Assembly: GCA_963618895.1 (NCBI GenBank) | Contig: CAVEUG010000003.1 | Coordinates: forward strand, 1-36,066 | Origin: Slackia isoflavoniconvertens | GTDB lineage: Bacteria; Bacillota_I; Bacilli_A; RFN20; CAG-826 | Direction: 5' to 3' | DNA: 36,066 nt | Made by a program: the position numbers and the translations under genes | Part shown: positions 1 through 36,066 of the stretch, in pieces | Numbering within the stretch: the first letter of the stretch is position 1 | Layout: each line of letters starts with the position of its first letter | Notes under the pieces: model-generated | The model's input: only the letters and a program-made list of their open reading frames with translations | The model's database searches: none | What the model was told of the DNA's origin: nothing

Positions 1-41
1 AAAAAGCAAGGAAAAACATGTTGATTTTTTCTTGCTTTTTT
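1..41 (+). terminator. Rho-independent terminator-like hairpin of the upstream (off-window) gene
   Basis: AAAAAGCAAG (1-10) pairs perfectly with CTTGCTTTTT (31-40). An inner A5/T5 extension lengthens the stem, and a T-run follows. The window edge truncates the context. Confidence 0.55.
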
Positions 42-92
42 GATATTTTTATATAGCATATCGGAAAATGCGAGTTATATGTAATATAACTA

Positions 93-125
93 GGTGGAAG
101 AAGTTGCGAAACTTCACAAAACCAC
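93..125 (+). promoter_or_regulatory. Structured 5' leader element upstream of rplK (hairpin with GNRA tetraloop)
   Basis: GAAGTT-GCGA-AACTTC hairpin at 100-115 is flanked by GGTGG (93-97) and CCAC (122-125), directly upstream of the rplK SD (AGGAGG). The L11 operon is L1-autoregulated in other bacteria. No consensus comparison was possible here. Confidence 0.3.
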
Positions 126-149
126 TAATCACTATAGGAGGAAACGAAA

Positions 150-563
150 GTGAGTAAGAAAATCGCAAAAGTCGTTAAGATGGAATTACCTGGCGGCGAA
201 GCTAAACCAGGACCAAAACTTGCTAGTGCAGGCGTTGTCATGCCAAAGTTTTGTACAGATTTTAACGCAAAGACAGCTGATCGTAAGGGTCAAACTGTTC
301 CAGTAATTATCACTGCGTATGAAGACAAAACATACTCAATGGAAATTAAGACAACTCCAACTGCTGAATTAATTATGAAGGCTGTTGGTATTCAACAAGG
401 AAGTGCAAATCCAAAAACAACAAAAGTTGGAAAGATTACAAAGGCACAAATTAAGGAAATTGCAGAATATAAGATGCCAGATTTAAACGCTAATGATATC
501 GAAGCTGCAATGAAAACAATTGAAGGTTGTGCAGTTAATATGGGAGTCGAAGTTATCGACTAG
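150..563 (+). CDS. rplK: 50S ribosomal protein L11
   Basis: GTG start 8 nt after GGAGG. The protein matches L11 along its full length (KVVKMELPGG-AKPGP..., TPTAELI..., MPDLNAN). It sits in the conserved position before rplA. Confidence 0.96.
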   Translation: MSKKIAKVVKMELPGGEAKPGPKLASAGVVMPKFCTDFNAKTADRKGQTVPVIITAYEDKTYSMEIKTTPTAELIMKAVGIQQGSANPKTTKVGKITKAQIKEIAEYKMPDLNANDIEAAMKTIEGCAVNMGVEVID

Positions 564-576
564 TTGAGGTTAATTT

Positions 577-1263
577 ATGAAAAAATACGGTAAAAAATAT
601 CAAGAAGTTCTTAAGTTAATCGATACTAAGAAACTTTATTCCGTTCACGAAGCATGTGAACTCGTTAAGAAAACAAGCGTTACAAAATTTGAAAGTGGTG
701 TTGGTTTATCAATGCACTTAAATATCGATACAAGACAAGCTGATCAGCAAATTAGAGGAACTGTTGTTCTTCCACATGGTACTGGTAAAACTGTTAGAGT
801 TTGCGCCATTACTTCAAAAGTTGAAGATGCAAAAGCAGCCGGTGCTGATTATGCAGGTGGCAAAGAATTATTAGAAAAAGTCCTTGGTGGATGGTTTGAA
901 TTTGATGTCATGTGTGCTACCCCAGAAATGATGGGTGAAATTGGTAAAGCAGGCCGTGTCTTAGGCCCTAAAGGCTTAATGCCAAACCCAAAAGTTGGTA
1001 CAGTTGGTCCAGATGTTAAGAAAATGGTCAGCGAATTAAAAGCTGGTAAAGTTGAATATCGTGCTGATAAGGATGGAAATATTAACATTCTTGTTGGTAA
1101 AGTTGGATTCGATACTGAAAAGTTAGAAGAAAACATCAACACTATCATTAACCAAATCATTAAAGTTAGACCAAGTGCTGTTAAAGGTACATATATCTTC
1201 AATAGTTCAATCCATACAACTATGGGCCCAAGTGTCAAACTTGCAGTTAGTGATCAAAAATAG
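577..1263 (+). CDS. rplA: 50S ribosomal protein L1
   Basis: 228 aa with typical L1 motifs ([36 protein letters not shown]). GAGG SD. Synteny with rplK. Confidence 0.97.
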
Positions 1264-1399
1264 TTGTTTATTAAATTAGTTTAGTTGGCTTTATATACCA
1301 TAGACCGTAACGACACAGATTGTGTTTAATTATGTTACCGAGGTAGTTGTTATATCCTCATGTATATTAGCCCCTAATAAATAAAATAGGAGGTAAAGA
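1264..1399 (+). promoter_or_regulatory. Probable L10 (rplJ) leader RNA
   Basis: 136-nt untranslated spacer in the position of the Firmicute L10 leader. Nested stems are visible: ACACA-gat-TGTGT (about 1312-1325) enclosed by GTAAC/GTTAC. Assignment rests on position plus structure only. Confidence 0.45.
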
Positions 1400-1933
1400 A
1401 TGAACAAAGAAGTTTTAAAAGCGAAAACAGAAGTTGTTCAAGAGGTCTCTGAGAACGTTAAAGCGTCAAGTGCTTTCGTTGTTTGCGAATATGGCAAACT
1501 TACCGTTAAGGAAATCAGTGAACTTCGTAAGACTTTACGTAGTTTAGACGCAAAAGCAGTAGTCTATAAGAACACTCTTGTCACCCGTGCTGTTGGTGAT
1601 GAATATGGAGAAGATCTTAAAGGATTATTAACTGGCTCTAACATGTACTTTTTCTGTAAAGATGGTACAAATGGCAGTTTAAAAGCTATTCGTAAATTCT
1701 CAAAACAAAACGAAGGATTAAAGATTAAAGGCGGTTTACTCGATGGAAAATTCGCAACTGGTGAATACATCAGTGAAGTTGCTCAATTACCATCAAAAGA
1801 AGGACTTGTTTCTATGTTATTAAGCGTATTACAAGCTCCAATGAGAAATCTTGCATACTCTCTTAGCGAAGTCGCTAAAAAAGTTCCAGCTTCAAGTGCA
1901 GAAGCACCAAAGGCTGAAACAAGTGCAAACTAA
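1400..1933 (+). CDS. rplJ: 50S ribosomal protein L10
   Basis: 177 aa with L10-like sequence. Strong SD (AGGAGG). Directly precedes rplL. Confidence 0.95.
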   Translation: MNKEVLKAKTEVVQEVSENVKASSAFVVCEYGKLTVKEISELRKTLRSLDAKAVVYKNTLVTRAVGDEYGEDLKGLLTGSNMYFFCKDGTNGSLKAIRKFSKQNEGLKIKGGLLDGKFATGEYISEVAQLPSKEGLVSMLLSVLQAPMRNLAYSLSEVAKKVPASSAEAPKAETSAN

Positions 1934-1987
1934 TAATTTGCAAAAAAGTTAATTACATTATAAGAAATATAAACGGAGGAAAATAAA

Positions 1988-2362
1988 ATGGCAAAATTAA
2001 CAAAAGAAGAAATCATTTCTGCAGTTGAAGAAATGAGTGTTGTTGAATTAAATGAATTAGTTAAAGCAATCGAAGAAAAATTCGGTGTTTCAGCTGCTGC
2101 TCCAGTTGGTGGCGTTGCTGCTCCTGCTGAAGAAGAAGCAAAGAAAGGACCAAGCGAAGTCAGCTTAATCTTAAAATCAGCTGGTGATAAGAAAGTTGCT
2201 GTTATCAAAGCAGTTCAAGCTATCACTGGTTTAGGTTTAATGGATGCTAAGAAATTAGTTGATGCTGCTCCAAGCCCAGTCAAAGAACACATTTCACCTG
2301 TCGAAGCTGAAGAACACAAGAAAGCTTTAGTTGAAGCTGGTGCTGAAGTCGAAATTAAATAG
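1988..2362 (+). CDS. rplL: 50S ribosomal protein L7/L12
   Basis: 124 aa with an N-terminal dimerisation helix, an Ala/Pro/Glu hinge ([15 protein letters not shown]) and a C-terminal domain ([18 protein letters not shown]). Confidence 0.97.
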
Positions 2363-2380
2363 TTTTTTCGAAAAATTTTA

Positions 2381-2416
2381 ACCTGCCTTACCCATTAGGG
2401 GTAGTGGCAGGTTTTT
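2381..2416 (+). terminator. rplL-rpoB intercistronic terminator/attenuator hairpin
   Basis: ACCTGCC (2381-2387) pairs with GGCAGGT (2406-2412). An inner CCC/GGG stem is present, followed by TTTTT (2412-2416). A partial terminator between rplL and rpoB is classical in E. coli. Confidence 0.7.
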
Positions 2417-2436
2417 GCCTATTATTAAGGAGGGGT

Positions 2437-3027
2437 ATGAGTCATTATTTTTTACACGATGAAGGATTAAAAAATAACGAATACGACGTTAATTTTTCAT
2501 TTAACGAACATAATTTTCATCTAGTAAGCAATAATGGCGTTTTTAGTAAAAAGAGAATTGATGAGGGATCCTTTATACTTATTAATTCACTTTTATCCCA
2601 AAAAATAGAAGGCAATGTCTTAGATTTAGGATGTGGTTATGGACCAGTTGGCATAACACTCAAGTATTTCTTTAGAAATATAAATTTAGTTATGAGTGAT
2701 GTGAATTCTAGTTGTATTGAACTAGCCTTAAAAAATTCACAGATGAACAGTATTGATGCAAGAGTGATTTTATCCGATGGTTTTAATAGCCTAGAAGATA
2801 GTTTTGATTGGATAGTTTTTAATCCACCAATAAGAATTGGCAAAGAAAAGCTATTTAATATATATAAGGATGCATATTTGCATTTAAATCAAAACGGGAA
2901 ATTCGTAATTGTTATACGTAAAGATAAGGGAGCTCTGTCTCACGCTAACTATCTTGAAACTTTGTTTAAAAGTGTCGATTTAGTTGAGAGAAAAAGTGGA
3001 TATTATGTATATATTATGAATAAGTAA
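2437..3027 (+). CDS. ybxB: Class I SAM-dependent (RsmC/ybxB-like) RNA methyltransferase
   Basis: Motif I VLDLGCGYGPVG and an NPP catalytic motif (FNPPIR). Same position between rplL and rpoB as B. subtilis ybxB. Start moved to ATG 2437 (AAGGAGG SD) because the ORF-track GTG at 2404 lies inside the terminator hairpin. Confidence 0.85.
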   Translation: MSHYFLHDEGLKNNEYDVNFSFNEHNFHLVSNNGVFSKKRIDEGSFILINSLLSQKIEGNVLDLGCGYGPVGITLKYFFRNINLVMSDVNSSCIELALKNSQMNSIDARVILSDGFNSLEDSFDWIVFNPPIRIGKEKLFNIYKDAYLHLNQNGKFVIVIRKDKGALSHANYLETLFKSVDLVERKSGYYVYIMNK

Positions 3028-3051
3028 TTTGTTTAAAAAGGAGCGAGATAA

Positions 3052-6000
3052 ATGATATCTTATAAAGATTATCCAAAAATTAATAACGATCGTATTAATT
3101 TTTCAAAGATTAGTGGTAAATTACCTTTACCTTACCTTGTCGAAATTCAAACTGAATCCTATAAGAGCTTTTTAAGCAATGGTATTGATGAAGTTTTAAA
3201 AGATGTTTTTCCAATTAAAAACTATGCGGAAACTCTTTCAATTAACTATAGATCTTTCCATTTAGAGAAACCTAAGTATACGTTTGAAGAATGTAAGAAA
3301 AGGGATTTAACATATAGTGCTCCACTTAAAGTGACACTTTCACTTGAAGATAGTCAATCAGGTGAAGTTAAAGAATCTGAAGTTTTCATGGGCGATGTCC
3401 CTATCATGACTGATTCTGGTACCTTTATTGTTAATGGTGCAGAAAGAGTCATTGTTAGTCAAATTGTTCGTTCCCCAGGTGCTTATTTAAGTAAGACAAG
3501 TGATATTAAATCAGGTAAAGCAATTTATGAAGCTGATTTAATTCCAACTAGAGGAACTTGGTTACAATTTGAAAGCGATGCTAAAGACTTTTTGTGGGTT
3601 AGAATTGATAGACAAAGAAAAATGCCTGCTACAGTTATTTTAAAGGCTTTAGGTTTTGCTAATGAAAACGATATTATAAGTCTTTTTGGCGATAGAGAAA
3701 GCATTAGAAATTCATTATCAAAAGATACTGAAATTAAATCATCTTTAAACGCTTTAAAAGAAATTTTTAGAAAGTTAAAACCTGGCGAACCAATTACTGA
3801 TGATGGTGTCCATACTTTCTTATATCAAAAATTCTTTGATGCAAAGCGTTATGATTTAGGAAGAGCTGGTAGATTTAAGTATGCTAATAAATTAGGTATT
3901 TACAATCGTTTACCAGGTCGTATTTTGGCTGAAAATTTAACTGATGAAAACGGTGAAGTTAAATATAAGAAAGGCACTTTACTTACTAAAGAAATGGTTG
4001 ATGCCTTAAAAGATGATGAATTCTTTGAAAAAGGTGCTCATACTCTTGAATTACAAGTTAATACTAAACTTGATGATCATAGTAGAGTTAATTTAGTTAA
4101 AGTTTATGCTGATGAAAAGCGCGAAAAAGAATGTAATGTTATCGGAACCGATCTTAATTTAACAGTTGCAAGAGTCACAATTAGTGATATTGTTGCAATT
4201 TTCTCATACTTTATTAATTTAATGGATGGATTTGGTGATGTTGATGATATCGATCACTTAAGCAATCGTAGAATTCGTTGCGTTGGTGAACTTATTCAAA
4301 CTCAATTCAGAATTGGTCTTACTAAAATGGCGAAAAACGTTCAACAAAGAATGTCAACAACTGCTGGTATGGAAGTTAAGGAATTAACTCCACAATCATT
4401 AGTTAATGTTAGACCTGTAAATACTGCTATTCGTGAATTCTTTGCAAGTTCACAATTATCACAATTTATGGATCAAACTAACCCTCTTGCTGAACTTGCA
4501 AATAAACGTAGAATTTCAGCTTTAGGTCCTGGTGGTCTTACTCGTGATAGAGCAAGTATGGAAGTTCGTGATGTTCACTTTACTCACTATGGACGTATTT
4601 GTCCTATTGAAACACCTGAAGGTCAAAACATTGGTTTAATTAATAACCTTGCTACATATGCTAAAGTTGATCAATATGGTTTTATTAAGACTCCTTATAG
4701 AGTTATCGATAAGAAGACCGGAAAGATTTTAGAAGATACAATCTATCTTTCTGCTGATGAAGAAAATAACCACGTTATTGCTCAAGCAACTCGTGATGAT
4801 ATTAAAAATGGCGAATTAAATGGCGATAGAATCGTTGCTCGTTATAATGGAAAGAACGTTTTAGCTGAAAGAGAATATGTTGATTTTATTGATGAATCTC
4901 CAATGCAAATTGTTTCTGTTGCTGCTGCTTGTATTCCATTCCTTGAAAACGATGATAACACCCGTGCTCTTATGGGTGCTAACATGCAACGTCAAGCTTT
5001 ACCATTACTTAGACCACATGCTCCATTTGTTGGAACAGGTCTTGAACATACTATTGCTCACGATTGTGGTTTAGCTTTAATTGCAGCTGGCGATGGAACT
5101 GTTACTTATAAAGATGCAAAAACCATCAAAGTTCAAGAAAAGGATGGTGAAAGAACTTATGTTTTAACAAAGTTTGAAGGTAGTAACCAAGGTACATGTA
5201 TTAACCAAACTCCAATTGTTAAAAAAGGAGATAAAGTTAAGAAAGGACAAATCATTGCTGATGGTCCAAGTATGGAAAATGGTGACTTAGCCTTAGGTCA
5301 AAACGTAACAATTGCATTCATGACTTTTGAAGGTTACAACTATGAAGATGCCGTTATTATGTCAGATAGACTTGTTAAAGATGATGTTTATACAACTCTT
5401 CATATTGAATCTTATGAAGTTGAATGTAGAAATACAAAAAACGGTGAAGAATTAATTACCCCAGATGTTCCAAATACTTCATTAGAAGCAAAATCACATC
5501 TCGATTCTCGTGGTATTGTTCTTCCAGGAACTGATGTTAAAGAAGGAGATATTTTAGTTGGTAAAGTCACTCCACGTGGTGCAACTGAACCATCTCCAGA
5601 TCAAAAATTATTAGATGCTATCTTTGGTGATAAATCAAAAGATGGTAAAGATACTTCACTCCGTGTCCCACATGGTGGTGCAGGAACTGTCTTAGATATT
5701 AAAGTTTTCACTAGAGCTGATGGTGATGAACTTGCTCCAGATGTCAATATGAAAGTTAGAGTTTATATTGTTCAAAAGAGAAAGATAAGTGAAGGTGATA
5801 AGATGTCCGGAAGACATGGTAACAAGGGTGTTATTTCAAAGATTTTACCTGCTTGTGATATGCCATTCTTACCAGATGGAACCCCAGTTGATATCTTATT
5901 AAACCCACAAGGTGTTCCTTCACGTATGAATATTGGTCAAGTTCTTGAAGTCCACTTAGGTATGGCATGTAAGAAACTTGGCGGATTAAAAGTTGCAACT

Positions 6001-6684
6001 CCAGTTTTCGATGGAATTTCTAATGAAGAAATTTTAAGCATGATGGATGAAGCAAAGATGCCAAAAGATGGTAAATACACCTTAATTGATGGTAGAACTG
6101 GCGAAAGATTTGATAGCCGTATCAATGTTGGTGTTATGTATATGATTAAACTTGTCCACATGGTTGATGATAAATTACACGCACGTGCAACTGGACCATA
6201 CGCAATGGTTACACAACAACCTTTAGGTGGTAAGGCACAAAATGGTGGTCAAAGATTTGGTGAAATGGAAGTTTGGGCCCTTGAAGCTTATGGCGCAGCC
6301 TACACTTTACAAGAAATGATGACCATTAAATCAGATGATAGGGTTGGTAGAAAGAGAGCTTACGAAGCAATTGTTAAAGGTCAAAATTTACCAAAACCAT
6401 CGATTCCAGAAGCTTTCAAAGTTTTCACAAAAGAACTTATGGGCTTATCAATGAATGTCGAACTTAAAGATAAAGAAGGCAAGATCATTGATATGGATGA
6501 TTTAGCAAGACAAACACAAAAAGAAGAACAACGTTCTATGCGTTCACTTCGTAATTTAGGTACAAACGAAAATCAACTTGAAAAAGAATCTAGCGAAGAA
6601 GAAGTTGAAGAAGTAGTTGAAGAACCTCAAATTGAAAAAGTAGAAGTGAGTGATCAAGAAACTGTTGATGAATTATTAGGATAG
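3052..6684 (+). CDS. rpoB: DNA-directed RNA polymerase subunit beta
   Basis: 1210 aa with unmistakable beta motifs (RRIRCVGEL, GPGGLTRDRA, NMQRQA, GRHGNKGV, GEMEVWALEAYGAAY). Confidence 0.99.
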   Translation: MISYKDYPKINNDRINFSKISGKLPLPYLVEIQTESYKSFLSNGIDEVLKDVFPIKNYAETLSINYRSFHLEKPKYTFEECKKRDLTYSAPLKVTLSLEDSQSGEVKESEVFMGDVPIMTDSGTFIVNGAERVIVSQIVRSPGAYLSKTSDIKSGKAIYEADLIPTRGTWLQFESDAKDFLWVRIDRQRKMPATVILKALGFANENDIISLFGDRESIRNSLSKDTEIKSSLNALKEIFRKLKPGEPITDDGVHTFLYQKFFDAKRYDLGRAGRFKYANKLGIYNRLPGRILAENLTDENGEVKYKKGTLLTKEMVDALKDDEFFEKGAHTLELQVNTKLDDHSRVNLVKVYADEKREKECNVIGTDLNLTVARVTISDIVAIFSYFINLMDGFGDVDDIDHLSNRRIRCVGELIQTQFRIGLTKMAKNVQQRMSTTAGMEVKELTPQSLVNVRPVNTAIREFFASSQLSQFMDQTNPLAELANKRRISALGPGGLTRDRASMEVRDVHFTHYGRICPIETPEGQNIGLINNLATYAKVDQYGFIKTPYRVIDKKTGKILEDTIYLSADEENNHVIAQATRDDIKNGELNGDRIVARYNGKNVLAEREYVDFIDESPMQIVSVAAACIPFLENDDNTRALMGANMQRQALPLLRPHAPFVGTGLEHTIAHDCGLALIAAGDGTVTYKDAKTIKVQEKDGERTYVLTKFEGSNQGTCINQTPIVKKGDKVKKGQIIADGPSMENGDLALGQNVTIAFMTFEGYNYEDAVIMSDRLVKDDVYTTLHIESYEVECRNTKNGEELITPDVPNTSLEAKSHLDSRGIVLPGTDVKEGDILVGKVTPRGATEPSPDQKLLDAIFGDKSKDGKDTSLRVPHGGAGTVLDIKVFTRADGDELAPDVNMKVRVYIVQKRKISEGDKMSGRHGNKGVISKILPACDMPFLPDGTPVDILLNPQGVPSRMNIGQVLEVHLGMACKKLGGLKVATPVFDGISNEEILSMMDEAKMPKDGKYTLIDGRTGERFDSRINVGVMYMIKLVHMVDDKLHARATGPYAMVTQQPLGGKAQNGGQRFGEMEVWALEAYGAAYTLQEMMTIKSDDRVGRKRAYEAIVKGQNLPKPSIPEAFKVFTKELMGLSMNVELKDKEGKIIDMDDLARQTQKEEQRSMRSLRNLGTNENQLEKESSEEEVEEVVEEPQIEKVEVSDQETVDELLG

Positions 6685-6695
6685 GAGGATGACAT

Positions 6696-9600
6696 ATGTT
6701 TGATGTAAATAATTTAGCTAGTATAAAAGTCGGACTTGCATCTCCTGAAAAAATAAGAGAATGGAGTCATGGTGAAGTTACAAAACCAGAGACTATAAAC
6801 TATCGTTCACAAAAACCAGAAATGGATGGCTTGTTCTGTGAAAAGATATTTGGTCCTTCAAAAGATTATGAATGTCATTGTGGAAAATATAAAAAAGTTA
6901 GATATGCTGGTGTTGTTTGTGAAAAATGTGGTGTTGAAGTTATTTCAAAAGATGTCCGTAGAGAACGTATGGGTCACATCGAACTTGCAACTCCATGTTC
7001 ACATATTTGGTATTTGAAGGGCATTCCTTCAAGAATGGGTTTAGTTCTTGATATTGCTCCAAAACAACTCGAAGAAGTCGTTTATTTTACTGCTCATATT
7101 TGTATGAATCCAGGTACATCTAAAGTTTTATATTATAAAGAATTCTTAGATGATAATGTTGGAAGAGAAGTTTTTACAACTGCTATTAAAGAAATCCAAG
7201 AAAATTTATCTAATCAAGATTTAGGTGAATCAGTTGATTTTGCAAAAGCTCAAGAATTACTTGCTCACCTTGAAAATAAGGCTGAACCATTCGATTTCTT
7301 TGGATGCGCCGAATATATTACAGATCATACTGGAGCCGAATTTGGCGAAGGTGCTGAAGCAATTAAAAAATTACTTCATGAAGTCGATTTACAAAAAGAA
7401 TTTGATGATGTTAGCAAAGATATTAAAGGTGCAAAAGGTCAAAAACTTACCAAACTCACTAAGAGACTTGAAGTTTTAGATGCTTTCATTAAGTCTGGAA
7501 ATAAACCAGAATGGATGATTTTAGATGCACTTCCAGTCATACCACCAGATCTTAGACCAATGCTTCAACTTGATGGTGGTAGATTTGCTGCAAGTGATTT
7601 AAATGACTTATATAGACGTGTTATTTCACGTAATAATCGTTTAAAGAGATTAATTGAAATGAATGCTCCATATGTTATTTTAATGAATGAAAAACGTATG
7701 GTTCAAGAAGCTGTTGATGCTTTAATTGATAATGGACGTCGTAATGGAAAACCTGTTACTGGTCCATCAGGAAGAGCTTTAAAATCATTAAGTGGTGGTT
7801 TAAAAGGTAAACAAGGTAGATTTAGACAAAACTTACTTGGAAAACGTGTTGATTATTCTGGCCGTTCAGTTATTGCAATTGGACCAAGTTTAAAGATGTA
7901 TCAATGTGGTCTTCCACGTGAAATGGCTATCAATTTACTTAGACCATTTATTGCTGCTATTTTAATTAAAGAAGGGAAGTGTACTTTACACCGTCAAGCT
8001 GACAAGAAGATTGATGCAAAAGATGAAGATGTTTATGATGTTGTTGAAAAGATTATTTCTCAACACCCAGTCTTACTTAACCGTGCACCTACACTTCATA
8101 GACTTGGTATTCAAGCTTTCCAACCAATCTTAGTTGATGGTAGAGCAATCCGTTTACATCCACTTGTTTGTACCGGATTTAACGCTGATTTCGATGGTGA
8201 CCAAATGGCTGTCCACCTTCCAATTTCAAAGGCTGCTCAAGAAGAAGCTTTACACTTAATGCTTGCAAGTAATAACATTCTTGCACCAAAAGATGGAAAA
8301 CCAATTGTTACTCCATCTCAAGATATTCTTATTGGTAACTACTATTTAACAATCGAAGAATCTGCAAAAGATTTCTTAGATGAAGCCAAGAAATATAAAG
8401 CTTTAGGTGATGAAGAAATGTACGATCAATACGTTGCTTACAGTAAAATGGAAGGCAAAGTATTTAGAGATATTAACGAAGTTTATAAGGCTTATGATTT
8501 GAAGAAGATTCACTTACATACTCGTATTGCAATTCCAGGAAGAGAAATGAAAAAATCTGGATTTACAGATGAGATGAAAGAAAGTTATTTAATTACTACT
8601 GTTGGTAAGATGATTTTCAATTTAGTTTTCCCAGCAGATTTCCCATATTTAAATTCAACAAGTCCTGAGAACTTAAAAGATGATCAAATGAGATTCTTTG
8701 TTAAAAAAGGAACAGATATTGCTGAATATATCAAGAAACAACCTTTAAATTCTCCAACAAAGAAGAAAGATATTACTAATATTATTGATGAAGTCTTCCA
8801 TAGATATGGAACTCAAAAAACATCTGCTATTCTTGATAAATTAAAGGATAACGGATTTAGATTCTCAACAATTAGTGGTTTAACAATCGCAATTAGTGAT
8901 ATTAACGTTTTAGATCAAAAGAAAGATGTTATTAATTCTTCTGATTCTGAAGTCGAAAAAGTTGAAGTTTTATATAGAAGAGGTTATTTAACAGATAAGG
9001 AAAGACACGAAAAGGTCGTTTCGATTTGGACAAAATGTACAAATAAAATCGCTGATTCTGTTGCTGATGCCTTAAATAAAGATAAGCACAATCCATTATT
9101 TATCATGAGTGATAGTGGTGCTCGTGGTAGTAAATCTAACTTTACTCAATTAATGGGTATGCGTGGACTTATGGGTTCAACATCAGGTGAAACTATTGAA
9201 ATTCCTGTTAAATCTTGCTTCCGTGAAGGTTTAAACGTTGCAGAATTCTTTACTGGTACTCACGGTGCTCGTAAGGGTGGTGCTGATACCGCTTTAAAGA
9301 CTGCTGACTCAGGATATTTAACTCGTCGTTTAGTCGATGTCTCTCAAGACGTTATTATTAGAGAAGAAGATTGCCATACTGATCATGGTTCATTCGTATG
9401 TGATATTTACGATACAACACAAAATAGTTTAATCGTTTCACTCTATGATCGTTTAGTTGGTAGATTCTCATGCCACGACATTATTGATCCAAATAGTGGA
9501 GAAATTATTGTTGAAGGCAATACATTAATTGATGAAGTGTTAGCAAAGAAGATTGTTGATGCTGGAATAAAAAAAGTTGAAATTAGATCATTATTTGGTT

Positions 9601-10643
9601 GTCAAACTAAAGATGGTGTTTGCGTCCATTGTTATGGTCGTAACTTAGCTACTGGAAAACTTGTTCAAGTTGGTCAAGCAGTTGGTATTATGGCTGCTCA
9701 ATCAATTGGTGAACCAGGTACTCAATTAACCATGCGTACATTCCACTCTGGTGGTGTTGCTGGTGGTGATATTACTCAAGGTCTTCCACGTGTCCAAGAA
9801 CTTTTTGAAGCTCGTACTCCAAAAGGCGAAGCTACAATCTCAGAAATTTCAGGTGTTGTTAGTGAAATTGTTGAAAAAGAAGGTGTTTCTACAATTACTA
9901 TTCAAAATGAACTTGAAGAGAAAACCTATGAAACCAACTTTGGTGCAAGGGTTAGAGTTAAAAAAGGAGACCAAATCTCCAATGGTGATATGTTAACTGA
10001 AGGTGCAATTAAGCCTTCTAAATTACTTGAAGTTAGTGATGTTTCACATGTTCAACAATATATCATTAAAGAAGTTCAAAAAGTTTATCGTAGCCAAGGT
10101 ATTGGAATTTCTGATAAACACATTGAAGTTATTGTTAGACAAATGCTTCGTAAGATGGTTGTTATCGATAAAGGTGATACAGATTTAATTACTGGAACCC
10201 GTGTTTCATTAAATGCTTTCAATGAAGCAAATGAAAAAGTCTTACTCGAAGGAAAACGTCCAGCAGTTGCTACCCCATTGATTTTAGGTATTACTAAAGC
10301 TGCTCTTGAAACTGATAGTTTCTTAAGTGCTGCATCATTCCAAGAAACAACTCGTGTTCTTACAGATGCTGCAATTAAAGGCAAGACTGATCCTCTCCAT
10401 GGTTTAAAAGAAAATGTTATTACTGGTAAATTAATTCCAGCTGGTAATGGCTTGAAGACAGATCAAGAAGAAAGAGAAATCTTAAAGAACTTCGATGTCT
10501 TAGATACTATGAAGGATGTTAAGAAACAATATATTGGTATTCATGATAGTGAACACTCACTTGACGACGATAATGCTCAATATCGTGATGAAGAAAGTTT
10601 AATGACTGAAGATCAATATAATTACGCTCACAATAATCAATAA
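6696..10643 (+). CDS. rpoC: DNA-directed RNA polymerase subunit beta'
   Basis: 1315 aa with an N-terminal zinc-binding Cys cluster, the [12 protein letters not shown] catalytic motif, and bridge-helix and trigger-loop regions. Confidence 0.99.
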
Positions 10644-10654
10644 ATGATGCAAAA

Positions 10655-10682
10655 AGCCCAAGGATGAAAGTTCTTGGGCTTT
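10655..10682 (+). terminator. Terminator-like hairpin after rpoC
   Basis: AGCCCAAG (10655-10662) pairs with CTTGGGCT (10673-10680). The trailing T tract is short (TT). Confidence 0.5.
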
Positions 10683-10883
10683 AAGTAAAAAATAGCGACT
10701 GGAGAATTAAAAATCATTCGTGAAATTGGTTATTTCAGATGTGGTAAATTATGTGTCACAAATGAACCTAAAAAACTTATAAAATGAAAGACAGTCTCAC
10801 AAATGATTTTTATATGATAAATGCGATGTTTTACTAAAAATGGTTCACTGATATCGTTGTCATAAAAAATATTCATTTTTTTG

Positions 10884-10913
10884 TTGACTTGATATATTGA
10901 TTTTGAGTAGAAT
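10884..10913 (+). promoter_or_regulatory. Sigma-70-type promoter of the rpsL-rpsG-fusA-tuf (str) operon
   Basis: TTGACT (10884-10889), 18-nt spacer, TAGAAT (10908-10913). It lies about 90 nt upstream of rpsL. Confidence 0.6.
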
Positions 10914-11003
10914 ATTAACGCTGAATGAAGCGATTTTTTAATCGAATATTTAGATACACCGGGATTCGTGTGTATAAGAGAGAGGAAAAAAGGAGAAAAA
11001 GTA

Positions 11004-11423
11004 ATGCCAACTATTAATCAATTAGTTAGAGAAGGCAGGAAGACCCCTGTCGTCAAATCTAAGGCACCAGCACTTTTAAAAAGATTTAATTCATTAAAGA
11101 AACATGAAACAAATCAAAATAGTGCTCAAAAAAGAGGCGTTTGTACCCGTGTCGGCACAATGACCCCTAAGAAACCAAACTCAGCTTTACGTAAGTACGC
11201 TCGTGTTAAGCTCAGTAATGGTTATGAAGTCACTGCTTATATTGGTGGTGAAGGACACAATTTACAAGAACACAGTACTGTTATGATCCGTGGCGGTAGA
11301 GTTAAGGATTTACCAGGTGTTCGTTATCACATCATTAGAGGATGTCTTGATTGCGCAGGTATTGAAGCCCGTAGACAAGGTCGTTCTTTATATGGAACAA
11401 AGAAACCAAAAGCGGAGGAATAG
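11004..11423 (+). CDS. rpsL: 30S ribosomal protein S12
   Basis: MPTINQLVR... is the canonical S12 N-terminus, and [22 protein letters not shown] is present. The ATG at 11004 follows a GGAGA SD. The 12-codon ORF-track extension from 10968 has no support. Confidence 0.97.
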
Positions 11424-11426
11424 TTT

Positions 11427-11897
11427 ATGCCAAGAAAAGGTAGTGTAAGTAAACGTGATGTTTTACCAGATCCAATTTATAATTCAAAGTTAGTTACTCG
11501 TTTAATTAACAAAATTATGTTAGATGGTAAAAAAGGTACCGCTGAAGAAATTTTATATGGTGCTTTCGAAATTATTGAACAAAAAACAGGAAAACCTGCA
11601 AATGATGTATTCTCAACTGCAGTTAATAACATCATGCCAGATGTTGAATTAAAAGCTAAACGTATTGGTGCTGCAAACTATCAAGTCCCAACTGAAGTTT
11701 CACCAGAACGTAAAGTTACTTTATGCTTAAGATGGTTAGTTAATTATTCAAGATTAAGAAAAGAAAAATCAATGAAAGAAAAATTAGCAAACGAAATCAT
11801 CGATGCAGCTAACAACACTGGAGCTAGTGTTAAGAAGAAAGAAGATACAATTAGAATGGCAGAAGCTAATAAGGCTTATGCTCACTATAAGTGGTAA
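11427..11897 (+). CDS. rpsG: 30S ribosomal protein S7
   Basis: MPRKG...DPIY.S.LV..LIN..M.DGKK is the canonical S7 start. 156 aa. SD GGAGG. Confidence 0.97.
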
Positions 11898-11911
11898 TCT
11901 AGGAGAAATTT

Positions 11912-13999
11912 ATGGCTGGTAGAGAATATGATTTAGAGCATACTCGTAATATCGGTATCATGGCTCACATTGATGCCGGTAAAACAACAACAACCGAAAG
12001 AATCCTTTATTTCACTGGAAAGATTCATAAGATTGGTGAAGTTCATGATGGTGCTGCTACTATGGACTTCATGGTTCAAGAACAAGAAAGAGGTATTACT
12101 ATTACTAGTGCCGCTACAACTTGTTTTTGGAAAGGTAATCGTGTAAACATTATTGATACTCCAGGGCACGTCGACTTTACAGTTGAAGTTGAAAGATCCT
12201 TAAGAGTTCTTGATGGTGCTGTTACCGTTCTTGATGGAAAAAATGGTGTTGAACCACAAACAGAAACAGTTTGGAGACAAGGTAGTAAATATGGTGTTCC
12301 AAGAATTGTTTTCGTTAATAAGTTAGATGCTATTGGTGCTGATTTTGATATGTCAGTTGCTTCCCTCAAGGAAAAACTTGGAGCTAATGCAAAAGCTGTC
12401 CAATACCCAATTGGTATTAGTGATACATTAAGAGGTCTTGTTGACCTTGTTAAAATGGAAGCTTGGGATTATACCGGATGTGCTGAACATGAAGATCCAA
12501 AACTTGTACCAATTCCAGAAGAATTAGTTGAAAAATGTAAGAAATTAAGAGAAGAATTACTCGAAGATTTAGCTGGATTCGATGATCATTTAATGGAAGA
12601 ACTCCTTGAAGGTCAAGAACCATCTGTTGAAGAAATCAAAGAAGTAATTCGTAAAGCAGTTTTAGCCGAAAAGTTCTATCCAGTTTTCTGTGGTAGCGCT
12701 TATAAGAACAAAGGTATTCAAAAATTACTTGATGGTGTTATTGATTACTTACCATCACCAGTTGAAATACCTCCAGCAAAAGGTGTTGATGAAAAGACTG
12801 GCAAAGAATATTTCTGTAAAGCCGATGATAATCAACCTCTTGTTGCCTTAGCTTTCAAAATTGCTACAGATCCATTCGTCGGTAGACTTGCTTATGTTAG
12901 AGTCTATTCAGGTGTTTTAAAGAGTGGAAGTTATGTTTATAATAGCAATAAAGGACAAAATGAACGTATTGCTCGTTTAGTCTTAATGCACGCAAATCAT
13001 AGACAAGAAGTCGAAGAACTTCACGCTGGTGATATTGGTGCTGTTATTGGTTTAAAAAATACAACCACTGGTGAAACTCTTTGCGATACATCAATTGATG
13101 TTACCCTTGAGAAAATGGAATTCCCAGAACCAGTTATTGAAGAAGCTATTGAACCAAAAACCAAGGCTGACCAAGAAAAGATGGGCATTGCTTTAGTTAA
13201 ACTTGCTGAAGAAGATCCTACATTTAAAGTTCATACTGATCCAGATAGTGGACAAACCATTATTGCTGGTGTTGGCGAATTACATCTTGATATTATCGTT
13301 GATCGTTTAAGAAGAGAATTTAACGTTCAAGTCGAAGTTGGTAAACCACAAGTTGGTTATAGAGAAACAATCCGTAGAGCTGCTGATTGCGAAGGTAAAT
13401 ACATTAAGCAATCTGGTGGTCGTGGTCAATATGGTCACGTTTGGATTAAGTTCGAACCAAACGAAGGAAAAGGATTTGAATTTGTTAATGCTCTTGTTGG
13501 TGGTAGTGTTCCAAAAGAATATGTCAAACCAACTCAAGATGGTTTAGTTGATGCTATGACTAGAGGTTTAATTGCTGGTTACCCAGTAATCGATGTTAAA
13601 GCAACATTATTTGATGGTAGTTATCACGATGTTGATAGTAGTGAAGCTGCTTATAAAGTTGCTGCTTCCTTAGCCTTAAAACAAGCCGCAGCTAAATGCG
13701 ATCCTGTTATCTTAGAACCTTTAATGAAGGTTGAAGTTACAGTTCCAGAACAATATTATGGTGATGTTATCGGTGATATTTCACGTAGAAGAGGAAATAT
13801 GACTGGTGAAGCACAACGTGGTAATGCTAAGATTGTCGAAGCTGAAGTACCACTTTCAGAGATGTTTGGTTACGTTACTGACTTACGTAGTTTCACTCAA
13901 GGTCGTGGATCATTCACTATGGAATTTGAAAGATTTGGTGAATGTCCAAAGTATATCCAAGATGAAATAATCAAGAAAAGTGGCGTTACAAAAGCTTAA
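11912..13999 (+). CDS. fusA: Elongation factor G
   Basis: 695 aa with G-domain motifs [17 protein letters not shown] and NKLD, and EF-G domains II-V. Confidence 0.98.
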
Positions 14000-14052
14000 T
14001 TAATTAGGCTATAAATTAGATTATTTTGCTGCTTTAATGTTTATAAACATTA

Positions 14053-14081
14053 TTGAATAGAAAAATAATTTAATATAAAAT
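14053..14081 (+). promoter_or_regulatory. Possible internal promoter for tuf
   Basis: TTGAAT (14053-14058), 17-nt spacer, TAAAAT (14076-14081) within the 123-nt fusA-tuf spacer. AT-rich DNA produces such matches easily. Confidence 0.35.
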
Positions 14082-14122
14082 ATTTACATGCGTTATGCAT
14101 ATATAAAGGAGAAATTAAATTT

Positions 14123-15316
14123 ATGGCAAAAGCAAAATTTGATAGAAGCAAGGTCCATATGAACATTGGTACCATCGGCCACGTTGACCATGGTAAAACA
14201 ACCTTAACTGCTGCTATCACTCACGTCTTATCAAAAGAAGGTTTAATCGATGCTGGTGAAGTTAAGAACTATGATCAAATCGATGCCGCTCCAGAAGAAA
14301 AGGCAAGAGGTATTACAATTAATACTGCTCACATTGAGTACAGTACAAAGAAGAGACACTATGCACACGTCGATTGCCCAGGGCACGCTGACTATGTTAA
14401 GAATATGATTACTGGTGCAGCCCAAATGGATGCTGCTATCTTAGTCGTTGCAGCTACCGATGGTGTTATGCCTCAAACTCGTGAACACATCTTACTTGCT
14501 AAACAAGTTGGTGTTCCATATATCGTTGTTTATTTAAATAAATGCGATATGGTCGATGATCCAGAATTAATCGATTTAGTCGAAATGGATGTCAGAGACT
14601 TATTAAGCAAATATGGTTATCCAGGCGATGAAACCCCAATTATCAGAGGTTCAGCTCTTAAAGCATTACAAGGTGATCCAAACTATGAAAAGAGTGTCAT
14701 CGAATTAATGGATGCTGTTGATAGCTATGTCCCAGATCCAGTCCGTGATAACGATAAACCATTCTTAATGCCAATTGAAGATGTTGAAACAATTACTGGC
14801 CGTGGAACCGTTATTACTGGTCGTGTTGAAAGAGGAACTTTAAAACCAAACGATGAATGTGAAATCGTTGGTATTAAACCAACCATCAAGACAGTTGTTA
14901 CTTCTCTTGAAATGTTCCGTAAGACCTTAGACTTCGCAGAAGCTGGTGATAATATTGGTGCCTTATTAAGAGGTGTTGATAGATCACAAGTCGAAAGAGG
15001 ACAAGTTCTTGCTAAACCAGGAAGTATCACTCCACATAGCAAATTCACTTGCTCAGTCTACGTCTTAAAGAAAGAAGAAGGTGGAAGACACACTGCTTTC
15101 TTAAGCAACTACAGACCACAATTCTATTTCCATACCACTGATATTACTGGTACAATTACTTTACCACCAGAAATTCAAATGGTTATGCCAGGTGATAACG
15201 TCAACTTCAACGTTGAATTAATTCACCCAGTAGCAATTGAAAAAGGTACCAAATTCTCAATCCGTGAAGGTGGAAGAACTGTTGGTGCAGGAACTGTTAC
15301 TGAAATTATTAAATAG
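14123..15316 (+). CDS. tuf: Elongation factor Tu
   Basis: 397 aa with [18 protein letters not shown] and NKCD motifs. Full-length EF-Tu. Confidence 0.99.
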
Positions 15317-15337
15317 TTATTGTTTAACGAAAATTAT

Positions 15338-15364
15338 AAAGAGCTCTTCGGAGCTCTTTTATTA
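15338..15364 (+). terminator. Rho-independent terminator of the str operon
   Basis: AAAGAGCTC-TTCG-GAGCTCTTT gives a perfect 9-bp stem with a UUCG tetraloop, followed by a T-run. Confidence 0.85.
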
Positions 15365-15433
15365 TTCCTAAAATTTGTAGATATAGGAATTTTATGATTT
15401 AAAAAGACTTTAATCTAATATAAAATTAATCAT

Positions 15434-16396
15434 ATGAAAAAAGTAATGTGTCCAAAATGTGAAGAAGTTTTTGAAATTGATGAAAATAGCGACCTTCTTC
15501 CTACCGGTTGTGTGTATTGCAAAAAATGTCGCGAACCATTTTATCCAAATGATGGAGTAGCAAAGCTTGAAAACGAATTTAAAAGAACTGTTTCTGCCGC
15601 ATATAAAGATATGTATATGAAACAAAATTATGAACAAGCTGCTGGTGAATATGAATATGCTTTAACTTTAAAAAATGATGATTTAGGAGCAGTTGTTGGT
15701 TCATCTCTTGCTAAAATTTATGCATCAAAATTAAATGAAAGAGCATTTTTAGATGTTATCGATGCTTTTGAAAGTAGAGATATAGTCTTAAATGCTGAAA
15801 ATACTTTTATTTATCTTAGTTTTGTAAGAGATGCAGTTTATTCTTTTGAACAATTTTTAAAGATGACAAGGCAAAACTTAACTAAAGATGGAATCTTTTA
15901 TAATAAAGAATTCTTTTCATATTATTTAGATGGTATCAAAGAAATTAATAAAGTGATGGATTATTTTAGGGAATCATTACCATTAGTAGATAAAGATGAA
16001 TATGATAGTTTTAAAAAGGAAAATAACTTATTTGATCAAGATTTTGAAACTATGACAAATGGTATTAGAAATAGACTTAATGGCGATTATAAAGTTAATG
16101 GAGTTGGATATGTTCAAGTCTCTAATGGCGAGATGGAAATTGTAAGAGAAGAAAAATACGATGTAGTAACTCCTATAGAAGTTGATTTATCGCTTTTACC
16201 AATAAATGAAAAAGCATTAAGAGTTAGAAAATTAATGATTGGTTATTTCTCGTTTTTAACTTTAATGATTATTACATTTATAATTATTTATTTTGTGACC
16301 AAAATTAATACATTCCTTTGGTTCTTATCAATTCCTGTTGTACTTGCGGCAATTGGTTATTTTGTTTTCACTTATTTAATTAAAAAATCTTATTAA
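15434..16396 (+). CDS. Hypothetical membrane-anchored protein with an N-terminal zinc ribbon
   Basis: CPKC...CVYCKKC zinc ribbon, a helical (TPR-like) middle region, and two C-terminal hydrophobic helices (MIGYFSFLTLMIITFIIIYFV, WFLSIPVVLAAIGYFVFTYLI). No SD before the ATG. Confidence 0.7.
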   Translation: MKKVMCPKCEEVFEIDENSDLLPTGCVYCKKCREPFYPNDGVAKLENEFKRTVSAAYKDMYMKQNYEQAAGEYEYALTLKNDDLGAVVGSSLAKIYASKLNERAFLDVIDAFESRDIVLNAENTFIYLSFVRDAVYSFEQFLKMTRQNLTKDGIFYNKEFFSYYLDGIKEINKVMDYFRESLPLVDKDEYDSFKKENNLFDQDFETMTNGIRNRLNGDYKVNGVGYVQVSNGEMEIVREEKYDVVTPIEVDLSLLPINEKALRVRKLMIGYFSFLTLMIITFIIIYFVTKINTFLWFLSIPVVLAAIGYFVFTYLIKKSY

Positions 16397-16977
16397 ATAT
16401 ATTTATTTTCTTTCAAATAATTTAATAATTTTATAGAGGCAAGGTATCGATGAGATAACTTGTCTTTTTCAATTGGATCGAGTTCTGCATATGTTTTATT
16501 AATACCATCAACTTTGAAAACTGGATCATAACCAAAATCATCAGTAGCAACTATTTTTGATATCGTGCCATGAACTTCTCCAACAAATTCAATTGGCTTA
16601 TCTTCTACATTAATTAAAACGATTGAACAATGGAATCTAGCCTTACTTCCAAGATGATGCTCAACTAAATAATTTAAGCATTTTTCCGGGCCGCCCATTT
16701 CTTCCATATATCTATGGGAATAAATTCCTGGGAAATGTTCGCCTAATTCATCAATTTCTATCCCAGAATCGTCAGCAATAATTGGAAGATTAGTAAATTT
16801 TTTACAAGCCTCGCATTTAATTAAAGCATTTTCAAAAAAGGTTTTCCCTGTTTCATCTGGATCGATATCGATATTTAAGTCTTTTAATGAATATATTTTT
16901 ACATCATAATTTTTAAAGATTTCGCGAAATTCTTTAAGTTTGTGTTGGTTATTGGTTGCTAATAAAATTTCAAACAT
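16393..16977 (-). CDS. rdgB: RdgB/HAM1-family non-canonical purine NTP pyrophosphatase
   Basis: LATNNQHKLKEF, IADDSG.E...L...PG.YS.RY and GYDP.F motifs. GAGG SD. Confidence 0.9.
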   Translation of the reverse strand: MFEILLATNNQHKLKEFREIFKNYDVKIYSLKDLNIDIDPDETGKTFFENALIKCEACKKFTNLPIIADDSGIEIDELGEHFPGIYSHRYMEEMGGPEKCLNYLVEHHLGSKARFHCSIVLINVEDKPIEFVGEVHGTISKIVATDDFGYDPVFKVDGINKTYAELDPIEKDKLSHRYLASIKLLNYLKENKYI

Positions 16978-17168
16978 AGTTTTTACCTCTTTGAATATTA
17001 TATAAACTTTTCCAAAAAAACATATAAATTCCTGTTTGAAATTTTTGATGTCACATATGACTTTTTATGTTCCGTATTTGAAATTTTATATACGTTCTTT
17101 GATGTTTCTATAAATATTCTTAAATTTTATTCGATGATTACGCATAGAAAATATTATTTATATTTGTA

Positions 17169-17177
17169 TGATATAAT
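17169..17177 (+). promoter_or_regulatory. Extended -10 element (TGaTATAAT) immediately upstream of ogt
   Basis: TG at 17169-17170 and TATAAT at 17172-17177. The ogt ATG (17184) begins 6 nt after the hexamer, and no SD is present. Confidence 0.5.
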
Positions 17178-17183
17178 TTTCCT

Positions 17184-17702
17184 ATGTTAGATAAACCTTT
17201 TTACAAATACATATATACAACGCCAGCGAATTTTTCGAATTTAGTTTTAATAAGTGATGGCGAATATTTAGTTGGTTTATTTTTTGAACCACTTAAGAAG
17301 GAATCAAAGAGTAATAATAGCAACTTTAAAGAAGATGCATCCAAGTTTAAGGATGCCATCAAATGGTTAGATATTTATTTTAGCGGCGAAGAACCTAATT
17401 TTATTCCAAAATATAAAATTAATAATCTAACACCTTTTAGAAACGATGTCATAAATGAAATTAAGAAAATCAAGTATGGGAAAACATGCACATACGGAGA
17501 TATTTCTAAAATATTAGAAGCAAAATATAAAGTTAAGAAGATGTCTGCTCAAGCTATTGGTGGAGCGGTTGGTCAGAATCCTATTTGTATAATTATACCT
17601 TGTCATAGAGTTATTGGGAAAAACAATAAACTTGTGGGCTATGCTGGTGGCATTCAAAACAAAAGCGAACTTTTAAAACTGGAAGCATCAAAAAAAACAT
17701 GA
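17184..17702 (+). CDS. ogt: Methylated-DNA--protein-cysteine methyltransferase
   Basis: Active-site IIPCHRVIG followed by GYAGG, plus an Ogt-like N-terminal domain. Ends with a TGA stop. Confidence 0.92.
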   Translation: MLDKPFYKYIYTTPANFSNLVLISDGEYLVGLFFEPLKKESKSNNSNFKEDASKFKDAIKWLDIYFSGEEPNFIPKYKINNLTPFRNDVINEIKKIKYGKTCTYGDISKILEAKYKVKKMSAQAIGGAVGQNPICIIIPCHRVIGKNNKLVGYAGGIQNKSELLKLEASKKT

Positions 17703-17783
17703 TATTTAAAAAAATGTTAATTTTCATCAATTTTTTTAAAAATTTTTTGAATTCCCCTATTAATAGTAGGAGGGTAAAGTTTT

Positions 17784-17870
17784 ATGATAAAAAATGTAAA
17801 AATATTTTTAATATTGATTTCAAATTACCATTTTGGTAATATGAAATTAGTTTTTGGTGCGTTATTATGA
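17784..17870 (+). CDS. Candidate 28-aa hydrophobic micro-ORF (MIKNVKIFLILISNYHFGNMKLVFGALL)
   Basis: AGGAGGG at 17769-17775, about 8 nt before the ATG at 17784. The TGA stop (17868-17870) overlaps the ATG (17867-17869) of the next gene as ATGA. It may instead be non-coding promoter/operator DNA. Confidence 0.35.
   Translation: MIKNVKIFLILISNYHFGNMKLVFGALL
17814..17842 (+). promoter_or_regulatory. Candidate promoter plus palindromic operator of the HigB-like/HigA-ImmA operon
   Basis: TTGATT (17814-17819), 17-nt spacer, TAATAT (17837-17842). A perfect inverted repeat ATTACCA-ttt-TGGTAAT (17824-17840) fills the spacer and overlaps the -10. Confidence 0.45.
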
Positions 17871-18229
17871 AATATGAATATAGTCCGCCAAGACTAAAAA
17901 AAGAATATGAAGATGAACGTAAAATGAAGAAAAAATATGGAATTGAAATTTCTCATGGGATGACATTATTTCTAGATGCAGTAAACGCCTCGTTAAATGC
18001 ATATGATTTAATATCTTATAGATTTTTCATGATCGAACACCTTAAAGGGAATTTAAAGAACTATTATTCTTTAACTTTAGATAAGAAAAAAAGTAAATGG
18101 AGAATTTTAATTCAAATGTTAGATGATGAAGGAAATGTCTTAATTCCTTCTGATGATGAGATAGAATTTTTAAAAAGTGTTAGAAGAATTAGAATAAGGG
18201 AGTTAAGTGAACATTATGTCGAATATTAA
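17867..18229 (+). CDS. HigB-like (RelE-superfamily, plasmid-killer type) toxin candidate
   Basis: EHLKGNLKNYYSLTL...KWRILI and a terminal ...ELSEHYVEY resemble the HigB/killer signature (LKG-x4-Y-x-S-I..., WRI, ...DYH). It lies upstream of and overlaps a HigA-type HTH gene, which is the toxin-first order typical of hig loci. Confidence 0.6.
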   Translation: MKYEYSPPRLKKEYEDERKMKKKYGIEISHGMTLFLDAVNASLNAYDLISYRFFMIEHLKGNLKNYYSLTLDKKKSKWRILIQMLDDEGNVLIPSDDEIEFLKSVRRIRIRELSEHYVEY

Positions 18230-19289
18230 AAGATTGCATCCTGGGGTTCATATTAAAGCAAATTTAGAAACTATGGAAATGACAGCGAAGGAATTTTCTG
18301 TTAGGACAGGGATATCTGAACGTGTTTTGTCGCCAATTATTAATTGTAAATCTAACATTACTTTTGAAATCGCTTTTGAATTAGCACAGTTTTTCGGAAG
18401 TTCGGTTGAATTTTGGATGAATTTACAAAATCAATATGACTTATATATGTATGAAATAAAAAGAGATGAAGAATTGAAAAAAGAATTATTATTAGCAAAT
18501 AAAGTAAAAAAATATCTTTTAAGTATTGATGCAATATCTAATAGAGATGCAAATACTGAAATTGTTTTTAAATGTAAAAAGTTGATAGGTGTTAATGACT
18601 TAACGTTGTTGGATAAGAAAGATCCTTTTGCTTGCCTTAAAGAACAGCATTCCAATAAAAGTGTTGATTATTTTATGCAAAACTTTTGGATTGCTTTAGC
18701 TTTAAATGAGGCAAGAAAGAAAAATGGAATTCCATACAACAGAAAATTATTGGTTGATTCCATAGATGAAATAAGAGCGATGACCACACAAGATTTAGAT
18801 GTTTTTCTTCCAAGATTAAAGCAAATTTTATCGGATTGTGGCATTTCTTTTGTTCTACTTCCATATTTGACAAAATCAAATATTTATGGGGTGACTAAAT
18901 GGTTTAGTAAGGATGATGTTATGCTTGCAATCTCAAACAGGGGAGGTAGAGCAGATTTGTTTTGGTTCACTTTGTTTCATGAAATTTCTCATGTATTAAT
19001 GGAGCATAGAAGAAAAGCACTGGTTAATTTAGAGGGTAAAGAAGATGAAGAAGCTGATAAAATGGCAGAAGATATGCTTATTCCTAAAAAAGAATGGGAT
19101 AAATTTATAAACGAAAATAAATTTGATAAAAAATCTATAATTAGTTTTGCAAACAAAATTAATATTCTTCCTTGTATTATTCTTGGAAGATTGCATAAAG
19201 AAAAAAGCAATATAGTTCCTTATGGAAAATTTGATAAATCATTCAATATCTTCTATAAAATTACAAATTATATCGATGTAAAGCAATAA
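18207..19289 (+). CDS. HigA-family XRE HTH antitoxin domain fused to an ImmA/IrrE (COG2856, M78-like) zinc metallopeptidase domain
   Basis: The N-terminus HPGVHIK..L...MTAKEFS..TGIS...LS.IIN.K..IT.E.A..L..FFG.S.EFWMNLQ..YDL is the HigA/VapI signature. HEISH (HExxH, nt 18978-18992) followed by EEADKMAEDMLIP is the ImmA/IrrE signature. The start is ambiguous: GTG 18207 or ATG 18216. Confidence 0.85.
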   Translation: MNIMSNIKRLHPGVHIKANLETMEMTAKEFSVRTGISERVLSPIINCKSNITFEIAFELAQFFGSSVEFWMNLQNQYDLYMYEIKRDEELKKELLLANKVKKYLLSIDAISNRDANTEIVFKCKKLIGVNDLTLLDKKDPFACLKEQHSNKSVDYFMQNFWIALALNEARKKNGIPYNRKLLVDSIDEIRAMTTQDLDVFLPRLKQILSDCGISFVLLPYLTKSNIYGVTKWFSKDDVMLAISNRGGRADLFWFTLFHEISHVLMEHRRKALVNLEGKEDEEADKMAEDMLIPKKEWDKFINENKFDKKSIISFANKINILPCIILGRLHKEKSNIVPYGKFDKSFNIFYKITNYIDVKQ

Positions 19290-19292
19290 AAA

Positions 19293-19315
19293 ACACCAAC
19301 ATTATATATTGGTGT
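19293..19315. terminator. Bidirectional terminator hairpin shared by the HigA-ImmA gene (+) and tRNA-Gly (-)
   Basis: ACACCAA (19293-19299) pairs with TTGGTGT (19309-19315) across a 9-nt loop. An A-run lies on the 5' side. The flanking tracts are weak. Confidence 0.5.
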
Positions 19316-19329
19316 CAAATTAACATATC

Positions 19330-19403
19330 TGGAGCAGGTGACGGGAATCGAACCCGCATGACCAGCTTGGAAGGCTGGAGTTCTACCACTGAACTACACC
19401 TGC
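19330..19403 (-). tRNA. tRNA-Gly (anticodon UCC), CCA encoded
   Basis: The reverse complement GCAGGTGTAGTTCAGTGGTAGAACTCCAGCCTTCCAAGCTGGTCATGCGGGTTCGATTCCCGTCACCTGCTCCA folds as a cloverleaf. Acceptor stem GCAGGTG/CACCTGC, D stem GTTC/GAAC, anticodon stem CCAGC/GCTGG with loop CTTCCAA, T loop TTCGATT, discriminator U. Confidence 0.93.
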
Positions 19404-19413
19404 GCGCCTAAAT

Positions 19414-19442
19414 ATTATATTAGAAGAGTCAATATAATTCAA
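19414..19442 (-). promoter_or_regulatory. Promoter of tRNA-Gly
   Basis: On the minus strand: TTGAAT (19442-19437), 17-nt spacer, TATAAT (19419-19414). The -10 ends 10 nt before the mature tRNA 5' end. Confidence 0.65.
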
Positions 19443-19453
19443 GCGGTAGTTTC

Positions 19454-19768
19454 TTAGTTTAAGGAGCCAGTAACAAAGTTTTTAATGGTTTGTGAATCCA
19501 TATAACCAGTTGTTGCTTTAATTGCTTTCCCATCTTTAATAACAAAGATTGTTGGAACTGCACGAATATTAAATCTTGCTGCAAGTTGTTGGTGTTTATC
19601 AACATCTACTGAAAGGAATTGATAATCTTTTAATTCTTCGCTAACTTCTAAAAGGTTTGGATGTAACATTTTGCATGGGCCGCACCATGTAGCATTAAAA
19701 TCAACAATAGTTACTCCTCTACTTACTAATTCTTCAAAGTTTTCATTTGGTAATAATTCTTTAATCAT
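19454..19768 (-). CDS. trxA: Thioredoxin
   Basis: 104 aa with a WCGPCK active site. Strong SD (AAGGAG). Confidence 0.95.
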   Translation of the reverse strand: MIKELLPNENFEELVSRGVTIVDFNATWCGPCKMLHPNLLEVSEELKDYQFLSVDVDKHQQLAARFNIRAVPTIFVIKDGKAIKATTGYMDSQTIKNFVTGSLN

Positions 19769-19783
19769 AAATTTCTCCTTTTA

Positions 19784-20704
19784 TTACACAATTAATGCAA
19801 ATATTAAATATATTAATGCAATATGTAGCGGATAATACAAATAGAATGAATATTGAATAACTTTATTTGAATATCCTTTTCTTCCGTTATAGAAAAATAT
19901 TGGTATGACACTAAAGAACATAAATGATTGCAAAGCGCCATCAATCAATTGGTCTAAACCATTTCTATAAAATGGAAGATAGGTTATAACATAACAAACA
20001 AGTGTTAAAAAAGCAATTATAATGCATGTAATAGAATTTTTAGACTTTTGATATTGATTAGTTTTTTTAAATTCTTCAATTTGCTCTTCATCGTTTGCTA
20101 ATATTTTTTTCAATCTATTATCATAAATTCCATAGCCAAGTAAAGTAGCCATAAAGATAAATGTAGCAATTATATCGTATTGCATAAATAATCCATTAAA
20201 ATAAATAAAAGATTTAACTTCGCGAATAGTGAAGAAACCTTCAACAAAAATAAGTTTTGTACCAAAACTTGCTATTATGTAAAGAATAGGCAAACAACAC
20301 AAAAATTTATATTTAGAGTGAAATATAAAATAATAAAAAATAGCTAAAATAAATAATGTTATGAAAATGTTTCCATTATACATGAAGTTAAATGATTCAT
20401 TTCCTATAATTTGTATTAAGGTTATTGCTATATAAATTACAATCGCCTCAACGCCTAATCTTAATAAATATTTTTTGATATTTTTTGTGTGTGATAAACC
20501 TTCAAGCAAAACGAAGATAAATATTGGAAGAGTTAGTCTGCCAAATATTCTAAAAACATATCCAACATTATATATTGCACTTTCATTGAAATAACTCATC
20601 ATCATATAACCTATATGATCGAAAGTCATAAAAACGACACCAAGTATTTTTAAAACAAAACTAGAAAGGCCTTTATTATTTGTAGAATTACTTATTTTTT
20701 TCAT
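19784..20704 (-). CDS. TraX-family integral membrane protein
   Basis: The N-terminal LKILGVVFMTFDHIG matches the TraX-family signature (LK.I....M..DH) as I remember it. The protein is polytopic and hydrophobic. It starts 6 nt after the upstream stop. Confidence 0.7.
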   Translation of the reverse strand: MKKISNSTNNKGLSSFVLKILGVVFMTFDHIGYMMMSYFNESAIYNVGYVFRIFGRLTLPIFIFVLLEGLSHTKNIKKYLLRLGVEAIVIYIAITLIQIIGNESFNFMYNGNIFITLFILAIFYYFIFHSKYKFLCCLPILYIIASFGTKLIFVEGFFTIREVKSFIYFNGLFMQYDIIATFIFMATLLGYGIYDNRLKKILANDEEQIEEFKKTNQYQKSKNSITCIIIAFLTLVCYVITYLPFYRNGLDQLIDGALQSFMFFSVIPIFFYNGRKGYSNKVIQYSFYLYYPLHIALIYLIFALIV

Positions 20705-20710
20705 ATTAAA

Positions 20711-21610
20711 TTATTTAGTAGCAAAAATTGAGATAACAGTCATTAAAACTGCAATAAAGTTATTAGTAATGTGGGCTAATATAGATGCTTCAAGTCCTTC
20801 TTTATCGTAGACATAACATAGGATTAATCCAGAAATCACATATGATGGAATGTTGATTAGTTCAACTTTTAACGCATCGCTATTTCCAAACGTGGTGAAA
20901 TCAAAATGGATAAATCCAAATATAATTGCAGCAATTATATAAGCGATAATGCGATTATATCTTCTTAATAAACTAAATAGCCCTAAACGATAACCTAGTT
21001 CTTCGCAAAATGGTCCAATAAATGAAAAAACAATAATAGATAGAACAGGGAAATTTGCGATTATACTATTAATTGCATTTTCATTGTTGTTGCTCCCAAC
21101 ATTTCCAAATGCTACGCTTGAAAAGGCATTATATAAAGCAGAAGCAATAATAAGAAAAAAACCATATGCGATGCCATATATCCAAGTTCTTCTTTCTTTA
21201 TATTTAAAGAAAACTTTAACAACATCTTTATTTAAAATTATTAAGCAAATACCAAATGCTACAAGATAAATAGAAAAATTTATCATAGCATTTCCAGCAA
21301 CTGAATTTAAAAAATATGGGTTAATTAAAATAGTTATAAATTGGAATATAAAAGAAATTGCTGTTAAGCCTAATATGAGCATTAAAAATAAAGATATTTC
21401 TTTTGGAATTGCTACATCTCTTCGATCTGCAAAAACGAGCCATCGTGGTTTTGTTTTAATTTCTTCTTTTTCAATTTGAGGTTCTTCTTCTTTAGTTTCT
21501 GTGAAAGTCTTTTCTTTGTTTTCTTCGATATTGAAGCCACAATATGGGCATTTTTTTAAATCTTCATCAATTAATAAACCGCAATTTGGGCATTTTTTCT
21601 TTTCGTTCAT
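20711..21610 (-). CDS. CPBP-family (CAAX/Abi) intramembrane glutamic protease with an N-terminal zinc ribbon
   Basis: CPNCG...CPYCG ribbon and an acidic linker, followed by CPBP motifs: EELGYR (in FCEELGYRLG), FGFIHF and HITNNF. Confidence 0.85.
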   Translation of the reverse strand: MNEKKKCPNCGLLIDEDLKKCPYCGFNIEENKEKTFTETKEEEPQIEKEEIKTKPRWLVFADRRDVAIPKEISLFLMLILGLTAISFIFQFITILINPYFLNSVAGNAMINFSIYLVAFGICLIILNKDVVKVFFKYKERRTWIYGIAYGFFLIIASALYNAFSSVAFGNVGSNNNENAINSIIANFPVLSIIVFSFIGPFCEELGYRLGLFSLLRRYNRIIAYIIAAIIFGFIHFDFTTFGNSDALKVELINIPSYVISGLILCYVYDKEGLEASILAHITNNFIAVLMTVISIFATK

Positions 21611-21663
21611 TGTTTTTACCTGTCAATAATTATACTATAATTATTGTTGAAAGAAATATTTAT

Positions 21664-22269
21664 ATGGAATTTGTAATTAAAGATTTTTATGAAAATGAGA
21701 TTGATGTAGAAAAATCTAAATTTATAACATATTTTTTCCCGGTTTCTTCTAAAGAAGATTTTCTTTTGCAATTAAATAGAGTTAAAAAAGAGCACAATAA
21801 AGCAAGACATCATTGTTATGCATATAAAATTAATGGAGAAATAAAATATTCTGATGATGGAGAACCCCAAGGCAGTGCTGGAAAACCAATTTTGTCCGTA
21901 ATTGAAAGCAAGAATCTTAATAATTGTGCAATTGTTGTTGTCAGATATTTTGGCGGGGTGCTTCTTGGGAGCGGAAGATTGCTTAGAACCTATTCATTAA
22001 GTGCTTCATCAATTGTTTCTATAGCAAAATTTTATGAAATTATCGAAGAAAATGAAATTTCAGTGGAAGTTGAATTAGATTATTATGATATTTTTAAAAA
22101 TTATCTTTCTAAAAAGCATTTTCTTATTAAATCAACTATCTTTAATGATAAAATATCTATAGTTTTTTATACGCCTTTAAATTTTAACGATGATTTGGAT
22201 TCGATGTTCTATCCAAAAGTTAAAATATTAAATAAGGAAGTAGTGAAACGTGCAAAAGAGGTTATGTAA
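21664..22269 (+). CDS. yigZ: YigZ/IMPACT-family protein
   Basis: KSKFITYFFPV..., ...ARHHCYAY...DDGEPQGSAGKPIL motifs. Start moved to ATG 21664, because the ORF-track start at 21544 would overlap the divergent CPBP gene. Confidence 0.85.
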   Translation: MEFVIKDFYENEIDVEKSKFITYFFPVSSKEDFLLQLNRVKKEHNKARHHCYAYKINGEIKYSDDGEPQGSAGKPILSVIESKNLNNCAIVVVRYFGGVLLGSGRLLRTYSLSASSIVSIAKFYEIIEENEISVEVELDYYDIFKNYLSKKHFLIKSTIFNDKISIVFYTPLNFNDDLDSMFYPKVKILNKEVVKRAKEVM

Positions 22270-23097
22270 ATGAGTGATCAAGAAAATTGCAACCACCAAT
22301 GTGAAGGTTGTTCAGTAGAAAATTGTTCTGGGAGAGGTGGTATTGAGAAAATTAAGCCAAATTCGCAGAGCAGTTTTAAACATGTTATAGGTATTGTTAG
22401 CGGAAAAGGTGGCGTTGGGAAATCGTTTGTTACTTCAATGCTTGCGGTTTCTTTAAATAAACTTGGATATAAGGTTGGGATTTTGGATGGCGATATTACT
22501 GGCCCATCAATTCCAAAAACTTTTAATATTCATGAACAGGCAACTGGTGATGGAGTAAGTTTAATTTTTCCAGCGATTACTAAAACTGGAATTAAAATAA
22601 TTTCATCAAATATGCTTTTGCCAAACGAAACAGACCCAATTATTTGGAGAGGAACTTTAATTTCTAGTTTATTAACTCAATTTTATACGGATGTTTTGTG
22701 GGAAGAACTAGATTATTTATTGATAGATATGCCACCAGGAACTGGAGATGTCACTTTAACAACGTTTCAATCAATTCCATTAGATGGCGTAATTATTGTT
22801 ACTTCGCCACAAGATCTTGTTAGTGTAATTGTTAAAAAAGCTGTAAATATGGCTAAACAAATGAATGTTAAAGTTTTAGGTCTTGTTGAAAACATGTCAT
22901 ATGTCGAATGCCCAAATTGCAAGGAACATATCGAAATTTATGGAAAATCGCATGCAGAAGAAGTAGCAAAAGATGAAGGCATTGAGTTACTTGGACAGTT
23001 ACCAATTAAAGTTGGCGTAAGTAATTTAATCGATGATGGAAAAGTTGAAGAAATTTCATTTAAAGAATTTGATGATATAGTTAAAAAAATAGTTTAA
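22270..23097 (+). CDS. mrp: Mrp/NBP35 (ApbC) family Fe-S cluster carrier ATPase
   Basis: Deviant Walker A GKGGVGKS, a Cys-rich N-terminus (CNHQCEGCSVENC) and a CPNC motif near the C-terminus. Confidence 0.9.
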   Translation: MSDQENCNHQCEGCSVENCSGRGGIEKIKPNSQSSFKHVIGIVSGKGGVGKSFVTSMLAVSLNKLGYKVGILDGDITGPSIPKTFNIHEQATGDGVSLIFPAITKTGIKIISSNMLLPNETDPIIWRGTLISSLLTQFYTDVLWEELDYLLIDMPPGTGDVTLTTFQSIPLDGVIIVTSPQDLVSVIVKKAVNMAKQMNVKVLGLVENMSYVECPNCKEHIEIYGKSHAEEVAKDEGIELLGQLPIKVGVSNLIDDGKVEEISFKEFDDIVKKIV

Positions 23098-23112
23098 TAG
23101 GAGGAAATCTTT

Positions 23113-24378
23113 ATGATAAATGTTAAAGAATTTAAAGATCGAAGAACGAAATTGTATAGTTTATTAGATGATAATAGCATCTTAATTCTTTATGCAGGCA
23201 TTGCTAAAAAAAGTAGTGCTGATGAAACATATGATTTTGTAGGGAATAGAAATTTCTATTATTTAACTAATATTGAACAAGAAGGTTCAGTTCTTGTTGC
23301 TATTAAAAATGATCAAATAGTCACTGAATTTTTATTTGTTTCGGAATATGATGAAAATAAAGAGAAATGGACTGGGAAAAGATTAACAAGTGAAGAAGCT
23401 TGTAAATTAAGTGGAATTACTAACGTTTTGTTCTTAAATACTTTTGAAGCACAAATGAATATGATCTTGAATAAAGATAATCATGCATATGGAATTTTTG
23501 ATAAAATTTATTTAGATTTAGATTCTGAAATAAAAGTTGCTGAAAGAACTACAACAAGAGAAATCATGGAACAAATGCAAGATAAGTATAAAGATATTAA
23601 ATTCTTTGATGTTTATAAAACCATTTGTGATTTAAGAGCGGTTAAAAGCGCTCAAGAAGTTGAAGAACTTAAGGAAGCAGTTGCAAAAACCAAAATCGGT
23701 CTTAATAAAGTCATAGGTGCTATTAAACCAGGCATGTATGAATATCAACTTTCGGCATTATTTAAGTATACTGTTAGTGATTTTGATAACTCAGATTTAT
23801 CGTTTCCAACAATTTCTGCAACAGGTAAAAATGCTGTAATTTTACATTATCCAAATGGAGCATCGAAATTAAGCGATGGCGATTTGGTTCTGTTTGATTT
23901 AGGCGCTAAAAATCACGGATATTGTGGAGATATTTCTCGTACATTTCCTGTTAATGGTAAATTCACAGAACAACAACGATTAATTTATGAAATTGTTCTT
24001 GGATGTAATAAGATGATTATTAAAACTGTTAAACCCGGAATTACTTTAAAAGAATTGCAACAAAAAGCAGTGGAATATATGGCCAGAAGATGTTTAGAAG
24101 CAAATTTAATTAAGAATTTAGAAGATATTCGTTCAGTTTATTATCATAGTGTTTCTCATCATATTGGTCTTGATTGTCATGATCCAATGAATGTAACAAT
24201 GCCTCTTGTTAGCGGAAACATTATAAGCGATGAACCAGGGTTATATTTTAAAGATCTTGGAATTGGCGTAAGAATTGAGGACGATCTTTTAGTTACAGAC
24301 GATGGATGTTATTGTTTATCTGGAAATATTATTAAAGAAGTGAATGATATAGAAAAAGCTATGCTATATAAGGAGTAA
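23113..24378 (+). CDS. pepP: Xaa-Pro aminopeptidase (M24B family)
   Basis: AMP_N-like N-terminal domain (FYYLTN). Metal ligands are in context: DLGA..GYCGDISRTFP, HHIGLDCHD, EPGLY, IRIEDD. Confidence 0.9.
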   Translation: MINVKEFKDRRTKLYSLLDDNSILILYAGIAKKSSADETYDFVGNRNFYYLTNIEQEGSVLVAIKNDQIVTEFLFVSEYDENKEKWTGKRLTSEEACKLSGITNVLFLNTFEAQMNMILNKDNHAYGIFDKIYLDLDSEIKVAERTTTREIMEQMQDKYKDIKFFDVYKTICDLRAVKSAQEVEELKEAVAKTKIGLNKVIGAIKPGMYEYQLSALFKYTVSDFDNSDLSFPTISATGKNAVILHYPNGASKLSDGDLVLFDLGAKNHGYCGDISRTFPVNGKFTEQQRLIYEIVLGCNKMIIKTVKPGITLKELQQKAVEYMARRCLEANLIKNLEDIRSVYYHSVSHHIGLDCHDPMNVTMPLVSGNIISDEPGLYFKDLGIGVRIEDDLLVTDDGCYCLSGNIIKEVNDIEKAMLYKE

Positions 24379-24381
24379 AAT

Positions 24382-25545
24382 ATGAAATACAAGTGCTTAG
24401 TTTGTGGACAAATTATTGATAATAATGAAATGTGTCCATATTGTGGAAGTGATTCTTCTCAGATCGTTCCTATCGAATCAGAAGGAAAAACTGGACATTA
24501 TAGATGTTTAGTTTGCGGTAGAGAAACTGAAAATGGTGATTATTGCCCATATTGCGGAAGTCAAAGATTATATAATTTAGATAGTCGCAAGGTCGAAAAT
24601 ACGACATCAATTAATATCCAAAATAGCGAAGAAAATCATAAACCAGAAGTAAATGAGAGTGAAAAATATGAGCATGTTCATTACGAAAATAAGAACAGTT
24701 TTTTCTTTGATAAACCAGCAGAAGTTAAAGAAGAAAATAATGTTTCCGAAGATGAAAATGTTGCGCCTCAAGAAGAATTTAGTGCTCCAAAAATTGAAGA
24801 TGAAGAGCATTATGAAAGCGAAGAAAATCAAGAATATCACGAAGAAGATGAGAGCAATGAATCTAAATATTTTAATATGTTTGGCGAATTGCTACCATTA
24901 GATTCTATTCAAAACCCTGATCCAGAGAAAGTTGAAACACTTTATAGAATGGGTGTTGAAAGGGGATATAAAATTTCACCTGAAGAGGTAGCTTCTGCTT
25001 TTACTGAAGAAGAATATAAAGAGGAAAGCGAAACTATTAATGAAGAAGGCGATTACAATATTGAAGAGGCCCATTTTGAAGATAATACCGAAAACGTCGG
25101 AGAAGAAAATGTTGCTCCTGAACAAGAAAATTTCATTCACGAACCTGAAGAAGTCGAGCGTGAAGCTGAAGAAACTTTAGATGAAAAAGAAGAAGCTGAA
25201 CATTTAGAATCTGAAGTCGAAATTGATCCAGAAATGACAAACCATTGTATCGAAGAAAATATTTATGATGATGAAGATTTAGAACATGAATTGTATGCTT
25301 CTCTATGCTTATTGCTTTTGAAGAGCGGAGAGAGTGAAGAAGATCAAATTGCTAGACCATTATTGAATTTATTAAAAGAAAAGACATTAGCAAATATTCA
25401 AGAAAAACTTGATGTTGGCGAAGAAGAAAATAAGGTTTTGGCTTTGCTTGATGCTCTTGTTGCAAAAGGCAATGAAACTAACGATGAAAAGCTTCTGAAA
25501 TATAAAAAATTCTTAGATTTGTTTAGAGCTTTATTTGATAAGTAA
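24382..25545 (+). CDS. Hypothetical protein: tandem N-terminal zinc ribbons, long poly-acidic region, helical C-terminal domain
   Basis: Two copies of C-L-V-C-G...C-P-Y-C-G-S, then about 230 aa dominated by E/D/N, then a helical tail. Strong SD (AAGGAG). Starts 3 nt after the pepP stop. Confidence 0.75.
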   Translation: MKYKCLVCGQIIDNNEMCPYCGSDSSQIVPIESEGKTGHYRCLVCGRETENGDYCPYCGSQRLYNLDSRKVENTTSINIQNSEENHKPEVNESEKYEHVHYENKNSFFFDKPAEVKEENNVSEDENVAPQEEFSAPKIEDEEHYESEENQEYHEEDESNESKYFNMFGELLPLDSIQNPDPEKVETLYRMGVERGYKISPEEVASAFTEEEYKEESETINEEGDYNIEEAHFEDNTENVGEENVAPEQENFIHEPEEVEREAEETLDEKEEAEHLESEVEIDPEMTNHCIEENIYDDEDLEHELYASLCLLLLKSGESEEDQIARPLLNLLKEKTLANIQEKLDVGEEENKVLALLDALVAKGNETNDEKLLKYKKFLDLFRALFDK

Positions 25546-25551
25546 AATTTT

Positions 25552-26190
25552 ATGATTAAGAATATATTTTTTGATTTCAATGGGACCATTTTGAATGATC
25601 TTGAGCTTTGTTGTAACATTGAACAAACGATGATGGAACAAAATGGTCTAAGACCTTATACAATGCAAGAGTATTTGGATAAGTTCTTTTTTCCAGTTAG
25701 TAAGTACTATGATTCTATTGGCATAACGAGTGAAAATTTCTTAGAAGCAGCCGATTTTTTTAATAAAGAATATAATTCGAGATGGGAAAAAGAGACCTAT
25801 CTTTATGAAGGAATTGTTGAAAGCATTAAAGAATTAAAAAAGAATGGTTATAGGTTATTTGTTTTGTCTGCAACTAAACAAGAATTTTTAGATGAACAAC
25901 TTAAATTCTTAGGAATTTATGAATTGTTTGAAGGTACATGTGGTAATCGTGATGATTTAGGAAGTTCCAAAATTGAGTATGGTAAAGCATATGCAAAACT
26001 ACATAATGTCGCCCCAAGCGAAACAATCATGATTGGCGATACTATTCATGATTATGAAGTCTCAAAAGAATTAGGCTTTGATTGTCTACTCTTTACTAAA
26101 GGCCACAATTCAAAATGGCGTCTTGAAAAATTAGGCGTTAAGACATTTGATACATATAAAAATCTTTTGAAAGTGGTTAAAACATACTAG
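25552..26190 (+). CDS. HAD-superfamily hydrolase (phosphoglycolate phosphatase-like)
   Basis: Motif I FFDFNGT, motif II LSAT, and motif IV GDTIHD. Confidence 0.85.
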   Translation: MIKNIFFDFNGTILNDLELCCNIEQTMMEQNGLRPYTMQEYLDKFFFPVSKYYDSIGITSENFLEAADFFNKEYNSRWEKETYLYEGIVESIKELKKNGYRLFVLSATKQEFLDEQLKFLGIYELFEGTCGNRDDLGSSKIEYGKAYAKLHNVAPSETIMIGDTIHDYEVSKELGFDCLLFTKGHNSKWRLEKLGVKTFDTYKNLLKVVKTY

Positions 26191-26242
26191 TTTATATTTT
26201 TTAGTTTATTTTTATAATCAAAAATAAGATAATATTCATGTT

Positions 26243-27826
26243 ATGAAAAGAAGAAATAGATTTCAACCAAGAGTTTTAATTAGTTTATTGTCGTTTTTAT
26301 TACAAGTGGTTCTTGTAGTTACTTTTTTTGTTGTTTTAGTTTTATCCCCATTTGGAACAGAATTTTATCTAGGTGGACTTATTGTTTTATTGCTTTTTGA
26401 TTGTGTTATTGGTTTGTTTATTGCAAACACTAAAGTAGAAGCATCATTTAAAATAAGTTGGTTAGTAGTTGTAATTTGCCTGCCATTTGTTGGTGGATTT
26501 TTATATTTGTTATTTGCAAATAAAATAACTACTAAAAAAATGAGAAAAAATAGATTTTCTGTCATTAATGATTTATCAGTTAAATTGAGACCAGATAGTT
26601 CTAAAGAACTTGCTGACCTAAATGAAAAATGTGAAAGTGCAGGAAATATTGCAAATTATTTATATTTAAACGCGAATAGCGGAACTTATACAAATACTGA
26701 AGTTACATATTATAAAATTGGCGATTTAAGTCTTAAACCAATGGTTGAAGAATTAAAAAAAGCTAAAAAATTTATTTTTCTAGAATATTTTATTATGCAA
26801 TCTGGCGAGTTCTTTGATTCTCTTTTTAACGTCTTAGTTGAAAAAGTTAAAGAAGGTGTTGATGTCAGATTAATTTATGATGATTTTGGTTGTTCTAGTA
26901 AAATGTCTTCGTTTTTCTATAAAGAAGTAAGAAAAGCGGGTATTAAATGTTATGCATTCAATATGATTAGGCCTTTTTTAGATATTCGACAAAATAATCG
27001 TGATCATAGAAAAATTATGGTAATTGATGGAGTTGTTGGTTTTACTGGTGGTATTAATATTGCAGATGAGTACATTAACATTGGATCAAAGTTTGGTTTA
27101 TGGAAAGATAATTGTGTAATGCTTAAAGGGCCAGCTGTTAATAGTCTTACAACTCTTTTCTTATCAATTTGGAATTTAATCGAAAAGAAAAAGAAAAATG
27201 AAGATACAATTATTGATATTGAGAATTTTTCTTATGCAAGAAATGTTAAATACGATGTTAGAGAAAATAAAAAACAAGATGGTTTTGTGACACCATTTGG
27301 AGAAGAGCCTTTTGATGGTGAAGAAAGTGCACGAAATGTCCTTTTACAAATGATAACAAAAGCAACTAAATATGTTTATGTTTCGACTCCATATTTAATT
27401 TTGGATGAAGAAATGATTACTGCTCTTGAGATCGCAGCAAAATCAGGCGTGGATGTAAGAATTATCACCCCTGGAACACCAGATAAAAAAATCGTTTATC
27501 AATGTACAAGAAGTTTTTATGGAAGTTTGCTTGTAAGTGGAGTAAAAATTTATGAATATAAACCTGGGTTTAACCATGAAAAAATGATGGTTGTTGATGG
27601 AGTAATGGCTGAAACTGGAACAATTAATTTAGATTTTAGAAGTTTATATCTTCACTATGAAAATGGAATTTTCTTCTACGGAGGGAAAGAAGTTAAAGAT
27701 ATGGATGATGATTTAAAGGAAATGATTAAAGATTCTAAGGAAATTTTCTTAAATGATTATCTAAAAGTATCTCGAATTAAAAGGATTTGGTGGTCCATAT
27801 TAAGAATATTCTCTACATTATTTTAA
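26243..27826 (+). CDS. cls: Cardiolipin synthase (PLD superfamily)
   Basis: N-terminal TM helices and two HKD motifs (HRKIMVIDG...GGINI, HEKMMVVDG...GTINLD). Confidence 0.93.
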   Translation: MKRRNRFQPRVLISLLSFLLQVVLVVTFFVVLVLSPFGTEFYLGGLIVLLLFDCVIGLFIANTKVEASFKISWLVVVICLPFVGGFLYLLFANKITTKKMRKNRFSVINDLSVKLRPDSSKELADLNEKCESAGNIANYLYLNANSGTYTNTEVTYYKIGDLSLKPMVEELKKAKKFIFLEYFIMQSGEFFDSLFNVLVEKVKEGVDVRLIYDDFGCSSKMSSFFYKEVRKAGIKCYAFNMIRPFLDIRQNNRDHRKIMVIDGVVGFTGGINIADEYINIGSKFGLWKDNCVMLKGPAVNSLTTLFLSIWNLIEKKKKNEDTIIDIENFSYARNVKYDVRENKKQDGFVTPFGEEPFDGEESARNVLLQMITKATKYVYVSTPYLILDEEMITALEIAAKSGVDVRIITPGTPDKKIVYQCTRSFYGSLLVSGVKIYEYKPGFNHEKMMVVDGVMAETGTINLDFRSLYLHYENGIFFYGGKEVKDMDDDLKEMIKDSKEIFLNDYLKVSRIKRIWWSILRIFSTLF

Positions 27827-27845
27827 ATTATTGAGGGCATGAAAT

Positions 27846-28556
27846 ATGAACCAATTAGAATGTAAAAATGTTTCCAAAGTTTACGGAAATAAAAAGAAGA
27901 ATCAAGCTGAAATTATAGCTTTAGAAGATGCAACTTTCTCTATTAAAAAAGGGGAAGTTGTTGTTATTTTAGGGCCTAGTGGTGCTGGTAAAACCACCCT
28001 TTTAAATATTTTAGGCGCGATGGATAAAGCTAGTAGTGGTAGTTATTGTTTAGATGGCAAAAATGTTACTAAAATGAAAGAGAAAGATCTTGTACGTTTT
28101 AGAAGAGAAGATATTGGTTTTGTTTTTCAATTTTATAATTTGATGCCAAATTTAAATGCTTATGAAAATGTTTATTTAGCAGCTAGTTTAGTTAAGAATC
28201 CATATGATGTTCATAAAATTATGGAACTTGTTGGTTTGAAAGATCGCGAAAAGAATTTCCCTTCGCAACTTAGTGGTGGCGAGCAACAAAGAGTCGCAAT
28301 CGCACGTGCGCTTGTTAAGAACCCAACCTTACTTCTTTGTGATGAGCCTACTGGTGCACTTGACTCAAAAACTGGGGCTCAGATTATTTCGTTACTTTTA
28401 AAAGTTGCAAAAGAACAAAAGAAAACGGTTATTATTGTTACTCATAATAGGGCAATTTCAATCATTGCTGATAGAATTATTAAAGTTCAAGATGGTCATA
28501 TCATTTCTAATGAAGTTATTAAAAATCCAAAGAAAGCAGAAGATATAAAATGGTAA
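27846..28556 (+). CDS. ABC transporter ATP-binding protein (MacB/LolD/FtsE type)
   Basis: Walker [10 protein letters not shown], signature LSGGEQQR and Walker B LLLCDEPT. Confidence 0.93.
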
Positions 28557-31072
28557 AAACTACTTGGGTATTGGCGCAAAAATTAAGAAGAGATATATCC
28601 CGAAATTTTTTGCAATTTATAGCAATTATTTTTATTTTAGCAACTTGTGTTTCTTTATTTTTGGGATTAACTGCTAATGCTTATGAATTTAATAAAAGAG
28701 TAGAAGAAGTCTATGATTCAAATCATGGAAATCTTGCAGATGTTTGGATTACTGTAAGTGATTATAATGAAGAAGATTATAATAATATTGCTAAATTTAA
28801 TGAAGATGATGATAAAAAATTAATAGAAAAAAGACTTATAATGCCTGCAATGTATGAGGGCTATTCTACTTATGGATTAATGAGTGAAAATCTTCCAACA
28901 ATTAACAAGGCATACGATGTTGAATTAAGCACTAATTATGAAGAAAATAAAGATTATTTCTTTTTATATATTCCTTATGAATATAAAACAAGATTTTCAA
29001 ATTCGAAATTAGATGATTTTGTTGAAATTTCATATTCTTCTAGTTCACTAGTTAGTATTTTTAATGGAATAGTATCTTCATTAGGAGATACTCCATTAGG
29101 AATTGATGCTAAAAATCACATAAGTGACGCTTTTAAAGGAGAAGAGACAAATCTTAAATTTAAAGTTTCGGCTTATATGTCGCAACCTGAAAATATTCAA
29201 AACGCTCAATTTAATAGTGCCTATTTTTTGTTAGGAAGCAAATATTTTCTTTATAAATCTCTTAACAAAATTATTGATACCTATGATGATTCATCAATTA
29301 GTTATACAAAGGGAATATTTGAAGCCATTAGAGAAAATATATTAGAAAATAGTACTGATCTTGATGAATTAATTACAAGTTTAAACAATCAATATGTTGT
29401 GAAATTAAATGAAAATATAACTAGAGATGATTATATTGATGAATTGAATACTTATTTCCAAAATAATAATCGCTTATCCTCTATTATGAATAAGGATAAT
29501 TTACCAAGTAATAGTGTAGTTCAAAACGATATTCAACAAGCTAAACAATTGACATATGTTTTCCCTGTTATTTTTTTTGTTGTTGCAATTTTAGTTGTTT
29601 TAACAACAATTTCACAAATGATTTTAAAACAAAGAATGCAAATTGGAACTTTAAAATCATTAGGCGTAAGAAAAGGAAGAATTGTTTTCTATTATATGTC
29701 TTTAATGTCGACTATTGCTCTTGTTGGAACAGGACTTGGAGCAATTATTGGCCCTTTAACTATAGCTAAAGTTTTGGACACAAAATACAAGCTTTTATAC
29801 AGTCTTCCAGAGTTTCATTATTATTGGCCAATTAAAGAAATACTTATAGTAATTGCTTTAATTATTATTTTAGTGTCGCTATTAACTTCGATTATAATTC
29901 ATAATGAACTTAAACTTAGTCCAGCAGATTCAATGAGACCAAAAACTCCTAACTATAAGTTTCATGAAACCAAACATGAAACAAAACACACTTCTATGAT
30001 GATGGCCTTAAGAAATATTAAGATTCATTTTACTAAATCTTTAATGGTCATAATTGGAATTATGGGCTGTACTGGCTTATTAATATGTGGTTATGGAATT
30101 GATGACACTATTGAATATGGTAAAAATCTTGATATGAATAGTTATTACTGTACGGATGTAAATGTTACATATTCTCCAGGAACTTTATCTTTAAAAGATG
30201 AAATTGAAAACATTAAAGGTGTTGAAAAATGTGAAGAATATGCAGTGATTTCTGTTCAAGCAACTGATCTTAGTAAAGAAAACTTTATCAATACCCAAGT
30301 AATTTATTTTGATCGATACGATTCAACTAATTTTAAATATGAAAAGTGGTTAGATGATGGTATTGGAATTAGTGAATCAACTGCAGAACAACTTGGTGTT
30401 AAAGAAGATGATAAAGTAACATTTATTCTTAATGGTGAAGAGTACACATTATATGTAAACAAAGTCTTCTATACATTTTCTATCAAAGGACTATTTATAT
30501 ATCATCAAACGCTCGAAAACTTAGTTGATTATAAGACAAATGCATGGGTGAACGTGAAAAATATTGATGAAGTCGATAGAATATCATCTGAGATTAAAGA
30601 TATAGATGGTGTTAGTTCATCTATGACTCGTATTGAAAGAATGGATACCATTAATGGTTATGTTTCTGCTATTGGCTCAATGACTATTGTTATTAAGGTA
30701 TTTGCAATCATTCTTGCGGTAATTGTTTTAATTAACCTAGCAATCCTTAATTTCGAAGAAAGAAAACGTGAAATTGCAACTCTTAGAGTCCTTGGATTTA
30801 AACGAAGAGAAATTGCTGCATCTTTGATTTATGAAGTTATGATTCTTACTATAATTGGCGCAACTTTAGGTCTATTCCTAGGTTATCCATTAACTTATAT
30901 AGTTTTATTTGTTAACAAAACGCCTCTTGTAAGTTTTTACTATTATGTTGCTCCAATTTCTTATATTTTTGGGTTTGCATTATCATTTGTTACAGCGCTT
31001 ATCGTTAATCTAATTATAACTCGAAGAGTCAACAAAATATCGATGTCTGAATCATTAAAATCTATTGAATAA
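28550..31072 (+). CDS. ABC transporter permease with two FtsX-like modules and large extracytoplasmic domains
   Basis: 840 aa. The pattern TM1, a ~300-aa loop and a TM cluster occurs twice, with FtsX-type motifs (RMQIGTLKSLG, REIATLRVLGF). The ATG overlaps the ATPase stop (ATGGTAA). Confidence 0.88.
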   Translation: MVKTTWVLAQKLRRDISRNFLQFIAIIFILATCVSLFLGLTANAYEFNKRVEEVYDSNHGNLADVWITVSDYNEEDYNNIAKFNEDDDKKLIEKRLIMPAMYEGYSTYGLMSENLPTINKAYDVELSTNYEENKDYFFLYIPYEYKTRFSNSKLDDFVEISYSSSSLVSIFNGIVSSLGDTPLGIDAKNHISDAFKGEETNLKFKVSAYMSQPENIQNAQFNSAYFLLGSKYFLYKSLNKIIDTYDDSSISYTKGIFEAIRENILENSTDLDELITSLNNQYVVKLNENITRDDYIDELNTYFQNNNRLSSIMNKDNLPSNSVVQNDIQQAKQLTYVFPVIFFVVAILVVLTTISQMILKQRMQIGTLKSLGVRKGRIVFYYMSLMSTIALVGTGLGAIIGPLTIAKVLDTKYKLLYSLPEFHYYWPIKEILIVIALIIILVSLLTSIIIHNELKLSPADSMRPKTPNYKFHETKHETKHTSMMMALRNIKIHFTKSLMVIIGIMGCTGLLICGYGIDDTIEYGKNLDMNSYYCTDVNVTYSPGTLSLKDEIENIKGVEKCEEYAVISVQATDLSKENFINTQVIYFDRYDSTNFKYEKWLDDGIGISESTAEQLGVKEDDKVTFILNGEEYTLYVNKVFYTFSIKGLFIYHQTLENLVDYKTNAWVNVKNIDEVDRISSEIKDIDGVSSSMTRIERMDTINGYVSAIGSMTIVIKVFAIILAVIVLINLAILNFEERKREIATLRVLGFKRREIAASLIYEVMILTIIGATLGLFLGYPLTYIVLFVNKTPLVSFYYYVAPISYIFGFALSFVTALIVNLIITRRVNKISMSESLKSIE

Positions 31073-31079
31073 ATTAAAA

Positions 31080-31120
31080 GTGCAAGTATGAAACTATGCG
31101 TGTCATACTTGCACTATTTA
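31080..31120 (+). terminator. Terminator hairpin after the ABC permease gene
   Basis: GTGCAAGTATGA (31080-31091) pairs perfectly with TCATACTTGCAC (31103-31114), followed by a T-rich tract. Confidence 0.7.
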
Positions 31121-31147
31121 TTAAAAACCCATGCACAAACTGCATGG
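31121..31147 (-). terminator. Terminator of typA
   Basis: CCATGCA (31129-31135) pairs with TGCATGG (31141-31147). On the minus strand the hairpin is followed by TTTTTAA (complement of 31121-31127). Confidence 0.65.
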
Positions 31148-31159
31148 ATTAACTTTTTA

Positions 31160-32992
31160 TTATTTATCTTCAATTGCTGCTTTAGCTCTTGCATCAAACT
31201 TTTTACGATCAGCAGTATTTAAAATTCTCTTTCTAATTCTATAAGTTTTTGGAGTGATTTCAACAAGTTCATCACTATTAATGTAGTCTAAGCAAGCTTC
31301 TAATGACATTTTCCTTGGGACTTTTAGAACAACTGTAAAATCTTTGTTTGATGATCTTTGGTTAGTTAGGTTTTTGGTTGCACAAACGTTAACTGATAAA
31401 TCAGTATCATATTTATTTTCACCAACAACCATACCTTCATAAACATCAACACCAGGAGCAATGAACATAACTCCTCTTTCTTCAACGTGTTGAATTGCAT
31501 ATGGGGTGGCCATACCTTTTTCAGTAGCAACTAAAACACCGATTTGTCTTTCGCCTAGGTCCTTCTTTTCAAGTGGCCTATAGTCTTTATAGGTGTGAGA
31601 GATAATTCCGTATCCTTTGGTTAAAGTTAAGAAATTGGAAATAAATCCAAGTAATCCTCTAGAAGGAATAATGTAATCAATCTTAGTGTTTGCATCGCCT
31701 GCATCCATATTAACAAGTTCTGCATCTCTTGTTCCTAAAGCGGTCATAATATCGCCAACGAATTCATTAGGAACTTCAATTGATAAGTCTTCGAAAGGTT
31801 CACATTTAACGCCATCAATCTCTTTAATAATAACTTCAGGTCTTGAAACTTCAAGTTCATAACCTTCTCTACGCATATTTTCAATTAAGATACCAAGATG
31901 TAATTCACCTCTACCTGCAACGACCCATGATTCTGAATTAGGAACTCTTGTAACTTTCAATGAAACATCTCTTTGAACTTCTTTATTCAATCTTTCTTGA
32001 ATTTGTCTAGCAGTTAACAAATCTCCATCATTTCCAGCAAATGGGGAACTATTTGTACCAAAAGTCATAGTCATTGTTGGTTCGTCAATATGAATAGGTG
32101 GAAGTGGTTCAATTAATGAATTATCACAAATTGTTTCGCCAACGTTAATATCTGGCAAACCTGCGACTGCAACAATATCACCTGCTTGAGCTGATTCAAT
32201 TTCCTGTTTTTTAAGGCCAAAGTAGCCAATGACTTTTTGAATCTTGAATTGTTTAATTGAACCATCTCTTCTAGCACAACTCACTAAAGTGCCATTTTTA
32301 ATGGTACCTCTTTGAATTCTGCCAATACCCATACGACCAACATAATCGTTATAATCAAGCATTGCAACTTGCATTTGAAGAGGACCTTCTTCGGTGACAC
32401 GTGGTTCTGGAATTTCACTTAAAATTAAATCGAAGATAGGCGTCATTCCTTCTTGTTGAGTTGATAAAAGTGGATCTAATGATGAAGTCCCATTTAAAGC
32501 GCTACAATAAGCAACTTTAAAATCTAAGAAATCATCTGGCGCTCCAAGTTCGATGAATAAATTTAATACTTCATCTACTGCCTTAGCAGGATTTGCATTT
32601 GGTCTATCAACTTTATTAATAACAACAATAGGTTTAACATTTGCTTCAATTGCTTTTTTAAGAACAAAACGTGTTTGAGGCATTGTTCCTTCAAAAGCGT
32701 CGACAAGTAATAAACAACCATCAACCATGTGCATAATTCTTTCAACTTCGCCGCCAAAATCAGCGTGTCCTGGAGTATCAAGAATATTGATCTTTGTATC
32801 TTTATATAAAATGGATGTTGTTTTAGCTAAAATTGTAATGCCTCTTTCTCTTTCGATAGGATCGCTATCCATAACACGATCTTGAATCTTTTCGTTTTCT
32901 CTAAAAGTATTTGAGCTCTTTAAAAGTTGATTTACTAATGTAGTTTTACCATGATCAACGTGGGCAATAATTGCGACATTTCTCATTTTCAT
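31160..32992 (-). CDS. typA: Translational GTPase TypA/BipA
   Basis: 610 aa with [17 protein letters not shown] and NKVD motifs and BipA-type C-terminal domains. GGAGG SD. Confidence 0.96.
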   Translation of the reverse strand: MKMRNVAIIAHVDHGKTTLVNQLLKSSNTFRENEKIQDRVMDSDPIERERGITILAKTTSILYKDTKINILDTPGHADFGGEVERIMHMVDGCLLLVDAFEGTMPQTRFVLKKAIEANVKPIVVINKVDRPNANPAKAVDEVLNLFIELGAPDDFLDFKVAYCSALNGTSSLDPLLSTQQEGMTPIFDLILSEIPEPRVTEEGPLQMQVAMLDYNDYVGRMGIGRIQRGTIKNGTLVSCARRDGSIKQFKIQKVIGYFGLKKQEIESAQAGDIVAVAGLPDINVGETICDNSLIEPLPPIHIDEPTMTMTFGTNSSPFAGNDGDLLTARQIQERLNKEVQRDVSLKVTRVPNSESWVVAGRGELHLGILIENMRREGYELEVSRPEVIIKEIDGVKCEPFEDLSIEVPNEFVGDIMTALGTRDAELVNMDAGDANTKIDYIIPSRGLLGFISNFLTLTKGYGIISHTYKDYRPLEKKDLGERQIGVLVATEKGMATPYAIQHVEERGVMFIAPGVDVYEGMVVGENKYDTDLSVNVCATKNLTNQRSSNKDFTVVLKVPRKMSLEACLDYINSDELVEITPKTYRIRKRILNTADRKKFDARAKAAIEDK

Positions 32993-33178
32993 AAATCAAA
33001 CCTCCAAATAATTAAAATAACGACTAATAAAATATCATAAATTAACCCACTTTTTCAACATAAATATATTTATATATTTAAAATCGTGAGCATAGAAAAA
33101 TACCTGCTTTCATGAAAATTTACAAAAAAGTATTTTCTACTACCTTTTTAATAGCCGTTTATCTATAATATTTTTTGT

Positions 33179-34630
33179 ATGAGAACAAATGGTATATTAA
33201 TGGCGATCTCCTCACTTCCTGGAGATCAAGGAATAGGTGATTTTGGTGAAAGTGCCTATGAATTTATTGATTTAATTAAATCGGCAAAAATTAAAATTTG
33301 GCAAGTTTTACCATTGAATCCTGTTGGATATGGAAATTCACCATATCAATCAGAATGTGGAGAAGCAATCGATCCAATCTACATTTCTTTAAATGAACTT
33401 GTTAAAGAAGGATATTTAAAAAGTATTAAAACTTTTAACAAGACTAGTGATCGAGTTGATTATGAAGCAGTTAGAGAATTTAAAGATAAATATTTACGTT
33501 TAGCTTTTAAATCTCAAAAAGATACTGATTCAAAAGAATTTAAAGATTTTGAAAAAGCAAATAAATGGCTTGATAACTATGCTAAATTCCATATTATTTT
33601 CTTAAAAAATAATTATCTTGAATGGAATAAGTGGGATGTAATCGAAAGATATGATCCATATCAACATAAATTCAACTATTCAAAATATTTAAAAGAAATT
33701 TTATATCTTAAATGGTGTCAATTTATTGCTTTTAAGCAATTTATGAAACTTAAAGAATACGCTAATAAGAATGGCATAAAAATCATGGGTGACATTCCAT
33801 TTTATGTTGGTGGTATGTCAAGTGATGTTTGGGAAAATCAAGATGATTTCCTACTTGACGAACAAGACAGATTTACACATATTGCAGGTGTTCCACCAGA
33901 TTATTTTAGTAAAACTGGTCAAAGATGGGGCAATCCAATTTATGATTGGGACCAACTTAAAAAAGAAGGTTATGAATTTTGGATGAACAGATTTAAATAT
34001 GCATCAAAAATGTATGATATTTTGCGTATTGATCACTTTAGAGCTTTTGATACATATTGGAAAGTTCCTTCATCATGTCCAACTGCTGAAGTCGGTAAGT
34101 GGATTAAAAGTCCAGGAACTGACTTTTTCGATACTTTAAAGAAAAGTGATATTAAATTAGATATTGTTGCAGAAGATTTAGGTGATTTATTCCCATCTGT
34201 CATTGAACTTAAGAATCATTATAAATTCCCTGGAATGTATATTCTAGAATTCAATTTTTTAAATCCAACTTTAAAAATTGAACAAAATCAAATTGTTTAT
34301 ACTGGTACCCATGATAACGATACTCTTGTTGGGTGGTTTAAATCATTAAAAGAAGAAGAGCAAAATCAAGTTAAATTGAAGATGAAGATTTTGAAAGTTA
34401 AAGGCAGGACCATGAATGAAAAATTCTTGAACTATGCCTATGAATCTATTGCTGATTACGTAATTATTCCAATGTGGGATTTCTTAAGTTTAGGTTCTTA
34501 TTCAAGAATGAATGTTCCTGGAATTTGTGGTAGTCCAAACTGGGAATTTAGAATTAAAAACTTTGATGATTTTAAGAAAGTTTTACCATCTATTCTTAAA
34601 TTAAACGAAAATAATAGAAGAGATAAATAG
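33179..34630 (+). CDS. malQ: 4-alpha-glucanotransferase (amylomaltase, GH77)
   Basis: GILMAISSLPGDQGIGDFG N-terminus, plus QRWGNPIYDW, RIDHFRAF and TGTHDNDT motifs. Confidence 0.94.
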   Translation: MRTNGILMAISSLPGDQGIGDFGESAYEFIDLIKSAKIKIWQVLPLNPVGYGNSPYQSECGEAIDPIYISLNELVKEGYLKSIKTFNKTSDRVDYEAVREFKDKYLRLAFKSQKDTDSKEFKDFEKANKWLDNYAKFHIIFLKNNYLEWNKWDVIERYDPYQHKFNYSKYLKEILYLKWCQFIAFKQFMKLKEYANKNGIKIMGDIPFYVGGMSSDVWENQDDFLLDEQDRFTHIAGVPPDYFSKTGQRWGNPIYDWDQLKKEGYEFWMNRFKYASKMYDILRIDHFRAFDTYWKVPSSCPTAEVGKWIKSPGTDFFDTLKKSDIKLDIVAEDLGDLFPSVIELKNHYKFPGMYILEFNFLNPTLKIEQNQIVYTGTHDNDTLVGWFKSLKEEEQNQVKLKMKILKVKGRTMNEKFLNYAYESIADYVIIPMWDFLSLGSYSRMNVPGICGSPNWEFRIKNFDDFKKVLPSILKLNENNRRDK

Positions 34631-34631
34631 A

Positions 34632-35921
34632 ATGTATAACATTGGTCTTATTTCCTTAGGATGTGTAAAAAACACTGTAGATAGCGAATCTATTTTAGCT
34701 ATGCTTCCTCAAGAAGATTTTAATATTGTTACTGATTTAGAGAAAAGCGATTTAATTATTATAAATACTTGTGGATTTATTTTAGATGCAAAAATTGAAG
34801 CGATTAATGTAATTATTGAAGCTTTGAAATATAAAAAGAAAACAATTGTTTTAGGATGTCTTGTTGAACGTTATAAAAGTGATTTAGTCAAAGAATTTCC
34901 TGAAGTAGATGCTTTTGTTTCATTAAAAGAATATCCAAATCTTCAAGATATTATTAATAAAGTTCTTAATAGAGAAGTGGTGGATGAAGAATTTGATATT
35001 TTTAATAGAGTTTTATCAACTCCTTCATATTCAGCATATTTAAAAATATCTGAAGGTTGCGATAATTTTTGTGCATTTTGCTCAATTCCATTTATTAGAG
35101 GAAGATTTCATAGCTATGATTTTAATGAACTTATTTTGTATGCTAAAGATTTAGCTAAAAATGGTATTAAAGAACTTATAGTTATTTCTCAAGATACAGT
35201 TAGTTATGGAAAAGACTTAAAAGATGGATCCAATTTATATAAATTACTTAAGGAATTAGATAAGATTGAAGGGTTAGAATTTATTAGAGTTTTGTATACT
35301 TATCCAGAAGGTATAACGGATGAAATTTTAGAGCTTATATCGAAATCAAATAAGATCGTTCATTATTTTGATATACCTTTGCAACATTGTTCTACAAGGA
35401 TATTAAAGTTGATGAATAGACACGATACAAAAGAATCTATTTTGTCTTTATATGAAAAAATTAAAAGAATTGTTCCTGATGCAATTTTAAGAACAACTTT
35501 AATTGCTGGATTCCCAAGCGAAACAGATGAAGAAGCTAAAGAATTATTCGATTTCATCAAAGAAATTAAATTTAATCATCTTGGAGTATTTACATATTCT
35601 AAAGAAGAAGGAACTAAAGCGAGTTTACTTGGTAATCAAATAGATGATGAAATTAAAAATAAGAGAAAAGATGCTCTAATGAATGAACAAAAGAAAATTT
35701 CTTATGAATTAAATAAAGGATTAATTGGCAAGAAATTCAAAGCTATTGTAACCAAAATTTTAGGCAATAATGAATACGAAGTTAGGAGTCAATTTAATTC
35801 CCCAGATGATATAGATGGAAGCATTATTCTTCAATCAAAAAATAAGCATATGGAGGGTGAAATTCTTAATATAGAAATCACAAACGCATTTGTTTATGAT
35901 TTGCTTGCTAAAGAAGCCTAG
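34632..35921 (+). CDS. rimO: Ribosomal protein S12 methylthiotransferase RimO (radical SAM MTTase with TRAM domain)
   Basis: ISLGCVKNTVDSE N-terminus, radical-SAM CDNFCAFC, DIPLQHCSTRILKLMNR and GFPSETDEE motifs. Length is about 430 aa. Confidence 0.85.
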   Translation: MYNIGLISLGCVKNTVDSESILAMLPQEDFNIVTDLEKSDLIIINTCGFILDAKIEAINVIIEALKYKKKTIVLGCLVERYKSDLVKEFPEVDAFVSLKEYPNLQDIINKVLNREVVDEEFDIFNRVLSTPSYSAYLKISEGCDNFCAFCSIPFIRGRFHSYDFNELILYAKDLAKNGIKELIVISQDTVSYGKDLKDGSNLYKLLKELDKIEGLEFIRVLYTYPEGITDEILELISKSNKIVHYFDIPLQHCSTRILKLMNRHDTKESILSLYEKIKRIVPDAILRTTLIAGFPSETDEEAKELFDFIKEIKFNHLGVFTYSKEEGTKASLLGNQIDDEIKNKRKDALMNEQKKISYELNKGLIGKKFKAIVTKILGNNEYEVRSQFNSPDDIDGSIILQSKNKHMEGEILNIEITNAFVYDLLAKEA

Positions 35922-35939
35922 ATGCACGCTATAAAATTA

Positions 35940-35968
35940 TTGAAATATGTGTCAAGTTCATATACAAT
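35940..35968 (+). promoter_or_regulatory. Promoter of tRNA-Thr
   Basis: TTGAAA (35940-35945), 17-nt spacer, TACAAT (35963-35968). It lies 16 nt upstream of the tRNA. Confidence 0.55.
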
Positions 35969-35984
35969 AATAAGGCGTGATTAA

Positions 35985-36058
35985 GCCCCATTAGTTAATC
36001 GGTATAACGGATCCATGGTAAGGATCTATGCGTAGTTCGACTCTGCGATGGGGCACCA
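35985..36058 (+). tRNA. tRNA-Thr (anticodon GGU), CCA encoded
   Basis: GCCCCATTAGTTAATCGGTATAACGGATCCATGGTAAGGATCTATGCGTAGTTCGACTCTGCGATGGGGCACCA. Acceptor stem GCCCCAT/ATGGGGC, D stem GTTA/TAAC, anticodon stem GATCC/GGATC with loop ATGGTAA, T stem CGTAG/CTGCG with loop TTCGACT. Confidence 0.92.
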
Positions 36059-36066
36059 CAAATGAA

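Follow-up and report, generated by a model that had tools for sequence, protein, structure and literature searches.

We propose, with about even confidence, that the locus between ogt and tRNA-Gly in the window (the whole stretch of DNA analysed, 36,066 nt) is a two-gene, self-repressed cassette of the toxin-antitoxin (TA) type, belonging to a large family of which the A-B core of the PD-lambda-2 system is also a member. The first gene, A, encodes a HigB-like protein, and the second, B, encodes a HigA-type HTH fused to an M78 peptidase (Table 1). It is noted that the label of a candidate TA/defence system, given to the locus in a preliminary description of this DNA, is fair and that the domain assignments made there are correct. 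The locus is an ordinary new member of a known family. Pairs of a HigB-like gene with a gene for a HigA-M78 fusion are abundant, and the sole tested relative, PD-lambda-2, behaves counter-intuitively. The instance in the window adds no new kind of system; what it offers is handles on the identity of the toxin and on the role of the protease, namely a defined operator (predicted), a domain boundary with a conserved loop, and a natural mosaic allele, the sequence of which indicates that A may pair with the HigA module. Moreover, it is the two-gene core, not the three-gene layout of PD-lambda-2, that is the widespread unit.

Table 1. Features of the locus, in positions of the window
Feature	Position	Strand	Remarks
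Variable (accessory) segment	16978-19329 (approximate)	.	Ham1-ogt intergenic region, ogt, promoter, A, B
ogt, methylated-DNA-protein-cysteine methyltransferase	17184-17702	+	PF01035, E = 1.6e-26; TIGR00589
Micro-ORF, 28 aa	17784-17870	+	AGGAGG at 17768-17773
Promoter (predicted)	17814-17842	+	-35 TTGATT 17814-17819, 17-nt spacer, TGg-TAATAT extended -10 17834-17842; conservation
Palindromic operator (putative), AAATTAC-N7-GTAAT	17822-17840	.	Inside promoter spacer and -10
Gene A, 120-aa RelE/HigB-fold protein with N-terminal helical extension	17867-18229	+	AF2, Foldseek, PF05015
Gene B, 357 aa, HigA HTH, helical region and M78 (ImmA/IrrE/CapP-like) zinc peptidase	18216-19289	+	
Inter-domain loop of B, aa 139-147, ACLKEQHSN	18630-18656	+	Predicted disordered
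HEISH zinc-binding/catalytic motif of M78 domain	18978-18992	+	Third ligand likely D277 (nt 19044-19046)
Hairpin with T-run, likely tRNA-Gly terminator	19292-19316	-	Adjoins stop codon of B
tRNA-Gly(tcc)	19330-19403	-	ARAGORN; Rfam RF00005, 72.1 bits

Locus layout and the variable segment

The three open reading frames of the preliminary description were found again at the same coordinates, including the products of 28 and 120 aa and a third frame that opens at either 18207 or 18216 and runs to 19289. The adjacent tRNA-Gly gene, which had been described, lies 40 nt past the end of B. Its sequence is shared without difference (100% identity) by the related loci L001 and L090 (L numbers denote the compared loci), and it was the sole match in the Rfam search. 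The hairpin next to the stop codon of B is the sole terminator-like site in 17500-19500.

The region 17703-19329 had been described as an accessory insert that carries neither an integrase nor a repeat of the tRNA 3' end. On re-check neither was found: no integrase is present at the locus, and a search of 16801-19330 on both strands with at most 2 mismatches gave no att-like copy of the last 12-20 nt of tRNA-Gly. The accessory status also stands, as seen from the comparison of presence and absence in two relatives, L093 and L094, which were reached via a TraX-like neighbour in metagenome contigs. In both of them the gene order is trx, tRNA-Gly, Ham1, with gaps of just 302 and 63 nt, and tblastn found none of ogt, A and B at the tRNA-Gly/Ham1 site. 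Their DNA homology to the window ends at about 19327-19330, with the 3' end of tRNA-Gly forming one edge of the variable segment, and picks up again at 16978. Because these two relatives lack ogt together with A and B between Ham1 and tRNA-Gly, the accessory segment includes ogt, and the extent given before is therefore too short. Note also that in the other loci with inspected gene lists ogt is unlinked to A-B, and ogt is part of the variable segment but outside the A-B module.

Gene A

The product of gene A was correctly described as HigB-like. Its AF2 model (pLDDT 90.3) was compared with the PDB by Foldseek, the best seven matches all having the RelE fold, with P. vulgaris HigB 4mct_B (prob 1.0), 4ypb, 4w4g, YafQ and an H. 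pylori toxin among the matches. With PF05015 the window protein scores 23.7 bits, under the gathering score of 27, while two relatives lie above the threshold with 31.9 and 27.4 bits. When PDB sequences were searched with a profile of gene A, nothing meaningful came up (best E = 1.5), and no PADLOC model was matched, either by the window protein at E <= 1 or by three relatives at E <= 0.01. In the family alignment R79 and Y117 are invariant and H58 and H116 nearly invariant, and dN/dS is 0.15-0.22, indicating purifying selection. We regard gene A as a putative ribosome-dependent mRNase toxin.

Gene B

The N-terminus of the gene B family reads M-[SA]-N-I-K-R-x-H-P-G in the alignment, and for this reason the ATG at 18216 is most likely the start of B, which gives an overlap with A of 14 nt. 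The overlap had been put at 14-23 nt; the overlap itself is real, with the shorter value favoured and the value of 23 nt disfavoured.

That a HigA HTH is fused to an ImmA/IrrE-type HExxH peptidase is confirmed at both ends of the protein. At the N-terminus, TIGR02607 (HigA) is matched with 67.4 bits (cut-off 47.7), the gene B profile finds 3cec and 3trb in the PDB at 1e-17 to 1e-16, and the AF2 model (pLDDT 87.2) is matched by Foldseek to the HigA structures 3trb, 4mct and 6cf1 with rmsd 0.7-2.3 A. At the C-terminus, Foldseek matches the M78 proteins CapP (7t5t, E = 5e-3, 172 columns) and PprI (8sln), and PF06114 scores 18.7 bits, under the gathering score of 22; for many members of the B family PF06114 matches are precomputed. 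Of the three profiles named in the preliminary description, therefore, TIGR02607 is above its cut-off while PF05015 for A and PF06114 for B stay under their gathering scores. Both sub-threshold calls are upheld by relatives in the family, by the predicted structures and by the fold searches. The scores of the window proteins count against our model.

The motif HEISH and the downstream EEADKMAEDMLIP were both located as had been described. Two sets of family members, of 48 and of 79 sequences, show no variation at H255, E256 and H259. At position 277, likely the third zinc ligand, 96% of the wider family have E, and the subfamily of the window has D. Between the two domains, residues 139-147 have pLDDT below 50 in the AF2 model. 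The loop carries a conserved hydrophobic-x-[FYL]-[RK] motif, in which position 142 is K in the subfamily of the window and R in 91% of a diverse set of 79 members of the family, and we regard the loop, speculatively, as a candidate cleavage site. IrrE and CapP possess an extra C-terminal (GAF-like) sensor domain. The C-terminus of the B model is all-helical, and B appears, as far as the model goes, to be without this domain, which counts against our model. Gene B has dN/dS of 0.08-0.15, indicating purifying selection, and decay of the two genes is ruled out by their values of 0.08-0.22.

Conservation and spread of the gene pair

In 72 of 80 genome loci and in 77 of 80 viral loci, gene A is the gene immediately 5' of B. 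With a threshold of E <= 1e-30, the B family comprises 308 clusters or more at 50% identity, and the pair is found across many phyla, in phages and on plasmids. As judged from this gene order, the A-B pair is a conserved unit. No conserved third gene was found in the 80 genome loci, where the genes 3' of B are mutually unrelated; a third module gene is rejected, the 3' genes including AbiH, PIN/VapC, Fic and UDP-GlcNAc epimerase-like ones.

A mosaic allele, L090, tells which parts of the pair may belong together. In this allele residues 26-120 of A and residues 1 to ~140 of B are swapped as one block with 61-71% aa identity, while residues 141-357 of B are 97% identical, the recombination breakpoint falling in the inter-domain loop of B. 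The swap of A and the HigA module as one block fits a co-adapted binding pair.

The setting of the pair bears on another explanation, namely that A-B is a plain addiction or stress module without an anti-phage role, stabilising the ogt segment or tuning growth, with the peptidase acting elsewhere or controlling the turnover of B. The window is consistent with this, since A and B stand in a housekeeping region without further defence genes and are retained at the tRNA-Gly site in three related lineages; moreover, pairs of this sort carry plain type II TA names from PGAP, the two plasmid pairs inspected being called 'RelE/ParE family toxin' and 'HigA family addiction module antitoxin' in RefSeq/PGAP. 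The relatives, however, point the other way. The locus L005 is in a defence island, with AriA/GajA-like, AbiH and GajB-like genes as neighbours, relatives are present on no fewer than 112 viral contigs, in one phage genome the relative is a moron between terminase and portal, and the sole tested relative protects against lambda-vir. We therefore consider the plain addiction module decidedly unlikely.

Promoter, operator and micro-ORF

The sequence TTGATTT[CT]AAATTAC-N7-GTAA[AT]AT contains the predicted promoter of the cassette. Although the genomic surroundings of L004, L005, L010 and L012 are unrelated, it is found in all four with the same spacing to gene A. By our own count merely 8 of 12 positions match the consensus, which is why the conserved promoter was unlisted in the consensus promoter scan; the other hits of the scan were no more frequent than in shuffled sequence (11 vs 11.1). 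The promoter call therefore rests on conservation. The promoter region of the window has 98.8% identity to that of L001 and L090; for gene A the identity to the L090 counterpart is just 79%. The palindrome AAATTAC-N7-GTAAT is present at one site only in the whole 36-kb window, and L004, L005, L010, L012, L013 and L091 carry one or two copies of this inverted repeat 5' of gene A. By analogy with HigA operators, we presume that it is the binding site of the HigA HTH of B.

The preliminary description had included the 28-aa micro-ORF as a component of the module. This component has to be removed, because the micro-ORF overlies the conserved promoter and operator and is missing from most relatives: just 9 of 133 distinct loci have any ORF of 20 aa or more that ends at the start of A. 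Its similarity to the ORFs of L005 and L012 is confined to the residues that the promoter encodes (ISNYxFGxMK), it has no Pfam match, and a comparable intact ATG micro-ORF is restricted to one lineage (the window, L001 and L002), with L090 carrying the same DNA. It is most likely that the stretch is merely the promoter and operator of the cassette; the micro-ORF is probably not a gene, being at most a lineage-specific leader ORF on transcripts that read through from ogt, and in the mechanism proposed below it would play no role.

It could be argued instead that the locus is a true three-part system, where the translated micro-ORF is a leader peptide that couples the translation of A or is a small hydrophobic effector. 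This would make use of the strong Shine-Dalgarno sequence AGGAGG before its ATG (dG -10.7, vs -5.1 for the weak one of A), of the ATGA overlap with A, which is present as had been described, of its intactness in that lineage, and of the interval from ogt to A, in which no terminator is predicted. However, since the micro-ORF spans the -35, the operator and the -10, a transcript from the conserved promoter begins 3' of the ATG of the micro-ORF. Moreover, L004, L010, L013 and L091 are without it, A having its own AGGAGG there, the sole substitution within the lineage is non-synonymous, and the ATGA junction is an automatic by-product of gene A opening with ATG-AAA (Met-Lys). Considering also the few loci with such an ORF and the limited resemblance, a three-part system is highly improbable. 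It should be noted that gene A in the window is without the strong Shine-Dalgarno sequence found in relatives, which counts against the self-repressed two-gene cassette.

Proposed model

In our model of the self-repressed cassette, the HTH of B would bind the palindrome and repress the operon, A would bind B at its N-terminal, HigA-like module (residues 1 to ~138), and A and B would keep each other inactive. A trigger would then activate or redirect the peptidase module, with phage infection or DNA damage/ssDNA as the candidates from the analogy with ImmA, IrrE and CapP. The repressor/antitoxin module would be inactivated, possibly by a cut in the conserved inter-domain loop, and the freed A would cleave mRNA on the ribosome and halt growth, so that infection is aborted or the segment is stabilised. 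The model is favoured by the conserved operator and promoter in unrelated contexts, by the relatives on phages and plasmids, and by the empty site in relatives. Against it, and against the same polarity in the preliminary description, stands the behaviour of PD-lambda-2, where B alone is toxic and is rescued by A, and where a third gene is needed for defence (PMC9519451). That PD-lambda-2A is of another HigB family (PF09907) and that gene A matches no PADLOC model also count against it.

This behaviour is what would be expected if the polarity is reversed, with the HTH-peptidase B being toxic, for example through proteolysis of some protein of the host or the phage, with A being its inhibitor or sensor, and with infection releasing B. 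B of the window is a near full-length homologue of PD-lambda-2B, matching the PADLOC model PD-Lambda-2_B (PDLC03982) with E = 8.5e-28 over aa 12-338 (model positions 60-382 of 402), while family members score 2e-29 and 2.5e-47, and the HExxH is invariant throughout the B family. Such a role of A is at odds, however, with its retained His, Arg and His-Tyr positions under purifying selection. In addition, the partners of Xre-COG2856 fusions include the unrelated RNase folds RelE and PIN, with L063 having a HigB-like gene and a PIN gene both flanking B, and because of this pairing with unrelated folds RNases as interchangeable effectors are the easier fit. PD-lambda-2A is from another Pfam family, and a protease may appear toxic simply because it is over-expressed. 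Based on these considerations, the reversed polarity is rather unlikely.

Returning to the self-repressed cassette with A as the toxin, a more specific form of it can be conceived, in which A-B would be a self-contained sensor-effector: on a trigger, the M78 peptidase of B would cut B in the conserved, disordered loop (aa ~139-147) in a LexA-like manner, in cis or in trans, severing the HigA module, freeing the HigB-like RNase and lifting the repression. A and the HigA module would together form an exchangeable specificity cassette that recombines apart from the protease module, as suggested by the L090 mosaic allele. We hold this specific form to be improbable.

Comparison with known systems

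The preliminary description regarded the pairing of a HigB-type toxin with such a fusion as undescribed. This is incorrect: the pairing was catalogued in 2009, a relative was tested in 2022, and the two plasmid pairs are labelled as such in RefSeq. Makarova, Wolf and Koonin (2009) found Xre-COG2856 fusions in predicted operons with RelE and PIN toxins and proposed them as TA systems with an added, protease-based regulatory layer (PMC2701414). The locus of the window resembles this class in having the Xre HTH and the COG2856 HExxH in one protein and an operon with a RelE-superfamily gene. While that class is defined by gene neighbourhood only, here an operator, a domain boundary and a mosaic allele are added for one subfamily.

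The tested relative is PD-lambda-2 of E. coli ECOR42, which is composed of a HigB-like gene, a HigA-peptidase fusion gene and a third gene and defends against lambda-vir (Vassallo et al. 2022; PMC9519451). PD-lambda-2A is PF09907 HigB_toxin in the supplement of that paper, and PD-lambda-2C is P4 antitoxin-like and needed for defence (PMC9519451). The window shares with it the order of a HigB-like gene followed by a HigA-type HTH with a C-terminal M78 peptidase, as well as the TA-like and mobile character. The differences are that the window locus has no third gene, B being followed by 40 nt and then tRNA-Gly, and that A is of the PF05015 type, not PF09907. The PADLOC search suggested in the preliminary description thus succeeded for B and gave no model for A, and the PADLOC rule for PD-lambda-2, as we read it, would not call the A-B pair. 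A literature search for mechanistic work on PD-lambda-2 or on pairs of HigB with M78 proteins gave surveys only, and the tests of COG2856 in S. pneumoniae concern separate, unfused genes.

The likeness to RosmerTA, which was suggested before, consists in an antitoxin with HTH and M78 peptidase in a TA-type defence system. The link is weak: RmrA models match just the peptidase core of gene B (E = 1.8e-8, aa 224-303), there is no RmrT-like toxin, and the partner has the RelE fold. Membership in RosmerTA is rejected.

With HigBA of P. vulgaris (4mct) the cassette shares the toxin-first order, the RelE-fold toxin, the HigA HTH (Foldseek TM-score, target-normalised, of ~0.8 to HigA structures) and a palindrome within the predicted promoter. 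By contrast, the antitoxin in the window has 357 aa, with a helical region and M78 peptidase, as compared with ~100 aa, and the toxin, which is extended by helical structure at its N-terminus, carries a C-terminal motif S-x-H-Y, whose counterpart in P. vulgaris HigB we take to be D-Y-H.

Finally, we note that ImmA/ImmR, IrrE(PprI)/DdrO and CapP/CapH, like the locus in the window, combine an XRE-type HTH with an M78 peptidase of the HExxH type. Their repressors are cleaved by the protease once a signal has activated it. B differs from IrrE and CapP by its seeming lack, in the model structure, of the C-terminal sensor domain, and the locus differs from all three systems in that the protease and the HTH are in one polypeptide, which is coupled to a toxin-like gene.

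Layout of the locus and the accessory segment

The preliminary description placed three reading frames next to a tRNA-Gly, and all of these are present (see the table). The ATGA junction of the micro-ORF with gene A arises because gene A opens with ATG-AAA. For the overlap between gene A, which is HigB-like, and gene B, a HigA-type HTH fused to a peptidase, 14–23 nt had been given; because 48 aligned gene B homologues have M-[SA]-N-I-K-R-x-H-P-G as the N-terminus of the family, gene B most likely starts at ATG 18216, so that the value of 14 nt is retained and that of 23 nt is dropped.

Coordinates of the features at the locus (window positions, except for the two intervals in related loci)
Feature	Position	Strand	Remark
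Variable segment	about 16978-19329		includes ogt (17184-17702)
Micro-ORF	17784-17870	+	28 aa
Promoter element	17814-17842	+	-35 TTGATT, 17-nt spacer, extended -10 TGg-TAATAT; by conservation
Palindrome AAATTAC-N7-GTAAT	17822-17840		single such site in 36 kb
Gene A	17867-18229	+	120 aa
Gene B	18207/18216-19289	+	357 aa from ATG 18216
HEISH motif, gene B C-terminus	18978-18992	+	M78 active-site motif
tRNA-Gly(tcc)	19330-19403	-	40 nt past stop of gene B
L093, tRNA-Gly to Ham1	7376-7677		without ogt and A-B
L094, tRNA-Gly to Ham1	7368-7430		without ogt and A-B

The region had been described as an accessory insert, and accessory it is, but its extent had been drawn too narrowly. The A-B pair occupies the same site in two close relatives (L001 and L002, gene B 95% identical) and in the related locus L090 (84% identical), whereas the more distant L093 and L094 keep the flank order M24-ParA-Impact-Rce1-TraX-trx-tRNA-Gly-Ham1 and lack ogt, gene A and gene B, so that just 302 and 63 nt separate the tRNA from Ham1. 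Because the window ceases to be homologous to these two loci at the 3' end of the tRNA and is homologous again from the start of Ham1, the variable segment also takes in the methyltransferase gene ogt, which in the other loci with gene lists examined shows no linkage to A-B. As had been stated, the segment has no integrase gene, and a search of it for a repeat of the tRNA 3' end found none.

It is noted that a hairpin at 19292-19316, terminator-like for tRNA-Gly on the minus strand, adjoins the gene B stop codon; since the sequence after the tRNA differs in L093 and L094, this hairpin seems to be part of the inserted segment. It is also noted that the Rce1-like ORF (20711-21610, minus strand) and the Impact_N-family ORF (21544-22269, plus strand) share about 67 nt in a head-to-head arrangement; in L001 the annotated Impact gene is some 120 nt shorter (201 aa), so the Impact_N start listed for the window is probably too far upstream.

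The two proteins

The HigB-like assignment of gene A stands. Its score against Pfam PF05015 (HigB-like_toxin) is 23.7 bits, under the gathering score of 27, while the scores of its relatives are 31.9 and 27.4 bits, and no other family is matched consistently; profile searches of NCBIfam and PADLOC gave no match. With the AlphaFold2 model, which is confident (pLDDT 90.3, 34 sequences in the input), all seven top PDB matches have the RelE fold, at modest E-values of 4.8e-3 and weaker; they comprise P. vulgaris HigB (free and ribosome-bound), YafQ and an H. pylori toxin. H58, R79, H116 and Y117 vary little or not at all among the homologues, and these positions are kept in distant partners (e.g. 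CHPLRGD...YRLIF...SKHY). These residues appear to resemble the catalytic constellation that is conserved in HigB. In the NCBI MAG locus L004, gene A seemingly has a frameshift within a stretch of A residues towards its 3' end (4940-4980), giving a product of 108 aa without the SEHY tail; the cause is a sequencing error or else inactivation of the toxin.

Likewise, gene B is confirmed as a HigA HTH fused to an ImmA/IrrE-type peptidase. The N-terminus scores 67.4 bits against TIGR02607 (cut-off 47.7), profile search against the PDB gives 3cec and 3trb (1e-17 to 1e-16), and Foldseek aligns it with HigA structures at rmsd 0.7-2.3 Å. In the peptidase part H255, E256 and H259 show no variation among 48 close or 79 diverse family members, and position 277 is acidic (D here, E in 96% of the family); the Pfam PF06114 score is 18.7 bits, under the gathering score of 22, and the structure model (pLDDT 87.2) aligns with CapP 7t5t and PprI/IrrE 8sln in Foldseek. 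Between the domains lie a helical region and a loop (aa 139-147), predicted to be disordered, that carries a family-wide conserved motif with a basic position 142, where 91% of members have R and the window's subfamily has K. Among the PADLOC models PD-Lambda-2_B scores far better than any other, at 8.5e-28 over positions 60-382 of its 402, while the RmrA, CapP and Lit models cover only the peptidase core.

Putative promoter and operator, and the conserved unit

Upstream of gene A, at a fixed distance from its start codon, the element TTGATTT[CT]AAATTAC-N7-GTAA[AT]AT is present in four unrelated loci (L004, L005, L010, L012), and L013 and L091 have parts of it. In these loci a second copy, AAATTAC-N7-GTAATTT, often lies farther upstream, and AGGAGG is directly 5' of gene A. 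The micro-ORF crosses this promoter element, implying that a transcript from the promoter would begin past the micro-ORF ATG. Moreover, only 9 of 133 distinct loci have an ORF that is 20 aa or longer and ends where gene A starts, and those of L005 and L012, which start differently, are like the micro-ORF peptide solely across the promoter-encoded residues. The proposed three-part module is thus not upheld. Read-through transcripts could conceivably use the micro-ORF as a coupling leader for gene A, because its SD is among the strongest in the window (dG -10.7), that of gene A is weak (dG -5.1) and no terminator is predicted between ogt and gene A; given where the main transcript would start and how seldom such ORFs recur, we consider this highly improbable.

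The conserved unit is the two genes A and B. Of 80 genome loci, 72 have a gene A-type ORF that ends at the gene B start, as do 77 of the 80 viral loci, and the two RefSeq plasmid pairs inspected are labelled 'RelE/ParE family toxin' and 'HigA family addiction module antitoxin'. No third component is conserved in the loci compared, the genes 3' of gene B being mutually unrelated (e.g. AbiH, PIN/VapC, Fic and UDP-GlcNAc epimerase-like). Gene B-like proteins give 201 matches in the 90%-identity database, at least 308 clusters (50% identity) at E <= 1e-30, at least 561 relatives among GTDB species representatives (including Mollicutes and Bacilli MAGs, Lachnospiraceae, mitis-group streptococci, Bacteroides, spirochaetes and Gammaproteobacteria) and at least 112 further ones in IMG/VR viral contigs.

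Some individual loci are also noted. In some A-B pairs a third gene, of toxin type, overlaps the gene B homologue directly 3': a PIN/VapC-like gene in a Salinisphaera MAG (L063, 1048-2973) and a Fic family gene on the D. radiophilus plasmid pRadio3 (L153, 1652-4450), so gene B may serve more than one effector. In the human-gut phage NatCom_34192 (L152, 2133-3523), a full-length gene B homologue (32% identity) is flanked by the genes for the large terminase and the portal protein; where a single gene A would be expected ahead of it there are two small ORFs (49 and 52 aa), possibly a split gene A. In L005 (1-11059) a 64%-identical pair has a defence-island-like setting, with two trypsin-like proteases, an AriA/GajA-like ATPase, AbiH and a GajB-like UvrD helicase.

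Mosaic allele and proposed mechanism

Compared with L090, the window has about 92-100% DNA identity in the flanks, in the promoter region and over gene B residues 141-357 (97% protein identity for residues 141-357), whereas a block at about 17935-18635 (about nt 200-900 of L090) has just 60-80%, with identities of 67% for A residues 26-120, 61% for B 1-95 and 71% for B 96-140. The breakpoint falls at the disordered inter-domain loop. Thus, gene A and the HigA module have been swapped together, with the protease module retained, as expected if gene A binds the HigA module. Inside the divergent N-terminal block the HTH stretch MTAKEFSxRTGISERVLSPIINCK is nearly unaltered, which agrees with the operator having stayed the same. 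The dN/dS values of 0.08-0.22 show purifying selection on both genes.

We propose a model that starts from the observed folds, active-site conservation, A-B pairing, conserved palindrome, and mobile and defence-island contexts. In the model, gene B would repress the operon via the palindrome, and gene A would form an inert complex with the HigA module; upon a trigger the peptidase would inactivate the antitoxin/repressor module, possibly at the inter-domain loop, and gene A would then cut mRNA. We judge the whole scheme to be evenly poised between right and wrong. The main rival is the reversed polarity, where B is toxic and A rescues, as reported for the E. coli anti-phage system PD-lambda-2, whose B is toxic by itself and is rescued by A (PMC9519451). 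This is disfavoured, and to us rather unlikely, because gene A retains the conserved His/Arg/His-Tyr positions and Xre-COG2856 fusions partner unrelated RNase folds (PMC2701414), L063 carrying both HigB-like and PIN genes.

Relation to known systems

The pairing had been taken as apparently undescribed. This does not hold, because Xre-COG2856 fusions paired with RNase folds were catalogued in 2009 (PMC2701414) and the three-gene relative PD-lambda-2 was validated in 2022 as an abortive-infection system (PMC9519451), for which no mechanistic follow-up was found in the literature searched. The family is common and under-studied, and this locus is an ordinary example of it that offers a few useful comparative handles. 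Gene B agrees with the B component of PD-lambda-2; by contrast, the A profile has no match and the C gene is absent, so PD-lambda-2 as defined is rejected. The locus is a member of the broader class of RelE-fold proteins paired with Xre-COG2856 fusions, and its antitoxin departs from that of canonical HigBA in size and composition.

What the first reader, a model, noticed from the sequence alone, without database searches (positions are those of the whole stretch)
18207..19289. Domain architecture of the 360-aa fusion suggests an autoproteolytic or trans-cleaving antitoxin switch
The protein breaks into four parts. Residues ~1-80 are the HigA HTH. Residues ~80-250 form an unassigned helical region (KKELLLANKVKKYLL...FWIALALNEARKK...). 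Residues ~255-300 are the HExxH peptidase core. Residues ~300-360 form a C-terminal tail.

In two-gene ImmR/ImmA systems the protease cleaves the separate repressor. Fusion puts substrate and enzyme in one chain, so one signal could both derepress the operon and release the toxin. The start codon is ambiguous: GTG 18207 lies 4 nt after AAGGGAG, and ATG 18216 lies 13 nt after it. Either start overlaps the toxin 3' end.
Basis: partly seen in the sequence, partly recalled or inferred. Interest (0 to 1): 0.6.

Follow-up and report, generated by a model that had tools for sequence, protein, structure and literature searches.

The report
HigB toxin with HigA-peptidase fusion partner
This is a real, tightly coupled two-gene module: a HigB-type RNase and a HigA DNA-binding domain fused to an ImmA/IrrE-type zinc peptidase. 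The type is widespread, mobile and already described (E. coli anti-phage system PD-lambda-2), so this copy is ordinary, although nobody has yet shown how the type works.

Summary
The ORF (18207/18216-19289) is real. Its N-terminus is a HigA HTH, and HExxH sits at residues 255-259 (numbering from ATG 18216).

The four-part split is inaccurate. The peptidase domain spans about residues 150-330, taking in much of the "unassigned" region (a beta-sheet included) and most of the "tail".

The pair is a conserved unit. In about 150 of 152 related loci a homologous HigB-like gene lies directly upstream, and no third gene is conserved. The pair is patchy among relatives and common in prophages and plasmids.

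The fusion matches PADLOC PD-Lambda-2_B over its full length. The PD-Lambda-2_A model does not match gene A, and no C gene is present.

The "self- or trans-cleaving antitoxin switch" idea is already published (Makarova 2009; Ernits 2023) and is untested here. In PD-lambda-2 the fusion alone is toxic and the HigB-like protein rescues it.

Catalytic motifs are conserved in both proteins. A conserved (I/V)-A-(F/C/Y)-R motif lies in a flexible linker loop, and a palindrome sits upstream.

This scan has met the architecture before in at least 56 other genomes. Verdict: new member of a known kind; mechanism open.

The parts
17810..17854 (+). Imperfect 21-nt inverted repeat with core palindrome TTACCAtttTGGTAA (17825-17839), just upstream of gene A. 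It is a candidate operator for the HigA-type HTH.
   Evidence: repeat I1, 81% complementary. The 62%-identical relative L002 has TTACAAtttATGTAA at the same place, where one C-G pair is replaced by A-T on both arms. This is a single comparison in AT-rich DNA, so it is suggestive only.
17867..18229 (+). Gene A: a 120-aa HigB/RelE-fold protein. It has His57, Arg79 and a C-terminal E-H-Y where canonical HigB has D-Y-H, plus an insertion of about 20 aa at residues 86-106.
   Evidence: - Pfam HigB-like_toxin scores 23.7 bits, below the gathering score of 27.
- A family profile matches P. vulgaris HigB (4mct_B) at E=1e-9.
- The AF2 model has pLDDT 92.8, and its best folds are HigB 4px8, YoeB and YafQ.
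- A homologue lies directly upstream of the fusion in 146 of 152 loci by ORF calling, plus 4 more by six-frame search.
18196..18202 (+). Shine-Dalgarno-like AAGGGAG for gene B, embedded in the codons for the R-E of gene A.
   Evidence: A purine-rich motif sits at the same distance in L002, L245 and L081.
18216..19289 (+). Gene B: a 357-aa HigA-HTH::M78 (ImmA/IrrE/CapP-type) zinc-peptidase fusion. An alternative GTG start at 18207 would add 3 residues.
   Evidence: - PADLOC PD-Lambda-2_B at E=8.5e-28, covering residues 12-338.
- TIGR02607 HigA.
- AF2 model with pLDDT 90.7 and pTM 0.84.
- Fold matches to HigA for the N-terminus and to CapP 7t5t, PprI 8sln and IrrE 3dti for the C-terminus.
18228..18449 (+). 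HigA-type helix-turn-helix domain (residues 5-78, numbering from ATG 18216).
   Evidence: The family profile matches solved HigA structures at E=5e-20 to 1e-16.
18630..18641 (+). Linker-loop motif A139-C140-L141-K142. The family consensus is (I/V)-A-(F/C/Y)-R, with R in 96% of sequences. It is a candidate cleavage or pseudosubstrate site.
   Evidence: Column statistics on 125 non-identical family members. The loop at 131-150 has block pLDDT of 75 and 57, and DSSP marks a 2-residue bridge at 140-141. The function is inferred, not shown.
18663..19205 (+). M78-type metallopeptidase domain (about residues 150-330).
   Evidence: - Secondary structure.
- phrog_87 metallo-protease over residues 203-335.
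- Pfam Peptidase_M78 over 239-296 at 18.7 bits, below the gathering score of 22.
- CapP, PprI and IrrE fold alignments of 168-176 columns.
18978..18992 (+). HEISH: zinc-binding His255 and His259, with catalytic Glu256.
   Evidence: H255 and E256 are invariant and H259 is present in 99%. HExxH is present in 160 of 161 fusion ORFs. The retrieval pattern contained 'FHE', so only the second His is an unbiased count.
19044..19046 (+). Asp277, the predicted third zinc ligand, in the motif (E/D)-x-x-A-D-x-F/M-A-x-x-x-L-I-P.
   Evidence: This column is Glu in 98% of the family and Asp in the window's clade. A280 and L288 are invariant. The motif is the COG2856/M78 signature; that identification rests on my own knowledge of the family.
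19292..19316 (.). Hairpin between the gene B stop and the 3' end of tRNA-Gly (19330-19403, minus strand). It scores as a terminator on the minus strand only.

Best explanation
What it is (high confidence): a free-standing, mobile two-gene module of the HigB-like / HigA-HTH::M78-peptidase kind. This is the A/B pair of the E. coli anti-phage system PD-lambda-2, and the RelE + Xre-COG2856 'three-component' TA of Makarova 2009. This copy has no third gene.

How it most likely works (inferred, moderate confidence): mutual restraint with a protease-operated switch.
1. A and B are translated from one overlapping transcript.
2. They bind each other through the HigB:HigA interface.
3. The complex sits on the palindrome upstream of A and represses the operon. 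In this state the A RNase and the B peptidase are both silent.
4. A cue activates the zinc peptidase. By analogy with ImmA, IrrE and CapP the cue would be phage infection, DNA damage, ssDNA or zinc release.
5. The peptidase cuts B in its flexible linker, with the (I/V)-A-(F/C/Y)-R loop as the candidate site. The cut could be in cis or between protomers.
6. This separates the HTH from the rest of B, lifts repression and frees the HigB-like RNase. The RNase arrests translation, giving abortive infection or addiction.

Shown here: the genes, folds and motifs, their conservation, their linkage and their mobility. Inferred: the A-B contact, operator binding, the trigger, any cleavage, and which protein is the effector.
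For: Kind:
- B matches PADLOC PD-Lambda-2_B over its full length.
- B's N-terminus is a HigA and its C-terminus is CapP/PprI/IrrE-like.
- A is HigB-like by profile and by fold.
- RefSeq annotates the same pair on plasmids as a RelE/ParE toxin followed by a 'HigA family addiction module antitoxin' or 'ImmA/IrrE metallo-endopeptidase'.

Unit:
- A lies directly upstream in about 150 of 152 loci.
- A and B pairwise distances correlate at r about 0.9, most strongly for the HTH and linker.
- The genes overlap, and B's ATG lies inside A's His-Tyr codons.
- No third gene is conserved; downstream neighbours include portal, terminase, tail, MatE and methyltransferase genes.

Mobility:
- Any match to the fusion at E<=0.001, some weak or partial, in 5 of 24 same-genus species and in 17 of 399 genomes of the phylum.
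- 244 relatives in viral contigs.
- The genomic context differs in L002.

Both enzymes are under selection:
- HExxH is present in 160 of 161 fusions, and the third ligand is Glu in 98% (Asp in the window's clade).
- In A, His57 is present in at least 90% and Arg79 is invariant. The C-terminal motif is DYH in 84 and xHY in 53 of 151.

Switch:
- A conserved Arg motif sits in a low-pLDDT linker loop.
- A palindrome shows a compensatory change in a relative.
- ImmA-type domains act as antitoxins in RosmerTA (PMC10440598; bioRxiv 10.1101/2022.05.11.491447).
Against: - No cleavage, binding or toxicity was tested.
- In PD-lambda-2, B alone is toxic and A rescues it. The third gene C, absent here, is needed for defence (PMC9519451).
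- The PADLOC PD-Lambda-2_A model does not match gene A even at E<=1.
- A carries E-H-Y instead of the canonical D-Y-H, so its RNase activity is uncertain.
- B lacks the GAF-like sensor domain of IrrE and CapP, so the trigger is unknown.
- The operator evidence rests on a single comparison.
- The distance-correlation test is confounded by shared ancestry and by differences in evolutionary rate.
Confidence: 0.45

Rival explanations
1. Reversed roles, as reported for PD-lambda-2. The zinc peptidase B is the toxic effector and cleaves host or phage proteins. The HigB-like protein A is its inhibitor. A cue that removes or depletes A unleashes the protease.
For: - Vassallo 2022: B alone is toxic and is rescued by A.
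- B is the component that matches the PD-lambda-2 profile.
- The HExxH motif and third ligand are near-invariant.
- An HTH-less, HigB-less homologue of the linker plus peptidase exists in a same-genus genome (L248), so the peptidase can stand alone.
Against: - If A were only an inhibitor, there would be no reason for its HigB-type residues to be kept: His57 in at least 90%, Arg79 invariant, and DYH or xHY in 137 of 151.
- Gene A does not match the PD-Lambda-2_A model, so the E. coli result may not transfer.
- Toxicity of over-expressed B could be an artefact of an unrestrained protease or DNA binder.
Confidence: 0.25
2. The pair is a regulatory or sensor 'control pair', equivalent to a fused ImmR-ImmA or CapH-CapP. 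It switches other genes on after a cue and has no killing function of its own.
For: - M78 proteases such as ImmA, IrrE and CapP are all de-repressors of HTH repressors (PMC2701414; fold matches).
- Earlier notes from this scan describe related pairs that travel with varied cargo genes.
- Some plasmid copies are followed by overlapping Fic or HsdS genes.
Against: - In this window the flanks are housekeeping genes: ogt upstream and tRNA-Gly plus trxA downstream.
- No partner gene is conserved downstream in 141 loci.
- A keeps its toxin-type residues.
Confidence: 0.12
3. An ordinary HigBA addiction module. The peptidase domain is not a switch; it is catalytically idle scaffolding or merely tunes the stability of the antitoxin.
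For: - PGAP names many family members simply 'HigA family addiction module antitoxin'.
- The gene order and overlap are those of classical higBA.
- The module is found on plasmids.
Against: - The catalytic HExxH and the ligand motif are conserved across phyla down to 22-30% identity, which argues for an active enzyme.
- The uniform length of about 350 aa across 308 clusters shows that the whole fusion is kept.
Confidence: 0.1

Closest known systems
PD-lambda-2 anti-phage system of E. coli (Vassallo et al. 2022, PMC9519451; PADLOC PD-Lambda-2 A/B/C)
   Same: A HigB-like first gene is followed by a HigA-HTH fused to a C-terminal ImmA/IrrE-type peptidase. B matches the PD-Lambda-2_B profile over residues 12-338 (95.7 bits).
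   Different: No C gene (P4 beta-like, 374-position model) lies next to the pair or anywhere in the 75%-complete genome. The PD-Lambda-2_A model does not match gene A. In this subfamily the pair stands alone. A defence function has not been tested.
RelE/PIN + Xre-COG2856 fusion 'three-component TAS' predicted by Makarova, Wolf & Koonin 2009 (PMC2701414)
   Same: Exactly this association: a COG2856 Zn-protease fused to an Xre HTH, in an operon with a RelE-family toxin, on phages, prophages and plasmids. Microscilla pSD15, which the paper names, is hit H23 here. The paper proposes the same LexA-like protease/repressor idea.
   Different: That work is a prediction only. It gives no mechanism or experiment, so it neither confirms nor refutes the switch.
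RosmerTA (RmrT/RmrA; Millman 2022; Ernits 2023, PMC10440598)
   Same: The antitoxin carries an ImmA-type Zn-peptidase domain, often with an N-terminal HTH. The system is a phage-defence TA. The 'HTH cleavage' regulation is hypothesised there too.
   Different: Only the peptidase core matches RmrA (32 bits, residues 224-303). RmrT toxins are unrelated to HigB. The HTH here is specifically of the HigA type.
Proteus vulgaris HigB-HigA (PDB 4mct, 4px8)
   Same: The toxin-first gene order is shared. A is nearest to HigB by profile and by fold. B's N-terminus is 32% identical to HigA, with rmsd 0.7-0.8 A.
   Different: Classical HigA is about 100 aa with no peptidase. A has E-H-Y instead of D-Y-H, and it carries an insertion of about 20 aa.
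ImmR/ImmA (ICEBs1), DdrO/IrrE(PprI) and CapH/CapP repressor-protease pairs
   Same: An M78 zinc peptidase works on an Xre-type HTH repressor. Fold matches are to CapP 7t5t, PprI 8sln and IrrE 3dti.
   Different: In those systems the enzyme and its substrate are separate proteins. IrrE and CapP have an extra GAF-like sensor domain that is absent here. They switch on gene expression rather than release a toxin.

Membership tests
HigA antitoxin family (TIGR02607 / COG3093) | HigA-type Xre HTH domain scoring above the curated cutoff | tested here: met
   67.4 bits against a cutoff of 47.7. The family profile matches solved HigA structures at E=5e-20 to 1e-16. Fold rmsd is 0.7-0.8 A to P. vulgaris HigA.
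HigA antitoxin family (TIGR02607 / COG3093) | Encoded directly downstream of a HigB-type toxin gene | tested here: met
   Gene A (17867-18229) overlaps the start of B. The same arrangement holds in about 150 of 152 related loci.
HigA antitoxin family (TIGR02607 / COG3093) | Small single-domain protein (about 95-105 aa) that neutralises HigB by binding | tested here: not met
   B is 357 aa and carries a peptidase domain of about 180 aa. Neutralisation cannot be tested with these tools.
Peptidase M78 / ImmA-IrrE (PF06114, COG2856) | HExxH plus a downstream acidic ligand in the E-x-x-A-N/D-x-F-A...L-x-P motif | tested here: met
   H255, E256 and H259 are present. D277 sits where the family has Glu in 98%. 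A280 and L288 are invariant.
Peptidase M78 / ImmA-IrrE (PF06114, COG2856) | Pfam score at or above the gathering threshold | tested here: not met
   18.7 bits against 22 for the window protein. Many homologues do carry precomputed PF06114 hits.
Peptidase M78 / ImmA-IrrE (PF06114, COG2856) | Fold similar to solved family members | tested here: met
   CapP 7t5t, PprI 8sln and IrrE 3dti match at Foldseek probability 0.94-1.00 over 168-176 columns, but with low TM-scores (0.30-0.34 normalised to the target). The profile-to-CapP match is E=0.0045.
Peptidase M78 / ImmA-IrrE (PF06114, COG2856) | Site-specific cleavage of an Xre-type repressor | not testable with these tools
   This needs biochemistry. 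Only a candidate site (residues 139-142) can be named.
PD-lambda-2 defence system (PADLOC definition A+B+C) | B component | tested here: met
   PDLC03982 at E=8.5e-28 over residues 12-338. It is also the only match in the genome.
PD-lambda-2 defence system (PADLOC definition A+B+C) | A component matching PD-Lambda-2_A | tested here: not met
   There is no match at E<=1 in the genome. None of 49 A-family members matches at E<=0.01. Gene A is HigB-like by Pfam, profile and fold instead.
PD-lambda-2 defence system (PADLOC definition A+B+C) | C component (P4 beta-like) adjacent to the pair | tested here: not met
   tRNA-Gly follows gene B. PDLC03983 was not found in the 75%-complete genome. None of 10 sampled downstream proteins from related loci matches it.
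HigB / RelE-fold toxin (PF05015), for gene A | RelE/HigB fold and family signature | tested here: met
   The model has pLDDT 92.8, and its top folds are HigB 4px8 and 4mct_B, YoeB and YafQ. The family profile matches HigB at E=1e-9. Pfam gives 23.7 bits, below the gathering score of 27, for the window protein; 28 of 49 family members match at E<=0.01.
HigB / RelE-fold toxin (PF05015), for gene A | Catalytic residues equivalent to P. vulgaris HigB His54 and the C-terminal Asp90-Tyr91-His92 | tested here: inconclusive
   His57 and Arg79 are present and conserved. The C-terminus reads E-H-Y, not D-Y-H. Across the family DYH occurs in 84 and xHY in 53 of 151. The catalytic residue numbers are from my own knowledge of Schureck et al.

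The most novel reading that the evidence does not exclude
The conserved (I/V)-A-(F/C/Y)-R motif in the flexible linker of B is an intramolecular cleavage site or pseudosubstrate site. That would make B a LexA-like self-processing antitoxin/repressor. The bare two-gene pair would then be a complete sensor-switch-effector unit that needs no third gene, unlike PD-lambda-2.
Probability: 0.25. Interest if true: 0.6.

Novelty: new member of a known kind. Interest (0 to 1): 0.3.

Why it matters
HigB-like plus HigA::M78-peptidase pairs are very common on prophages, plasmids and chromosomes. Counts here: 308 clusters at 50% identity, 244 viral-contig relatives and about 4% of sampled genomes of this phylum.

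Their mechanism is still unknown, and the one experiment on the architecture (PD-lambda-2) gave a puzzling role reversal. This copy is a minimal version with no third gene, in a small-genome gut bacterium.

The family-wide features found here give concrete handles for deciding between 'self-cleaving antitoxin' and 'protease toxin'. They are two conserved catalytic centres, a conserved Arg motif in the flexible linker, and a palindromic site upstream. The locus itself adds no new kind of system.

Tried and rejected
- Island test. There are no flanking direct repeats and no GC anomaly around 17.7-19.3 kb. An empty-site comparison failed because same-genus genomes are too diverged: Ogt is only 40-42% identical and was found in 2 of 5 genomes. 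Mobility therefore rests on the patchy distribution and the different context in L002.
- Promoter scan. It found 8 sites against 11.1 expected, so no promoter is claimed.
- PDB search with the C-terminal half alone. It gave only chance hits to IdeS-type cysteine proteases. These were rejected in favour of the profile and fold matches.
- PDB entry 9vzy. This 393-aa HTH protein matched only weakly (E about 1) and could not be examined further.
- A versus B-segment distance correlations. They favour the HTH and linker, but shared ancestry and differing evolutionary rates confound the test, so it counts as weak support only.
- Conserved third gene. I looked for one same-strand within 200 nt downstream in 141 loci and found none.
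- RNA evidence.
- Structure. Model coordinates are not exposed, so the position of the linker loop relative to the active site could not be measured. No complex prediction was possible.
- Literature. I found no mechanistic study of HigB/HigA-M78 fusions beyond Vassallo 2022.
Full report
**1. The observation**

The + strand ORF from 18207 (GTG) or 18216 (ATG) to 19289 encodes 360 or 357 aa. AAGGGAG lies at 18196-18202, which is 4 nt before the GTG and 13 nt before the ATG. The upstream 120-aa ORF (17867-18229) ends inside it.

The ORF is a real gene. More than 200 homologues of very uniform length (345-370 aa) were found, with E-values down to 7.5e-228. In the library clustered at 50% identity, 308 clusters match at E<=1e-30. 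Close homologues and gene callers begin at the ATG.

In relatives with 51-62% identity (and in the near-identical strain copy) the GTG, the ATG and the purine-rich SD are all kept. They lie inside conserved codons of gene A (…E-L/I-S-E/D-H-Y…). B's ATG overlaps A's His-Tyr codons. Sequence alone therefore cannot decide between the two starts. I number residues from the ATG.

**2. Domain anatomy**

The N-terminus is a HigA-type HTH:
- TIGR02607 scores 67.4 bits against a cutoff of 47.7.
- A 65-sequence family profile matches solved HigA structures at E=5e-20 to 1e-16.
- The AlphaFold model (pLDDT 90.7, pTM 0.84) superposes on P. vulgaris HigA at 0.7-0.8 A with 32% identity.

The C-terminal part matches CapP (7t5t), PprI (8sln) and IrrE (3dti) by fold, and CapP by profile at E=0.0045. 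For the window protein, Pfam Peptidase_M78 scores just below its gathering score (18.7 against 22).

HEISH (H255, E256, H259; nt 18978-18992) is invariant or nearly so. The third ligand sits in the M78 signature (E/D)-x-x-A-D-x-F/M-A-x-x-x-L-I-P. It is Asp277 here and Glu in 98% of 125 non-identical family members.

- The model shows a long helix at 64-96 and short helices to 133.
- A low-confidence loop follows at 134-150.
- The peptidase domain proper then runs from about 150 to 330. It has helices 152-207, a three-stranded sheet at 210-240, the HExxH helix at 246-262, the ligand helix at 275-288, and three more helices to 329 that carry near-invariant G324, R325 and L326.

So much of the 'unassigned helical region' and most of the 'tail' belong to the peptidase domain. 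The PADLOC PD-Lambda-2_B profile covers residues 12-338 in one stretch (E=8.5e-28).

**3. The upstream gene**

Gene A scores below the Pfam HigB-like_toxin threshold (23.7 against 27). A profile built from 49 upstream proteins matches P. vulgaris HigB at E=1e-9. The model of A (pLDDT 92.8) is closest to HigB, YoeB and YafQ.

The family keeps the His that aligns with HigB His54 (His57 here, present in at least 90%). It also keeps an invariant Arg (Arg79) and a C-terminal His/Tyr motif. That motif is DYH in 84 and xHY in 53 of 151 sequences; the window has E-H-Y. The HigB catalytic residue numbers are from my own knowledge of the Schureck et al. studies.

**4. How often the two genes go together**

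I collected 163 related loci: 80 from metagenomes, 80 from viral contigs and 3 from genomes.
- Of the 152 loci with at least 400 nt upstream, 146 have a homologous 90-140-aa ORF directly upstream on the same strand.
- Four of the six exceptions have an uncalled or broken homologue.
- Pairwise distances of A and B correlate at r about 0.9. The correlation is strongest for the HTH and linker and weakest for the catalytic core. This is weak evidence, because shared ancestry confounds it.
- No third gene is conserved. The commonest downstream neighbours are phage portal and terminase genes. Others are tail proteins, a MatE transporter, a type III methyltransferase and a PD-(D/E)XK transposase-like gene.

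In GenBank and RefSeq records the pair is annotated as a RelE/ParE toxin followed by either 'HigA family addiction module antitoxin' or 'ImmA/IrrE family metallo-endopeptidase'. One example is Microscilla pSD15, a plasmid named by Makarova 2009. In a gut phage the pair lies between the large terminase and the portal gene.

**5. Distribution and context**

The window's genome is a 1.06-Mb assembly, 75% complete, of a low-GC gut bacterium. The closest named relative's record is an 'uncultured Mollicutes' MAG.

The fusion matches, in part only weakly or partially, 5 of 24 same-genus species and 17 of 399 genomes sampled from the phylum.

In the 62%-identical relative the pair sits between unrelated genes (an AraC-type gene and an HTH/GNAT pair). 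Here it sits between ogt and tRNA-Gly/trxA. No flanking repeats or compositional break mark an insertion.

**6. Regulatory features**

A 21-nt imperfect inverted repeat (17810-17854) has the core TTACCAtttTGGTAA and lies just upstream of A. The relative L002 has TTACAAtttATGTAA at the same position, where one C-G pair is changed to A-T on both arms. This suggests an operator, but it is a single comparison in AT-rich DNA. Promoter-like matches are not above chance.

**7. A lead on the switch**

The low-confidence loop at 131-150 has block pLDDT of 75 and 57. It contains the most conserved linker feature, (I/V)139-A140-(F/C/Y)141-R142. Arg is present in 96% and Lys in 3%; the window reads A-C-L-K. 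DSSP marks a two-residue bridge at 140-141 and another at 269-270. The second lies in the loop between the HExxH helix and the ligand helix.

A conserved linear motif in a flexible linker is what a cleavage site or pseudosubstrate would look like.

**8. Comparison with what is known**

The architecture is not new, and neither is the proposed mechanism:
- Makarova et al. 2009 described COG2856-Xre fusions in operons with RelE and PIN toxins on phages and plasmids. They drew the LexA analogy and predicted a three-component TA in which the protease cleaves the Xre repressor/antitoxin.
- Ernits et al. 2023 placed the ImmA domain as a hub antitoxin and suggested an 'HTH cleavage mechanism'.
- Millman et al. 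2022 showed RosmerTA, whose antitoxin has a Zn-peptidase domain, to be a defence system.
- Vassallo et al. 2022 isolated PD-lambda-2, which consists of a HigB-like A, a HigA::peptidase B and a P4-related C. They found that B alone is toxic, that A rescues it, and that C is required for defence.

Against the PADLOC definition of PD-lambda-2, this locus has B only. The A model does not match and C is absent.

I found no later mechanistic study. This scan has already noted the architecture in at least 56 other genomes, usually with a variable third gene.

**9. Mechanism**

Both catalytic centres are conserved across the family. The module therefore seems to need both an RNase-type protein and an active peptidase.
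- A pure 'B is the toxin, A is only an inhibitor' model does not explain why A's HigB residues are kept.
- A pure 'plain HigBA' model does not explain why HExxH is kept.

I therefore favour mutual restraint with a protease-operated switch (confidence about 0.45). In this model the A-B complex represses the operon and keeps both enzymes silent. A cue activates the peptidase, B is cut in its linker, and the RNase is freed.

The rivals are:
- the reversed PD-lambda-2-like model (0.25);
- a purely regulatory control pair (0.12);
- an ordinary addiction module with an idle peptidase domain (0.10).

None of these can be settled without experiments. The decisive ones are listed in the next-steps field.

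**10. Verdict**

The locus is a new member of a known kind. Interest is modest.

Noticed in passing
window 17784-17870: A 28-codon micro-ORF with a strong SD (AGGAGGG, 17768-17774) runs across the candidate operator and ends in ATGA on gene A's start codon. It is kept in the 98%-identical strain (L001). It is absent from the 62% relative L002, where gene A has its own AAGGAGG SD. It is probably not a conserved part of the module.
   Followed up: partly
window 18122-18184 (gene A residues about 86-106): Gene A carries an acidic insertion of about 20 aa with a short helix between its core strands. The insertion is shared by part of the xHY subclass (L082, L086, L090, L163) and is absent from the DYH subclass.
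   Followed up: partly
window 18212-18218: B's ATG start codon is built from the His-Tyr-Val codons (CAT TAT GTC) of gene A's C-terminal catalytic-type motif. The start of B and the key motif of A therefore constrain each other.
   Followed up: partly
L248 1498-2310 (G001, same genus): A 270-aa homologue consists of the linker plus peptidase part only. It has no HTH and no HigB-like neighbour, and it sits next to a lipoprotein-like gene. FHEISH is intact.
   Followed up: no
L001 (CAVFXI010000002.1): A contig labelled Gemmiger formicilis carries a 98%-identical copy of this locus, with the same ogt and trxA flanks, at 29% GC. It is probably a mis-binned contig from this organism's species.
   Followed up: no
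L252 (phage NatCom_34192) 2133-3523: In a human-gut phage the fusion gene lies between the large terminase and the portal gene. The upstream HigB-like region is annotated as two tiny hypothetical genes, so it is possibly split or mis-called.
   Followed up: no
L253 3062-4450; L254 3065-3748: On a Deinococcus radiophilus plasmid the pair is followed by an overlapping Fic-family gene. On Microscilla pSD15 it is followed by an overlapping HsdS-like gene. These may be variable third components.
   Followed up: no
window 19292-19316: A single hairpin sits between the gene B stop and the 3' end of tRNA-Gly(UCC). It scores as a terminator only for the tRNA strand.
   Followed up: no
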